Source of the DNA: a bacterium
GTDB taxonomy: Bacteria; UBA8248; JACPRG01; G963555815
Direction: 5' to 3'
DNA: 64,000 nt
NCBI GenBank assembly: GCA_965261595.1
Contig: CBDHDG010000004.1
Span: 64,001 to 128,000 of the forward strand
This document shows positions 1-64,000 of this stretch, one piece after another. The notes under the pieces were generated by a model, which made no database searches, was not told the origin of the DNA, and saw nothing but the letters and a program-made list of their open reading frames with translations. The translations under genes were made by a program, and so were the position numbers. How positions within the stretch are numbered: the stretch's first letter is position 1; the number at the start of each line of letters is the position of its first letter.

Positions 1-2320
<2,320 letters not shown>

Positions 2321-2324
<4 letters not shown>

Positions 2325-2755
2325 GAATCCGATACCACCTGAACGACCTTCTTGCGCCGGTCCTTCGGAATGTGAACCGTCAATAAGCCGTCCTGATACT
2401 GGGCGTGGATCCGGTTTGCGTGAACCGGCGCGTCAATCCGGATGATTCGCTCAAATGGGCCGAAGTTGACCTCCATCTGATGAAACTTTATTTTCTCCGA
2501 AGAGTGACAGGCGGCGCGGGTCCCCGTGATGCAGAGGTCCGGCTCCTCGTACGTGATGCCGATGGATTCTTTTGACATGCCGGCCAGATCAACGAGGACG
2601 AGAAACTCCGCCTCCGTTTCATAGGCGTCAACCGGGGGATGCCATTTGGGGTCCGGCCTGGGCAGCCCGGGGGATTGGCGCTCCAACGCGTGGTCCAGCA
2701 GCCTCTCCAGCCGCTGCTGCATGGACTCCAACTCACTGCCTAAACGTTGAGCCAC
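2321..2755 (-). CDS. Hsp20/alpha-crystallin small heat-shock protein
   Basis: C-terminal part of ORF 2321..3952: WHPPVDAYE, VDLAG, GPFER, YQDGLLTVHIPK. GTG start at 2755; stop overlaps the lon start. Confidence 0.88.
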
Positions 2756-2941
2756 AGCGTCTGTTCCCGGATTCCGCAGAACACGACAAACCGAACGTCT
2801 CTTCAACGGATCAACGATAGCACAAGCTTTTCCCGACCAACACTCGGCGTCCACACCCGGTTGACAGGCCACCCGGACCGCGCCTAGCCTTCCTTTACAG
2901 AGGGTCCGCATTGGTCGAAACGGATCTGCTTCTGAGGTTAT

Positions 2942-3928
2942 ATGCGACGGGTCGGTCTTATCGTCAATTCTCAATCCGGCAAAGACGTACGACGCATCGT
3001 CGTCGGGGGGAGCACCGCGTCTTATCAGGATAAGGTGGACCTCGCGCGCAGGGTGATCACGGGCCTGGTCGGGTCCGATGTCGAAGAGGTCCTCTTGATG
3101 CCCGATCCCACGGGATTGGCGAGCCGGACTTTGGGCGGGCTGGACAGCGGCCGGCAAGCCCGTTGCAAGATCCTGGGAAGCCTGGCCGATGGGTCCCCGG
3201 AGGATACGGATCGGGCGGTGAAGGCCATGCGAAGGGCGCGATGCGGCTGTATCATCACGGTTGGAGGGGACGGGACGCATCGCAGGGTCGCGCGCCTTTG
3301 CGGCCGGGCGCCGCTGCTCCCCTTGTCGGGCGGCACGAACAACGTTTTTTCCGAACCCCTGGACGGGCTTGTCGCCGGGCTGGCGGCGGGGGCGTTTTTG
3401 AAGGCGGGCCGGGCCCGGGGGGACCTGTGCTGGAGGGGAAAGCGTCTGGCCGTAGAGCGAAACGGGGAGCCGTTCGACGTGGCCCTGATTGACGTGGCGG
3501 TGTCCGACCACGGCGAGATCGGGGCCAAAGCCATTTGGGAAGCCGACCGGCTCAGCGAGCTGGTTCTCTCCCAGGGACTCCCGACCCGGATTGGACTTTC
3601 GGCGATCGGCGGCATGCTGGAGCCGTTGGGGCCGAGAGAGGGCGGAGGGCTTCACATCCGCTTGAATCCCCGAAGCAAGAGCGGGCGTGTTATCCGGGCG
3701 GGCATCCTGCCGGGCGTTCTGGCCAAGATCGTTGTCCAACGGGTTGTCAGGCTGAAAGACGGGGAGACGGTTTCCCTCCGAAAGCGGGCCGGGGCCTTGG
3801 CGCTTGATGGAGAGCGTGAAATTCTCATGCGCCGGAAAGAGTCGTGGCAGGTTCGTTTGGATAGGGAAGGGCCTTGGATCATCGATGTGGAAAGACGTTG
3901 CGCGAAGCGGTCGCGAGAAATTGGCTGA
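2942..3928 (+). CDS. ATP-NAD kinase / AcoX-like protein
   Basis: N-terminal GLIVNSQSGKDVRR, GGDGT motif, SGGTNNVF, LALDGEREI, typical of AcoX-type NAD kinase-fold proteins. Confidence 0.75.
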   Translation: MRRVGLIVNSQSGKDVRRIVVGGSTASYQDKVDLARRVITGLVGSDVEEVLLMPDPTGLASRTLGGLDSGRQARCKILGSLADGSPEDTDRAVKAMRRARCGCIITVGGDGTHRRVARLCGRAPLLPLSGGTNNVFSEPLDGLVAGLAAGAFLKAGRARGDLCWRGKRLAVERNGEPFDVALIDVAVSDHGEIGAKAIWEADRLSELVLSQGLPTRIGLSAIGGMLEPLGPREGGGLHIRLNPRSKSGRVIRAGILPGVLAKIVVQRVVRLKDGETVSLRKRAGALALDGEREILMRRKESWQVRLDREGPWIIDVERRCAKRSREIG

Positions 3929-4113
3929 ACGGCATGGAGCCGGATTCCCCATTAGGCTTCAGGAGCCTGAATCCGTGTTGACAAGTCCCCCGGAAATGGC
4001 TCAGATGGGCAATCGGCGCCGGACAATCAGGTGCAGGTCCGCCCGGATTTGAAATAGGGAATTCCAATCTATAGCCGTTTGCTGGTTACGAAGACGCCAA
4101 CGACGCCGAGCGA

Positions 4114-6015
4114 TTGGCCCAAGATCCGGCGATGCAGGATCTGGCGGGGCGTCTGGTCCTTGAGAAACAGGCGGCCACGACAAACACACTTTCGAGAGAG
4201 GTAAACAGAAAGTTGGCTTCCAGAACCCCAAAGATGATCGAGACCGACGTTCTTGTCGTCGGCTCAGGCGGGGCCGGAGGCGAGGCCGCCGTTCATGCCG
4301 CCAAAGGGGGCGCGCGGGTCCTCATTCTCGACCGGGGCACTTTCGGACGAAGCGGCGGAACCATCACAGCGGGTCATACCTGCACGGCCGCGGTTGGCGA
4401 GGACGACACCCCGGACCTCCACTTTCGAGACACCGTCATCGGCGGCTACTGCATGTCCGACCAACGCCTCGTCGAACTGTACGCGAGGGAATCGCCCGAA
4501 ACATTGTACGAGTTGGACGCGTGGGGCGGCGGCCAGACATTCCGGAAGGACCGGGACGGGAATTTCGACTTGGTCTGGCCCCCCGGCGGGCATTCCCGCA
4601 AGCGATCCGTTCATTACGGATTCATGACCGGCCCGCGCATCATGTGGGCGCTCCGACGGGAGATTGACCGGCTCAAAGTCCCCTGGATGGAAAATATCCT
4701 CGTTTCCAGTCTCCTGACGGAGGATGGCAGGGTCACGGGCGTGACCGGAATGGACTTGAAGAGCGGGGAGTTCAGTGTCTTCAAGGCGAAGGCGGTTATT
4801 CTGGCCGCCGGCGGCTACTCCACCCTGTGGCCCTACCGGTTCACGACCAACGCGGTCGAGACCGGGGGCGACGTGCACGGCATGGCGTTCCGGGCGGGGG
4901 CGGAATTGGTCGATATGGAATTTATCCAGTTCGTCCCGGCGCAAGTCGATCCCCGCATCACTCACATCAATCCCACATTGACGAATTTCCCCGGTTGGCG
5001 GCCCGAGATCCGGAAGCACGGAAGGTTCCGAAACGCCCTGGGCGAAGACTTTCTCGCCAACTACGATCACATTCGGAAATGGCACACGACGCGAGACGTG
5101 CGTTCGTTCGCCATCTACAACGAGGTGCGGAAAGGGCGGGGCTCCCCCCACGACGGGTGTTACATGGACCTGACCACCGTTCCATCGGACGTCATGGATT
5201 ACGAGTTCAGCAAATTCCAGGGCGGCAGGTCCGTGCCCAGAAGCTATATGGTCAAATGTGAGCGCATCGGTTTCGACCTGTCCAAAGAAGCGATGGAAGT
5301 GGGCGCCAAGGCTCATTTCACGGGGGGAGGCGTCCGGACCGGGCTGGACATGATGTCGGACGTTCAGGGACTTTACGCGGCCGGGGAGGCCCAGGGCGGC
5401 GTGCACGGGGCGAACCGGCTGGGAGGGAACGCCCTGACGCATGTCTTGGCCTTCGGGAGAATCGCCGGCCGTGAGGCGGCGGTCTACGCCGCTCGTCACG
5501 CCGACGGAAACGTCTCGGCTTCCAGGGTGGAGGAGGAGCGCCGGCGGATTTTTCGCTGGACGGACACCGGCGAATCATCCGGTCAGAGCCCCATTCGGAT
5601 TCGGCAATTGATGCAGGAAACCATGTGGGAGAAAGTGGGAATCATACGGAACAAGGAAGACCTCACCGCCGCGCTCGACTGGTTTGCCGAGGCCAAGCGA
5701 GAGCTGCTTCCCAAGGCCGGGATCGACGCCAAGCCCAAGGCATTCAATTTGGAATGGGCGACCGCCGTCCTTCTTCCGCACCAGCTCGACACCTGTATGT
5801 TGGTGGCCCGAGCGGCCTTGGAGCGGACCGAAAGCCGAGGCAATCATCACCGGGACGATTATCTCAAGATGGACAAGGAAAAATGGCAATGTAACACCTA
5901 CCTTCGCCTTTCGGAGGACGGGGCCGTCGCGCTTCGTTCGGAACCCATTCACGTGACGACCGTCGATCCGCTGGAAATCGGCGACGAACGTCCGCAAATC
6001 GAGGCCGAAAAATGA
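4114..6015 (+). CDS. FAD-dependent oxidoreductase, SdhA/FrdA/NadB flavoprotein superfamily (start uncertain)
   Basis: DVLVVGSGGAG Rossmann motif, DMEFIQF, GLYAAGE..GVHGANRLGGNAL, RTESRGNHHRDD C-terminal domain. Confidence 0.85.
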   Translation: MAQDPAMQDLAGRLVLEKQAATTNTLSREVNRKLASRTPKMIETDVLVVGSGGAGGEAAVHAAKGGARVLILDRGTFGRSGGTITAGHTCTAAVGEDDTPDLHFRDTVIGGYCMSDQRLVELYARESPETLYELDAWGGGQTFRKDRDGNFDLVWPPGGHSRKRSVHYGFMTGPRIMWALRREIDRLKVPWMENILVSSLLTEDGRVTGVTGMDLKSGEFSVFKAKAVILAAGGYSTLWPYRFTTNAVETGGDVHGMAFRAGAELVDMEFIQFVPAQVDPRITHINPTLTNFPGWRPEIRKHGRFRNALGEDFLANYDHIRKWHTTRDVRSFAIYNEVRKGRGSPHDGCYMDLTTVPSDVMDYEFSKFQGGRSVPRSYMVKCERIGFDLSKEAMEVGAKAHFTGGGVRTGLDMMSDVQGLYAAGEAQGGVHGANRLGGNALTHVLAFGRIAGREAAVYAARHADGNVSASRVEEERRRIFRWTDTGESSGQSPIRIRQLMQETMWEKVGIIRNKEDLTAALDWFAEAKRELLPKAGIDAKPKAFNLEWATAVLLPHQLDTCMLVARAALERTESRGNHHRDDYLKMDKEKWQCNTYLRLSEDGAVALRSEPIHVTTVDPLEIGDERPQIEAEK

Positions 6016-6253
6016 ACGGTCCGAATCTTCCGATCGAGGTCAACGGATTCGAGCCCATCGATGACCCGAGAAAAGATTGCGGAGGGGGCGGGTGTCCTGT
6101 GCGCGCGCCCGGGTTTCTTTGGAGACGCCCGGTGCCATATGCACAAACCGGGGATTTCGCTAGAAATCAGGATTTCGAAGATTGAGGCGGCGTTATTCAT
6201 TTCAATCGAATCACCCGCCGGACCCCGCCTTCACCCGCCGGACACCCCTTGCC

Positions 6254-6282
6254 TTGACAGCCTCATGCCTCCCTTTTATATT
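6254..6282 (+). promoter_or_regulatory. sigma70-type promoter upstream of miaB
   Basis: TTGACA (6254-6259), 17-bp spacer, TATATT (6277-6282). Confidence 0.65.
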
Positions 6283-6339
6283 GAAATCGGTAGCTTTCGG
6301 CGGGCCGGGACGGCTCTTCTTTCCGGGGAATCCAGAGCG

Positions 6340-7662
6340 ATGAGCGGGAAATACTCAATCCTGACCTATGGCTGTCAGATGAACGAGAATGACTCGGAGT
6401 GGATTTCGGGGATTCTTCATCAAGACGGCTACAGTCGGGCGGACAACGCTTCAGACGCCGACCTGATCCTTCTGAACACATGCAGCATCCGGGATAAAGC
6501 CGAGCACAAGATGTTCAGCGACCTGGGCCGGCTCGCCCTCCTCAAAAAAGAAAATCCGAACCTCAAGATTGGCGTGTGCGGCTGTGTCGCCCAGCGGATA
6601 GGGGCCGAAATCGTCAGGCGCGCGCCCTTCGTGGATTTGGTGTTCGGAACGCAGAATATCGCCAAGCTTCCCGATCTCCTCGGGCAAATGCGGGACCGGG
6701 GGGACCGGGGGAAGAGCGTTGTCGACATCGAGCCGGTTCCGTTCGACTGGGACGCCGACACGCCGGCCATTCGCAAATCGAAGCTCAAGGCATTCGTGAC
6801 CGTGTCCGTCGGGTGCAACAAGAATTGCTCCTTCTGCATCGTCCCCATCACGCGCGGCCGAGAGGTCAGCAAGCCGAAAGATGTCATCCTGAAGGAAACA
6901 CGGATCCTCGCGGAGGAGAGTTGCAAGGAGGTCACCCTCCTGGGCCAGAACGTCAATTCCTATGGCTGGGATCTCGCGAAAAAGTCCACATTTCCTGACT
7001 TGCTGCGCAGCGTCGCGGGTGTAGACCGGATCGAACGGGTCCGGTTTACAACCTCTCACCCCCGCGATCTCTCCCCGGAGCTTATCGATGTAATGGCCTC
7101 CGAGGCGAAGGTGTGCGAGTATTTTCATCTGCCCATTCAATCGGGCTCGGACGTCATGTTGAAAAAGATGTATCGCGGTTATACTTCAAGGCAATACATT
7201 GATAAAGTTAATGCGTTACGTGAACGAATTCCCCGTATAGCCCTGACGACCGATTTCATTACCGGATTTCCGGGAGAGACCGACGAAGATCACAAGAAAT
7301 CGATGAAAGTTCTTGCGGAAGTTGAATTCGATAATATCTTCTTGTTCAAGTACTCGATTCGACCCGGCACACCCGCGGCCGGACTTGGGGATCAGGTGCC
7401 GGCGGAGGCGAAGGCGGAACGGTTCGACGATTTGATGAGCCTTCAGAGAAAGATCACCGAGCGGAAGAATCAATCGTTGCAGGGAAGAACGCAGGAGGTT
7501 TTGGTGGAAGGGCCCAGTCCCAAGGACCTGGGAAAACTGACCGGCCGGACGCGAACCAACAAGATTGTTAACTTCTACGGGCCGCTTCAGATGGTCGGCC
7601 GGACCCTCCCACTCAAGATCACCCGGTGCGGGCTTTACAGTCTCGAAGGCAAAGCGGCGTAG
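6340..7662 (+). CDS. miaB: tRNA-2-methylthio-N6-dimethylallyladenosine synthase MiaB
   Basis: TYGCQMNENDS, NTCSIR, GCNKNCSFC radical SAM motif, LLGQNVNSY, C-terminal TRAM domain. Confidence 0.95.
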   Translation: MSGKYSILTYGCQMNENDSEWISGILHQDGYSRADNASDADLILLNTCSIRDKAEHKMFSDLGRLALLKKENPNLKIGVCGCVAQRIGAEIVRRAPFVDLVFGTQNIAKLPDLLGQMRDRGDRGKSVVDIEPVPFDWDADTPAIRKSKLKAFVTVSVGCNKNCSFCIVPITRGREVSKPKDVILKETRILAEESCKEVTLLGQNVNSYGWDLAKKSTFPDLLRSVAGVDRIERVRFTTSHPRDLSPELIDVMASEAKVCEYFHLPIQSGSDVMLKKMYRGYTSRQYIDKVNALRERIPRIALTTDFITGFPGETDEDHKKSMKVLAEVEFDNIFLFKYSIRPGTPAAGLGDQVPAEAKAERFDDLMSLQRKITERKNQSLQGRTQEVLVEGPSPKDLGKLTGRTRTNKIVNFYGPLQMVGRTLPLKITRCGLYSLEGKAA

Positions 7663-7676
7663 GGACGGGGAGGATT

Positions 7677-8195
7677 ATGAGCATGCTTGAGATGAAGGTT
7701 AAGGGTCTGACACTGGATCCCCTCACCAATATGCCGATTGTGATCCTCAAGGACACCGACGAGAAGAAGGTTCTTCCCATCTGGGTCGGCATTTTCGAGG
7801 CGAATGCCATCGCGTTGGAGATGGAGCAGGTCAGCACGCCCCGTCCCATGACGCACGACCTGCTCAAGAACATCATCGAAGGCTTTCAGGCCCAGGTCGC
7901 GCGGATTGTCGTCAATGATTTAAAGGACAACACCTTTTACGCGGTCATTACAATCAATCTCAACGGCAACGAAGTGCTCATCGATGCCCGCCCGTCGGAT
8001 GCCATCGCCCTCGCCTTGCGTGTGAACGCCCCGATTTTCGTGGCTGAGAAGGTCATCGAAGAGGCCAAGAGCATCGAGTTCACCGAGCAGGTGGCGTCAG
8101 GTGAGCGGGAGGGCGAAAACATGCCCGAAAGTGATGATTGGAAAAAATGGCTGGAAAATCTCAAACCCGAGGATTTCGGCAAGTACGAAATATAA
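7677..8195 (+). CDS. Bifunctional nuclease family protein (DUF151)
   Basis: LPIWVGIFEANAI, PRPMTHDL, IDARPSDAIALALR; usual position after miaB. Confidence 0.9.
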   Translation: MSMLEMKVKGLTLDPLTNMPIVILKDTDEKKVLPIWVGIFEANAIALEMEQVSTPRPMTHDLLKNIIEGFQAQVARIVVNDLKDNTFYAVITINLNGNEVLIDARPSDAIALALRVNAPIFVAEKVIEEAKSIEFTEQVASGEREGENMPESDDWKKWLENLKPEDFGKYEI

Positions 8196-8620
8196 GGGCG
8201 GCCCAAACGGTTTTACTTCGCAAATCCGACGTATTCTTTCTCTTCCTTTATTCGGGTTTCATCTTCTTCCTTTCAACGCGCCCGGCGCCCGCTCCCTCTT
8301 ACATTCTTTTTCCCCACATCGACAAACTCTTTCACGCCATCGAGTACGGCGTGTTGGGTTGGTTATGGTTTCGCGTCCTGGGCCGAGCCGGTCCCGAAGG
8401 CCGGGGGCTCAAGGCGCCGCTCCTCTCGCTGATCATCTGCCTGATCTACGCCGCGGCGGATGAGTCCCTGCAACGTCTTGCGCCCAATCGGCTGTCCTCG
8501 GCGGGGGACGTGCTCGCCGACGGCGCCGGCGCGGCGATCGCCATCGGCTTGGGCCGGTGGGCGCGCGGGCGGGGCGTCCGGAAGGCCGGGGGGAAACTTT
8601 CGCGTGCGTCGGGGCTGTGA
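8138..8620 (+). CDS. VanZ-like membrane protein (start uncertain, probably downstream of 8138)
   Basis: DKLFHAIEYGVLG and YAAADESLQ...R.SSAGDVLAD motifs with hydrophobic helices. Confidence 0.8.
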   Translation: MEKMAGKSQTRGFRQVRNIRAAQTVLLRKSDVFFLFLYSGFIFFLSTRPAPAPSYILFPHIDKLFHAIEYGVLGWLWFRVLGRAGPEGRGLKAPLLSLIICLIYAAADESLQRLAPNRLSSAGDVLADGAGAAIAIGLGRWARGRGVRKAGGKLSRASGL

Positions 8621-8686
8621 CATACTGCGCCGCAAAGGGATGTCCCCGCTCAGAAATGGATACCGCATGAAAAAGAGGTGCTGCTG

Positions 8687-9694
8687 ATGGCTCGGATCAT
8701 CCATCCGGTGAGAGGACTTCCCTTGATTCATCGGCCGAGGCGCCTGCGTGAAACCCCGGCCATTCGGCGGATGGTCCGGGAGACGCGTCTCGACCCTTCG
8801 GCGTTCATTTTCCCGATGTTCGTTGTCCCCGGAGAGAACGTCCGCACGGAGATCCCCCCGATGCCGGGGAATTTTCAGCTTTCCCTGGATATTCTCATCG
8901 ACGAGGCCGCCGAGGTGGTCGAAGCCGGCGTTCCGGCCGTAATGCTGTTCGGCATCCCGGAGACGAAGGATGAGGAGGCGACAGGCGCCTGGGCGGAGGA
9001 CGGCATCATCCAGCGGGCGACGCGGGCGCTGAAGCGGGCGCACCCGGGGCTGGTGGTGATCGCCGACACCTGCCTGTGCGAGTACATGAGTCACGGTCAC
9101 TGCGGCGTGGTCGCCGAGGACGGCCGGGTGGAGAACGACGCCTCGGTGGAGATCCTCGCCCGGACGGCCGTTTCCCAGGCCCGGGCGGGGGCGGACATGG
9201 TGGCGCCCTCGGACATGATGGACGGCCGGATCGGGGCCATCCGGGAGACCCTGGACGAAGAGGGCTTCTCGCGTGTTCCGATCATGAGTTATGCCGCCAA
9301 GTACGCGACCTGCTTTTACGGACCCTTCCGGGTCGCCGCGGACTCCACGCCGGCTTTCGGGGACCGGCGCTCCTACCAGATGGACCCGGCCAATGTCCGG
9401 GAGGCCCTTCGGGAGGTCGCCCTGGACATCGAGGAAGGGGCGGACATCATCATGGTCAAACCCGCGCTTCCATACCTGGATGTGATCTGCCGCGTCCGCG
9501 AGGCCTTTGACGCGCCCGTGGCGGCCTATCAGGTCAGCGGGGAGTTCGCCATGATCAAGGCCGCCGCGCAAAATGGCTGGATCGATGGAGAGCTGGCGAT
9601 GATGGAGGCGTTGACATCGATCAAACGGGCGGGCGCCGATCTCATCCTGACCTATTTCGCGAAGGACGCCGCCCGGCTTCTGAAGGCCGGATAA
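8687..9694 (+). CDS. hemB: Porphobilinogen synthase
   Basis: [20 protein letters not shown]n site, [13 protein letters not shown] catalytic Lys. Confidence 0.96.
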
Positions 9695-9729
9695 AGAACG
9701 GCCGGGAGGGGGGAGAGAGGCGGGTTGAA

Positions 9730-10155
9730 GTGGCTTCGGAAGAATCGGTTTTGGCCGAAGAGGAATTTCTGGGGCGTCCCATCCGGCTGGAGGCGCGGTG
9801 GCAGGGGGCCGACTTGGCCATCCGTCTCTACGGCGGGAGCCGCGCCCATATCGGATCGGTGGTCTTCGCCGTTGTCAGGCCCAGTCTTCGGGACCCCGAC
9901 ATCACGTCCTCGACCGCAAGCGTTTTGAATCGCCCGGGCCACCGGGACGAATGGCCGGCCCGGCGGATTGCCGAAGATTTTTCATCCCGCCTCAAGACGA
10001 ATGTGGCGGTTCTGTGCAGCATCCACTATGACGGGTTGGATCGCGAACAGATAGAAGACGTGAACCGGTTGTGTGGTTCGCTCGCGCGCAAGGTCCTCCC
10101 GCTTCTTGACGAGCAGGCGCGGAGGAGGCCGGAGACGGGAGATGTCTTGGATTAA
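9730..10155 (+). CDS. LpdD-like (prenylated-flavin chaperone / proteasome-assembly-chaperone fold) small protein
   Basis: Motif pattern GG..AHIG ... GHRD ... SIHYD as recalled for LpdD-like proteins; 141 aa. Confidence 0.55.
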   Translation: MASEESVLAEEEFLGRPIRLEARWQGADLAIRLYGGSRAHIGSVVFAVVRPSLRDPDITSSTASVLNRPGHRDEWPARRIAEDFSSRLKTNVAVLCSIHYDGLDREQIEDVNRLCGSLARKVLPLLDEQARRRPETGDVLD

Positions 10156-10255
10156 TGACGTTGTGGCGCCGGAACCCGATTCTCTCATCCAGTGCGCCAC
10201 GTTCGGATCAAGAATGATTGGCGCACATGGTGATTGAGCGGCAGGGGAGAAACCC

Positions 10256-11455
10256 TTGGTGAAAAGAAAAGAGATTGTCTTCCTGAGCGGGGCGCGGACG
10301 CCCATCGGCTCTTTCGGGAAGACCTTGAAGGACTTCACCGCGACCGAGTTGGGGACCGTGGCCGCGAAGGGGGCATTGGCTCGCTCGGGAATCTCGCCCG
10401 AGGACATCGACCACGTCGTCTTCGGCAACGTGAACCAGACCAGTGAAGACGCCGCCTATCTGGCCCGGCACGTGGGACTGAACGCGGGCGTCCCCATCGC
10501 CACCCCCGCCCTGACCGTCAACCGGCTTTGCGCATCCGGTTTTCAGGCCGTGATCGAAGGGGCCTATCAACTCCTGTTGGGCGAGTCCGATTTCGTTCTG
10601 GTGGGCGGCGCCGAATCCATGAGCCGGGCCCCCCACGCGATGTACGGGGCCCGGTGGGGTTTCAATCTGGGGGAGGGAAAGCTGGTGGACACCCTGGCCG
10701 CCGGTTTGACCGATGCCCGGTGCGGGTGCGGCATGGGAGTCACCGCCGAAAACCTTGCCCGGAAGTACGGCGTCACCCGCGAGGAATCCGACCATTTCGC
10801 CTTCCAAAGCCAGCAGCGCACAAAAGAGGCGGTCTCCTCGGGCAGGCTGGCGGAGGAGATCGTTCCGGTGATCGTCAAGGGCCGTAAGGGCGAGGAGACC
10901 CCCTTTCAGGTGGACGAGCATCCCCGGCCCGACGTGACGCCCGAGAAGCTGGCCGGGCTCGCGCCTGTCTTCCATGAGGATGGAATTGTCACGGCCGGCA
11001 ACTCCAGCGGGATCAACGATGCCGCCGCGGCCCTGGTCATGACGACGGCCGAGGCGGCCAGGAAAAGGGGCCTATCCCCCATGGGCCGGCTTCTCTCCTG
11101 GGGCGTGTCCGGCGTCGAGCCGGAGATCATGGGGATCGGGCCCGTCCCGGCGTCCAAGACCGCTTTGGACCGGGCGGGGCTCACGCTCGATGACATGGAG
11201 GTCATCGAGGTGAACGAGGCTTTCGCGGCCCAGTACCTGGCCGTGGAGAAGGAGATGGGGCTGGATCGGTCGATCGTCAACGTCAACGGCGGGGCCGTGG
11301 CCCTCGGGCACCCGGTCGGGGCGACGGGCGCGCGGTTGACCCTGACCCTCCTGATGGAGCTGGGTCTCACCGGAAAGAAGCTGGGTCTCGCGACGGCTTG
11401 CGTAGGCGGCGGGCAGGGGGTGGCCCTCGTCCTGGGCGCCGCGGAGTCGTCCTGA
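10256..11455 (+). CDS. Acetyl-CoA C-acyltransferase (thiolase)
   Basis: NRLCASG, NEAFA, GHPVGATG, ACVGGGQG catalytic motifs. Confidence 0.95.
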   Translation: MVKRKEIVFLSGARTPIGSFGKTLKDFTATELGTVAAKGALARSGISPEDIDHVVFGNVNQTSEDAAYLARHVGLNAGVPIATPALTVNRLCASGFQAVIEGAYQLLLGESDFVLVGGAESMSRAPHAMYGARWGFNLGEGKLVDTLAAGLTDARCGCGMGVTAENLARKYGVTREESDHFAFQSQQRTKEAVSSGRLAEEIVPVIVKGRKGEETPFQVDEHPRPDVTPEKLAGLAPVFHEDGIVTAGNSSGINDAAAALVMTTAEAARKRGLSPMGRLLSWGVSGVEPEIMGIGPVPASKTALDRAGLTLDDMEVIEVNEAFAAQYLAVEKEMGLDRSIVNVNGGAVALGHPVGATGARLTLTLLMELGLTGKKLGLATACVGGGQGVALVLGAAESS

Positions 11456-11492
11456 GGTTTCGGGTCTTTCGCGATTGAACGGATGCGGGTCA

Positions 11493-11873
11493 ATGAACGA
11501 CGACGATTTCCTCGGGCTGGTTGAGGATGTGATCGAAGGGGTCTGCCGAGAGTTGGACGCCGAGGTGGGCGCGCGGCTGGAGAACGTCGAGATCTGCGTC
11601 GAGACGTGGCCGACCGAGGAGGTTCTCGACGCGGTCGGCGTCGCGGAGGGGGGGACGCTCTACGGCCTGTATCAGGGGATCCCCCGCACCGAGCGGTCCT
11701 TTTTCCAGGCCACGGCCTTTCCCGACCGGATTACGCTCTACCGAGGGCCCATTGAGTTGGAGGCCGCCGACCCGGCCGCGCTGCGCGGAATCGTCCGCAA
11801 GACCGTCATCCACGAAATCGCCCACCATTTCGGAATCAGCGACGAAAGATTGATCGAGCTGGGCGCGTACTGA
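11493..11873 (+). CDS. Zincin-like metallopeptidase (DUF1025 family)
   Basis: LYGLYQGIP, PDRITLYR, HEIAHHFG (HEXXH). Confidence 0.88.
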   Translation: MNDDDFLGLVEDVIEGVCRELDAEVGARLENVEICVETWPTEEVLDAVGVAEGGTLYGLYQGIPRTERSFFQATAFPDRITLYRGPIELEAADPAALRGIVRKTVIHEIAHHFGISDERLIELGAY

Positions 11874-11958
11874 GCGCCGTCCCGCCGGGAATAGCCCGCC
11901 ATCCATTCCGATGGACCGTTCTTCGACCGCAAAATGGATGGGTGATGAGAAGTCCGGC

Positions 11959-14900
11959 CTATGCCTTGGGCTGAACGGTGCGGGGCTCAAGGCCGGCCAT
12001 CCGACGGGCAAACACCACGATGTCATCCATGATGGCGTAAAGGCAGGGGATGAGGACGAGGGTCAGGATCGTCGCGAAAGAAAGCCCCCACACGACAGAG
12101 ATGGCCATCGGGGCGAGAAACTTGGCCTGACCCGTCGCGAAGAACGCCAGGGGCGTCAGTCCGCCGACGGTCGTTGCGGTCGTCAGGAGAATGGGCCGCA
12201 GGCGCGCCACGCCCGATTGGAGGATCGCCGCGTCGCGCGCCGCTCCCGCCGCCCGCGCCCGGTTGATGAAGTCCACCATGATCAACGAATCGTTGACGAC
12301 GACGCCGATCAGGGCGACCAGGCCGATCATCGACAGGAAGGTCAAGGCCTCGCCCATGACCAGGTGGCCGATGACGACCCCGTCCAGCGCGAAGGGGATG
12401 GCGGCCATCACGACGAGCGGCTGAATGAACGAGCGGAAAAGCGTTCCCAGGATGAAATAAATCAGCAGGATCGCCATCACCGAAATTCTCGGAAGAGAAG
12501 ACAACGAGGACTCCGCCTGTTGACGCTCTCCTCCGATCAAGACCCGGTAACCGGGGAATCGCTTTCCGACGTCGGCGAATTTCTCGCGAACCCGGTTCGA
12601 GACCTGGACGGCGTTCGCTTCGCGGGTGTCCACGTCCGCGAAAATGGTGATCGTCCGCTTCTGGTTGTATCTGCGGATCCGGCTGTTGCCGACGGCCGTT
12701 TTCAGGTTGGCCACGTCCCGCAGGAACACCTGCTCTCCGGAGGCCAGCGTGATCTTGAAATTGTGGATCGCATCGGGGCGAAGACGGGTTTCCCGGGGGA
12801 AGCGAACGATGATGGGGATGTCCTCGTCGTGTCTTTGAATGGTCGAGGCCTCGACGCCCTGGAAGCCGTTGCGCACCTGCCGGGCCACTTGCCCGAGGTT
12901 CAGACCCAGCGCCCGGGCCTCCGGCCGCAGGGTGATCTGAAGCTCTTCCTTCCCCACGGTGAAGTCGTCCCGCACGTCCCGGACGCCGCCGATGCCCGTC
13001 AGGAGCGCCTGGGTCTCCTTCGCCAGTTGTCGAAGCGGACCCAGGCGCTCTCCGGCGATCCGGATCTCGATGGCGGGTCCGCCCGGGCCGGACTGCGTCT
13101 TCAGAAACTGAATCTTTAGAATGTCCGGAATTTTGCGCATGCCCTCGCGGAGCTCGGCCATGATCTCGTCCACGCCGCGCCGCCGATCTTCCGACAGCTC
13201 GACGACCAGCTGCCCGAGGTTCGGCCCGCGCTCGATCCGGACGACGTCCAACACCGTGACGCCGACGTTGGTGGCCAGTGATGCCAGCTCCCCGGCAGGC
13301 AGTCCGAGGACGACCCGCTCGGCCCGCTTGGCGATGTCCAGGGTGTCTTCGATCTTGTTGCCGGCCGAGGTCTCGAAATTGATGAAGAACAGGGACGACT
13401 CGAATTGCCGGAACATGACGAAGGGCATGCGGTAATACGCCGTGGCGGCAAGGAGCACTGTGACCGAGAGCAGGAGCCCGCCCACGACGTATCGCCAGCG
13501 AAGCGCCGTCGAGAGCAGGGCGCCATACGCCCTTCGGAGGCGGCCCAGGAGGGGGAGCTTCCCGCGCCGGATCCGCTTCGCGTAGGCGGGGGTGATGATG
13601 TCCGCCAGGTGAGAGGGCAGGACCAGAAGCACCTCGACCAAGGAGGCCATCAGGGCGAAGGTCACCACCAACGGGATCGGGGATAGGAACACCCCCATTA
13701 CGCCGGGGATCAGGAGCAGGGGCAGAAAGGCGGCCACGGTGGTGATCACCGTCGCCACGACCGGCCAGCCGACCTCCGAGGCCCCCTGTACGGCCGCCTC
13801 CCGGGGGTCCATGCCCTCCTCGACGTGCCGGTAGATGTTCTCGGCCACGACGATTGCGTCGTCCACCAACAGCCCCAACACCAGGATGAGCCCGAAAATG
13901 GAGAGCATGTTCAGGCTGATCCCCCAGATCGCCATCAAGATGATCCCGCCCAACATGGCGACGGGGATTCCCAGGCCCGTCAGAAACGCGACGCGCGTGC
14001 GCAGGAAGACCCACAGGAGGGCGAACACGATGGCCAGGCCGATGACCCCGCTTTTGCGAAGGGTGTTGAGCCGGTTGCGGATGAAGACCGAGAAGTCGTT
14101 GTGGACACCGACCTTGACGGTCTCCGGATATCGCCTCCGCACCTCCTGGACCCGCTTGCGGACCGAGGCGGCGATGTCGATGGCGTCCCCATCGCGCTCT
14201 TTGACGAGGACCAGGTTGATGGCCGGTTTCCCGCCCCAACGGCTGATGGTCACCGGGTCCTCGAAGGTCTCTCTCACCTCGGCCAGGTCGGCCACCCGGA
14301 GGGGCGTGCCGGTGGAGAGGCTGCGCACGATGACCCGCTTCACCTCCTCGGCCCCGGCGGCTTCTCCCAACGTCCGGATCAGGATCTCGCCGCGTGGGGT
14401 TTTCAACGCGCCTCCGGGGACGTTCCGGTTCTGGGCGGAGATGGCCGCCCGGATGTCGTCCAGGGTCAGCGCGTATTGAGTCAACCGGGCCGGTTCGACC
14501 TCCACCCAAATCTGCCGCTCCCGGGCGCCGATGATCCGGACGGCGGCCACGCCCGGGATGCGGCGGAAGTCTTCCTTGAGGTCGCGGGCGATCGTCCGCA
14601 GGGAACCCTCGGCGATGTCCCCCGCCAGTGAGACGGTGATCACCGGCCAGGCGTACTTGACCTCCTGAATCAGCGGCGGCTTCGCCTCCTCGGGCAGGTC
14701 GGCGACGTTGTCCATCGCGCCCCGGACGTCGGACAGGGCCCGGCTCATGTCGGTGTCCGTTCGAAATTTCAGGAGGATCTCGGAAATGCCCTCGTGGGAG
14801 ATTGAGATCAACTCGTCCAGGCCGTCGAGCTCGGCCATCTCTTCTTCGTTTTTGGCCGTGATGAGCTTTTCGACTTCCTCCGGAGAGGCGCCGGGGTAGA

Positions 14901-15051
14901 GGGTCTCGATCCGGACCGCCTGCCGGGGAAACTCCGGAAAGATCTCCCGGTGCATGGAGAAATACGTTGTCAGGCCCGCTCCGATGAGGAACAGCGTGAG
15001 CAGGTTGACGATGACGCGGTTGTTGACGGAAAAGGCGGCGAGCGCTCTCAC
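11959..15051 (-). CDS. RND efflux transporter permease (AcrB/AcrD/AcrF family)
   Basis: 1030 aa; GLLVDDAIVVAENI, GVVVNDSL, RLRPILLT, two large periplasmic loops. Confidence 0.95.
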   Translation of the reverse strand: MRALAAFSVNNRVIVNLLTLFLIGAGLTTYFSMHREIFPEFPRQAVRIETLYPGASPEEVEKLITAKNEEEMAELDGLDELISISHEGISEILLKFRTDTDMSRALSDVRGAMDNVADLPEEAKPPLIQEVKYAWPVITVSLAGDIAEGSLRTIARDLKEDFRRIPGVAAVRIIGARERQIWVEVEPARLTQYALTLDDIRAAISAQNRNVPGGALKTPRGEILIRTLGEAAGAEEVKRVIVRSLSTGTPLRVADLAEVRETFEDPVTISRWGGKPAINLVLVKERDGDAIDIAASVRKRVQEVRRRYPETVKVGVHNDFSVFIRNRLNTLRKSGVIGLAIVFALLWVFLRTRVAFLTGLGIPVAMLGGIILMAIWGISLNMLSIFGLILVLGLLVDDAIVVAENIYRHVEEGMDPREAAVQGASEVGWPVVATVITTVAAFLPLLLIPGVMGVFLSPIPLVVTFALMASLVEVLLVLPSHLADIITPAYAKRIRRGKLPLLGRLRRAYGALLSTALRWRYVVGGLLLSVTVLLAATAYYRMPFVMFRQFESSLFFINFETSAGNKIEDTLDIAKRAERVVLGLPAGELASLATNVGVTVLDVVRIERGPNLGQLVVELSEDRRRGVDEIMAELREGMRKIPDILKIQFLKTQSGPGGPAIEIRIAGERLGPLRQLAKETQALLTGIGGVRDVRDDFTVGKEELQITLRPEARALGLNLGQVARQVRNGFQGVEASTIQRHDEDIPIIVRFPRETRLRPDAIHNFKITLASGEQVFLRDVANLKTAVGNSRIRRYNQKRTITIFADVDTREANAVQVSNRVREKFADVGKRFPGYRVLIGGERQQAESSLSSLPRISVMAILLIYFILGTLFRSFIQPLVVMAAIPFALDGVVIGHLVMGEALTFLSMIGLVALIGVVVNDSLIMVDFINRARAAGAARDAAILQSGVARLRPILLTTATTVGGLTPLAFFATGQAKFLAPMAISVVWGLSFATILTLVLIPCLYAIMDDIVVFARRMAGLEPRTVQPKA

Positions 15052-16529
15052 GGGCCGAGGGGGCGGTCCCCGGACGCGGGAATCCGTCCACGGCGCTCCG
15101 CCACGATCCGGACCTTCGCGCCGTCCTCGAGGAGTCGTCGGCCGGTTGCGACCAGGAGGTCGCCGGGCCGGAGCCCCCCGCGAACGAGGAGCCGCGGCCC
15201 GAATTCGCGCGCGATCCGGATCGGCCGGCGGCGGGCGATGTTTCGCTTCGGGTCGATGAGGAAAACGAACCTGTTCTTCCCGCCTCCCGCAACGCTTCCC
15301 CTCGGAATCAGGATGGCCGAGGGATAGGTTTCGAGCGGGACGCGGACGCGGACGCGGGCGAACATCCCCGACAAGAGCTGTCTTGGGCCCCGGTTGGCGA
15401 CCAGGACTTCGATGGGGAATGTCCGGGTCCGGTCGTCGGCCCTGGGCCCGACGTAGGCCACGCGCCCCCGGAAAGCCTCGCCGAATCCTTCCACCCGGAC
15501 GGAAGCCGACAGGCCCGGATGCAGAAGACGGATGTCGGCCGCCGGCGCGCGGATCCGGATCCTCGCCACGTCATGATCCACCAGCCGGAAAAGGATGGTT
15601 CCGGGCTTGACCATCTCGCCGGCCGTCACGACCTTCTCGGCGATCACCCCGGCGAACGGAGCGCGGACCCGGGTGTCCTTCAAGGTCAGCCGGGCCCGGG
15701 AGAGATCGGCCGCCGCCGCGTCGACGTTCGCCGCGGCGATGCCCCGCTGTCCCTTCGTCTCCTCCAGGGCATTCTGGGCCCGCTCAAGCTCCTCCTGGCC
15801 GCGGCGGACGAGGAGCTCCGAGCGTTCCATGTCCTGTTGGGTGGTGAGTTTTCTCTTGAACAGCCCTTTCAGGCGATTCCATTCCGCGCGCGCCAGGCGG
15901 AGCTTGTCGCGGTTGATCTCGATGAGGGTGTTCTGTCTTTGGATGACGGCCTCGGCGCGGCGGTGCTCGGCCTCGGCCCGAGCGAGGAGCGCCTCGCGGA
16001 ATTGCACTTCAATTCGGAAGGGCGCTGGATCGATCTCGGCCAGGAGGGCGCCCCGCCGAACCGACGCCCCCAGCTCGATCCCTTCCGGAACGCGCGCCAC
16101 GGGTCCCGACACCTTGACGCTCAGCGCCGCCTCCCGGTTGGCCCGGACGGTTCCGAGGGCCTGGAGATAATGCGTAAAGGGTCCCGGCGCGACCCGGATG
16201 ACCTCCACCGGGACCGGCGTGGCGGCCGGGATCGGGGCCGGCGGCTCTTCCACCGCCTGAAGCCAGTAGACGGCCCCAAGCGTCAGGGAGGCGATGATCG
16301 CCAGCATGAAGAGGGAGAGGACCCACCGCTTCGTGATATTCCGTTCTCGGGATTGGCGGGGGTCGGCGTCTTTGCGCGGAGGCGGGCGCCCCTAGGTTTC
16401 CGCCGCGTCCGCGGATGCGGAGGGAGGCTCAGGGAGCAAGGCCGGCTCGGAGGGTGAACCGCCGTTGACCTTGTCTTCCGCCGTGGCGATCCGGGCCGGG
16501 ATTTCTGTGTCAGCGGGAGGCTCTGCCAT
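15048..16529 (-). CDS. RND periplasmic adaptor (membrane fusion protein); in-frame TAG at 16392-16394 in the N-terminal extension, alternative start at 16307
   Basis: Lipoyl/barrel motifs VSGPV..V and VRAPFAGVI, coiled hairpin, TRTF, LLSGMF. ORF 16392..16652 is in the same frame as 15048..16307. Confidence 0.88.
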
Positions 16530-16882
16530 CTTCAACCTGTACTCGGCCCGATGCGTCAAACCGTTATGGGACGCGGCCTGTTCGGAGGGGAGCGCCTTTT
16601 TCGGGTGCGGAGCGGCTGATTCAAACCTAGTCCGAATCGATTGGCCGTGCAAGGCGAAGCCGGATGAATTCCAGTCCTCTTCCCCTTGCGACCCGGGGCT
16701 CGACAGTCAGGTGGAGCCGGAGATGCGCGGCCGAGTCGGCCCGATTCGGGCGTATGGTACGATGAAGTCTCCGGGGTCGGCGCATGGGATTCAGGAAGAT
16801 GCCTCCCGCCGCGCGGCCCTTGTGTGGATGCGGATATCAGCGTGTTCCATCTGCTTGGGCCGCGCGCGATGGGAAAGAACGG

Positions 16883-17809
16883 ATGCTGGCCATCTCCACA
16901 GCCTACTGGCCTTCGCTTGAGGACGGCCAAAAGATCCTGGATGAGGCGGACCGCCTGGGTTTCTCCGCTATCGAGATATCGACGTACACGGGCCGGAAGG
17001 CCCTGGATGAAATGCTTCCGGCGCTGAGGCGCAGGCGATTCAAGACCGTGAGCCTCCATAACCCGTGCCCCAAGTTTGAGCCGAGATTGCTGCCGTGGGA
17101 GACGGAGCGCCCCGAGCCTCTGGTGACGGCGGAGGATCCGGAGGAAAGGAAGGCCGCCGTTGAGCTGGCCTATAAGACCATCGAGCTGGCCGCTGACCTC
17201 GAGGCGGGGGCCGTTGTCCTTCACCTGGGGACGACGGAGATGCCCGCGCCCACGGAGGCGTTGCGGGAGATGTTCGAGCGCGAGAGGGTCGAGACCGATG
17301 AGGGGCGCGAGCGCGTCGCGGAGATCCTGAAAGAGCGCGCCCGGGCGGGGGAGGGGGTGTGGGACCGGCTCTCCTTCAGCCTGGAGGCATTGACACAGAA
17401 GGCCGAGCGCCTCGATGTATTCCTCGGAATCGAGAACCGGATCCACCTGCCCGAGGTCCCCACGTACGAAGAGATCGGCCGAATCCTTTCCGAATTCGGT
17501 GGAGGAAACTTTCGGTACTGGCACGACATCGGCCATGCGACCGTCCATCAGAACCTGGGGCTGATCGATATCGAAGAGGCCCTGAGGGAGCTGGGTGGAC
17601 GCCTGCTCGGGCTGCACATCCACGACGCGAAGGGTTTTGACGACCACATCGCCCCGGGAAAAGGAGATTCCGACTACGCCACTGTCGTCCCTTATCTGAC
17701 GTCCGAGACCCCGCGCGTTATCGAGACCCACCCGCGGGCGCCCGAAGGGGAGGTCCTGGAGGGTCTCGGGGTTCTCCGGGATGCGGGCGTCCTCGACCCG
17801 GAGGGGTAA
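16883..17809 (+). CDS. Sugar phosphate isomerase/epimerase-like TIM-barrel protein (AP endonuclease 2 family)
   Basis: SLHNP, VVLHLG, LGIENR, WHDIGH, LHIHD, DHIAPG.G metal-binding motifs. Confidence 0.85.
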   Translation: MLAISTAYWPSLEDGQKILDEADRLGFSAIEISTYTGRKALDEMLPALRRRRFKTVSLHNPCPKFEPRLLPWETERPEPLVTAEDPEERKAAVELAYKTIELAADLEAGAVVLHLGTTEMPAPTEALREMFERERVETDEGRERVAEILKERARAGEGVWDRLSFSLEALTQKAERLDVFLGIENRIHLPEVPTYEEIGRILSEFGGGNFRYWHDIGHATVHQNLGLIDIEEALRELGGRLLGLHIHDAKGFDDHIAPGKGDSDYATVVPYLTSETPRVIETHPRAPEGEVLEGLGVLRDAGVLDPEG

Positions 17810-17976
17810 GAGGCCGGGACGGGCGATTCACGGGTTTGGCTCTTTTTGCGGGCGCGTCTAGGTAGAAATTGCGGGCCGTGTCCCATGGCGGTTCGTGTCT
17901 CGCAAGAAGCGGAGGGCGCCGAAAAAACGCGCGCGGCGATGGTTCCAACACGGGGGGCGAGCGGGAGAAACCACCG

Positions 17977-18753
17977 ATGCCCGGCGAGTTCAAGAACATC
18001 CTCTATGAGGAAGGAGCGGGGCGGGTCACCGTCACGATCAACCGTCCTCCCTTGAATCTGATCGACCTGGAAACCTTTGAGGAATTGCAGCATGCTCTTC
18101 GGCGGGCCCGAAAGATCGAGGGTCTCAAGGCGCTGGTCCTGACCGGGAGCGGCGAGCAGGCCTTCTCCGCGGGCATCACGATCGAGAGTTTCACGCCGGA
18201 GCGGATACAAGGGTTTCTGGATATCGCGCGCGGCACGATGGGGATCCTTGAAGAGCTGGATGTCGTGACCATCGCGGCCATCAAGGGGCTGGCCTTGGGG
18301 GGCGGCTGTGAGCTTGCGAGCTGCTGCGACCTGATCCTGGCGGCGGACACCGCCCAGTTCGGATTCCCCGAGATCAAGGCCGGCTTGTTCCCGCCCGTCG
18401 GGGTGGTCGTGCTTCCCCGGCTGGTGGGTCTGCGAAAGGCCCTCGAGCTCGTATTGACGGGGGACATCATCGGTTCCCATGAGGCGCAGAAACTGGGTCT
18501 CGTGAATTCGGTTCACCCCCTGGAAGAGCTCGATCTCGCGGTCACGCGATTTGTGGGACGGATCAACCGGGCCAGCGCCGCCGTCCTGCGGATCGCGCGC
18601 AGGGCGGTCTATGCCTCGGCGGATGCCGATTTGAAGACCGCCTTGGACCGCAGCGGATCTCTTTATCTGAACGACCTGATGAACACCGAAGACGCCCACG
18701 AGGGACTCGCGGCATTCCGGGAACACCGCCGGCCTCGATGGAAGAACCGGTGA
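17977..18753 (+). CDS. Enoyl-CoA hydratase/isomerase (crotonase family; possibly dienoyl-CoA hydratase-like)
   Basis: AFSAG, ALGGGCEL, FGFPEIKAG, EDAHEGLAAF..R.P.W. Confidence 0.9.
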   Translation: MPGEFKNILYEEGAGRVTVTINRPPLNLIDLETFEELQHALRRARKIEGLKALVLTGSGEQAFSAGITIESFTPERIQGFLDIARGTMGILEELDVVTIAAIKGLALGGGCELASCCDLILAADTAQFGFPEIKAGLFPPVGVVVLPRLVGLRKALELVLTGDIIGSHEAQKLGLVNSVHPLEELDLAVTRFVGRINRASAAVLRIARRAVYASADADLKTALDRSGSLYLNDLMNTEDAHEGLAAFREHRRPRWKNR

Positions 18754-18910
18754 GGGGTCGGCTTGCCGGAGGATGACGCGCCCCGCCGCGGCCGGCCCTG
18801 AATCTTCCGTCCTCCCCGCCATTCAAGCATGCCCTCGCACGGTCCGAAGAGCCGCGTGATAAGATGGCGCGCTTGCCGGCCCGATGCGGGTTCAGTCCCG
18901 GGGGGGGGGG

Positions 18911-19912
18911 ATGAGGCCGATGGACGAATGGGTGGACCGGATTCGACAAGGAGACATCGGGGCGGCGTCGCGCCTGATCTCGATGGTCGAGGATCGCCGC
19001 CCCGAGGGCCGTGAAGCCATGAAGGCCATCTTCAAGATGGCCGGCCGGGCGAGCGTTATCGGGATCACGGGCCCGACGGGGGCGGGAAAAAGCACTTTGA
19101 CCGACAGGCTCGTCCGACTCTATCGGGCGGACGGAAAGACCGTCGGGATCCTGGCCATCGACCCGAGCAGCCCGTTCAACGGGGGCGCCTTGCTGGGCGA
19201 CCGGGTCCGGATGAACCGTCACGGGATGGACGAAGGCGTTTTCATCCGGTCCATGGCCTCTCGCGGAAGCCTCGGCGGCCTGGCCCGCGCGGCGGATGAC
19301 GCGGTTCATATCATGGACGCCGTGGGACGGGACGTGATCCTGGTCGAGACCCTTGGCGTGGGGCAGGACGAGGTCGCCGTCGCGGCGCTGGCCGAGTTCA
19401 CCGTGGTGATTCTTCAACCATCGGCCGGCGATGAAATTCAGATGATGAAGGCCGGAATGCTCGAAATCGGAGACCTGTTTGTGGTGAACAAGGCGGACCT
19501 TCCGGGGGCGGGGGAGACCGCGCGGGAGGTGCGGGAGATGCTTCTTCGATCCGGCGCCCCCGCGTCCGAGCAGGCCGCCGGGCGTGTGGACCGGGAAGTT
19601 TTTTTGACGGTCGCGAAAACGGATCAAGGGGTGCGGCAGCTTTACGACAGGTTGCAAGCGTTGCGGAATTCTTTGGAGTCCAGACCTGAGGTGTTGGCCT
19701 ACCGGCGGCGGGTCAGGCTCCGGGCGAACCTCCGGGCGGTGTTTCTGGAAGAGATTGGGAACCGGATGTGGCGCCGAATCGAGCGGGACGGCCGCCTGGC
19801 GGGATGGATCGGCGAATTGGTCAACCGGTCGACGGATCCCTACTCCCTCGCGGAAGCGCTCTTGGAGCCGCTGAGCGCCCACCTTGCAGCCGAAGAGGAA
19901 GTTTCGGGTTGA
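18911..19912 (+). CDS. meaB: MeaB/ArgK G3E-family GTPase (methylmalonyl-CoA mutase chaperone)
   Basis: GITGPTGAGKST, AIDPSSP..GGALLGDRVRM, RSMASRG.LGG, ETLGVGQ, VVNKAD. Confidence 0.9.
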   Translation: MRPMDEWVDRIRQGDIGAASRLISMVEDRRPEGREAMKAIFKMAGRASVIGITGPTGAGKSTLTDRLVRLYRADGKTVGILAIDPSSPFNGGALLGDRVRMNRHGMDEGVFIRSMASRGSLGGLARAADDAVHIMDAVGRDVILVETLGVGQDEVAVAALAEFTVVILQPSAGDEIQMMKAGMLEIGDLFVVNKADLPGAGETAREVREMLLRSGAPASEQAAGRVDREVFLTVAKTDQGVRQLYDRLQALRNSLESRPEVLAYRRRVRLRANLRAVFLEEIGNRMWRRIERDGRLAGWIGELVNRSTDPYSLAEALLEPLSAHLAAEEEVSG

Positions 19913-19926
19913 ATGTAGCGGCATTC

Positions 19927-21960
19927 ATGCTTCACTTGCGCCCCTTGTTTCCCCGCCGGTGTTCGGTCCTGGCAAATCTCCTGTTCGCCGCGGCGGTTTT
20001 CGCCCAATGGGTTCCGCCCTCCCAGAGCGCGGAAATCATGAGAGGGGGGAGGGGGGTGGGATCGGAAGTTCCGGACCGCGTTCATCGCCGGGTCCGTGGT
20101 GTCCGTGTTGGTGTGCGTCGGTCTGTCGGGGATCAAGCTCTTGCCTTCGGTGGAGAATTATCTCCTTTCCTCGCGGCTTCCTGCGGGTTACCCCATCGAC
20201 GTCGAATCGGGGGACGCCTCCGCGCCCGCCCTGCTCAAGCAGTTGGGATACGTCGGGCTGAACCTGGCTTTTCCGATCCGCCCGCCGCTGATCCTCCAGG
20301 CTTTCGGGGGAAACCTGCTTTTACTTCGGGTTCCTGGCTTTGATTTGCCTGGCGGTGGCGAGAGGACGCCCGCGGGGCTGGCCGGGCGGTTTGTTCCTGG
20401 CGCTGGGGCTGATCGGGTTGGGCGTAAGCGTCGGGGGAAGGTTTTCGATGGCGCTTCTCACCGAGACCTTCGGCGAGCTCCGGTGGGCCTCCATCCTGCG
20501 GCCCTACGCGCAGCACCACAACCAGGCGCTCTTGACGACGACTTCCTTTCCCGTGGCGGTTGGCTTGGGCGTCATGGTTGGGCGCGCCGAGGACCCGGCC
20601 TGGGGGCGGAGGTTGGCGGGGGGGGGGTGGCATGCCTTTGCGTCCTCCTGATCCTTGCCGGCGGGCTCGGGGCGCGCGTCGGCGGGGCGCGCCTGGCACC
20701 GTTTTTCCGGAATTTCTCGGTTTGGATGGCGGCGGGGGTCGCGGGCGCCGCCGCGCTTCTGTTCTTTGCGCGCCATCGCGGTCTCCTCTCCAAAGACTTT
20801 CTGTGGATTGGGATCCTGGCGCTCATGGCCGTGGATCTGATGGTGATGGTTCGACTTCCGTTCCGCCTTGCCGAGCGCGGCCGGTTTTTCCCACGGACGG
20901 AATCCGTCGATTTTATCCGGCGCATGCCGGGCCGCCACCGGGTGGTGGCCTTCCAGGATCATGAGGGCCCCTGGACGTGGTTCTCTTCCGTGTTTCCGCC
21001 CAACACGGCCATGATGGAAGACCTCGAGGACATGCGGGGTTGGTCGAACTTCATGCTGCGGCGTCACGCCCAGCTTTTCAGCGGGGTCGAGAACTCGAAC
21101 CTGGCCAGCTTGGATCGACTCTACCGGAACCGGATCGACCTCTACCGGAACAATGCCTGGTTCAGGTGGCTCGACCTGTTCAACGTAAAATACCTCCTCC
21201 TCTCCAATGATGAGGAAGACCTGTTGCGGCCCCCGAAATTTCGGCTGGTCCATAGCGGAGAGATCAGGATCTATGAGAATATGAACGTCCTGCCCCGGGC
21301 GTTTGTCGTTCACCGCTACGAGGTGGAAAAAGACCCCGCCCGGGCGATTCGGCGTCTTTCCGAGGCGACCATCGACGGGAAGGAAGCGCCCGTGACGCCG
21401 GCGAATTTTATCTTCCAGGGCGTGCCGGTCCCGGAGGGAGAGCACATGGTCGTCTTCCGCTTTCGGCCGGAAAGCTTTATGCGGGGAATGGCGGTGTCCG
21501 GCGGGACGGCGGTGTTCCTGTTGATCGCCGCCAAGAATCTGCTCGCGTCAGAGTATCGCAGGAACATCCTGCGGCAATTCAACACCTGGGGGTTCCGGCA
21601 GGTCCTCCACATCCTTTTCGACTATCCGTATCACGACACCCACGGGATCAAGATTTGGCGGGCTTCGGCCGTGCGGGAGATCCTGCCCGAGGTTCACTTC
21701 GACCGCGACCTGTTCGACACGGAAATGATTCTGCGCGGCGTCCGCGCCGGGTGGAGGGTCCGGGAGGTTCCGATTGTCGTAGAGGAAAAGCGCAGCCCCC
21801 GGCTTAGCATCCTGCCGAGGATCGCCAGAACCCTGAAGGACTTGATCATGCTTCGAAGGCTGATGAAACCGTGGGTGCGGCCGGGTCAATCCCGAGCGGC
21901 GGCCCGGGGAGAGGCCCCGCGCCCGGCGGGAGTCTTTCGGGCAAGAAGGTTCCGCCATGC
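19927..21960 (+). pseudogene. Decayed YfhO-like membrane glycosyltransferase fragments fused in frame to the C-terminal half of a GT2 glycosyltransferase
   Basis: YfhO-like motifs (IKLLPS.E, PNTAM, LDLFNVKYLL, IYEN..VLPRAF, DGKEAP..PANFIFQGVPVPEGEH.VVFRF.P) spread over two frames, followed by GT2-like DTHGIKIWR, FDTEMILR, VREVPI. Confidence 0.65.
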
Positions 21961-23612
21961 GGAGCAGGTCCAGATCGGCCTTCAGGAAACACGCCACGGC
22001 GTCCTCCGGGGTGTTGACGATGGGCTCGCCTTTCACATTGAACGAGGTGTTCAGGAGGATCGGCACGCCCGTCTTCGCGCCGAAGGCTTGCAGCAGCTCC
22101 CAGTAAAGCGGGTTGGCATCCCGCGCGACCTCTGAACGCGCCCCGTTCCGTCCGCGTGCGTGACGGCGGGGATGAGGTTTCGGGCGCCGTCGCGTACGCG
22201 GTAGACCTGGGTCATGAACGGGCAGGGGAGGGTCCCGTGGAAAAACTCGGAAAGCCTCTCCTCCTGGACCGAGGACGCGAACGGCCGAAAGGCCTCTCGG
22301 AATTTGACCTTGGCGTTGATGATGTCCTTCATCTCCGTCCGGCGTGGGTCCGCCAGGATGCTTCGCGCCCCCAGGGCGCGTTGGCCGAATTCCGTCCGTC
22401 CCTGGAACCACCCGAGCACTTCGCCGGCGGCCAGAGCGCTCGCGGCGGCCGAGATGACGTCCGTGGAGACTTCGTATTCCAGGCCGCCCGCCGCCAGAGC
22501 GGCCCGCATGCGCTCTTCTCCCCATTCGGGGCCGAGTCGGGCGTCCCGAAGCGGCGCGGCGCGGTCCATCCCCGAAAGGGCATGACTGACGTAGAGCGCC
22601 GCGCCCAGGGATACCCCGGCGTCCCCCGCGCAGGGGGGGATGAAAACACGGTCGGCGATGCCCTGGTCGATGATTTTTCCGACGGCGACTGAATTCAGGG
22701 CGACGCCCCCGGCCAGACAAAGGTTGGGGCTGCCGGATTCGCTCCGGGCGATCCGGGCGAGGTGAATCAGGACTTCCTCTGTCCGGGCCTGAAGGGAAGC
22801 GGCCAGGTCTTCGTGTCGTTTCTCGACGGGGCCGTCGGACTTCCGGGGGGGGCCGAACGTTTGAACGAACCGCTTGGAGAAGAAGTTCTCCCGGCCGACG
22901 TGGTAACCGAAGTAGGCGGGATCGACCCTGAACCCCTTGTCCGTCAGGGTGGTGATTTCCCGGAACCGGTCCAGGCGGGCCGGCTCGCCGTAGGGCGCGA
23001 GGCCCATGACTTTGTACTCGTCGCTGAAAATCTGGAATCCGAGAAACTGTGTGACGGCCGTATACACGGCGCCCAGGCTGTGCGGCCATCCCTGGGAGCA
23101 GCGGCGCTCCAAGTCTCGGCCCCGGCCTCTGCCCATCCAGACGGTCTCCCACTCGCCGACGCCGTCCACCGTGAGGACGGCCGCCTCTTCGAAGGGAGAG
23201 GGATAAAAGGCGCTGGCGGCGTGGGCGAGGTGGTGATTAATCGCGTGGAAGGGGCCCCGGTATCCTGTTCGTTTGGTAAAATGCCCCCGGGCGGTGTCGA
23301 GCTGGACGTGACGGCCCGAGGACTAGATGAATATCCGGATCGACGCGGGGAAATGGCGAAGGACGTGGAGGATCTTTTCTTTTCTGTGGGCGCGCGGGTT
23401 CCACGCGAACGCAACCGCCCCCAGTCCCTGATGTCGATGCCTCCCCGCTCCAGGCAGAAGGCGAGAGCGGACGCGGGGAACTCCCGGTCGAACTTCCGGC
23501 GGCTGAACCGCTCCTCCTCGGCCGCCGCGAGGATGTTCCCGTCGCGGACAAGGGAGACGGATGAATCATGGCGCCCGAAGCATTAAAATCCCAGGATGTC
23601 GCCCTTGCTCAC
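21950..23612 (-). pseudogene. Carbamoyltransferase (CmcH/NodU/TobZ family) pseudogene
   Basis: ILGF*CFGRHDSS, AAEEERFSR.K, HHLAHAASAF, DGVGE, EYKVMGLA.YG, LAGGVALN, EFGQRALGARS, FRPFA, LLNTSFN..GEPIV. Stops at 23583-23585 and 23323-23325; frameshifts near 23423 and 22133. Confidence 0.88.
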
Positions 23613-23874
23613 GCCTTCTCCTTTTGTCGCGTCGGCGGGCCGTTGACTTCTCGCGGACCGCTCAATGTAGAACACACGGGCCGGACGATCAACGCCCGAT
23701 GCCTGAACCTTGGATTGATAATCTGGAAGGATGAAGATTCAGCGGGACCGGACGGTTGTGATGGATTCGCGGAGGAAAACGCTTCATGCGCCTCCCGAGC
23801 GCGGCCGGACCCGAACGAATCGCCGGCCAAAAAACCGGTCGGGGCTTGAAACCTGAAAGGAGCAATCTCGCAAG

Positions 23875-26541
23875 ATGGTCCTTTACACCTATTCCTTCGG
23901 AAAAGGAAGAACGGACGGCAGGGCCGACATGAAAAACCTCTTGGGCGGCAAAGGGGCCAACCTGGCGGAGATGTCGGGCCTGGGCCTGCCGGTTCCTCCC
24001 GGTTTCACCATCAGCACGGAGGCCTGCGTCCGTTATTTCCAGAGGGATGGGGGATATCCCGAAGGCTTGTGGGAGGAAATCATCGAGCGCCTGGCCGGCC
24101 TGGAAGGGGTGATGGAGGCGAAGCTCGGCGATCCGGAGAACCCCCTGCTTGTTTCCGTCCGGTCGGGCGCGCGGGTTTCCATGCCCGGCATGATGGACAC
24201 CGTGCTCAACCTCGGCCTCAACGACGACAGCGTGCTGGGTCTCGCCGCCCGCTCCGGGAGCGACCGATTCGCGTACGACAGCTACCGCCGGTTCCTGGGC
24301 ATGTTTGGAAACGTTGTTCTCGGCCTGAAATTCAGCGATTTCGAAGGCCGCCTCGAGGCCCTCAAGGAGCGCGAGGGCGTCCGGCTCGACACCGAGATCA
24401 GCGTGGACGGGCTTCGCTCGCTGGCGGGAGAGTTCAAGGCCCTCATCCATGAGAGGACCGGGCGGGATTTTCCCCAGGTCCCCATCGACCAGCTCAAGCT
24501 GGCGATCAACGCCGTGTTCGATTCCTGGAACTCCGAGCGCGCCGGCGCCTATCGCCGGATCAAGAGTATCCCGGATGACTTGGGGACGGCGGTGAACGTC
24601 CAGGCCATGGTTTTCGGCAACCTGGGGGAGGCGTCCGCGACGGGCGTCGCCTTCACGCGCGACCCGTCAACGGGGGAGCGGAAGTTCTACGGGGAATTCC
24701 TGGTCAAGGCCCAGGGGGAGGATGTTGTGGCGGGAATTCGCACACCCGAGCCTATTGAGCGTCTGGCCGAAATCATGCCTGAGTCTTATCGACAGCTTGA
24801 AGGAATCTATCAAACACTGGAGTCTCATTATCGGGATATGCAGGACCTGGAATTCACCATCCAGGACGGCACGCTCTACATGCTCCAAACGCGCGGGGGA
24901 AAGCGGACCGCCACGGCTGCCGTGCGCATTGCCGTCGATATGGTCGAGGAAGGGCTGATCACCAAGAATGAGGCCATCCTGCGCCTCGACGCCGACCAGA
25001 TGGAGCAGCTTCTTCACCCGCATATCGATCCGGATGCCGCGGTCCAAGTGATCGCCCGGGGTCTCGGCGGCTCGCCCGGCGCGGCCGTCGGCGAGGTGGT
25101 CTTCTCCGCCCGGCGGGCGGAGGGGCTGGCGAAGGACGGGAAGCCGGTGATCCTCGTCCGGACGGAGACCTCCCCCGAAGACTTCGGCGGAATGCACGCG
25201 GCCCAGGCCATTCTGACCGCCCGGGGGGGGCTGACATCGCATGCGGCGGTCGTCGCGCGGGGAATGGGGAAGTGTTGCGTGGTGGGGTGCGAAGAGCTCT
25301 CCGTCGATGAAGGCGGAGGCACGTTCTCGGCCGACGGCGTCGATGTCAAAGAAGGCGATATCATCACCCTCAACGGCTCGACGGGGGAGGTCATCCTGGG
25401 CGCGACCCACCTGGTCGAACCCGAGTTGGGCGAAGAGTTCGGAAAGGTCCTGGAGTGGGCCGATAAAATCCGGAAGCTGGGGGTCTGGGCCAACGCCGAC
25501 ACCCCCGACGACGCCCGGGTGGCCCGGGAAAAGGGGGCGGAGGGCATCGGCCTTTGCCGCACGGAGCACATGTTCTTCGAGGGGGATCGCATCCGGGCGG
25601 TGCGCGAGATGATCATCGCCGAGACCGACGGAGAGCGGCGGGCGGCCCTGGCGAAGATCCTCCCGATGCAGATCGCCGATTTCGAGGGGATCTTCGAGGC
25701 CATGGACGGGCTTCCCACGGTCATCCGGCTTCTGGATCCGCCCTTGCACGAGTTCCTTCCGAAAACGGATGAAGACCTGAAGGCCCTTACCGAAGATACG
25801 CGAACCACGGTGGACCACATCATAACGATCAGCAACCGGCTTCACGAATTCAATCCCATGCTCGGGCACCGGGGGTGCCGGCTGGGGCTCTCGCATCCGG
25901 AGATCTACGAGATGCAGGCCGAGGCCATCCTGACGGCTGCGTGCACCGTCGCCAAAAGGGGCGTGACGCCCGTTCCGGAGATCATGATTCCCCTCGTCGC
26001 CGAGGCCTCGGAGTTGCGCGTGTGCCGTGAGATCGTGGACAAGGCGGGCCGAAAGGTCTTCGAACGGGAAGGCGTCGAAGTCGATTACAAGGTGGGCACG
26101 ATGATCGAGCTTCCGCGCGCGTGCATCGTGGCGGACGCCGTGGCCGAGCACGCCGAATTCTTCTCGTTCGGGACCAACGACCTGACCCAGACCATTTACG
26201 GCCTGAGCCGGGACGACGCCGGCGGGTTCCTCCCGACGCATGTGGAGAGGAATTACATCACGGCGGATCCGTTCATCGCCATCGACCCGGAGGGAGTCGG
26301 CGCAATGGTTCGGATGGGCGTGGACCTCGGCCGCAAGACCCGGCCGGACCTCAAGATCGGCATTTGCGGCGAGCACGGCGGCGAGCCGTCCTCGGTGGCG
26401 TTTTTTTACGACGCGAAGCTGGACTACGTAAGCTGCTCCCCGTATCGCGTCCCCATCGCCCGGCTGGCCGCGGCCCAGGCCCAGCTGCGGAATCCCGAGG
26501 GCGGCGTGAAAGACGGAAAAGGGCGGGCGGGCTCAGGCTGA
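23875..26541 (+). CDS. ppdK: Pyruvate, phosphate dikinase
   Basis: LLGGKGANL, VSVRSGA, GGLTSHAA (phospho-His), GLCRTEHMF, FSFGTNDL, CGEHGG. Confidence 0.97.
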   Translation: MVLYTYSFGKGRTDGRADMKNLLGGKGANLAEMSGLGLPVPPGFTISTEACVRYFQRDGGYPEGLWEEIIERLAGLEGVMEAKLGDPENPLLVSVRSGARVSMPGMMDTVLNLGLNDDSVLGLAARSGSDRFAYDSYRRFLGMFGNVVLGLKFSDFEGRLEALKEREGVRLDTEISVDGLRSLAGEFKALIHERTGRDFPQVPIDQLKLAINAVFDSWNSERAGAYRRIKSIPDDLGTAVNVQAMVFGNLGEASATGVAFTRDPSTGERKFYGEFLVKAQGEDVVAGIRTPEPIERLAEIMPESYRQLEGIYQTLESHYRDMQDLEFTIQDGTLYMLQTRGGKRTATAAVRIAVDMVEEGLITKNEAILRLDADQMEQLLHPHIDPDAAVQVIARGLGGSPGAAVGEVVFSARRAEGLAKDGKPVILVRTETSPEDFGGMHAAQAILTARGGLTSHAAVVARGMGKCCVVGCEELSVDEGGGTFSADGVDVKEGDIITLNGSTGEVILGATHLVEPELGEEFGKVLEWADKIRKLGVWANADTPDDARVAREKGAEGIGLCRTEHMFFEGDRIRAVREMIIAETDGERRAALAKILPMQIADFEGIFEAMDGLPTVIRLLDPPLHEFLPKTDEDLKALTEDTRTTVDHIITISNRLHEFNPMLGHRGCRLGLSHPEIYEMQAEAILTAACTVAKRGVTPVPEIMIPLVAEASELRVCREIVDKAGRKVFEREGVEVDYKVGTMIELPRACIVADAVAEHAEFFSFGTNDLTQTIYGLSRDDAGGFLPTHVERNYITADPFIAIDPEGVGAMVRMGVDLGRKTRPDLKIGICGEHGGEPSSVAFFYDAKLDYVSCSPYRVPIARLAAAQAQLRNPEGGVKDGKGRAGSG

Positions 26542-26672
26542 GCGGGAGCGGCTCAGGTCCCGCATTCGGATATGCGGGGGGAGATGCCCCCGTCGCTGGT
26601 CATTCCTTAAATTTTGTCGCAAAGGATCGTTGCAACCGCGCTTGACGCGAGAGTTGAATTGATTCCCGGCGG

Positions 26673-26701
26673 TTGACACCCGTTACGTGACACGTTATAG
26701 T
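26673..26701 (+). promoter_or_regulatory. higBA promoter with palindromic operator in the spacer; probably leaderless transcript
   Basis: TTGACA 26673-26678, 17 bp, TATAGT 26696-26701; inverted repeat ACGTG-A-CACGT 26685-26695; ATG at 26707. Confidence 0.7.
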
Positions 26702-26706
26702 TGCTG

Positions 26707-26985
26707 ATGATTCGAACCGTTCGGCACAAGGGATAGAAGTCGCTCTACGAGAGGGGCAGGTCGTCCGGCCTCAATCCCAACTGGATCCGGAGAATCCGGG
26801 CCATCCTGGCGCGTTTGGATGCCGGCGCGGAGCCCGGCGATTTGGACCAACCCGGTCTCCGACTCCATCCCCTGAAGGGCAAATACCGGGGTTATTGGGC
26901 CGTGGATGTATCGGGCAACTGGCGAGTCATTTTTCGTTTTAAGAAGGGTGACGTTTATGACGTTGACCTGATCGATTACCATTAG
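26707..26985 (+). pseudogene. higB: HigB (RelE-superfamily) toxin with in-frame TAG at codon 10
   Basis: Manual translation MIRTVRHKG*KSLYE...LHPLKG...WAVDVSGNWRVIFRF...VDLIDYH; absent from the ORF track because of the TAG at 26734-26736. Confidence 0.88.
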
Positions 26986-26996
26986 GAGAAAGCGCA

Positions 26997-27305
26997 ATGC
27001 CGATGCATAACCCGCCTCATCCCGGCGAGGTCATTCGGGAGATTTGCCTGGAGCCCTTGGGTTTGACCGTCACGGAGACCGCCCGGGGACTTGGAGTGAG
27101 CCGTAAGACGCTCTCCGAGCTGTTGAACGGTCACTCGGGCATCTCCCCGGAGATGGCGATACGCCTTTCCAGGGCATTTGGCGGGAATCCTGAAAGCTGG
27201 TTGCGCCAGCAGATGCAATTCGACCTCTGGCAGACCCGGCGGAATGCGAAGACCTTGAAGGTGAAGCGCTTCAAGGCGGAAACGCTCACGGTTCCGCCGG
27301 AATAG
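26997..27305 (+). CDS. higA: HigA antitoxin (XRE HTH)
   Basis: [36 protein letters not shown] upstream. Confidence 0.92.
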
Positions 27306-27452
27306 AATCACAAGGCGAAAACCCGGGGTCGGAGAAAGGAAAAGGGTCGGGGCGGTGGTCTTCTCTCCTTGAGAAGAGACCCCTCCGGGGCTATCTATTT
27401 GTAGTGTCTCGTAAATGGTTTTACATTTTGAGACCCGAATTGCACCTTTCCG

Positions 27453-27531
27453 GCCGGGCAGGATGCCCGGCCTACCGAACGGTGGAAACCCGCTGTTTTT
27501 GACGCCATGTAGGGCGGGCATCTTGCCCGCC
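27453..27531. repeat. Inverted pair of GTAG-type REP elements (REPIN/BIME-like)
   Basis: Minus: GTAG-GCCGGGCA-TCC-TGCCCGGC (27453-27475); plus: GTAG-GGCGGGCA-TCT-TGCCCGCC (27509-27531). Confidence 0.7.
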
Positions 27532-27559
27532 TTCTCTGCGATTTAAGGAGAATTGGGGC

Positions 27560-28705
27560 TTGAGCCGTTGGAGCGAGGCGGACCGCGCGCACATGAGGGA
27601 AGCCCTCGATCTGGCCGCCCGTCCGGGATGGCGAACCCACCCGAACCCAATGGTCGGCGCCGTTGTCGTAAAGGACGGCCGGGTCGTCGGGCGCGGCTGG
27701 CACCGGAGGCCGGGGGGGCCCCATGCCGAAATTCTGTCCATGCGCGACGCCGGACGGCGCGCGCGCGGCGCGACGCTCTATGTCACGCTCGAGCCCTGTT
27801 GCCATCACGGCAAGACCCCGCCCTGCACCGATGCGGTTATCGGCGCGGGGGTCTCGCGCGTTGTGGCGGCCATGCGGGACCCGAATCCGAAGGTCGCGGG
27901 CCGGGGATTACGCATCCTCCGGAGAAACCGCATCCAGGTCGAAACGGGGTTGTTGGGGGGCGCGGCGCGCCGCCTGAACGAGGCATTTTGCCGGCGGGTC
28001 GAGGAGAACCGGCCTTGGGTGATCCTGAAATCAGCCATCAGCCTGGATGGGAAGATCGCGACGGCCTCCGGGGACTCGAAGTGGATCACCTCGGCGGCGT
28101 CCCGGGCCCATGTCCACCGCCTTCGGGACAGTGTGGACGCGATCCTGGCCGGGATAGGCGCGGTTCTCGCCGACGACCCGCGATTGACCGCACGGCCGGC
28201 GGGGCGCACCGGGCGCGATCCGGTCCGCGTGATCCTGGACAGCGCGCTACGCATCCCATTGAAGGCGAAGGCGTTGAATCGTTCATCGCCGGCGAGTATA
28301 ATCGTCGCGACGACGGCGCGGGCGGAGGTCCGGCGCGCTCTGGCGCTGCGGGACCGCGGCGTCGAGGTGTGGGTCCTTCCCTCACGGCGGGGCCGGGTCG
28401 GGCTCGGGTCCTTGTTGAAGAAGTTGGCCGCGTGCGAGATCACCACCCTCCTTGTCGAGGGCGGGGGGGAAGTCGCCGGGTCGTTCCTTCGGGAAGGATG
28501 GGTCGACCGCGCGGTGTTCTACGTCGCCCCGGTTCTTATCGGGGGGGAGGAGGCCCCCGGGCCGTTGCGGGGCGCGGGGGCGCGCAGGTTGAGCGGCGCC
28601 TGGAACCTCGAAGAGGCCGCGGTGACGTCTACCGGGCCGGACCTTTTGATTGAAGGATACGTTCGGTCCAGAAAGCGAACCGCTCGGAAAAGAAGCCGAG
28701 GCTGA
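27560..28705 (+). CDS. ribD: Riboflavin biosynthesis deaminase/reductase RibD
   Basis: PNPMVG, HAE, LEPCCHHGKTPPC, SLDGKIA, VEGG. Confidence 0.95.
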   Translation: MSRWSEADRAHMREALDLAARPGWRTHPNPMVGAVVVKDGRVVGRGWHRRPGGPHAEILSMRDAGRRARGATLYVTLEPCCHHGKTPPCTDAVIGAGVSRVVAAMRDPNPKVAGRGLRILRRNRIQVETGLLGGAARRLNEAFCRRVEENRPWVILKSAISLDGKIATASGDSKWITSAASRAHVHRLRDSVDAILAGIGAVLADDPRLTARPAGRTGRDPVRVILDSALRIPLKAKALNRSSPASIIVATTARAEVRRALALRDRGVEVWVLPSRRGRVGLGSLLKKLAACEITTLLVEGGGEVAGSFLREGWVDRAVFYVAPVLIGGEEAPGPLRGAGARRLSGAWNLEEAAVTSTGPDLLIEGYVRSRKRTARKRSRG

Positions 28706-28727
28706 AACAAATCAGGGACGACGGACC

Positions 28728-29375
28728 ATGTTTACGGGCATTATCGAGCATGTGGGAACGGTGGATTCGGTTCGCGTCACACCGGACGGCGGGCGGCTTA
28801 CCATCCGCTCCCCCGAAGCGGCCGGGGAGCTCGGCGAGGGGGACAGCGTCGCCGTCAACGGGGCCTGTCTGACGAAGGTGGGCGGAGAGGAAGAGACCTT
28901 CGCTGTGGATGTCAGTCCCGAGAGTCTGAAGAAGACGAACCTGGGCGCTTTGCGCAAGGGCGACCCGGTCAATTTGGAGTTGGCCATGCGCCTGGGCGCT
29001 AGGCTTGGGGGGCACATGGTGAGCGGACATGTGGACGCCGTCGGGCGGATCGAGAACCGGCGCACAGAGGGGGATTCGGAGATCGTCGCCATCCAGGCGC
29101 CGCCCGAGGTGATGCGCTATGTTGTTTCGAAGGGGTCCGTGGCGGTGGACGGAATCAGCCTGACGATCGCCGGGCGGGAAACTGGCCGGTTTCTAGTGGC
29201 GATCATTCCGCATACCGCCCTGAAGACGACGCTTTTGTTGAAAAAGCCCGGAGATCCGGTGAATCTCGAAGCGGACCTCATTGGAAAGTACGTGGAGCGC
29301 CTCCTCACCCAGGATTCCGAAGGCGGGACAGGCGGAATGACAAAGGAATTTCTCATTGAGAACGGATATGCCTGA
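28728..29375 (+). CDS. ribE: Riboflavin synthase
   Basis: MFTGII start, GDSVAVNGACLT, GGHMVSGHVD, DGISLT. Confidence 0.95.
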   Translation: MFTGIIEHVGTVDSVRVTPDGGRLTIRSPEAAGELGEGDSVAVNGACLTKVGGEEETFAVDVSPESLKKTNLGALRKGDPVNLELAMRLGARLGGHMVSGHVDAVGRIENRRTEGDSEIVAIQAPPEVMRYVVSKGSVAVDGISLTIAGRETGRFLVAIIPHTALKTTLLLKKPGDPVNLEADLIGKYVERLLTQDSEGGTGGMTKEFLIENGYA

Positions 29376-30591
29376 ATCAACCGACACGAATTCATTCGCC
29401 TCGATAGACGAGGCCATCCTCGATATCCAGGAAGGCCGCATGGTCATTCTGGTGGATGACGAGGACCGTGAGAACGAGGGCGACCTCACCATGGCCGCCG
29501 ACAAGATCACGCCCGAGGCGGTCAACTTCATGGCCATCCACGGCCGGGGCCTCATCTGTGTATCTCTTATGGACGAGCGGGCCGATGAGCTGGACCTGTT
29601 GCCGATGGTGTCGGTCAACACCGCCAGCCTGGGGACGGCCTTCACCGTTTCGGTGGACGCCAAGCAGAACGTCACGACGGGCATCTCGGCGGGGGACCGC
29701 GCGGAGACCATTCGCCAGATTGTGGACCCGGGGACAAAGCCTTACGACCTGGCGCGTCCGGGTCACATCTTTCCCCTTCGGGCGAAGGACGGAGGCGTCC
29801 TGGTGCGCGCGGGGCAGACGGAGGGCTCCGTGGACCTGGCCCGGTTGGCGGGACTGAGTCCTGTGGGCGTGATTTGCGAGATCATGAGTCCCGACGGGAC
29901 CATGTCCCGGGTGCCCGAGTTGAAAGAATTCGGCAAGACGCATAATTTGAAGCTTGTGACCATTAAGGATCTCGTGGAATACCGGATGCGGCGCGAGTCG
30001 CTGATAGAGCGGGTCAGCGAGACGATGATTCCCACCCGGTTTGGAACGTTCCAGGTCAAGACCTATCAGGGAACCATCGGGGGGGAAATCTATTTGGCGT
30101 TCATTCTGGGCGACCCGATGCCGGAGGACAACGTCCTCGTCCGGGTTCACTCCCAGTGCCTTACGGGCGATGTCTTCGGCTCCTTTCGCTGCGATTGCGG
30201 CTCTCAACTCGAGGCCGCCCTGGAGAAAATCCGCGAGGAAGGCAAAGGGGTTCTGCTTTACGTCACCCAGGAGGGCCGGGGGATCGGCATTGTCAACAAA
30301 CTCAAGGCGTACGCCCTTCAGGACGAGGGGCTGGACACGGTTCAGGCCAACGAGGCTCTCGGCTTCAAGGCCGACCTGCGGGATTATGGACTGGGGGCGC
30401 AAGTCCTGGCGGACCTCGGCATAAAAGAGATGCGGCTCATGACCAATAACCCGAGGAAGATCGTGGGCTTGGAAGGCTACGGCCTGACCGTCACGGACCG
30501 TGTGTCCATCGAGATCCGCCCCCGAAAGGAAAACCAGCGCTATCTCGAAACGAAGCGGGATAAGCTGGGGCATTTGTTGAGTCACAGTTGA
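29368..30591 (+). CDS. ribBA: Bifunctional DHBP synthase / GTP cyclohydrolase II
   Basis: DDEDRENEGD, RPGHIFPL, VRVHSQCLTGD..GS.RCDCG, QEGRGIG, TNNPRK. Confidence 0.96.
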   Translation: MPESTDTNSFASIDEAILDIQEGRMVILVDDEDRENEGDLTMAADKITPEAVNFMAIHGRGLICVSLMDERADELDLLPMVSVNTASLGTAFTVSVDAKQNVTTGISAGDRAETIRQIVDPGTKPYDLARPGHIFPLRAKDGGVLVRAGQTEGSVDLARLAGLSPVGVICEIMSPDGTMSRVPELKEFGKTHNLKLVTIKDLVEYRMRRESLIERVSETMIPTRFGTFQVKTYQGTIGGEIYLAFILGDPMPEDNVLVRVHSQCLTGDVFGSFRCDCGSQLEAALEKIREEGKGVLLYVTQEGRGIGIVNKLKAYALQDEGLDTVQANEALGFKADLRDYGLGAQVLADLGIKEMRLMTNNPRKIVGLEGYGLTVTDRVSIEIRPRKENQRYLETKRDKLGHLLSHS

Positions 30592-30655
30592 TCGGGAGCC
30601 GTCCGGCCCCGGCCGGGAGAGGCCCGGCAAGAGGCCGGTCCTGAGGGAGGTGTAG

Positions 30656-31138
30656 ATGCCGAAGGTGGTGGAAGGAAATCTCAGCGCGGCCGGGTTGAAA
30701 TTCGGGATAGTTGTCAGCCGGTTCAATCACTTTGTGACCGATCGGCTGCTGGAGGGCGGGATGGACGGCCTCAGCCGCTGCGGCGCCCGGGAGGCGGACA
30801 TCGAGGTGTTCAAGGTCCCCGGGACGTTCGAGATCCCCCTGGCCGCCCGCAAGCTGGCCCAGTCGGGGCGGTATGACGCCCTTGTGTGTCTCGGGGCCGT
30901 GATTCGCGGCGCGACTCCTCACTTCGAGTACGTCGCCTCGGAAGTCTCGAAGGGAATCGCCGCCGCCTCCCAGGAGTTCGGCCTGCCGATCACCTTCGGG
31001 GTTCTGACGACCGACACCGTCGAGCAGGCCGTCGAGCGCGCGGGGACCAAGCACGGAAACAAAGGCTTCGATGCCGCCTTGAGCGCGATAGAGATGGTGA
31101 ACTTGTTGAAAGAGGTCCCGAAGCCGCGACGCAAGTAA
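30656..31138 (+). CDS. ribH: 6,7-dimethyl-8-ribityllumazine synthase
   Basis: [36 protein letters not shown]. Confidence 0.96.
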
Positions 31139-31165
31139 GGCGGGGCCTCCCGACCGGATGAGAGC

Positions 31166-31582
31166 ATGGGTCTTCGAAGATCGGCGCGGGAAGAGGCGCT
31201 GAAAATCCTTTATGGCCTGGAATTGACCGGAGACGAGCCGGATCTCGCCTTGGGCCGGCTCGAGGAGGAATCCGAGGTTTCGCGGCAAGTCCGGGCTTAC
31301 ACCGACCGGCTTGTCCGGACCTGTTGGCGGGAGCGCATGGCGCTGGACGCCCTCATCGCCCGGGTTTCGGAGCACTGGGCCTTGCGCAGGATGAATTTCA
31401 TCGACCGCAACGTCCTCCGGATGGCGGCCTGCGAGCTCGTCTTCTTTGATGACATCCCCCCCAAGGTGGCCATCAATGAGGCCATTGACATCGCCCGGAA
31501 GTACGGCACGGATACGTCCGGGGCCTTCGTCAACGGCATCCTCGATCGCATTGTTAAGGAGCGCGACTTGGAGATGGCCTGA
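31166..31582 (+). CDS. nusB: Transcription antitermination factor NusB
   Basis: RRSARE, W...R...[28 protein letters not shown]. Confidence 0.95.
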
Positions 31583-31668
31583 GGCCCCCCTCCCCCAAGT
31601 CCGGGGCGGCGCGACCCGCCTTGGCCGGGAATCCAACCGAATCCTCCCTGAGAAGTGAGCCGACCGAC

Positions 31669-34158
31669 GTGAGCGACCGTTACGACTTCGCGGCCATCGA
31701 GGCCAAGTGGCAGACCCGCTGGGTGCGGGATGACGCCTTCCGCGTCACCGAGGACGCCTCCCGCGAGAAGTTCTATCTGCTGGAGATGTTCCCGTATCCC
31801 TCGGGCCGCATCCACATGGGCCACGTGCGCAATTACACCATCGGAGACGTGGTCGCCCGGCAAAAACGGATGCGCGGCTTCAACGTCCTCCATCCCATCG
31901 GCTGGGACGCCTTCGGCCTGCCGGCCGAGAATGCCGCCATCCAGAACCAGGTGCATCCGGCGACCTGGACCCGGGAGAACATCGAGGCCATGAAGCGGCA
32001 GCTTCAGGGTCTCGGCCTGAGCTACGACTGGGGCCGCGAGCTGGCCACGTGTGAAGCGGATTATTACCGCTGGAACCAGTGGATCTTCCTGAAGATGTAC
32101 GAGCGTGGCTTGGCCTACCGCCGGAAAACGTTTGTCAACTGGTGCGAAAAATGCCGCACGACGCTGGCCAACGAACAGGTTGTGGGGGGGCTCTGCTGGC
32201 GGCACGAGACCCCTGTCCTTCAGAAGGAGATGGACGCCTGGTTCCTGCGGATCACCGACTATGCCGAAGAGCTCCTCGCCGGACTCGAACACCTCGAGGA
32301 AGGGTGGCCCGCGCGCGTTCTCACCATGCAGCGAAACTGGATCGGCCGCAGCGAGGGCGCCCGGATCGACTTCCCCATCGTCGGGGAGGATGAGCGTCTG
32401 TCGGTGTTCACCACGAGGCACGACACCGTCTACGGCGCCACGTTCATGGTTCTGGCCCCCGAGCACCCCCTGGTGAAACGTCTTTCGGCCGGATCCCCGC
32501 AGGAGAATGCCGTGCGGGATTTCTGCGAGAGGGTCCGGAATCAAGACACCCTCGTCAGGACCGGCGCGGTGGAGGAAAAGCTGGGCGTCTTCACCGGCCG
32601 GTTCGCCCTCAACCCGATGACGCGGGAGGAGATCCCGATCTGGACGGCCAACTTCGTCCTGATGGAGTACGGAACCGGGGCGGTCCAGGCGGTTCCCGCC
32701 CACGATCAGCGGGACCTGGAATTCGCCCGAAAATACGGCCTGGACGTCCGGATCGTCGTGCGGCCTCCGGGGGGGGAGGGGGGGGGCGCCGGATCGCTGG
32801 ATTCGGACGCCCTGACCGAGGCTTACGTCGAGGATGGGGTGAACGTGAACTCCGGCCCCTTCGACGGCCTGCCCACGCCCAAGGCCAAGGAGGCCATCGC
32901 CGATTACCTAGAGCAAAAGGGATTCGGCGGGCGCAAGGTCAACTACCGGCTCCGGGACTGGGGGGTTTCCCGCCAACGGTATTGGGGGACGCCCATTCCG
33001 ATGATCCATTGCGGGGCGTGCGGCGTGTCTCCCGTTGCCGAGGAGGACCTGCCGGTCAAGCTGCCCGAGGACATCGAATTCCACGTCGACGGAACCTCGC
33101 CCCTGACCGCTTTGAAATCTTTCTACGAGGTCCCGTGTCCCAAATGCCGGGGGAGCGCCCGGCGGGACACCGATACGATGGACACCTTTTTCGATTCTTC
33201 CTGGTATTTCTGCCGATACACGAGCCCTCGGGAATCCGCCGGCCCGTTCAACCGGGCGGCCGGCCGGTACTGGATGCAGGTTGATCAGTACATCGGCGGG
33301 ATAGAGCACGCGGTCATGCACCTGCTCTACGCCCGATTCTTCAGCATGGTGTTGCGCGATTTGGGATGGCTGGACCGGGCCGAGCCCTTCCGGAATCTGC
33401 TGACACAGGGGATGGTCATCAAGGACGGCCGGAAGATGTCCAAGTCCTACGGCAACGTCGTGGACCCGGACGCCATCATCGAAAAAAACGGTGCGGACAC
33501 CGCCCGCCTGTTCATGCTGTTCGCCGCGCCGCCGGAGAAGGAGCTGGAATGGAGCGATTCGGGCGTGGAGGGATGCCACCGGTTCCTGAACCGCGTCTGG
33601 CGCCTGGTGAGCGCGCATGCGGAGAAGGTGCGGGATCTCGACGCCTCGCCCGGAGATTCGCTGACGCCGGCCGAGCGGGACGTTCGGAAGAAGGTCCACC
33701 AGACCATCCGCAAAGTGACTGAAGACATCGAGGAGCGGTTCCGGTTCAACACGGCCATCGCCGCCATCATGGAGCTGGTCAACACCCTCCAGGCGGCTTC
33801 GCCGGATAAGATGTCGGGGGCGGTCTTGAAAGAGGCCCTTCAGGCCGTCGTGGTCCTGCTCTATCCTTTCGCGCCGCATCTCGCGGAAGATCTCTGGAGG
33901 GAGCTGGGACGCGAGACGGATCTGGCGGAGCATTCTTGGCCGGGCTTCGACGCCGGGATTGCAGCCGAGGAGGTTTGGACCATCGTTGTTCAGGTGAACG
34001 GCAAAGTCCGGAGCCGGATTGACTTTCCCGCCTCGACCGATGAGGAGAAGATCCGCGCCCGGGCGCTCGATGATGAGCGGATACGGGGCTGGATTGACGG
34101 AAAAGAGGTCCGGCGGGTGATCGTCGTACCGGGGAAACTGGTCAATGTGGTTGTGTAA
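31669..34158 (+). CDS. leuS: Leucine--tRNA ligase
   Basis: [40 protein letters not shown]. Confidence 0.97.
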
Positions 34159-34681
34159 ATCGACATGCGCGCGGCTCGGGCTCCTCGCGGCCGGACTGGT
34201 TCTGTCGCTTTCGGCCTGCGGCTACCACCTTCAGGGAACGGGGGGGTCCTCCCTTCCTCCGAACATCAAGAAAATCCACGTCCCCATCTTCACCAACAAC
34301 ACCCTGGAGCAGGGGATCGAGGTCCGCGTCACCGACTCGGTGCGCAACGCTCTCCTCAACGACGGGCGCGTATCTCTGGCCAATGGAATCGCCGACGCCG
34401 ACGCCGTGCTGGAAGGGCGGATCATCCAATACCGCCTTCGCGCCATCGCGTTCAGCACGACCGACCGCGCACAGGAGTTTCGCCTTCGCCTGACGATGAA
34501 GGTCTCGTTGCGAGAGCTGGAAAGCAACAAAGTCATCTTCGACCAAACGATCGTCTCGGACCGGGAATACCGCGTCACCACGGACCTGAGCTCCAACGAG
34601 CGCGCGCAGACCCAGGCGTCGCAGCAGGCCTCCGAAGCCATCGCCCGCGAGCTGCAAAGCCTCCTGATCGAAGGCTTTTAG
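34145..34681 (+). CDS. lptE: LPS assembly lipoprotein LptE
   Basis: Lipobox LSAC-GY; conserved leuS-lptE-holA order. Confidence 0.85.
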
Positions 34682-34683
34682 GT

Positions 34684-35790
34684 TTGGCCGCTTCCCCCGA
34701 CGCTGTTTTCAGCGCGACCTTGAAGGCCCTTGCGTCGGGGTCGGTGGCGCCCGTTTACCTCCTGTACGGGGAAGAGGATTACTTGCAGGAAGAATTCCGG
34801 CGGCGGATTCTGAGGCTCCTTCCCGACCCGGCGGCGGCCGATTTCAGTTGCGAAAGGCTCGATGCCGAGACGTGCTCCCCCGAGGACGTCCGCAACGCTG
34901 TCGAGACCCTTCCTTTTCTGGGGGGGCGGAAGTTCGTCATCGTGAGGCGGGCGGAGCTCCTCGAGACCGGGGTCGAAGCGCTCGCGCCCTGCCTGGAAGA
35001 CCCGCCCGTGTCGGCCTGCCTGGTGCTTTTGGCCGGATCGCTGAAGGCGTCCGCCAAGCTTCTCAAGGCGGTCCGCAAACGCGGCGTCACCGTTCCCACC
35101 AACATATTGAAGGGCCGGTCTCTGATGACCGCGGTGAAAGGGATGGCGTCGCGCCGGGGCTTGAAGCTGGAGGGAGAGGCGCTTTCCCTGGTGGTGGAGA
35201 GAAGCGGCGGATCGCTTTGGCGCGTGGCCTCGGAGTTGGAGAAGCTCGCCCTGCATGTGGACGCGCAACCGCCGGCCGGAGAGAAGGCGGCGGAGATATC
35301 CCTGGAGGTGGTGATCGAGGTGGTGGACGATGGTCGGACGGAAAACCTGTTCGATCTCACCGACGCTTTGGGCGCGCGCGACGCCGCCAAGGCCCTCGAT
35401 GCGCTCCAGCGGCTTCTCCGGCGCCAGCACGCGGCGACCGTTCTGGTCTCGGTGATGGCCCGGCACCTCGTCCGGCTCCTGGAAGTGAGGGCGCTTCTCG
35501 ACGCGGGCGCCTCCGCCGCGTCCGTTCCCAAGCGGATGGGCGGAAGCCCGTACTATATCCGGAAGTTGACGGAGCAGGCGCAACGATTTTCCGACGCCGA
35601 GCTTCGAAGCGCCCTTGCGGGGTTGCAGCGCGCGGACATTCAACTCCGGGGAAGCGGTTATCCGGACAGAATTCTGCTGGAAAGACTCGTGATAGACCTA
35701 TGTCGATTGCGCAACGGAGGGGGGAGAGAAAAGGGCGGGCTTAGGAGGCGGCCGGTTTCTCGTGTTGGAGGGCGTGCACCCGCCGGCTGA
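34684..35790 (+). CDS. holA: DNA polymerase III delta subunit
   Basis: PVYLLYGEE, TLPFLG, ELEKL, FDLTDAL; synteny. Confidence 0.9.
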   Translation: MAASPDAVFSATLKALASGSVAPVYLLYGEEDYLQEEFRRRILRLLPDPAAADFSCERLDAETCSPEDVRNAVETLPFLGGRKFVIVRRAELLETGVEALAPCLEDPPVSACLVLLAGSLKASAKLLKAVRKRGVTVPTNILKGRSLMTAVKGMASRRGLKLEGEALSLVVERSGGSLWRVASELEKLALHVDAQPPAGEKAAEISLEVVIEVVDDGRTENLFDLTDALGARDAAKALDALQRLLRRQHAATVLVSVMARHLVRLLEVRALLDAGASAASVPKRMGGSPYYIRKLTEQAQRFSDAELRSALAGLQRADIQLRGSGYPDRILLERLVIDLCRLRNGGGREKGGLRRRPVSRVGGRAPAG

Positions 35791-36025
35791 GCCGGGAAAT
35801 CTTGCGCGAGGCGGTGCGCGAGTGAATGACGCCCTTGGACGAGGTCCGGTCGATGGTCCGGATGGCATGTTCCAGGGCTTCTTTCGAGGCCTGCGCGTCG
35901 CCCAGATCGAGGGCCGCGTGGACCCGCTTGACCGCCGTCCGGTATCGGGTCCGGACGGACTGATTCCGAATCCTGCGCTTTTCGTTTTGACGAGCGGCTT
36001 TTAAGACCGACTTGCTTCGGGGCAC
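35741..36025 (-). CDS. rpsT: 30S ribosomal protein S20
   Basis: KS..K..RQNEKRR.RN, IDR..SKGVIH...ASRK.SRL. Confidence 0.95.
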   Translation of the reverse strand: MPRSKSVLKAARQNEKRRIRNQSVRTRYRTAVKRVHAALDLGDAQASKEALEHAIRTIDRTSSKGVIHSRTASRKISRLSRRVHALQHEKPAAS

Positions 36026-36071
36026 TGAAAAATCTCCAAGACCAATATTCTAAAACCTCATACCAGCACCA

Positions 36072-36099
36072 AATATAGAGGTTTCGCGGCCGTTGTCAA
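36072..36099 (-). promoter_or_regulatory. sigma70-type promoter for rpsT
   Basis: Minus strand TTGACA, 16 bp, TATATT, about 47 bp upstream of the rpsT start. Confidence 0.55.
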
Positions 36100-36197
36100 G
36101 GCTTGGACCCCTTGTGCTTTTCGCCGGGGGGGGCGCGATTTGGCGTTGATCCTACATTTCGGCGGGCCGGCGCGCGGGGCGTCCCGGGCGATCAGGA

Positions 36198-37868
36198 TTG
36201 GCTGCTCCGGCTGATATGTCCTCCGACCCCCATTCCGGCAATGCCGCTCCGGACGAGGCGCAAAAGCTGAATCGAGGCGCGCGGTTGGCCCGCTCCGCCG
36301 GCGTCGTCAGCGCGGCCACGCTGACGAGCCGGATCTTCGGGTTCATCCGGGACATGATTGTGGCCAACGCCTTCGGGGCCGGCTTCACCGCCGACGCCTT
36401 CTACGTAGCGTTCGGCATTCCGAACATCCTGCGCGTCTTCTTTGCGGAAGGGGCCCTGTCCGCGGCCTTCATCCCCGTATTCACCAAGGAGCGGGCGGCC
36501 GGGGGGGACGAGGCCGCGCGCCGCTTGAGCGGGGCCTTTTGGGTAACGCTTGCCTTGGTCCTGGCTGTCGTCACCGTCATTGGCATTCTGGCGGCCCCCT
36601 ACCTGGTGAAGGTCCTCGTGCCCGGGTTCGCCCAGAACGCCGCCAAGTATGCCCTGACGGTGCGCCTGACGCGGATCATGTTTCCGTTTCTCTTTTTCAT
36701 CGGCCTGGCGGCCATCGCCGCGGGCATTCTGAACACCCTCGGTCATTTTCTGACGCCCGCCCTGACGCCGGTTTTCTTCAATTTCAGCATGATCGCCTGC
36801 GCCTTGTGGCTGGCGCCCGTTCTGGAGCCCGCGGCGGCCGGATTGGCCTGGGGCGTGGTCATCGGCGGGGCGGTCCAGCTCATTGTTCTATTGAGACCCC
36901 TGCACAAGCGAAGGCAGCTTCCGAAGCTGCGCTGGGAGCCGGGGCATCCGGGCTCGCGGCGGATCGCGCGGCTGATGGTTCCGGCCATCTTCGGGTTTTC
37001 CATCGCCCAGATCAGCACCCTGGTGGACCGTATGCTGGCGTCTTTTCTGCCGGAGGGAAGCATCTCGTTTCTCTACTACGCGAACCGGCTTCTTCAATTC
37101 CCGTTGGGCATCTTCGGAATCGCTTTGAGCATTGCAATCTTCCCGGCCCTCGCCGCGCACGCCGCCAAGAAGGAGTCGGGTGAATTTTTGGAAATCCTGG
37201 GGGCCGGGCTGCGCCTGGTCCTGTTCGTCTGTCTGCCGTCCGCGGTGGGCTTGGCGATTCTGGCGAGTCCGATCATTCAGGTCTTGTTCGAGCGCGGCGC
37301 GTTTACCGCCGCGGACACCGCCATGACGGCCAAGGCCGCCCTTGCGTACGCCGCGGGGCTGGTGGCGTACGCGGGCGTGAAGATCGTCGTTTCGGCGTTC
37401 TATTCGCTGCAGGACACGCGCACGCCCGTGAAGATTGCCGCCCTGGTCCTCGCGGCCAACGTGGTCCTGAACGTGATCCTCATGGTCCCGTTGAAGCACG
37501 CGGGTCTCGCCCTGGCCGGGGCCCTTTGCGCGTTCCTGAACGTCGGATTGTTGCTGCGCGCCCTTCACCGCAGGCTGGGGGGCCTGGGAGGGCGCGCCAT
37601 CGCAAGGTCTTTCTATCGGATTCTGCCGCCCACCGCGCTGATGGCCGTTATTGTGTACGGTGCGAAACAGCAGCTCTACGCCCCGGCCGGGTCGGTCGCC
37701 GGGCGGGTTTCCGCCCTGGCGGCCTGCCTGTTGTTGGGGGCGGCGGTTTATCTCCTGGCGGCGAAGGTGACGGGCTGCCGGGAGCTTTCGCTTCTGCGCG
37801 AGAGCCTGAGAAGCCGTCAGGCGGGGGGGGGAGGGAAGGCCCTGCCGACCGACTCGACTCCGGAGTGA
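36198..37868 (+). CDS. murJ: Lipid II flippase MurJ
   Basis: SRIFGFIRD, DAFYVAF.IPN..R..FAEGA, YYANRLLQFPLGIF, FERGAF, DTRTPV. Confidence 0.95.
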   Translation: MAAPADMSSDPHSGNAAPDEAQKLNRGARLARSAGVVSAATLTSRIFGFIRDMIVANAFGAGFTADAFYVAFGIPNILRVFFAEGALSAAFIPVFTKERAAGGDEAARRLSGAFWVTLALVLAVVTVIGILAAPYLVKVLVPGFAQNAAKYALTVRLTRIMFPFLFFIGLAAIAAGILNTLGHFLTPALTPVFFNFSMIACALWLAPVLEPAAAGLAWGVVIGGAVQLIVLLRPLHKRRQLPKLRWEPGHPGSRRIARLMVPAIFGFSIAQISTLVDRMLASFLPEGSISFLYYANRLLQFPLGIFGIALSIAIFPALAAHAAKKESGEFLEILGAGLRLVLFVCLPSAVGLAILASPIIQVLFERGAFTAADTAMTAKAALAYAAGLVAYAGVKIVVSAFYSLQDTRTPVKIAALVLAANVVLNVILMVPLKHAGLALAGALCAFLNVGLLLRALHRRLGGLGGRAIARSFYRILPPTALMAVIVYGAKQQLYAPAGSVAGRVSALAACLLLGAAVYLLAAKVTGCRELSLLRESLRSRQAGGGGKALPTDSTPE

Positions 37869-37897
37869 GACGAGGATCCTTGACGGGTGTGTGAGGC

Positions 37898-38833
37898 ATG
37901 ACCGATTTCGACTTTCCGCAGCGCTATCTGGATTACCTGGCTGCGGAGCGCAGGCTCTCGGAGAACACCCTTCAGGCGTACCGCCGGGATTTGAGGGGGT
38001 TTTTGGCCATGGCCGCCAGACCGCTCGACGGACTGACCCGGGAGGACATCATCGACTTCCTGGAGGCGCTTCGCTCGGCTGGGAATTCTCCCCGAACGAT
38101 CCGCAGAAAACTATCCACGATCCGGGGTTTTTGCCGCTTCCTGCATTCCGAGGGTGGAATGGCGGAAGATCCCTGCCTGGACATCGAGACCCCCGCGGCG
38201 GGCCGTCCCTTGCCGAAATTTCTTTCCGTCGCGGAGGTGGATCGGCTGCTGGCGCAGCCGGACCCCACGTCAATCCTGGGTTGCAGGGACGCGGCCATGC
38301 TGGAGACGCTTTATGCGACGGGCCTGCGCGTGTCCGAGCTCGTGGGCCTTCTCCTCTCCCGCGTGAACCTGGATGTCGGGTTTGTCACAACCCTGGGGAA
38401 GGGAAACAAGGAGCGCGTCGTCCCGTTGGGCGAGGAAGCCAACGAAAAGGTGAAGCGCTATATTGATTGGGCGAGAGAGCAACTCCTTCAAAGACGGACC
38501 CGGCCGCGGGGGAAGGGGGGAGGGAGAGGGGGGGGGAGAGAAATGTCCGAGCCTGAAGAGAAGATATTCCTGAACCGGAACGGTGTTCCGATATCCCGGG
38601 TGGGATTCTGGAAGGTTTTGAAAGGGTACGCCCTGAGGGCGGGCATCCAAAGCGATGTCAGCCCGCACATCCTGCGCCACTCCTTTGCGACCCACCTCGT
38701 GTCGCACGGGGCCGATCTCCGGTCGGTTCAGATGATGCTGGGACACGCGGACATATCCACCACCCAGATTTATACGCACGTCACGCGGGAAAGACTTAAA
38801 GTGATGATTAAAGAACATCATCCAAGAGGTTGA
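37898..38833 (+). CDS. xerD: Tyrosine recombinase XerD
   Basis: YRRDL, LYATGLRVSEL, GKGNKER, PHILRHSFATH, LGHADISTTQIYT, HHPR. Confidence 0.92.
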   Translation: MTDFDFPQRYLDYLAAERRLSENTLQAYRRDLRGFLAMAARPLDGLTREDIIDFLEALRSAGNSPRTIRRKLSTIRGFCRFLHSEGGMAEDPCLDIETPAAGRPLPKFLSVAEVDRLLAQPDPTSILGCRDAAMLETLYATGLRVSELVGLLLSRVNLDVGFVTTLGKGNKERVVPLGEEANEKVKRYIDWAREQLLQRRTRPRGKGGGRGGGREMSEPEEKIFLNRNGVPISRVGFWKVLKGYALRAGIQSDVSPHILRHSFATHLVSHGADLRSVQMMLGHADISTTQIYTHVTRERLKVMIKEHHPRG

Positions 38834-38982
38834 TAATGAATGGATTATATTAATTATTAATATATGATAACCCTCTGGGTCCTCAGGGGGCGCGTCACGG
38901 CGGATATCCGGTTTGCGAGGGTTGAATCTCTCTGATATGGTGAGCTTGTCCCCTGGGTTGATGGGGGCGCGGGAGGGATATA

Positions 38983-40011
38983 TTGGAGGAAACGGTCACC
39001 GGGAAAATCCGCCTGGTCGATCCCGCAAGGGTCAGGGATCTGTTCGGCATTCACGATGAGCACCTGCGGAAACTGGAGAAGATTTTCGAGGTGCGGCTCG
39101 TTGTGGAGGACGGAGAGATCGAGGTCCGGGGCGGGGCCGGCCCGGTTGCTTCGGTGGAGCGGCTTTTGTCGGCCCTTCAGGCCGTCATGAGCGAAGGCTA
39201 CGATCTCTCCTCTCAGGATTTTCAGGTGATCGCCCGAGCCTACCGACAAGACGACGAGCTCGATCTGAAGAACCTGTTCGCGTCGCAGATCCGGACGGAG
39301 GGAAAGCGCCGGTTCGTCATTCCCAAGACCGTGGTGCAGCGGAGATACGTCGAGGCCATTCGCCGGCGCGACGTGGTGGTGAGCATCGGCCCGGCGGGGA
39401 CGGGGAAGACCTACTTGGCCGTCGCCCTGGCCGTGGAGGGGCTCCTGCAAAAATCATACAGCCGGATCCTCCTGACCCGGCCGGCGGTCGAGGCGGGGGA
39501 GCGCTTGGGATTTCTCCCGGGCGACATCGCGGAGAAGATCCACCCCTTCCTGCGGCCCCTGTATGACGCGCTCAACGAAATGATGGACAGTGAAAGGGTC
39601 CAGCATCTCATCGAGCGGGGGACGATTGAGATCGCGCCGTTGGCCTACATGCGCGGGCGGACCCTCAATGACGCCTTCATCATTATGGACGAGGCCCAGA
39701 ATTCAACGCCCGAACAGATGAAGATGTTTTTGACACGGCTGGGATTCGGCTCCAAATCCGTGATCACGGGGGATATCACGCAGGTCGATCTCCCCGGGGA
39801 AAAGGGATCCGGACTCATTCAAATCCAAGAGGTCTTGAAGGGAGTCGATGACATCGAGTTTGTTTATTTCACCGAGAAAGACGTTGTCCGCCACCCCCTG
39901 GTCCAGGAAATCATCAAAGCCTACGAACAGTACGGGAAGCGGTCTTCCGGCGATCGCCGGCTGCTAATCGGGTTGACAGGGGACGAGAGCGATGGCCAAG
40001 GCCAACGGTGA
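38983..40011 (+). CDS. phoH: PhoH-family ATPase
   Basis: GPAGTGKTY, RPAVEAGERLGFLPG, LAYMRGRT, DEAQN, VVRH.LV. Confidence 0.93.
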   Translation: MEETVTGKIRLVDPARVRDLFGIHDEHLRKLEKIFEVRLVVEDGEIEVRGGAGPVASVERLLSALQAVMSEGYDLSSQDFQVIARAYRQDDELDLKNLFASQIRTEGKRRFVIPKTVVQRRYVEAIRRRDVVVSIGPAGTGKTYLAVALAVEGLLQKSYSRILLTRPAVEAGERLGFLPGDIAEKIHPFLRPLYDALNEMMDSERVQHLIERGTIEIAPLAYMRGRTLNDAFIIMDEAQNSTPEQMKMFLTRLGFGSKSVITGDITQVDLPGEKGSGLIQIQEVLKGVDDIEFVYFTEKDVVRHPLVQEIIKAYEQYGKRSSGDRRLLIGLTGDESDGQGQR

Positions 40012-42433
40012 GTCCCTGAAGCGGTCGTTATCGACCCGAAAAACCCCACCCGGCATGAGCGACCCGGTGATTCAGTGGGGCGTCGCGATCGGGTTGCTCA
40101 TTGCTCTGACCTTCCTGCTCATCCCGCGCGGGACGCTCCCTTCCAAGCAGCTCGACGCCGGAGACATCGTCCCCCGGGATATCAAGGCGGCCAATGACAT
40201 TCTGGTGGAGGATGTCGAATCCACCGCCAAGATCAAGGAAAAGGCCGCCGAGACCGTCCGCGAGGTCTTCGACCTCGACCCGAAACTGTCCGAGGCGATC
40301 TCCAAGCGGGTCTTGACGGAATTCGAGAAAGTCCGGAAAGGCTACGAGACGCATGCCGCCGAAGCCGCGTCCCGGCGGCCCGCGAAGCGGAAAGGGCAAT
40401 CCGGAGCGGATGCCCGGTTCGAGGAGACGCAGGCCTTCAAGACCCTTGAAGCCGGTTTTTTCGCGGCGCTGAGAATCCAGTCGGCCCCCAATCTTCTGCG
40501 CGTCCTTCGCGAGAGGCGGTACGACCCGGCATTGGCCCGGGACGTGGTAGTCCTGTTGCGCAAGGCGATGGCGCCGGGCGTGGCCGGCAACAGAAAGATC
40601 CTGGACTCTCAATCGGGCAAGGGCATCTCCATTCAGGTGGTCGGGGGAAAGGGGCTCCGGGAGGAGGTCAAGGACCTTCAACGTTTTCAGGACCTCGAGT
40701 CGGCCGCCAAAGGCCTTCCGGCGCTGGCGGAGGAATCGGGGGTCGGAAAGAACGCGCGGGAGCGCCGAGCCCTCGCGGTCCTGGCCGCGAGCCTCCTCGA
40801 GCCCAACCTGACGGTGAACAAGCAGGCGACGGAAAGCCTCCGGACCAAGGCCCGCGAGGCGGCCAAGCCGGTCTTTTTCAACATCAAGAAGGGAGAGATG
40901 ATCGCCCGGGAGGGCGAGCGAATCTCTCCCCAGCAGGTGATCAAGCTCCAGGGCCTGACCGCCCGGCGGGAAAAGCGCGGATTTGCGGGGAACGTCCTGG
41001 GAATCGCCATGCTGATCGCCGTCGCCCTGGCCTTGGCCGCGATCTATCTTCATCGGTTCAAAGCGAAACTGATGCGGTCTCCGCAAAAGGTCGTCCTGAT
41101 GGTGGTCATTCTGCTGGGGACAATCATCATCATCCAGGTTTTTATGCAAGTGGGATTGATGTTCTCCGAGGCGATGGGCTACGGGGACGCCATCAGTTAT
41201 TACTACGCCATTCCCTTCGCCACGGGCGCGATGCTGGGGGCGATCCTCCTGGACCTGGAGGTTGCCCTGTTGTTCTCCGCCCTCACGGCTTTTCTCGCGG
41301 GGCTTGTTCTGCCGCAGACCTTCGGTCTGCCCTTGACCGCGCTGGTCGGGGGGGTGGTGGCGAGCTTCCGCGTCAACCACTACCGGCGGCGCTCGAGCAT
41401 TCTGCTGACGGCGCTCTTCGTCGGCCTGGCCAACGCGGCGGTGATTGTTCCCCTCCATTTGATCGAAGGCAGGCTGTTTTCGGCCGAGGGCGGGTTTGCG
41501 GTCCTGATGGGGATCGCGGGCGGGGCCGTCACGGGGATTGTCGTGTCGGCGATCCTGCCGCTCTTGGAATCGATGTTCAACATCGCCTCGGACATCAAGC
41601 TCCTCGAGTTGGGGGACCTGGACCATCCGCTGATGCGCCAGCTCGTGATGAGGGCCCCGGGGACCTATCACCACAGCATCATGGTCAGCAGTCTGGCGGA
41701 AGAAGCGGCGGAGAAGATCGGGGCGAACCCGCTCCTGGTTCGAGTGGGCGCCTATTACCACGACATTGGAAAGATTCGAAAACGCGAGTATTTCATCGAA
41801 AACCAGACGGGGCCCGAGAATAAACACGACCCCCTGGCCCCGCGGATGAGCGCGCTGATCCTGATTTCCCACGTCAAGGACGGCGTCCTGCTGGGCCGTA
41901 AGCACAAACTGCCCGAGCAGATCATCGACTTTATCCCCGAACACCACGGGACGAGCCTGATCAGTTACTTTTACAACAAGGCCAAGGAGAGGGAGGACGC
42001 CTCGCAACAGGCGGTCAATGAGGCCGACTTCCGTTATCCGGGTCCGAAACCCCAGAGCCGGGAGGCCGGAATCCTCTTGCTGGCTGATGCGGTGGAGGCC
42101 GCGTCGCGATCGTTGCAGGACCCGACGCCGGCTCGGATTCAGAACATGGTCCGAAGCAACGTGACCCGGATTTTCGCGGAAGCCCAGCTTGATGACTGCG
42201 AGTTGACCCTGCGGGGTTTGAATCTCATCTCCAACGCCTTCGTCCGGATCCTGACGGGAATCTTCCACCACCGCATCGGTTATCCCCAGGCGGAATCGCA
42301 GGGCCAGCTCGAGATGGAGGCATTTTTCGATGCCGATATCGCTGAAGAACAGCCAGCGGACGGCGGGGATCGACCGCGCGTGGATCGTGCGGCGAGCCCG
42401 GAGGTTGCTGAAGCTTCTGGGCTGTCCAACTGA
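39992..42433 (+). CDS. 7TM-HD (HDIG) membrane phosphohydrolase, PgpH-like
   Basis: Large extracytoplasmic domain, TM cluster, APGTYHHS, YYHDIGK, EHHGT, FRYPGP.P; phoH-HD-ybeY synteny. Confidence 0.9.
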   Translation: MAKANGESLKRSLSTRKTPPGMSDPVIQWGVAIGLLIALTFLLIPRGTLPSKQLDAGDIVPRDIKAANDILVEDVESTAKIKEKAAETVREVFDLDPKLSEAISKRVLTEFEKVRKGYETHAAEAASRRPAKRKGQSGADARFEETQAFKTLEAGFFAALRIQSAPNLLRVLRERRYDPALARDVVVLLRKAMAPGVAGNRKILDSQSGKGISIQVVGGKGLREEVKDLQRFQDLESAAKGLPALAEESGVGKNARERRALAVLAASLLEPNLTVNKQATESLRTKAREAAKPVFFNIKKGEMIAREGERISPQQVIKLQGLTARREKRGFAGNVLGIAMLIAVALALAAIYLHRFKAKLMRSPQKVVLMVVILLGTIIIIQVFMQVGLMFSEAMGYGDAISYYYAIPFATGAMLGAILLDLEVALLFSALTAFLAGLVLPQTFGLPLTALVGGVVASFRVNHYRRRSSILLTALFVGLANAAVIVPLHLIEGRLFSAEGGFAVLMGIAGGAVTGIVVSAILPLLESMFNIASDIKLLELGDLDHPLMRQLVMRAPGTYHHSIMVSSLAEEAAEKIGANPLLVRVGAYYHDIGKIRKREYFIENQTGPENKHDPLAPRMSALILISHVKDGVLLGRKHKLPEQIIDFIPEHHGTSLISYFYNKAKEREDASQQAVNEADFRYPGPKPQSREAGILLLADAVEAASRSLQDPTPARIQNMVRSNVTRIFAEAQLDDCELTLRGLNLISNAFVRILTGIFHHRIGYPQAESQGQLEMEAFFDADIAEEQPADGGDRPRVDRAASPEVAEASGLSN

Positions 42434-42839
42434 GGAGCTCAGCGTCCTTCTGGTCGATGACGGCGAGATGTCCCGCCTCAACCAACGCCACCGGGGAGAC
42501 GGCCGACCCACCGATGTGTTGGCCTTTCCCATGCGGGAGGGCGCATTCTCCGACCTTTCGACCGGGTTGCTCGGGGACGTCGTTATCTCGGTGGAGACCG
42601 CGAGGAGCCGGGTCCGGTCGGATCCATCGCCCGGGGGGGAGGGGGGGGCTCCGCAAGCGGTCTGTAAAGGGGACCCTTTGGGAAAGGAAGTTCTCCAGTT
42701 GCTCATCCACGGGACGCTTCACTTGGTCGGTCACAATCATCAGACGCCGGGACAGACGCGGAGGATGAGGGCCGAGGAGCGGCGGTTGATCGGGCCCCTG
42801 TGGCCCGAAGACCCCCCGCGCGGGAAGGAAACGGCTTGA
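42330..42839 (+). CDS. ybeY: rRNA maturation endoribonuclease YbeY
   Basis: PTDVLAF, LGDVVIS, HGTLHLVGHNH. Confidence 0.93.
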   Translation: MPISLKNSQRTAGIDRAWIVRRARRLLKLLGCPTEELSVLLVDDGEMSRLNQRHRGDGRPTDVLAFPMREGAFSDLSTGLLGDVVISVETARSRVRSDPSPGGEGGAPQAVCKGDPLGKEVLQLLIHGTLHLVGHNHQTPGQTRRMRAEERRLIGPLWPEDPPRGKETA

Positions 42840-43330
42840 AAAATCTGTGGGCGCCCTGGCGGATGGCCTATGTCAAGGAGCATGATTTCGAGGACGGGTG
42901 TTTTTTGTGCCGCGATCTGGCCGATGGGTCCCAGGACACGGAAAACTACGTCCTCATCCGCTCGGCGCTCGCTTTCGTCATCATGAACGTCTTCCCGTAC
43001 AGCAACGGCCACTTGATGGTTTCACCCCGCCGTCACACAGGGGATTTCACGGGCCTGACCGAAGCGGAATCGGCGGAGCTCACCCGCCTCACCCAGCAGT
43101 GTATCCGGGTCCTGGATGAGACGCTGAAACCGCATGGTTACAACGTCGGGTTGAACCTGGGGGAGGCCGCGGGCGCGGGTGTCGCCGACCACCTGCACAT
43201 TCATGTCGTCCCGCGCTGGACGAACGACACGAACTTCATGCCGGTCCTCGCCGACGTGAAGCTGATTCCCGAGCATCTGACCGACACGTATCGGGTGTTG
43301 AGAGAGTCCTTCGAGAGGGCCGGGGAGTAG
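42836..43330 (+). CDS. HIT-family hydrolase (Ap4A phosphorylase-like)
   Basis: LWAPWRM, NVFPYSNGHLMV, HLHIHVVPRW. Confidence 0.92.
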   Translation: MKNLWAPWRMAYVKEHDFEDGCFLCRDLADGSQDTENYVLIRSALAFVIMNVFPYSNGHLMVSPRRHTGDFTGLTEAESAELTRLTQQCIRVLDETLKPHGYNVGLNLGEAAGAGVADHLHIHVVPRWTNDTNFMPVLADVKLIPEHLTDTYRVLRESFERAGE

Positions 43331-43332
43331 GC

Positions 43333-43692
43333 ATGGGCGCCTTGCGTTTCATCATCGCCCTGGCGTTTGTGGTCTTGCTGGTTACGTTCGGCATCAATAA
43401 CATGGAACCGGTTTCCGTGCGATTCTACGGCGTTCCGAGCCGGAGTTATCCGCTCTTCTTTCTCCTCCTGGGCGCTTTCTTATTGGGCGCCCTGGCGATC
43501 TGGCTGTTCAGCGTCTCGGAGAAGTTTCGCCTTCAGTGGCGGCTGCGCCGGGAACAATCCCAGCTTCGCTCGCTACAAGGCCGTGTGCGGGAGATGGAGG
43601 AGAGGAGCCTTGTCCCCGTGCCGGTGGAAGATGAAGATGTCCAAGAGCCTCGGGAAAACCTCCCGGCGGAAGTCCCCCCGGCCGTCCCTTGA
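43333..43692 (+). CDS. LapA-family (lipopolysaccharide assembly protein A) membrane protein
   Basis: Two TM helices around F.I.N.EPV.V.F, then a basic coiled-coil tail. Confidence 0.7.
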   Translation: MGALRFIIALAFVVLLVTFGINNMEPVSVRFYGVPSRSYPLFFLLLGAFLLGALAIWLFSVSEKFRLQWRLRREQSQLRSLQGRVREMEERSLVPVPVEDEDVQEPRENLPAEVPPAVP

Positions 43693-43699
43693 TCCTGTT

Positions 43700-46405
43700 T
43701 TGGCCGATTCCTTCTCCCTTCCCGCGGGCGGAAAGACCGCTCCGCCGGCCCCTTCCCGGACGCGCCGCGAAGGCCCCGCCTTGACGCCGATGATGCGCCA
43801 GTATCGCTCCCTCAAAGGTGAGAATCCGGACGCCGTTTTGTTCTTCCGGATGGGGGACTTCTTCGAGATGTTCTACGAAGACGCGGAGCGGGCCGCGCCC
43901 GTCCTCGATCTCGCCCTGACGTCCCGGCACGACGACGCCCAGGGAAAGGTGCCGATGTGCGGATTTCCCCACCACGCCGTCGAGGGGTACGTAGCCCGGC
44001 TGGTCAAGGCGGGATTTCGCGTGGCCGTCTGCGAGCAGGTGGAAGACCCGAAAAAGGCCAAAGGCCTCGTCCGGCGTGAAGTGGTCCAGGTGGTTTCTCC
44101 CGGGACCGCGACGCAGCCGCAGGTCCTCGAGTCCAAGAGCGGAAACTTTCTTGCCGCCCTGTTCCGCGGCGACCGGGCCATCGGCCTCGCCTTTGCGGAC
44201 CTGTCCACGGGGGAGTTCCGGGCGCTTCAGCTGGAAGGCGAAGAGCGGCATGCCGCCCTGTCCGATGAATGGGCCGATCTGGACCCCAAGGAGGTTTTGT
44301 TGCCGGAAGGGGAGGCGGGCGGTCCCGATTCCCCCCCGCTGTTTCCGGATTCGCAGGAGGCCGGGAGCGCTTTAATCAGCGTGCGGCCTTCGTGGACCTT
44401 CGATCCGGAGGAAGGAGAGCGGGCCCTGCGGTCGGGATTCGGCCTCGGCTCCCTCGAGGGGCTGGGACTGAGCGACATGCCCCTGGGCGTCGGCGCGGCC
44501 GGGGCGCTCTATCACTACCTGCGCGAGACCCAGGGAGATCGGCTCGGACACTTACGGCCGCCGCGGGCCGAATTCCGCGGGGAAAGAATGCTCCTGGACG
44601 CCGCCACGCAGCGAAATCTGGAAATCCTGCGCTCCGGCCCCGAGGGGGAGCGGACCGGGACGCTCCTTGAGATCATGGACCGGACGATGACTCCGATGGG
44701 CGGCCGAAAGCTCAGGGACTGGCTCCTGCATCCGCTCATTCGAATCGAGGAGGTCCAAGCCCGCCTGGAAGCCGTTCGGGCGTTCAAGGAGACCGGCGTC
44801 GGCCTCGAAGCGCTGCGCGGCGCCCTTGAACGAATCGGAGACCTGGAAAGACTACTGGCGCGGCTTCACCTGGGGGCGGGCAACGCGCGCGACCTCCTCC
44901 ATTTGGGGCGGTCACTCGACGCGCTGCCGCTCGTCCGGGAGGCCCTGGCGGACCTCGAGGCGGAAATCATCCGGGATCACCTCGGGGATTGGGACGATCT
45001 CTCCGACGTGGGCGCGGGAATCGACGCCGCCATCGCCGAGGAGCCGCCTCTGTCCCTGCGGGAGGGTGGCCTTATCCGGCATGGGTTCCATCCCGGTCTC
45101 GACCGCCTGACGGAGTTGAGCAAGGGGGCGAAGTCCTGGCTTCGGTCTTATGAAAAACAAGAACGAGAACGGACGGGGATCAAGAATCTCAAGATCGTCT
45201 ACAACAGGGTCTTCGGCTATTGCATCGAAGTGAGCAAGCGCTCGGAGGCGGATGTCCCCGCCGATTACACCCGGCGGCAGACGCTGACGAATGCCGAGCG
45301 GTATGTCACGCCCGCGCTGAAGAAGACCGAGGAAGAAGTCCTTGAGGCCGAAGCCCGCTCCCGGGATTTGGAGTACGAGGTGTTCCAGGAGGTCCGCGGG
45401 GCGGTTCTGGCCGAAACGGAGAGGATTCAAAAGGCGGCGGAGCGGATCGCGGAGCTCGACGTCCTCTCCGGCTTCGCGGAGACGGCCATCCGGAACGACT
45501 ACGTCGAGCCGGAGGTGGATACATCCGGGGCCGTTGAGATTCGGGAGGGACGGCATCCGGTTCTCGAACGCTCGCCCGCGGCGGTCGAGGAGCGGTTCGT
45601 CCCGAACGATACGGACCTGAGCGCATCCGAGCGGCAGGTTCTGGTGGTGACCGGACCCAACATGGCGGGCAAATCCACCTACATCCGTCAAGTGGCGCTG
45701 ATCGTCCTTCTGGCCCAGGCGGGAAGCTTCGTTCCGGCCGCCTCCGCCCGTGTCGGCCTCGTCGACCGGATCTTTACGCGGGTCGGGGCGCACGACCGGC
45801 TGCAACGGGGGCAGAGCACGTTCATGGTGGAGATGGTGGAAACGGCCTACATCCTGCACCACGCCGGCCCCCGGAGTCTGGTCATCCTGGACGAGATCGG
45901 GCGCGGCACTTCGACCTTCGACGGGATCAGCATCGCTTGGGCGGTGGCCGAGCACCTTCACGGCGCCGGGGACAGCGGGCCGCGGACGTTGTTCGCCACC
46001 CATTATCACGAGCTGGCCGAGCTGACCAACCGGCTCCCCCGGATGAAGAACCTGACCATGCTGTCGCGGGAATACGAGGGGAGCGTGGTTTTTCTCCGTC
46101 AAGTGGTCGAGGGGGCTTCGGACCGAAGTTTCGGCATTCACGTGGCGCGCCTGGCGGGGTTTCCCGCGGAGACCTTGGAGCGGGCGGCCCAAATCCTTGC
46201 GACCTTCGAGGGCCGGGAAAAGGAGCGCGCGCCGAAGACGCCGCCGCCCGCGGACGCTCCTCAACTGGGCCTTTTTCGGCCGGAGGATTCCGACTGTTTG
46301 CAAACGCTGAAAGAGGCGGACCCGAATCAGATGACGCCCATCGAGGCGTTGAATTTTCTGCACCGGCTGAAGCGGAACGTCATGGGAGATGACGACCCCT
46401 CGTAA
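43700..46405 (+). CDS. mutS: DNA mismatch repair protein MutS (start approximate)
   Basis: TPMMRQY, FFRMGDFFEMF, TGPNMAGKST, STFMVEM, DEIGRGTST, FATHYHEL. Confidence 0.96.
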   Translation: MADSFSLPAGGKTAPPAPSRTRREGPALTPMMRQYRSLKGENPDAVLFFRMGDFFEMFYEDAERAAPVLDLALTSRHDDAQGKVPMCGFPHHAVEGYVARLVKAGFRVAVCEQVEDPKKAKGLVRREVVQVVSPGTATQPQVLESKSGNFLAALFRGDRAIGLAFADLSTGEFRALQLEGEERHAALSDEWADLDPKEVLLPEGEAGGPDSPPLFPDSQEAGSALISVRPSWTFDPEEGERALRSGFGLGSLEGLGLSDMPLGVGAAGALYHYLRETQGDRLGHLRPPRAEFRGERMLLDAATQRNLEILRSGPEGERTGTLLEIMDRTMTPMGGRKLRDWLLHPLIRIEEVQARLEAVRAFKETGVGLEALRGALERIGDLERLLARLHLGAGNARDLLHLGRSLDALPLVREALADLEAEIIRDHLGDWDDLSDVGAGIDAAIAEEPPLSLREGGLIRHGFHPGLDRLTELSKGAKSWLRSYEKQERERTGIKNLKIVYNRVFGYCIEVSKRSEADVPADYTRRQTLTNAERYVTPALKKTEEEVLEAEARSRDLEYEVFQEVRGAVLAETERIQKAAERIAELDVLSGFAETAIRNDYVEPEVDTSGAVEIREGRHPVLERSPAAVEERFVPNDTDLSASERQVLVVTGPNMAGKSTYIRQVALIVLLAQAGSFVPAASARVGLVDRIFTRVGAHDRLQRGQSTFMVEMVETAYILHHAGPRSLVILDEIGRGTSTFDGISIAWAVAEHLHGAGDSGPRTLFATHYHELAELTNRLPRMKNLTMLSREYEGSVVFLRQVVEGASDRSFGIHVARLAGFPAETLERAAQILATFEGREKERAPKTPPPADAPQLGLFRPEDSDCLQTLKEADPNQMTPIEALNFLHRLKRNVMGDDDPS

Positions 46406-46561
46406 TTTAGCCTTGCCCGCGGGGCCTGCATTCCCTAACATACCGTAAATCAAAGGTAAGGTGGTTTTAAATCCGGGAAGCCCCGGGCGTGTTTGTGAAA
46501 AGGTTTTTGTGAAGAGGAGGCCTTTCCGGTTTCCCGCGTAAAACGATTCACGAAAGATGGG

Positions 46562-46722
46562 TATTGGCCGGGCCGCCTTGCGGAATCTTGATCGCGCTTG
46601 AAAATTGACAGTAGAAGGACCGTCTTCTCGGGACCGCCTCCCGCTTGCGCTATTGGCCGGGCCGCCTTGCGGAATCTTGATCGCGCTTGAAAATTGACAG
46701 TAGAAGGACCGTCTTCTCGGGA
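46562..46722. repeat. Two identical 72-bp direct repeats (46562-46633 and 46651-46722)
   Basis: TATTGGCCGGGCCGCC...AAAATTGACAGTAGAAGGACCGTCTTCTCGGGA repeated with an 89-bp period. Confidence 0.93.
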
Positions 46723-46738
46723 ATGGCCGGGACGCTTC

Positions 46739-48964
46739 ATGCAAACAAAATCGACCGGAAAGAACGAACGCACGAAGACGAGGGTCCGGCGGATCATTCT
46801 GGGGATGGTGTGCGTTATCATCATGCTCGCCATCACCGGAATTTATTTCGAGTTTAATCCCACCCACCTGGTCGCCAACAACGTCATCGTTTACGCCCTG
46901 GTCAACGTCAACATCATTTTGTTGCTGGCGGTGATCCTCCTGGTGATGCGAAACCTCTTGAATCTTTACGCCGAGCGGCGTCAGGGGACTATCGGCGCCA
47001 AGTTCCGAAGCAAGTTGGTCACGGCCTTCGTGGGATTGGCGCTTGTGCCCTCCATTCTGCTCTTTGTCGTTGCCAACGGATTGATCAACCGGAGCATCGA
47101 GAGCTGGTTCAGCGCCCAGGTGGAAAGAACGCTGAGGGATTCCCAGGACGTGGTGCGGCGGATCACGGAGGAGACGGAAAGTCGATTGTCCACTTTGGCG
47201 ACGACCCTGGCCGGGAAGATTAATATCGCCGACTTCGCCCGCCCCGCCTCGCGGGCGGAATTGCAATCGGCCTTGGGGGTGATGCGGCGCGAGCATCAGA
47301 TCGACGGGCTGCAAATCATTTCCGCCGACCAAAAATCCTTCCTCAACGCCCGGAACAAGGACGCGCCGGCCGGCCTGCTTCTGATGGGCCTCGCGCCTGA
47401 GCGGATCGACAAGGTTTTGAGCGGAAAGAATGTGATCGAAAGGAAGCGCCTCGAATCGGGAAGGATCGTGCGTGCGGTCACTGCGCTGGAGGCCGGATCG
47501 GGGAAGAAACGGACGCTGGGCCTGTTGGTCCTGTCGCGTTTCATTCCTTTGAACCTGACGAAAAAGATGGAAAAGGTTGTGGGAACGTACCGCGAGTACA
47601 AGCAACTCGAGATGTTCGAGGACCCGCTCAAGCTGAGCTACCTCATCACGTTTTTGCTGATTACGCTGTTGATCATCTTCTCGGCCATCTGGTTCGGGTT
47701 CTATCTGGCCCGCGGGATCACCGAGCCCATCCAGGCCCTGGTGGAAGGCACCCGCTCGGTGGCCGAAGGCAATCTCAATACGCACGTGAAGCGGGGCGGC
47801 GACGACGAGATCGGCTATCTGGTGGACGCGTTCAACGCCATGACCTCCGATCTCAAGCGGGGAAAGGAATGGCTCGAGCGAAGCAACGACGAATTGGTAA
47901 GCCGGCGGGTGTACATGGAACGGGTCCTGGAGCGGATCGGGGCCGGCGTGGTGTCTCTGGACCGGCGCGGACGCGTGACCACCATCAACCGGTCGGCGGA
48001 GCGGGTGCTGGGCGTCAAGGGGGTGAACGCGCTGGGCTCTCACTACCGGCAGGTGTTCACGGCGCCGCTGATCGAGCCCGCCCGGGAGATCTTCCGTGAG
48101 ATTCTCCAGGCCGGCCGCGATCGCCTGGACGCCCAGCGGTCCGTCACAGTCAGCGGCCGGCTCCTGACGTTGCTGATCAGCGTCAGCGTTTTGACCGACC
48201 GCGACGGAAAAGAGCTGGGCATGGTTTTGGTGTTCGAAGACCTGACGGAGCTGCTCAAGGCGCAGAAGCTCGCCGCGTGGCGGGAAGTCGCACAGGGGAT
48301 CGCTCATGAAATCAAGAACCCCCTGACGCCCATTCAGCTTTCGACGCAGCGGCTGAGAAAAAAATATCAGGAATCCTCCCCGGACTTCGACGTGATTTTC
48401 CAGGAGTGCACGACAGTCATCATCAATCAGGTGAAGGGGCTCATGGAGTTGGTCAATGAATTTTCCCGGTTCGCCCGCATGCCCGAGCCCCAGCCCCGCT
48501 TCTGCAACCTGAACACCTTGATCCGGGAAACCGTGGCGTTGTACAAGGGACACCCGAAGGGGCTCGGGATCGAGACCGACTTCGATGAGCGGCTGGGGCA
48601 GGTCCATGTCGATGAAGAGCAGATGAAGCGCGTCTTCATCAATCTGATCGACAACGCGATTGACGCCGCGCGGCGGGGGGGGCATCTTGTCATCCGGACC
48701 TCGCGGGACGATTTTCAGGGAATGTTGAAGATCGAATTCAGTGACGACGGGTCGGGAATCTCGGCGGCGGACCGCAGCCAGTTGTTTCTGCCCTATTTCA
48801 CGACGAAGCGGCGCGGGACCGGCCTCGGTCTGGCTATCGTCCATCGGATCATCGCCGATCACGACGGCGCCATCGAGGTCCGGGAGAAATCGCCGCACGG
48901 GGCGACGTTCGAGATCCGACTTCCCTTGAATGGCGAGACCGCGCGGTCCCGGTTGGCGGTCTAG
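46739..48964 (+). CDS. NtrY-like membrane sensor histidine kinase (TM-periplasmic-HAMP-PAS-HisKA-HATPase)
   Basis: N-terminal TMs, HAMP (DEIG.L..AFN.M), PAS, AWREVAQGIAHEIKNPLTPIQL, NLIDNA, DDGSG, GTGLGL. Confidence 0.9.
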   Translation: MQTKSTGKNERTKTRVRRIILGMVCVIIMLAITGIYFEFNPTHLVANNVIVYALVNVNIILLLAVILLVMRNLLNLYAERRQGTIGAKFRSKLVTAFVGLALVPSILLFVVANGLINRSIESWFSAQVERTLRDSQDVVRRITEETESRLSTLATTLAGKINIADFARPASRAELQSALGVMRREHQIDGLQIISADQKSFLNARNKDAPAGLLLMGLAPERIDKVLSGKNVIERKRLESGRIVRAVTALEAGSGKKRTLGLLVLSRFIPLNLTKKMEKVVGTYREYKQLEMFEDPLKLSYLITFLLITLLIIFSAIWFGFYLARGITEPIQALVEGTRSVAEGNLNTHVKRGGDDEIGYLVDAFNAMTSDLKRGKEWLERSNDELVSRRVYMERVLERIGAGVVSLDRRGRVTTINRSAERVLGVKGVNALGSHYRQVFTAPLIEPAREIFREILQAGRDRLDAQRSVTVSGRLLTLLISVSVLTDRDGKELGMVLVFEDLTELLKAQKLAAWREVAQGIAHEIKNPLTPIQLSTQRLRKKYQESSPDFDVIFQECTTVIINQVKGLMELVNEFSRFARMPEPQPRFCNLNTLIRETVALYKGHPKGLGIETDFDERLGQVHVDEEQMKRVFINLIDNAIDAARRGGHLVIRTSRDDFQGMLKIEFSDDGSGISAADRSQLFLPYFTTKRRGTGLGLAIVHRIIADHDGAIEVREKSPHGATFEIRLPLNGETARSRLAV

Positions 48965-49189
48965 CCTCAGGGCTGAAACACCATGGGAGGCTTGGCGATT
49001 TCAGTCCTTGCGGCGAGGGCCGAGGGTCGGTTGACCCTGCGCCCGCCCTGGCTGAGGCCCAACCGGCTGGAGCGAAGGGGGGTTTCCTCCGCACGGTGAG
49101 GGTGTTGGATAATCGCGGATTTCTCCCTGCGGATCGCGTCGCGGGGTTTCTCAATTTCCGCTTCAAGGCTTGATTGAGGGAAGAGCGCA

Positions 49190-51382
49190 TTGAGTCGGGG
49201 TCATATCCTGATCGTAGACGACGAAGAGAGCATCCGGTTGTCCCTGGAGGGGATCCTCAAAGACGAGGGGTACACCATCTCTCAGGCGTCCGACGGGGAC
49301 GAGGCCCTGGCGCTTCTGGACCGGGTGGTCCCGGATGTGGTCCTTCTCGATGTCTGGCTTCCCGGGCTGAACGGCATTCAGGCCCTCCAGGCGGTGAGGA
49401 AGCGGCAGGCGGACCTGGAGGTCATCATGATGTCCGGTCATGCCAACATCGAAACCGCGGTCAAGGCGACAAAGCTGGGGGCGTTCGACTTCATTGAAAA
49501 ACCCTTGTCGCTGGACCAGGTGGTTCACACCGTCGAGCTGGCCTTGCGCCAGCATCGGCTGTTCCGGGAAAATTCGGGGATCCGGAGCCGCCTGGATCAG
49601 TCCTCGGAATTGATCGGCCGAAGCCGGGCCTTGTTCAAGCTTTGGCAGACGATAGAATCCTGCGCCTCCGGTGAAGGCGTTGTCTTGATTTACGGGGAGC
49701 CCGGGACCGGAAAGGAATTGGTCGCCCGATTGATTCAGGAGCGCAGGTCGGGCGTCGGCCAACCCTTCCTGCGTGTGGACTGCGGCGACGGGACTTCCGA
49801 TCCGCTGTCTCTCAAGCAGCGAACCTTCGGATCGGAAGGGCCTTCCGGCGAGGTCCAGGCCGGGGCGCTGGAAGCGGCCGGGGAGGGGGCGGTTTATCTT
49901 CATGGGGCGGAGAGGATGAATTCGGAGGTCGCCCTCTTGTTGGCCGAGGCGCTCGAATCCGGTGAATTTCGCCGCGAGGGCGGACGTCGTCCGCTTCCCA
50001 TGAAGGCCGGGATCATATTCTCCACAACCGCCGATCTTCAAATAACGCCCATCAAAGAATTATTCGATCGGGAAATCGGAGCCCTGATCTCCCACGAGCC
50101 CGTCCGCGTCCCGCCCCTGCGCGAGCGCTGGGAGGACATCCCGAGTCTCTGCGAGCACTTTCTATCGCAATATTGCAGCCATCACGGCCTGCGACGTCCG
50201 GTCATCGCCGAAGAGGCGATGGAAGCCATCGAGAAGCACGCCTGGCCGGACAACATCAAAGGGCTCATGAACACCATCGAATGGCTCATCGCCCAGGAGA
50301 CCGGAGAGGTTGTTGAAGTGGAGGACCTTCCCGGGGTGGTGCGGGGGATTACGGAAAAGGAGGCGGAAGACAGGCCGACGGTTCAGGTCCGGGAGCGGCG
50401 GAAAGGGGCCAAGGGCGCCCTGATCGAGCGTCTGAAGGAAAACAACGGAAACCTCCGCAAGACGGCTTCCGAATTGGGAATCTCCGAAGGCGATCTGCGC
50501 GCTGGAATCGACGATGACCGCCCGGGGGCCTCTTCGGGGCGGGCGGGCGCGGGCGTGGCCCAGCGGACCCTGGGAAAAAGCGTGTTGTTGAGCGGCCAGG
50601 GGCTCCATTCAGGACTGAAAACCGGCCTGATCCTCTCCCCCCTTCCGCCCGACAGCGGGATCCGGTTCGGAAGCATCACAACCGAGGAGACCGTTCCGGC
50701 CCATCTGGACAACGTGGTCTCCACGGACTTCGCCACCACCCTTCAGCGGGGAAACGTCAAGGTCCGGACCATCGAGCACCTCATGTCCACCCTGCACGCC
50801 TACGGTGTCCACAATCTCTTGATCAAGGTCGAGAACGAGATCCCCATCATGGACGGATCGGCGGTGGAATTCTGCCGGCTCATCGACGAGGCGGGCGTTA
50901 TCGAGCAGGAGGCGTCCCTCGATCCGTTGAAAATTCAATCGACCGTTGAAGTGGTTTCGGAACGCGCCGGACAGGAGCCCGCGGTGCTGAAGATCGAGCC
51001 TCACACGGAATTCATCATCGAATTCCAATTCCTCCTGCCGAAGCCCATCGGGATGCAGAAGTTCTCCTACACCCTGGACGGACCCGAATCCTTCCGGGAC
51101 GCCATCGCCCCGGCCCGGACGTTCGGCGAGATCAAAGAGGTTGAGCGGCAGGGCAAACGCGGGCTGATCGGGGGCGGAAGACTGGACAATGTGATTCTCC
51201 TGGACGCGGGAAGGGTGATCAACACGGAGCTCCGCTTTCCCGACGAGTTTGTCCGGCACAAAATCCTCGACGTTATCGGCGATCTCTACCTCCTGGGCCG
51301 GCCCCTGAGGGGGAAGGTGACCGCCCGGATGAGCGGTCACACCGAAAACATCAAACTTCTCCGCAAGATTCAGACCGCGTGA
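49190..51382 (+). CDS. lpxC: Fusion: NtrX-like response regulator (REC + degenerate AAA+ + Fis-like HTH) joined to LpxC UDP-3-O-acyl-GlcNAc deacetylase
   Basis: REC: IVDDE, LLDVW, MSGH, FIEKP. Walker A GEPGTGKE. From about 50555: QRTL, GQGLHSG, TIEHLM, EIPIMDGSA, IAPARTFG, RHKILDVIGDL, GHTEN. No stop between modules. Confidence 0.9.
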   Translation: MSRGHILIVDDEESIRLSLEGILKDEGYTISQASDGDEALALLDRVVPDVVLLDVWLPGLNGIQALQAVRKRQADLEVIMMSGHANIETAVKATKLGAFDFIEKPLSLDQVVHTVELALRQHRLFRENSGIRSRLDQSSELIGRSRALFKLWQTIESCASGEGVVLIYGEPGTGKELVARLIQERRSGVGQPFLRVDCGDGTSDPLSLKQRTFGSEGPSGEVQAGALEAAGEGAVYLHGAERMNSEVALLLAEALESGEFRREGGRRPLPMKAGIIFSTTADLQITPIKELFDREIGALISHEPVRVPPLRERWEDIPSLCEHFLSQYCSHHGLRRPVIAEEAMEAIEKHAWPDNIKGLMNTIEWLIAQETGEVVEVEDLPGVVRGITEKEAEDRPTVQVRERRKGAKGALIERLKENNGNLRKTASELGISEGDLRAGIDDDRPGASSGRAGAGVAQRTLGKSVLLSGQGLHSGLKTGLILSPLPPDSGIRFGSITTEETVPAHLDNVVSTDFATTLQRGNVKVRTIEHLMSTLHAYGVHNLLIKVENEIPIMDGSAVEFCRLIDEAGVIEQEASLDPLKIQSTVEVVSERAGQEPAVLKIEPHTEFIIEFQFLLPKPIGMQKFSYTLDGPESFRDAIAPARTFGEIKEVERQGKRGLIGGGRLDNVILLDAGRVINTELRFPDEFVRHKILDVIGDLYLLGRPLRGKVTARMSGHTENIKLLRKIQTA

Positions 51383-52461
51383 CCCGACCTGAAAATCCGA
51401 ATCGGCCCGAATCCGGCCTGACCTACCGTGGGGCGGGCGTCGATATCGAGGCCGCCGACGCGCTGGTTCCGCGTTTGCGGGAGTTGGCCGAATCCACCCG
51501 CCGCCCGGAGGTGGAGGGAGCGATCGGAGGGTTCGGCGGCGGATTCCGGATCCCGCCGGGGCGCCGGGCGCCTGTCCTCATCGCTGGCATGGACGGCGTG
51601 GGCACAAAGCTCGATCTCCTGATCCGCACGGGGGGACACGCCGCCGCGGGGCGGGATCTGGTCGCCATGTGTGTGAACGATGTTCTGGCACACGGGGCCG
51701 AACCCCTTTTTTTCCTCGATTACATCGCGGCCGGAAGGTTGGACGCCGGCGTGGCGGCGGAAGTGGTGACCGGCGTCGCCGAGGCCTGCGTGGAATGCGG
51801 CTGTGCGCTTCTGGGCGGAGAAACGGCTGAGATGCCGGGCTTTTACGCCGGAGCGCGGTATGACCTGGCCGGCTGCGCCGTCGGCATCGTGGAACGGGAT
51901 CAGGTCATCGACGGGAAAAAGATTCGCCCGGGCGACGTCCTGTTGGGACTCGCTTCGAACGGTCCGCACAACAATGGTTTCTCCTTGATTCGGCGCATCC
52001 TGGAAGAGAAATCCCTGTCGCTGGACGCCCTGCTTCCCGGCCCGGGGGGGGGGGAGGAGGAGGTGCGAACCTTGGCAGAGGCCTTGCTGGCCCCGACGCG
52101 GCTTTACGTCCGGCCCGTCCTGGACGCCCTTCGGGAAATTCCCGTTACGGGCATCGCCCATATCACGGGCGGGGGGATTGCCGGAAACCTGGCGCGCGTC
52201 CTGCCGGAGAACTGTCGGGCCGTCGTCAGAAACGGCGATTGGCCCGTGCCGTCCGTCTTCGGCTACCTCCAATCGGCCGGCGACATCGACGCCCGGGAGA
52301 TGGAGACCGTGTTCAACATGGGGATCGGTCTCATCGTTGTGGTTTCCGCCTCCAACGGGGAGCGGATGATGAAAAAGCTGCGTCAATCCAGTGAGGAAGT
52401 CTACGCGATTGGACGCATCGAGGAAGGACGCGCGACCGGGAAGCGCGTGGTTCTGGAATAG
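51379..52461 (+). CDS. purM: Phosphoribosylformylglycinamidine cyclo-ligase
   Basis: YRGAGVD, DGVGTK, MCVND, PLFFLDY, GGETAEMP, AHITGGG, FNMGIG. Confidence 0.95.
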   Translation: MTRPENPNRPESGLTYRGAGVDIEAADALVPRLRELAESTRRPEVEGAIGGFGGGFRIPPGRRAPVLIAGMDGVGTKLDLLIRTGGHAAAGRDLVAMCVNDVLAHGAEPLFFLDYIAAGRLDAGVAAEVVTGVAEACVECGCALLGGETAEMPGFYAGARYDLAGCAVGIVERDQVIDGKKIRPGDVLLGLASNGPHNNGFSLIRRILEEKSLSLDALLPGPGGGEEEVRTLAEALLAPTRLYVRPVLDALREIPVTGIAHITGGGIAGNLARVLPENCRAVVRNGDWPVPSVFGYLQSAGDIDAREMETVFNMGIGLIVVVSASNGERMMKKLRQSSEEVYAIGRIEEGRATGKRVVLE

Positions 52462-52480
52462 GGGGGGAAGGGGGGAGGAG

Positions 52481-53074
52481 ATGCGAATCGCGGTATTCGC
52501 CTCCGGCCGCGGCTCCAACCTGCGGGCCCTGATGGAAGCGGCCGGCACGGGCTACCTGAAAGCCGAGATCGCGGTTGTTTTGAGCGACGTCCAGAGCGCT
52601 CGGGCGCTGGAGCGGGCGTCTCAGCAGGGCCTGTCCGCCCGGTTTCTGGAGCCCGAGGCGTTCGAAGTAGCGGCCTTGGAGATTTTGAGAAACGCGGCCG
52701 CGGACCTGATATGTCTGGCCGGCTTCATGCGCATCCTGAGCGGCGATTTCATCCAGCGGTGCGGCGTCCCGATCCTGAACGTTCACCCATCGCTTCTGCC
52801 GGCCTTCCCCGGCCTGCGTCCCCAGAGGCAGGCGCTGGAGCATGGGGCGCGCGTTTCAGGAGCCACGGTCCATTTGGTGGATGAGCGGGTCGACCATGGT
52901 CCCGTCATCGCGCAGACGCCGGTTCCCGTTTTCCAGGATGATGACGAAGGGAGTCTCTCGGAACGTATTCTTCGGCAAGAGCACCGCATCTATCCGATGG
53001 CCGTGCGGTGGTTCGCCGAAGGCCGCGTCTCGGTCGAAGGACGGCGCGTGCGGATAGCGGCCGCTCCCGCGTAA
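52481..53074 (+). CDS. purN: Phosphoribosylglycinamide formyltransferase
   Basis: ASGRGSNL, LAGFMRIL, NVHPSLLP, GATVH.V...VD.GP, QEH. Confidence 0.95.
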   Translation: MRIAVFASGRGSNLRALMEAAGTGYLKAEIAVVLSDVQSARALERASQQGLSARFLEPEAFEVAALEILRNAAADLICLAGFMRILSGDFIQRCGVPILNVHPSLLPAFPGLRPQRQALEHGARVSGATVHLVDERVDHGPVIAQTPVPVFQDDDEGSLSERILRQEHRIYPMAVRWFAEGRVSVEGRRVRIAAAPA

Positions 53075-53214
53075 AGGATCGCCTCTTCACGCCGTAATGC
53101 GGACCGGGATGCGGGGGTTCTCAGCGCATGAATCAGAGACGACCCGCCGGGTTGGCGGCCCGGCGGCTATTGTTCCCTTGTATTATCAATGACCTATCTG
53201 CGGATCGCGTGAAA

Positions 53215-53240
53215 GGGCCGATACAGAGCCCGGCCCCTAC
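53215..53240 (-). repeat. GTAG-type REP-like element
   Basis: Minus strand GTAG-GGGCCG-GGCTCTGTAT-CGGCCC hairpin with GTAG foot. Confidence 0.5.
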
Positions 53241-53418
53241 ATGTCCATTGAGGAATCTTGTGTAACGGGCGGGGCGCGAGTCGGTCGACTCCCGTACACG
53301 CCCCAGAAGTGTCGGCGAATCCTCCGGACTTTTCGTCGAGCCGCTCCGGGTAGGAAATTATTTATGCCATCCTCAATAGGCGTTTCGGGGGGAAGCGCTC
53401 CGGGCGGGAGCCCGCTTC

Positions 53419-54372
53419 CTACTCCAATGAGTCCGTGATGATGGGGAAAGCCTCCGCGGCCAACTCCGCGTCCGCCACGGCGTGTTGGAGGATCACCGCG
53501 ACGACCCGTTTGTCCTCGGGAATCGCGTAGATTTCCGTGTTCAGCCGCTGGCCGCCCAACTCGAAATCAAGGATTCGGCCCTCACGCTCCACGCCCTGGA
53601 TGTTTCGTTTGACGGGGCCCCCGCTTCCTTTCAGGAACTTGGCCTCCTGGGATGTAAACTCGGTCTTAAAGCTCTCCATCAGCAGCTTGCGAACCTCCCC
53701 GACAGTCGTGGGCGAGGGGTAAAGCTGGATCATGGCGAAGAGGGATTCTTCATCTTCCAGGCTGATGGTGGCAATGCCCGACTCTTTTTCACTGGAGACC
53801 TTCATGGAGCGGGGATGGCGAAATGAGATCCCATAACCCGCGAATCGCAGGATTTTTTTCCGTTCGGAAGCGGACCGGGCGCGTGAGCCCTTTGGGAAAA
53901 ACACGGCGAGCAGCCGGCCCAGAAATCCCGGACCCGAAGGGGCGGCGAGCGCCTTCAGTCCGTCGAGGCCGGCCTGGAAAATGTCGTTGGCCAGCAGGTC
54001 GCGGACCGCCTTTTCGTCCGCTTGCGCGACATCGAACTCCGCGGTCCACTCGGCCAGCGTGCAGTCTCCGTCGGAGATGTGATCGAGCCGCAGGGTCGCG
54101 GAGTGATTTTCAATGGGCAGCGGGGATTCGAGAATCTCGGTGGTGAAGGAGCGTTCTGCGTCCGCGTGCGCGGTGAGCTTCTCGCGCAAGGCGGCTTCGT
54201 TCCACAAGGTGAGCACGCGCACCGAGCCCATCTCGTTTCCGGAGGAGCCGTCCGCCAATACGCATTCCTCCACCGCCGGGTGCCAATCCGCAATCTCGCC
54301 GAAGTTCCGGACCCTCGCCCAAACCTGCTCAACCGGCTCGTCGATCACCGCGCTGATCTGGACCTTCGTCAT
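53419..54372 (-). CDS. SRPBCC/polyketide cyclase-like domain fused to an uncharacterised (PsbP-like?) C-terminal domain
   Basis: N-terminal ~143 aa: VW..VRNF..I..WHP, GSVR.L, RE.L, TLAEW.AEF, F.AGL..LK; C-terminal ISFRHP...beta-rich domain. Confidence 0.7.
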   Translation of the reverse strand: MTKVQISAVIDEPVEQVWARVRNFGEIADWHPAVEECVLADGSSGNEMGSVRVLTLWNEAALREKLTAHADAERSFTTEILESPLPIENHSATLRLDHISDGDCTLAEWTAEFDVAQADEKAVRDLLANDIFQAGLDGLKALAAPSGPGFLGRLLAVFFPKGSRARSASERKKILRFAGYGISFRHPRSMKVSSEKESGIATISLEDEESLFAMIQLYPSPTTVGEVRKLLMESFKTEFTSQEAKFLKGSGGPVKRNIQGVEREGRILDFELGGQRLNTEIYAIPEDKRVVAVILQHAVADAELAAEAFPIITDSLE

Positions 54373-54455
54373 TCCCGTTCTCCTTAATCCTCACCCCCCC
54401 CTCCCCCCCCCGCGGGTGGAAGCTTGAGCGCCGGACGCCTCCGGTCCGGCCGGGG

Positions 54456-55927
54456 TCACCGCCCGGTTCGGCCGAACGTCATCCCGGCCGCCTGGAAGTT
54501 ATTCACAATCCCGCCCTGAAACTCGACCTTGAGATCGTAGGCGGATTCACCGCTCCACCCCCCCAGGTAAATGGACCGGCCCCGCACTTCCCAATTCCCG
54601 GTGTCGTGTTGCTCGCCGACGGAAGAAGCGTATGACCCGGATCGAGCCGACAGACTCGATGTGTACCGGGACCGGAAAGTCATATCGGCGGACAGATTAA
54701 GGAGCATTTCCCTGGAGCTGCTTCCCGATCCGCCCGTTTTTGCGTAGATCCCTCTCCACTGACCCACCAAGGCTCGCTCCAGCCGGCGGTTGCGCGCCGG
54801 GACGCGGGTCTGGAGAGAGGCGAAAACCGATTCGAGGCGGGGCCGGTAATGCGCCCAGCGATCGCCCATGATCAGCGCGATCAGCGGAAAACTGTAAGGG
54901 GGCTTGACCACCGCGTCGATCCACCCGCGGATGGGCCGTCCGTCGGCGGGCTGGCGCCCGCTGAGGGTCACCGTGAGCCGTCCCCCCCCCCCCCGCCTCC
55001 GCCGGCCGGATGAATGGACGGGCTCCCGTCCGGCCGAAGATGCGGCGCCTGTTTCAGGAGATCCTGAATCGCGCTTTGCGCCATCCGAGCCAGGCCGAGC
55101 CGCAGGTCGGAGCGCTGGACGCGCTGCCGGCTGAGGACGATCCGGGCCTCCAGAATTCCGCCGGGCTTCAGGCCCGGATTGAGAACGATTCCCTGGAAAT
55201 CCCGGGTGTTCATCTCTTGCGCCGACCAGCCCTGCGGAAGCCGGAAGGAGAGGGTTCCATCCGCGCTTTTGAAAATCTCCCCTCCCGGAGCTTGTCTTTT
55301 TCCAGGAACCCTTGCGGTCTTCGGCAATGACGTCGGGCCGCCGGAAGCGCCCTCCTGTTTTTCATCGCTGGGAGGGGAAGGAGAAACATTCCGCGTTCCG
55401 CCGGGAAGGGATGAGGCCGCCCCCGAACGCCCGGAGGGTTTCTGGACGGAGCGTTGAAGGTCAGCGGATGAACGACCCCCGGGAGCGCCCGTCTGTTGCG
55501 AAGAACCGGATGCTTTCGGGGCCTCCGCTTTTCGGAGGCGCGGGCTTCCTCCTACGCGGGAAAGAACGATTGGGTCATCATGGGGGGTTTCCCAGAGGAG
55601 GAGACGATCCCCCCGCAAGGAGAACCGGAACCTTTCGGGGCTGTCGTCCGGAATCCGGATGATGAGAACGTCTCCCCGGATGACATACCTTCCGAAGTCG
55701 CCGTCGTAGCGCAGGGTCCCGTCCGGATTGATCCGGAGATCCATCACATCTCCCTCGTCGAGTCGCCCACGCCATGTCCCTGAGAGGTCCTGGCCGAAAG
55801 CGCCTTCCGACCCCATGAACGCGGCCACGCCCAGGATGAGGAGGAAGAAACGGCCCCAGCGAATGCCTCCCTGGGTTTTGAGCGGATGGCGGAAGAGACG
55901 CATCTTTCCCCCCTTATGCGAAATCAT
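54456..55927 (-). pseudogene. Secreted multidomain protein split by a frameshift at a G13 tract (54982-54994)
   Basis: ORF 54968..55927 (signal peptide, DLSGTWRG, low-complexity linker, SFRLPQGW) and ORF 54456..54971 join if the tract is G11 or G14. Confidence 0.65.
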
Positions 55928-56435
55928 GGATTTCGAGCCGGGATTTTGTCATCTTCGGGCTTCGCCCTCCGTCGGATCGGGGGTGGGATGGACCGTGAAT
56001 TTTTGCGGCCCGCCCCTAGCCGATTTTACGGATGATTGCCATAGCCGTGTCGTGAAGCATCTTGGACACGTTCGAAATCGTCTGCAAGATCCGCTGCGAT
56101 TTCTGGAGCATGTTCTGAAGGTCGATGTTGGCGAGCTGGGCATCGTTGCCAACGCTCGACAGCTGCCGCCGCATATCCTCGATAGTTGCTTCCATGTGCG
56201 CCTTGGTCATCGTCTTCCAACTCCGCCGGATCAAGGCGTTCTTGCCCTTCTCGAACCTGCGTCGCAGAAGGATTGACCGAACCCGTACGCCGCCGCCTCG
56301 AAGCTTCGCGGCCTTCGCGCGCAACCGCGCCATGTGATTCCTGAGCGCCTTCTTCTGTTCATTGTAAAAGCGCACCTTGTCGGCGTGGAAAGCGAGTCCC
56401 CCGCTCTAGGGTTTTGTTGGACACTCGATTGATCC

Positions 56436-56849
56436 ATGATTCATGGAGAAAGGGGTGTCGCGATGAACGAACAAAAGCAAGAGGGGGCTTTGGCGGAGGG
56501 CGCCCGCAGGGCGAACGGAGCCAAGGCCCCAGGGCATCGCAGTGAGCGGGGTCGGTTCTCCTGCCAGCGCAAGCGGGAGGCGGTCCTGCGTCTTTTGCGG
56601 GGCGAGAGCCTGGAGACGCTCTGCCGCGAGTTGGGCACGACAGCGGTTCGGCTTTCCGCCTGGCGCGAGGCGTTCCTTCGCGGGGGCGAGGCGGCGCTAA
56701 AAGCCCGCCCGGCGGATGAGCGGGACGAGGAGAACGCCCGGCTCAAGGCCAAGGTGGGCGAACTCACGATGGAGGGCGAGGTCCTGCGGGAGAAGATCGA
56801 CCGCCTGGAGGCCGGCCGCCCTTTAGCCGGCAGGAGGTGGAGGCGATGA
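56436..56849 (+). CDS. IS3-family transposase OrfA (HTH + leucine zipper)
   Basis: K.EAVLRLLRGE.L..L.RELG, LKAKVGELTME; ATGA overlap with orfB. Confidence 0.88.
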   Translation: MIHGERGVAMNEQKQEGALAEGARRANGAKAPGHRSERGRFSCQRKREAVLRLLRGESLETLCRELGTTAVRLSAWREAFLRGGEAALKARPADERDEENARLKAKVGELTMEGEVLREKIDRLEAGRPLAGRRWRR

Positions 56850-57754
56850 GTCAGGCCCGCTTCACCTCCACGGGCAGAGCCTACGGCCTGAAGCGGGTGT
56901 GCGCCCTTTGGGGCTTGGCGCGCTCCACGGTCTACGCGCAACGGCGGCGAGAGGCGGTCCCCGTTCATGAACGCCCCACGCCCAATAAGCGCGGCCCTGT
57001 GGGCCCGTGCACCGATGCGGAACTCCTCGGCCACATCCGGCAGGTCCTGGAGGACTCTCCCTTCCATGGCGAGGGCTACCGCAAGGTGTGGGCGAGGCTG
57101 CGCTTCGCGGGCATCCGCACCAGCAAGGAGCGGGTGCGTCGCCTGATGCGGGAGGCGGGGCTTCAGGCCCCCCACCGGGTGGGCAAACCCCGAGGTCCCA
57201 AGGCCCACAACGGGACCATCCGCACCGAGCGGCCCGACCGAATGTGGGGCACGGACATGACGACGACGGTGACCACCGAGGAGGGGGTGGCCTCGGTGGT
57301 CGTGGCGGTGGATCACTGCTCGGTGGACTGCGTGGGGATCCATGCGGCCAAGAGCGGCAACCGCTTCGAGGCCCTGGAGCCGATCCGGCAGGGGGTCGCC
57401 GAGCGCTTCGCCGGCTTGGAGGCGGACGTCGCCGAGGGGCTTAAAGTTCGTCACGACCACGGCCCCGCCTATCTGTCCGATGACTTTCAGCGGGAGATCG
57501 CCTACCTGGGCATGACCAGTTCGCCCAGCTTCGTGCGGGCGCCCGAGGGAAATGGCTACTGTGAGTGGTTTATCCGCATCTTGAAGGAGAATCTCCTGTG
57601 GGTGCGCTCTTTCGCCACCGTAGAGGAACTGCGGTGGGCGCTGCTTGAGTTCAAGAACCTGTACAACCATCATTGGATTCTCGAGGGCTACGGCTACCGA
57701 ACGCCGGCCCAGGCAAGGCAGGAAAAACTCGCTCAAGTTGCGGAGGCCGCATGA
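56846..57754 (+). CDS. IS3-family transposase OrfB (DDE/rve)
   Basis: GYRKVWARL, WGTDMT, RHDHG, NG..E.F.R.LKE, YN..W. Confidence 0.9.
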   Translation: MSQARFTSTGRAYGLKRVCALWGLARSTVYAQRRREAVPVHERPTPNKRGPVGPCTDAELLGHIRQVLEDSPFHGEGYRKVWARLRFAGIRTSKERVRRLMREAGLQAPHRVGKPRGPKAHNGTIRTERPDRMWGTDMTTTVTTEEGVASVVVAVDHCSVDCVGIHAAKSGNRFEALEPIRQGVAERFAGLEADVAEGLKVRHDHGPAYLSDDFQREIAYLGMTSSPSFVRAPEGNGYCEWFIRILKENLLWVRSFATVEELRWALLEFKNLYNHHWILEGYGYRTPAQARQEKLAQVAEAA

Positions 57755-58863
57755 GGTCGAATACCCTCACCCGAGTGTCCAATAACCCAGGGGCGGTCCA
57801 CGAGGTCTTTCTTCTGTTCGAGGATGCTCTCCCGCAGCACCCACAGGATAAGGGCATGTACGTTCCGCGCCGTGCGCTTGGAGAAGTGGCTTTGCGAGAA
57901 CCCTTGCCATCCGGCTTTGGCCGCCATCGTCCTTCCGGCCTTCAGGTCTCGCAGCACCCTCCTCAACGCGGCCTTCTCTCTCGCGGACACGCTTCGGGGC
58001 AACTTCCGCGCCGCCGCCGCCCGGACCATGAGCCGGATGTCAAACTTCCGCCCGCCCGCCGGGGGCTTCCCGACACGGGGCTTTTTGACAGTGGGCAGGT
58101 TAGGGTGCGGAACAGGGATCGGCCCAGCGGGAGAAGGAGTGACCGGCGCATCGGGGAACCCACGGCCGGGCTTTATCTTGGCAGGGGGCTTCTTGTAGCG
58201 ATATAGGGTGAGCTAGATGCCTGTCCTTCGGCTGACGAGCCTGCCGGCGCCCGGGTTCTGCCGTGCCACGGTGTTGTGCTTGCTTCGCCACCTGGTCGAG
58301 ACTTTCCGGCCCTCGATGTAAGGGGACAAACCCGTCCCCGAAGAATTCTCTCGGCGTTGGACACGCTGAGGTTGAGGACGGGGGGGACGGTGACCTTATG
58401 CGGCGGCGGGGGCGGCTTCGGTGGCTTCTTGATCTTGGGCGGGGGCGGGTGGAACCTGGCCAAGAGGAGGCCCGCGCTCTTTTCGGCCGCGATGACCGTG
58501 GTCTGCCCGAACACCGTGACGGGATAGCTTCCCGCAAGAATAAACGGCGTCAACATCAGCAAGAAGCGGGCAAAGAAGCGGCTAACCTTCTCGTGTGAGA
58601 TAGTCATGAATACCTCTTCCTATCGTTTCCCGGTCCATGATTCTCCGAAGGGGAGAAGAGATGTCTTCCCGCCGGCACGAAAGCTCCCCTTGCCTGGACA
58701 GGCTCTCTCTGGCTTATGTTCCGCATAAATTAAACCTTGAACTGTAGCAACCTACCACATACGGACTCAGGGCGCCCTTTGGGTGCGTGCGGTCTCATCT
58801 TGAGGCCGCCCCCAATCGGGAGTTCGCATTGAGGTCTATTTTGGGATTACTACAATACGAGAC

Positions 58864-59798
58864 TCAGTAGGCCATGCGCCGCGGACCCGGCGTGGTGAAA
58901 TAGAGCCCCGTCTCCTTGTCGATGTAAATCGGCGGGAGCTCACTCGTGTTTTCGAAATACCGGTAAACGGATTCGAGGCTTTGCCAGAACGCGGCGAGAT
59001 CCTTGCGCTTTTCTTCCAGGCCCCGGCGGATCGGTTTGTTGGCCGGATCGCTGAACCGGAAGGGAAAGATGTGCACCTGAGTCCCTCCCACCTTGCGGGC
59101 GTCGGTCAGGACGAAGACCTCTTCGATGCTTCGGTCGCCGATGGGGATGCACCCGATGGTGCCTTTTTCCCGTGAATGAATATTTCGTTGCCGAGCGGAT
59201 TGACCCGTCCATCGCCCCAAAGGGACGGCATCCCTCTGATCAGAGACCGGTCTATCCGCCCATTGTTTCTCCGCCACCAGCGAAGCGCCGCCCGCTCCCC
59301 ATTTCGGGTGATTGTCCCCAGGCGTCTGCCGAGAATCGCGTCGGACGGATTGGGGTAGCTGACGGCCAACGAAAGGTGATAGCTGCTCCAGGGGTTGTGA
59401 TAGAGGATCTTGTAGACGCCCTCGGGAACCCGGCCGTCCCCCATCCTCCTCTTCGGTCCGGTGTCTTGGGACGCCTGATTTGGCCCCCGCCTGTAATTCA
59501 GGGGGAGGTTGAAGGCCCGATAGGTCTTCACACGGGTGAAGGGGCCCGAGGAGCCGTTTCTCGCCCAGAGATCGAGAGACTCTTCCAGTTTGAAGACGCG
59601 AAGAAAAACGTCGCCGGGCGGGTAGGTCAAACCCCGGCTCTCGAACAGAGGCCGCAGGCGCGCCCGGATTCGCCTTTCCGTCCTGCTCACCGCGCTGAGG
59701 ATCTGGGGGGTCTCCCGGGCCTCCGCCACGGGATCGAGGTTGAACAAAGGGATCGCCAGGACGATTACGATGGCGGCATGGGTGCGCATGGATTTCAT
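58864..59798 (-). pseudogene. L,D-transpeptidase (YkuD) family protein, YafK/DpaA-like; frameshift at the active site (59163-59171)
   Basis: Signal peptide, LRVFK.E..L.LW, GPK...GD.RVPEG.Y, NP.SSYHLSL..SYPN..D, GNEIFIHG, then GTIGC...FW..L in the -1 frame. Confidence 0.8.
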
Positions 59799-60120
59799 CT
59801 GAAGAGGACATCCCTTATCTTTGGCGCCGCCGACGCCGTGGTTTCGAGCCGACCTCGGTCGGAAAATTCGCGCGTTCCCCCGACGCGGCGGGAAATAAGC
59901 GCTGAAAATCTGATTGTAAGAGGAAACGCGGGTTGGGGCCATTGAAATCCGAAACGCGGCCGGACCATCAGGTTAAAATTTTCTTAGAATCGAGGGGAGG
60001 ATGGCGCGGTCCGGATTTGCGGTTTAAATAGCGATTGGCTGTCGGTCGATTCCGTCAAACTCCGCCTTGTCGGGGGGTCGTTGGAAGGATGGATTCCAGG
60101 CTGGTCTCGGGGAGAACCGG

Positions 60121-60819
60121 ATGTTACTTCCTCTTAAAGATGATAGTCCGACCCGGATCACGCCTTACGTCACGTATGTTTTCATCGGGTTGAATCTCCT
60201 GGGCTTTTTTATGGAGCTTCAGGCCCCCAGTGCTTTGGCGCAACGGAAGCTGGTTTTGGCGATGGGCGCCATTCCTGCTCGGTTTCTCCACGATGTCGTG
60301 TTTCGGGATTATTTTCTTCCCGTCTGGCTGACGCTTTTCACTTCCCTGTTTTTGCACGCGGGATGGCTCCACCTCGGCTCGAACATGCTCTACCTGTGGA
60401 TATTCGGGAACAACGTGGAAGAATATCTGGGGCATGGGAGGTTCATCATCTTCTATCTTCTGTCCGGCGCGGCGGCGACCTGGGGCCACATTCTGGTGAA
60501 TCCATCCTCCGTGACGCCCCTGATCGGCGCCAGCGGGGCCATCGCGGGCGTGTTGGGCGCTTATATCGTGCTCTATCCCCGGCACCAGGTGCGGTGCCTG
60601 TTGTTCATCTTCATTATTGTCCAGGTCATCAAGCTTCCCGCGGTCTGGGTCTTGGGATTCTGGTTTGTGATTCAACTGTTTCAGGGTACGATGTCATTGG
60701 GAGCGGCGACCTCCGGCAGCGTCGCCTGGTTCGCCCACATCGGCGGCTTCGGCGCCGGCCTGTTGCTGATTCAGATGGCGAGGAAGTTCGGTTGGAACGA
60801 ATACAGAAACTGGTCGTAA
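60121..60819 (+). CDS. Rhomboid-family intramembrane serine protease
   Basis: FLHAGWLHLGSNMLYL, GASGA, AHIGG. Confidence 0.93.
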   Translation: MLLPLKDDSPTRITPYVTYVFIGLNLLGFFMELQAPSALAQRKLVLAMGAIPARFLHDVVFRDYFLPVWLTLFTSLFLHAGWLHLGSNMLYLWIFGNNVEEYLGHGRFIIFYLLSGAAATWGHILVNPSSVTPLIGASGAIAGVLGAYIVLYPRHQVRCLLFIFIIVQVIKLPAVWVLGFWFVIQLFQGTMSLGAATSGSVAWFAHIGGFGAGLLLIQMARKFGWNEYRNWS

Positions 60820-61499
60820 CGCTGGGAGCCGCCGCGTGGCTCGCCGCCGGCCCGGTTGTCTCCGCTCAGGCTCAGAGCCGGGCGCTGGACGCCGTCGTGG
60901 ACGGCGTTCAGGACCGCTACCAGAAGACCCACTTCTTCCAGGCCCGGTTTCAACAAACGTCCACCTTGGCCTCATTGGACGAGAAACAGGAATCTCGCGG
61001 CCGGGTCTTTATCCGCAAGCCGGGAATGATGAGATGGGTCTATGAATCCCCAGAGAAGCAGCTTCTCGTGAGCGACGGCCTGAATTACTGGGTCTACACG
61101 CCGCGGCAAAAACAGGTCATTATGACCCGTTTCGGCGACGCATTTCGATCAAAGACGCCGCTCGCTTTTCTGGCCGGCAATGGAAAGATTCGAGATGAGT
61201 TCAACATCCGGTTCGCGAAGAAACCGCCGAAAGCCGGGGACGGACTGTCCGCCGTTCATCGTCTGGTTCTCACGCCCAAGGCGGCGCATCCCGGTTTGAA
61301 GGAAATCCTGCTGGAGGTTCGCAAGGAGGATTTTCTGATTGTCCGCAGCGCCTTGATCGACCCGTTCGGAAATATCACGGACATCCGCTTCAAGGAGATC
61401 CGCGTGGATAAGATCCCTCCCCTGGAGCTATTCACCTTTCAGATTCCCCCGGGCGTCGAGGTCGTCAGACCGCCCCGCCTGCCGGGGAGTTCCCAGTGA
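60792..61499 (+). CDS. lolA: Outer-membrane lipoprotein carrier LolA
   Basis: Signal peptide, ARFQQ, G...IRKPG.MRW.Y..P..Q.LVSDG, TPL..L, F.F.IP.GV. Confidence 0.88.
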   Translation: MERIQKLVVTLGAAAWLAAGPVVSAQAQSRALDAVVDGVQDRYQKTHFFQARFQQTSTLASLDEKQESRGRVFIRKPGMMRWVYESPEKQLLVSDGLNYWVYTPRQKQVIMTRFGDAFRSKTPLAFLAGNGKIRDEFNIRFAKKPPKAGDGLSAVHRLVLTPKAAHPGLKEILLEVRKEDFLIVRSALIDPFGNITDIRFKEIRVDKIPPLELFTFQIPPGVEVVRPPRLPGSSQ

Positions 61500-61524
61500 T
61501 TCGAGCTGATTTGAGGATCCGCCA

Positions 61525-62673
61525 TTGATCGCGACCATCGTTATTGCCATCTTGATTTTGGGCGTTCTGGTCTTGGTCCACGAGCTGGGCCATTTCCTGG
61601 CCGCCAAGCAGTTCGGCATCGGTGTCGAGAAATTCTCCCTGGGATTCGGCCGGAAGCTCATCGGCATAAAGCGCGGCGAAACCGAGTACATGATTTCTCT
61701 CATTCCGTTGGGCGGGTACGTCAAGCTCATGGGTCAGGAAGTGAGCGACTTTCCCGTGAAGAAGCAAGATGGGGATGACGGCGGAGAGACCGACGATGGG
61801 GAGCTCCTTGAGCCGGAGGTTCCGCCCGAGAAGTCCTTCTCCCTTCGCCCCGTCTACCAGCGGCTGTGGGTGGTTCTCGCGGGTCCGGTCTTCAACCTGA
61901 TATTCGCCGTCCTGGTCTTTTGGGGGGTCAGCCTGGCCGGGACGCCGTTTATCGCCCCGTCCATCGCGAAAGTTTTTCCCGGCAAGCCCGCGCATCTCGC
62001 GGGCATGAAGACCGGCGATGAAGTCCTCGCCATCAATGGAAAGCGCGTCAAGCGGTGGGACGATCTCGTGAAGGCCGTGCGCGAATACGGAGAAGGGGCT
62101 CTGGTTTTCAGGATTCGCCGAGGCGACCGGGAGCTGAATCTGAGCATCCGTCCGGAGGTGGTGTCCGGGCGGGGCCTGACGGGAAAGCCTTTTAAACGGA
62201 AAATGATCGGTGTTCAGACCGAGGGCGTCCTCCGGCTCGGCGATTATCCCGAGGGGAAGTCTCCGGACCCCATCACAGCCATGGGCCGGGCGCTGGGGCA
62301 TGTATGGGGGATCATTGCCCAGACCGGACAGGCCGTAGGCTTGATCGTGCGCGGCGTCGTGCCCGTGCGGGAGGCCCTCGGCGGCCCCATCATGATCGGG
62401 GAGCGGGCCGGCTGGCACTGCCAGGCGGGGGGAGTGAACTGCCTCTTTTTCGCCTCTTTCCTGAGCATCAACCTGGCGATCCTCAATCTTCTACCCATCC
62501 CCGTACTGGACGGGGGACACATTTTCTTCTACCTTATAGAGGGGGTCCGGCGGAAGCCGTTGAATCTGAGAACCCGAGAGATCGCTCAACAGGTGGGGTT
62601 CTTCTTTATCATCCTGCTGATGGCCTTCGCTTTTTACAACGACATCATGCGCTTCATGGCGCCCACACCGTGA
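61525..62673 (+). CDS. rseP: RIP metalloprotease RseP (S2P/M50 with PDZ)
   Basis: HELGH, IPLGGYV, AGP.FN, PDZ, NLLPIPVLDGG. Confidence 0.93.
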   Translation: MIATIVIAILILGVLVLVHELGHFLAAKQFGIGVEKFSLGFGRKLIGIKRGETEYMISLIPLGGYVKLMGQEVSDFPVKKQDGDDGGETDDGELLEPEVPPEKSFSLRPVYQRLWVVLAGPVFNLIFAVLVFWGVSLAGTPFIAPSIAKVFPGKPAHLAGMKTGDEVLAINGKRVKRWDDLVKAVREYGEGALVFRIRRGDRELNLSIRPEVVSGRGLTGKPFKRKMIGVQTEGVLRLGDYPEGKSPDPITAMGRALGHVWGIIAQTGQAVGLIVRGVVPVREALGGPIMIGERAGWHCQAGGVNCLFFASFLSINLAILNLLPIPVLDGGHIFFYLIEGVRRKPLNLRTREIAQQVGFFFIILLMAFAFYNDIMRFMAPTP

Positions 62674-62680
62674 GGACGTT

Positions 62681-63868
62681 GTGACGGGGATTATGGAAAA
62701 AAGTCGCACGACCAAACCGATCTTCGTGGGGAGCGTCCAGGTGGGCGGCGGCGCCCCGGTGATCGTGCAGTCCATGTGCGACACGGACACGCGTGACACC
62801 CTGGGCACCATGCGCCAGATCAACGCCCTGGAGGAGGTCGGCTGCGAGATGGCCCGCGTTGCCGTTCCGGACCTGGACGCGGCCCGGTGCATCCGGACCC
62901 TGAAGGCGGGGACCGGCATCCCGCTCATCGCGGACATACACTTCGATTACCGCTTGGCCCTTGAAGCCCTGAAGGGGGGGATCGATTGCCTTCGGATCAA
63001 CCCGGGCAACATCCGTGCCATGGGAGGAGGGGAGCACAAGGTCGAGGAGCTGGCCCGGGCCTGCAATGACCTGGGGACGCCCATCCGGGTCGGCGTCAAC
63101 GCCGGCTCGTTGGAAGTCGAGCTCGTGGACAAGTACGGCGGTCCGACGGCCGAGGCGATGGTGGAGAGCGCGCTGCGCCACGTCGAGCTATTGGAAAGAT
63201 ACAACTTCGACATGATCAAGATCTCCCTGAAGGCGTCCGACGTTTGGCGAACTGTCGAGGCGTACCGGCTCATCGCCGCCAAGGTGGATTATCCCCTTCA
63301 CCTGGGCGTGACCGAGGCGGGCGCCCACGTCACGGGGGCGATCAAAACCACCGCCGCCTTCACGATCCTTTTGACCGAGGGAATCGGCGACACCCTTCGC
63401 GTTTCGCTGGCCGCCAGCCCCCTGGAGGAGGTCAAGGTCGGCTACGAGATCCTCAAATCGCTCGAGCTGCGCCATCACGGCGTCAACGTTGTGGCGTGTC
63501 CCACCTGCGGGCGGATTCAGATTGACGTGGAGGACCTCGCCAACCGGCTGGAGAAGGGCCTGGCCCACATCAAGTTCCCCATTAGCGTGGCGGTGATGGG
63601 GTGCGAGGTGAACGGCCCCGGAGAAGCCAAGGACGCGGATATCGGCATCGCCGGAGGCAAGGGCGAGGGGATGATCTTCAAGAGGGGAAAAAAGTTTCGT
63701 AAAGTCAAAGAGGCCGATTTCTACGACGTGGTTGTCGAAGAAGTCGAGCAGATGGCCGCTGAAGGCCAACTCGCCGCCCAGCAGGAGTCAGGGGAAACGG
63801 ATGAAGCGCCTCCGTGGGAGCCTCCGCTCCCCGAGGGGATTAAAGTCCGGCTTCCCGTTGTTCCGTAG
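62681..63868 (+). CDS. ispG: 4-hydroxy-3-methylbut-2-en-1-yl diphosphate synthase (flavodoxin)
   Basis: VQSM, ADIHF, RINPGNI, HLGVTEAG, GIGDTLRVS, CPTCGR, MGCEVNGPGE. Confidence 0.96.
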   Translation: MTGIMEKSRTTKPIFVGSVQVGGGAPVIVQSMCDTDTRDTLGTMRQINALEEVGCEMARVAVPDLDAARCIRTLKAGTGIPLIADIHFDYRLALEALKGGIDCLRINPGNIRAMGGGEHKVEELARACNDLGTPIRVGVNAGSLEVELVDKYGGPTAEAMVESALRHVELLERYNFDMIKISLKASDVWRTVEAYRLIAAKVDYPLHLGVTEAGAHVTGAIKTTAAFTILLTEGIGDTLRVSLAASPLEEVKVGYEILKSLELRHHGVNVVACPTCGRIQIDVEDLANRLEKGLAHIKFPISVAVMGCEVNGPGEAKDADIGIAGGKGEGMIFKRGKKFRKVKEADFYDVVVEEVEQMAAEGQLAAQQESGETDEAPPWEPPLPEGIKVRLPVVP

Positions 63869-64000
63869 ACCGTCGGCGAAGCGCGTATGCGCTTCATGTC
63901 TCGAATGCATTCCGTAGACCACCTCCAATCCGTTGACGGGCCGCTCTCTCAGGTCCCCTTTCACGAAAGCGGTGTAACCGGGAGCTGATGTTCCCGCCGG

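Follow-up and report, generated by a model that had tools for sequence, protein, structure and literature searches.

The committed step towards outer-membrane lipid A is catalysed by LpxC, an enzyme that has been linked more than once to two-component regulation. The only target of the regulator DVU2934 of D. vulgaris is lpxC (PMC3333781), and in a mutant of the Desulfovibrio kinase Dde_3000 lpxC is the sole gene strongly upregulated (PMC4045070). The same sources place lpxC directly upstream of the orthologous kinase-regulator operon in S. fumaroxidans (PMC3333781, PMC4045070). In R. sphaeroides lacking ntrYX, lpxC mRNA is reported to rise 8.8-fold and LPS to increase (PMC7240162). According to a review, NtrYX also restrains lpxC expression and LPS in C. 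crescentus, E. coli LpxC is controlled by proteolysis through FtsH-LapB-YejM, and N. meningitidis LpxC is localised to the membrane via a LapB homologue (PMC12444477).

Here we describe a locus at which the regulator and LpxC itself form one polypeptide. It lies in a 64,000-nt stretch of bacterial DNA, hereafter the window. Our literature search found no published description of a receiver-LpxC fusion.

The fused gene and its junction

The fused gene (49190..51382, + strand, as are the kinase gene and purM) is a single frame of 730 codons plus stop, without internal stops. It opens with TTG, and GAGGGA is found 8 nt upstream. The encoded protein consists of a receiver (49205..49534, residues 6-115), a sigma54-type AAA+ core with its lid (49610..50368, residues 141-393), a decayed Fis-type helix-turn-helix (HTH) remnant (50402..50497, residues about 405-436), a low-confidence linker (50498..50560, residues 437-457) and a complete LpxC deacetylase domain (50561..51370, residues 458-727). 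Pfam matches these parts with Response_reg (106.5 bits), Sigma54_activat (residues 141-287, 68.6 bits, profile positions 1-149 of 168), AAA_lid_14 (residues 311-393, 67.9 bits) and LpxC (273 bits, profile positions 1-266 of 268), and the NCBIfam lpxC model TIGR00325 scores 239 bits, exceeding its cut-off of 187.25. An earlier sequence-only reading of the window had proposed just such an uninterrupted 730-aa frame, and had called its regulator part NtrX-like. The latter label stands as a resemblance: the NtrX model NF051870 is the top N-terminal NCBIfam match, but its 303 bits lie under the cut-off of 600. The best solved match to residues 5-435 is likewise NtrX, from Brucella abortus (PDB 5m7n, 250 bits).

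That a lost stop or a frameshift in assembly or sequencing has joined separate ntrX and lpxC genes is hardly credible. Contigs obtained in three other studies (21.2, 21.1 and 7.2 kb long) span 48800-51600 and differ there by 6-8 substitutions, without a single gap, and a second assembly encodes a 730-aa fusion protein that is 96% identical; together these refute the artefact. Four of the substitutions fall within the fusion frame (G220C, F277L and two silent ones) and none creates a stop. Moreover, the same frame is open in at least 46 genomes of the phylum. Among 1882 protein clusters matching at E<=1e-100, LpxC is paired with Sigma54_activat in all 120 listed. We found no positive support for an artefact, and the fusion of a receiver-type regulator to LpxC is confirmed as real.

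Translation from a GTG in the G+C-rich linker, at 50555, would yield a canonical LpxC N-terminus. Inspection of the sequence ahead of this codon revealed a G-rich stretch and no clear Shine-Dalgarno, in agreement with what had been noted before. Since the residue preceding QRTL varies among 48 relatives of the fusion, no internal start for LpxC is conserved. A genome-wide search found no standalone lpxC: the fusion is the sole LpxC of the 6.17-Mb genome, in which lpxB was also detected.

Conserved ends and an altered middle

The receiver and LpxC motifs picked out by the sequence-only reading (LLDVW with D54, TIEH, HKILD and the terminal GH) are all present. D10, D11, D54 and K104 of the receiver are invariant in 95 fusion sequences from several phyla, with Ser or Thr at position 82 and Phe or Tyr at position 101 among the relatives. 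The same 95 sequences invariably have E529, H530, H690, K691, D694, D698 and H717 of LpxC, and the named LpxC motifs align with those of the solved P. aeruginosa enzyme. All checked catalytic and zinc-binding residues are thus kept. The fused LpxC domains are devoid of a C-terminal extension, having a median of 16 residues after GH in 95 sequences (13 in the window's protein) versus 20-89 in 13 standalone proteins.

The middle of the protein presents a different picture. As proposed earlier, its AAA+ part keeps Walker A (GEPGTGKE) but has no GAFTGA, and VYLHGAE stands in place of Walker B, whose DE pair is lost. The arginine-finger motif (FRxDLxxR) is missing as well. The loss is general: comparing 48 fused long forms with 29 unfused regulators, we found a GAFTGA-like motif in 0 versus 16, the Walker B DE in 4 versus 26, FRxDLxxR in 0 versus 28 and the HTH recognition motif in 0 versus 21. 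Judged by these motifs, the N-terminal part is an ex-activator in which sigma54 activation cannot work, a stronger form of the earlier suggestion that it is unlikely. Nevertheless, to label the AAA+ module a vestige may be too strong. It is retained, by gap size, in 35 of the 46 genomes of the phylum where kinase and fusion are adjacent, frames of at least 675 aa occur in 52/61 Nitrospinota, and 45 of the 48 long forms have the Walker A lysine. Because the module is kept in most genomes and with it this lysine, it probably retains some role, such as nucleotide binding or oligomerisation. Mean pairwise identities suggest that selection is unequal between the domains of the long fusions: 58.7% for the receiver, 61.6% for LpxC and 31.3% for the AAA core, compared with 55.0% (receiver) and 59.6% (AAA core) in the 29 unfused kinase-adjacent regulators.

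Kinase, gene neighbourhood and distribution

Upstream of the fusion lies a gene for an NtrY-type sensor histidine kinase (46694..48964; 756 aa as the longest frame, the true start possibly being later), with Pfam matches to NtrY_N (46.9 bits), HAMP, PAS, HisKA and HATPase_c. In our reading of its sequence, an extracytoplasmic domain of ~175 aa lies between three N-terminal membrane helices and a fourth one, and the HAMP-to-HATPase_c part comes after. Within the genome the NtrY_N match is unique to this kinase, and each of the 51 genomes of the phylum has one NtrY-type orthologue; LpxC was found in 50 of the 51. The spacer between kinase and fusion (48965..49189) measures 225 nt versus about 45 nt in compared relatives (e.g. 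L088). It includes a dispersed element of about 37 nt (49012-49048), and no terminator-like site was found in it. On the other side, purM (51379..52461, GTG start) overlaps the fusion stop codon by 4 nt and is followed by purN (52391-53074).

The order ntrY-fusion-purM-purN is kept in all 15 sampled genomes of the phylum, eight of which have at this position a receiver-LpxC protein without the AAA+/HTH part. The kinase and an LpxC-domain gene are adjacent on one contig and one strand in 46/51 genomes, with a gap of long-form size in 35 and of short-form size in 11. The adjacent kinase is NtrY-like, as claimed, and a conserved neighbour. Of 19 fusion loci outside the phylum, only five have it next to the fusion. 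Five genomes with a kinase-less fusion locus each encode exactly one full-length NtrY-type kinase elsewhere; in three of them it is on another contig, with no regulator beside it.

Most Nitrospinota sampled have related fusions. Others occur in parts of Acidobacteriota, in parts of the phylum to which a Binataceae-titled locus belongs, and at loci whose titles read Thermodesulfobacteriota or Desulfomonile. Five out of five fusion-bearing genomes reached via other-phylum loci have a single LpxC, and ten out of ten short forms from other phyla have Response_reg and LpxC as their sole Pfam matches. Short forms are also nested among long ones: L084, whose linker retains an HTH vestige, groups with three long forms (support 1.0), and L003 with 19 (support 0.955). 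The sequences thus indicate that the AAA+/HTH middle was deleted repeatedly, giving rise to receiver-LpxC proteins. In the rooted tree, short-form clades, namely the Binataceae-titled group and Acidobacteriota, are basal within the fused clade, with weak deeper support (0.13-0.41), and so the order of events, long form first and middle lost later, rests on mechanistic plausibility and the nested cases.

Unfused loci provide an independent functional link of the kinase-regulator pair to LpxC. Of about 44 ntrY-regulator loci without the fusion, 12 have lpxC just upstream, and in all four tested DUF4390 lies between lpxC and ntrY. The order is lpxC-DUF4390-ntrY-regulator and not regulator-lpxC.

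Proposed control of LpxC and comparison with known systems

In our view, the fusion is fairly likely to represent a two-component pair in which housekeeping LpxC has become the response-regulator output, kinase-driven phosphorylation controlling the enzyme after translation. This is the best reading because the receiver pocket is invariant, the genome has no other LpxC, the AAA+/HTH part has been lost repeatedly with receiver and LpxC kept, and the NtrY-type kinases of three genomes have no neighbouring regulator, the fusion being on another contig. The membrane-bound kinase would phosphorylate D54, the amount of LpxC activity would depend on whether the tethered receiver is phosphorylated, and lipid A synthesis would be tuned after translation and not at a promoter. 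This suggests a sensor kinase in direct control of outer-membrane synthesis. By analogy with Desulfovibrio and Rhodobacter, in which lpxC mRNA rises once the kinase or the pair is lost, the signalling probably restrains LpxC, although the direction is a guess. As to how, we tentatively prefer a receiver that docks on or releases LpxC as in CheB, or receiver dimerisation that pairs two LpxC domains. Since the linkers are long, variable and of low complexity, rigid allosteric transmission is disfavoured. In the window's linker, AlphaFold2 gives pLDDT below 50 at residues 443-453, and its long-form model (pTM 0.49) has no inter-domain arrangement. The model of the short form L009 (pLDDT 91.9, pTM 0.80) has a high pTM for two flexibly linked domains, hinting at a defined receiver-LpxC packing.

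The next candidate, that the receiver governs LpxC lifetime or location and not catalysis, by exposing it to or hiding it from a protease or by docking it at the membrane-bound kinase, seems unlikely. RssB and CpdR are protease-linked receiver precedents, the missing C-terminal extension would call for another turnover handle, and flexible, variable linkers are more in keeping with a tether than with a rod that transmits allosteric change. LpxC proteolysis in E. coli and localisation in N. meningitidis, as outlined in the review (PMC12444477), point the same way. However, the sampled loci have no protease or adaptor gene as a conserved neighbour, and the short-form pTM hints at direct packing. 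More doubtful still is the idea that the fusion is meaningless for regulation, neighbours having merged by stop loss to leave LpxC constitutive and the receiver idle or a phosphate sink. Fusions of neighbouring genes are indeed common, but the receiver is as well conserved as LpxC, with an invariant pocket in several phyla, and repeated deletions always took the middle and spared it. Nor could simple stop-codon loss yield the fusion from the unfused gene order.

It is also very improbable that the enzyme still doubles as a transcription factor, its HTH binding DNA, for example in autoregulation, and the fusion only coupling the dosage of regulator and enzyme. Many long forms do have a recognisable HTH_8 (precomputed Pfam), AlphaFold2 predicts three helices at residues 398-441 of the window's protein, and Brucella NtrX, the best solved match, binds DNA without sigma54. 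The short Fis-type HTH proposed earlier for the window survives as a remnant, LRKTASELGISEGDLRAGIDDD, but its recognition helix is acidic and truncated, Pfam calls no HTH_8 there at E<=0.01, and in the relative P0026 the region is absent. Furthermore, no fused form has the recognition motif, and 11 genomes of the phylum and large clades elsewhere have lost the whole module, whereas receiver and LpxC stay. Direct kinase control of LpxC remains our preferred reading. The overall interpretation given earlier is partly supported: a real and conserved fusion, an N-terminal ex-activator and a conserved neighbouring kinase all hold.

Several known systems share individual features with the fusion. 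Bifunctional LpxC-FabZ (NF009667 / PRK13188), whose LpxC half the window matches with 200 bits, is also a natural LpxC fusion, but its partner is a C-terminal fatty-acid dehydratase, giving metabolic coupling, and not an N-terminal signalling module. CheB (receiver-methylesterase), PleD and WspR (receiver-GGDEF) and RpfG (receiver-HD-GYP), response regulators with enzymatic outputs, likewise combine a receiver having an intact pocket with a catalytic domain in one polypeptide, and the short forms resemble CheB in having a receiver, a flexible linker and an enzyme. Here, in contrast, the output is an essential biosynthetic enzyme at a committed step and not signalling or adaptation, and the fusion is known from sequence. 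Alphaproteobacterial NtrY/NtrX share the kinase architecture (NtrY_N-HAMP-PAS-HisKA-HATPase_c) and the best NCBIfam and PDB matches, and NtrX, too, is without GAFTGA. Yet Brucella NtrX keeps the Walker B Asp-Glu (YLDE) and FREDLFHRL, where the window's fusion has YLHGAE and lacks the second motif, and NtrX, which is not fused to an enzyme, binds DNA as a protein of its own and has dozens of genes in its regulon. In E. coli, according to the review, free LpxC is degraded via a C-terminal degron in the FtsH-LapB-YejM system, whereas the fused LpxC ends 13 residues past GH and has a phospho-receiver instead; the genome does have a LapB-type zinc-ribbon match, to an unspecific model.

Compared by published description, the nearer functional relatives are probably the Desulfovibrio sigma54 activators with lpxC as their only target. 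According to those reports, DVU2931/DVU2934 and Dde_3000/Dde_3003 (D. alaskensis G20) are kinase-regulator pairs whose only known output is LpxC, the regulators have the receiver, sigma54 AAA+ and HTH architecture, and the position of lpxC in S. fumaroxidans matches the order in our 12 unfused loci. The best reading is descent of the fusion from a sigma54 activator resembling the lpxC-dedicated one of Desulfovibrio (PMC3333781, PMC4045070). An NtrY-type kinase and an lpxC-regulating activator might have come to adjoin lpxC; the activator might then have fused to the product of its own target, making the transcription machinery dispensable and subject to decay, and in many lineages the decayed machinery would have been deleted, leaving receiver-LpxC. 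The Desulfovibrio system, as described there, acts on a sigma54 promoter from which a separate lpxC gene is transcribed; in the present case the regulator, now without GAFTGA, the Walker B DE, the arginine finger and a DNA-reading helix, is joined to LpxC itself.

A receiver, a degenerate AAA+ module and a complete LpxC in one protein

The gene at 49190-51382 (+), which starts with TTG 8 nt downstream of a GAGGGA stretch, encodes 730 residues in a frame without interruption, just as had been read from the sequence alone. Pfam divides the product into four domains: Response_reg (residues 6-115), Sigma54_activat (residues 141-287; 68.6 bits, profile positions 1-149 of 168 only), AAA_lid_14 (residues 311-393) and a complete LpxC (PF03331, residues 458-727; 273 bits with a cut-off at 27, covering 1-266 of the 268 profile positions). 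The C-terminal part also scores 239 bits with the NCBIfam model TIGR00325 (lpxC), whose curated cut-off is 187.25. The regulator part, which the sequence-only reading had called NtrX-like, deserves the name in part: the NtrX equivalog NF051870 (NCBIfam) is the best-scoring regulator model, and the solved structure closest to residues 5-435 is Brucella NtrX (PDB 5m7n, 250 bits; for the rest of the protein it is P. aeruginosa LpxC), but the NtrX score of 303.2 bits stays below the cut-off of 600. The short Fis-type HTH of the same reading likewise survives as a remnant, its last helix acidic and truncated (LGISEGDLRAGIDDD), and not as a recognizable domain, for Pfam gives no HTH_8 match at E<=0.01 and the recognition-helix motif is found in 0 of 48 fused sequences. 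All the motifs that had been named were recovered: LLDVW with D54, GEPGTGKE, VYLHGAE at the Walker B position, no GAFTGA, and the TIEH, HKILD and terminal GH of LpxC.

Both outer domains appear well preserved. In the receiver, D10, D11, D54 and K104 are invariant among 95 aligned fusions, position 82 is Ser/Thr and position 101 Phe/Tyr in 48 alignment rows, and the window's protein has the phospho-acceptor Asp, the acidic pair, the Ser/Thr, the Lys and the aromatic switch residue. In the LpxC part, E529, H530, H690, K691, D694, D698 and H717 are invariant in the 95 fused sequences, and in the alignment the solved P. aeruginosa LpxC has tvEHl, HKilDaigD and sGH where the window's protein has TIEH, HKILDxxGD and the terminal GH. 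The Glu and His of the first motif, the His, Lys and Asp residues of the second and the final GH serve as zinc ligands and as catalytic acid/base. By score, motifs and fold, which are all the family criteria checked, the protein is an LpxC. As an NtrX, it has the NtrY-kinase neighbour and lacks the score and the Fis-type HTH; as a sigma54 activator (bEBP), it lacks the GAFTGA loop and a working ATPase site. The source genome (G000; 6.17 Mb in 7 contigs, 96.7% completeness, 5.6% contamination) has no standalone lpxC, the fusion being its one LpxC match, and also carries lpxB and rpoN. Since this sole LpxC occurs in a genome with lpxB, the domain is likely to be active as a deacetylase. No second NtrX-like paralogue was found in G000 at E<=1e-30.

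The C-terminal extension of E. coli LpxC carries an FtsH degron. In the 95 fused proteins, a median of 16 residues follow the catalytic GH (13 in the window's protein and 28 or fewer in 94, the lone value of 241 being an artefact of the GH search pattern), so that the extension bearing the degron is missing; standalone LpxC from the examined loci have tails of 20-89 residues (13 measurable of 17). A match to the LapB zinc-ribbon model PF18073 lies at 640321-640395 of G000 contig C4, within a 434-aa open frame that could encode a LapB homologue. The model is unusable here because, with 28 positions, it matches 10 of 14 control genomes in six-frame searches, Gram-positives included.

Structural models were computed for the window's protein and for a short form, which consists of a receiver and LpxC without the AAA+/HTH part (L009, from a record of the acidobacterial group). 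AlphaFold2 gave the former a mean pLDDT of 88.6 and a pTM of 0.49, with no inter-domain arrangement; its linkers (residues 132-138, 395-405 and 443-453) have pLDDT <50 and the LpxC part mostly >90. The short form reached a pLDDT of 91.9 and a pTM of 0.80. Foldseek aligned its LpxC part with the P. aeruginosa, E. coli and A. aeolicus enzymes at target-normalised TM of 0.83-0.95 and rmsd of 1.3-2.5 A, and the PDB matches listed were LpxC chains only, with no two-domain match among them. Short-form linkers, which follow the last receiver helix, are variable and low-complexity and comprise 25-50 residues.

Artefact, transcription factor or neutral fusion

One rival account is that the fusion is an artefact, with a stop and a separate lpxC start lost from the junction. 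However, three other studies provide contigs (21.2, 21.1 and 7.2 kb) that span 48800-51600 with 6-8 substitutions and 0 gaps; four substitutions fall within the fusion ORF, giving G220C, F277L and two silent changes. A 730-aa protein from another assembly is 96% identical to the window's protein. An internal start releasing free LpxC is not a conserved feature, since the residue preceding the LpxC start motif QRTL varies among 48 relatives. RNA contigs of one run (X15) match 50028-50294, 50398-50556 and 50983-51173 with 0-2 mismatches; these short, low-depth pieces from one study are separate, include neither an RNA end nor a single-transcript span, and may stem from DNA carry-over. The fusion is real, and it is ancient and phylum-wide.

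A second account would have the fusion still act as a transcription factor, and the third would have it neutral. The Walker A lysine is retained in 45 of 48 long fusions (those with receiver, AAA+, lid, HTH and LpxC), and the AAA+ remnant may still bind nucleotide. The other signatures have decayed when compared with 29 unfused regulators encoded behind NtrY-type kinases. A GAFTGA-like motif occurs in 0/48 fused versus 16/29 unfused proteins, the Walker B DE in 4/48 versus 26/29 (the window's protein has YLHGAE), FRxDLxxR of the arginine-finger region in 0/48 versus 28/29, and the HTH recognition-helix motif in 0/48 versus 21/29. Judged by these losses, the fused regulator cannot act as a sigma54 activator, as the sequence-only reading had anticipated from the missing GAFTGA and the altered Walker B, and is unlikely to read DNA. 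Against neutrality stand the different fates of the domains. Among the 48 long forms, the receiver has a mean pairwise identity of 58.7%, LpxC one of 61.6% and the AAA+ core one of 31.3%, versus 55.0% for the receiver and 59.6% for the AAA+ core in the unfused set; the two sets differ in depth, with the receiver serving as internal control. At 16 LpxC positions, a residue common to 85% or more of the 95 fused proteins occurs in no more than 25% of 17 standalone enzymes; such positions could belong to an interface or simply reflect common descent.

Distribution and descent of the fusion

The fusion family turned out to be large. Protein searches returned at least 120 clusters of each form. The best 120 clusters listed all combine LpxC with the AAA lid at 39-98% identity, and nearly all also have Sigma54_activat and Response_reg; in four shorter ones (P0002, P0009, P0010 and P0013), all on contigs no longer than 11.9 kb, the receiver is absent. 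With a single Nitrospinaceae query, 1882 of 8000 scored clusters reached E<=1e-100. In source databases, the proteins are named as LpxC or NtrX only.

A scan of species-representative genomes placed the fusion in other phyla as well. Long forms are present at L002 (titled Thermodesulfobacteriota), L010 and L014 (Desulfomonile), L016 and L068 (Nitrospinaceae/Nitrospinota) and L004 (an unclassified bacterium), and marine nitrite oxidisers are among the members. Short forms of 420-447 aa are found in records titled Thermoanaerobaculia, Acidobacteria or Terriglobia (L005, L006, L008, L009 and L018), Binataceae (L012 and L013) and Deltaproteobacteria or Desulfocapsaceae (L003, L015 and L031). Pfam recognized Response_reg and LpxC only in 10/10 of these short forms, and receiver, AAA+, lid and LpxC in 6/6 long forms tested. 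At L007:3443-5667, also titled Thermodesulfobacteriota, a long-form fusion lies in two frames, its regulator part split at about 4240-4273; this reflects a frameshift or else a fault of the assembly.

Sampling within individual groups shows how widely the architecture varies. In Nitrospinota, 60 of 61 genomes had LpxC, in frames of 675-797 aa in 52, frames of 460-514 aa in five more and fragments in three. The class of L009 (61 genomes) comprised 21 genomes with full-length receiver-LpxC and 40 with standalone LpxC only, the latter count including an unpublished genome, G059. Three of the 21 (G085, G105 and G109) have both the fusion and a standalone LpxC; they could be intermediates, or possibly the two enzymes are differently regulated isozymes. 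The phylum of L012 (41 genomes) yielded six full-length short forms and, in two more genomes, LpxC frames of 736-746 aa. In all five genomes reached via other-phylum fusion loci, LpxC is single and fused.

To trace this history, a receiver-plus-LpxC tree (FastTree, LG model, all rows kept) was built from 95 fusions and rooted on 10 unfused pairs. The fusions form one group (support 0.926), and short forms are scattered among long ones: L084 in a clade with long L088, L089 and L004 (support 1.0), L003 in a clade with 19 long forms (0.955) and L085 paired with cluster P0111 (0.92), while the clade of family f4 (1.0) holds both forms. The deepest fused branches are short-form groups, first the Binataceae-titled loci and then Acidobacteriota. 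Given these short-form groups at the base and the weak support of the branches within (0.13-0.41), the ancestral form cannot be read from the tree alone. We take the long form as ancestral, since its AAA+/HTH part is homologous to unfused activators and the apparent deletions are nested in long-form clades. By this sequence comparison, the middle part has been lost repeatedly. In the linker of the short form at L084:4840-6213, which belongs to the same phylum as G000, the segment HLRQKIKAYDI is retained, a leftover of the third HTH helix and a direct trace of an internal deletion of the AAA+/HTH part. Nature offers a graded series, from the unfused activator through long fusions with decaying AAA+/HTH to a minimal receiver-LpxC, suited to studying how a regulator changes its level of action.

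Kinase partner, proposed switch and known systems

Directly upstream of the fusion, at 46694-48964, lies the kinase gene that had been taken for NtrY-like, and its Pfam domains bear this out: NtrY_N (46.9 bits, cut-off 23.2), HAMP (43.7), PAS (48), HisKA (39.9) and HATPase_c (87.8). The association is a stable one. Each of the 51 genomes of the phylum examined (GTDB UBA8248) has one NtrY-type kinase (E<=1e-80), 50 have LpxC, in one copy each apart from split fragments, and in 46 the kinase and the LpxC domain are adjacent on one contig and strand. Contig ends separate them in G008, G009, G010 and G018, and the search of the 51 genomes found no LpxC in G002. In 35 genomes the kinase end and the LpxC domain are about 1350-1450 nt apart, and in the other 11 (G024, G040 and G042-G050) about 510-600 nt. 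Fifteen genomes fetched from the phylum all keep the order ntrY-fusion-purM-purN, with mutS upstream in 12 of the stretches; seven encode the long form and eight the short one, whose receiver (to about residue 124-149) is followed by LpxC with no AAA+/HTH between them. The purM GTG start overlaps the TGA stop of the fusion by 4 nt (GTGA, 51379-51382), which suggests that purM may be translationally coupled to the fusion, and purN also follows the fusion at the Nitrospinota loci L016 and L068.

The spacer between kinase and fusion measures 225 nt in the window versus about 45 nt in relatives such as L088. It contains an element of about 37 nt (49012-49048) with three further copies in the genome (95%, 89% and 77% identity), and four metagenome runs have it on small contigs of their own; it resembles a short dispersed repeat. 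Across 46300-51600, neither promoter-like sites (1 versus 1.2 expected) nor terminator-like sites (7 versus 5.1) exceeded chance. Antisense to mutS and the kinase gene, a frame of 1328 aa stays open at 44912-48898 (-); high G+C together with the codon bias of the genes on the other strand most likely accounts for it.

In 5 of 19 fusion loci from outside the phylum (L002, L004, L012, L013 and L015), the gene just before the fusion encodes an NtrY-type kinase. Each of five other-phylum fusion genomes checked has exactly one full-length NtrY-type kinase (35-43% identity, E<=1e-131), in three of them on another contig than the fusion and with no regulator gene beside it. A kinase without a neighbouring regulator and a fused regulator without a neighbouring kinase fit a conserved pair. 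At L014:2601-6274, from a Desulfomonile MAG, the place of the NtrY-type kinase directly upstream of the fusion is taken by genes for CheB (receiver-methylesterase) and for a hybrid kinase that has three receiver stretches.

LpxC commits the cell to lipid A synthesis, a step that is under tight regulation and usually essential, and the enzyme is an antibiotic target; to our knowledge, its control outside Gammaproteobacteria is largely open. Domain content and gene order suggest that in these bacteria LpxC is most likely under direct two-component control. From the gene adjacency and the kinases devoid of a neighbouring regulator, we infer that D54 is phosphorylated by the NtrY-type kinase. The kinase would sense an envelope signal through its periplasmic domain and set the phosphorylation of D54, and the receiver would then alter LpxC output post-translationally. 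We favour a tethered receiver that docks and releases, or dimerises, given the flexible linker and the high pTM of the short form; control of turnover or localisation would come second. That same pTM of 0.80 is an indirect hint that enzyme activity might depend on receiver phosphorylation. By analogy with Desulfovibrio and Rhodobacter, signalling would probably restrain LpxC. The complete proposal, in which an envelope-sensing NtrY kinase and a receiver tethered to LpxC form a direct phospho-switch and the family preserves the transition of a transcription factor that was fused to the product of its own target and lost its transcription machinery stepwise, is one that we advance tentatively, with somewhat more doubt than belief. 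If true, a receiver tethered to the cell's only LpxC would represent a new regulatory principle for outer-membrane biogenesis. By the gene-fusion argument, NtrY-type kinases would moreover be envelope or LPS regulators by origin, a point of relevance to the puzzling pleiotropy that NtrYX shows in Alphaproteobacteria.

Unfused relatives also show a link to lpxC. At about 44 loci (L039 and L061 among them being cut by contig ends and unclassifiable), an NtrY-type kinase gene directly precedes an unfused regulator, and in 12 of them the same strand carries lpxC 0.15-1.2 kb further upstream. A secreted DUF4390 protein is encoded between lpxC and ntrY in 4/4 loci tested (L024, L033, L055 and L078; 57-141 bits, e.g. 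L055:4075-4644), giving the order lpxC-DUF4390-ntrY-regulator. A DUF4390 search gave 0 matches in G000 and likewise 0 in control genomes, so that absence is not indicated. In Desulfovibrio, contig L074 encodes an intact sigma54 regulator and is too short for the operon. According to one study, lpxC is the single target of D. vulgaris DVU2934, and in S. fumaroxidans the orthologous operon has lpxC immediately in front of it (PMC3333781); such regulators may correspond to the unfused ones of our loci. In a mutant of the D. alaskensis kinase Dde_3000, lpxC was the one gene strongly raised (PMC4045070). In R. sphaeroides without ntrYX, lpxC mRNA rose 8.8-fold and LPS increased (PMC7240162).

For LpxC control, a 2025 review of lipid A regulation covers proteolysis, Lon and effects of NtrYX/ChvGI on transcription; neither "fused" nor "fusion" appears anywhere in its text (PMC12444477). 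A full-text literature search, subscription journals and supplementary files excepted, found no description of a receiver-LpxC or NtrX-LpxC fusion. Among known systems, the fusion would belong with the response regulators that have an enzyme as output, sharing the logic of receiver plus enzyme with the CheB type. It differs from NtrX in its score (303.2 bits, below 600) and in the missing HTH, and from sigma54 activators in having neither their GAFTGA nor their Walker B nor their arginine finger. By descent or by resemblance, it goes with NtrX and with the sigma54 activators governing lpxC.
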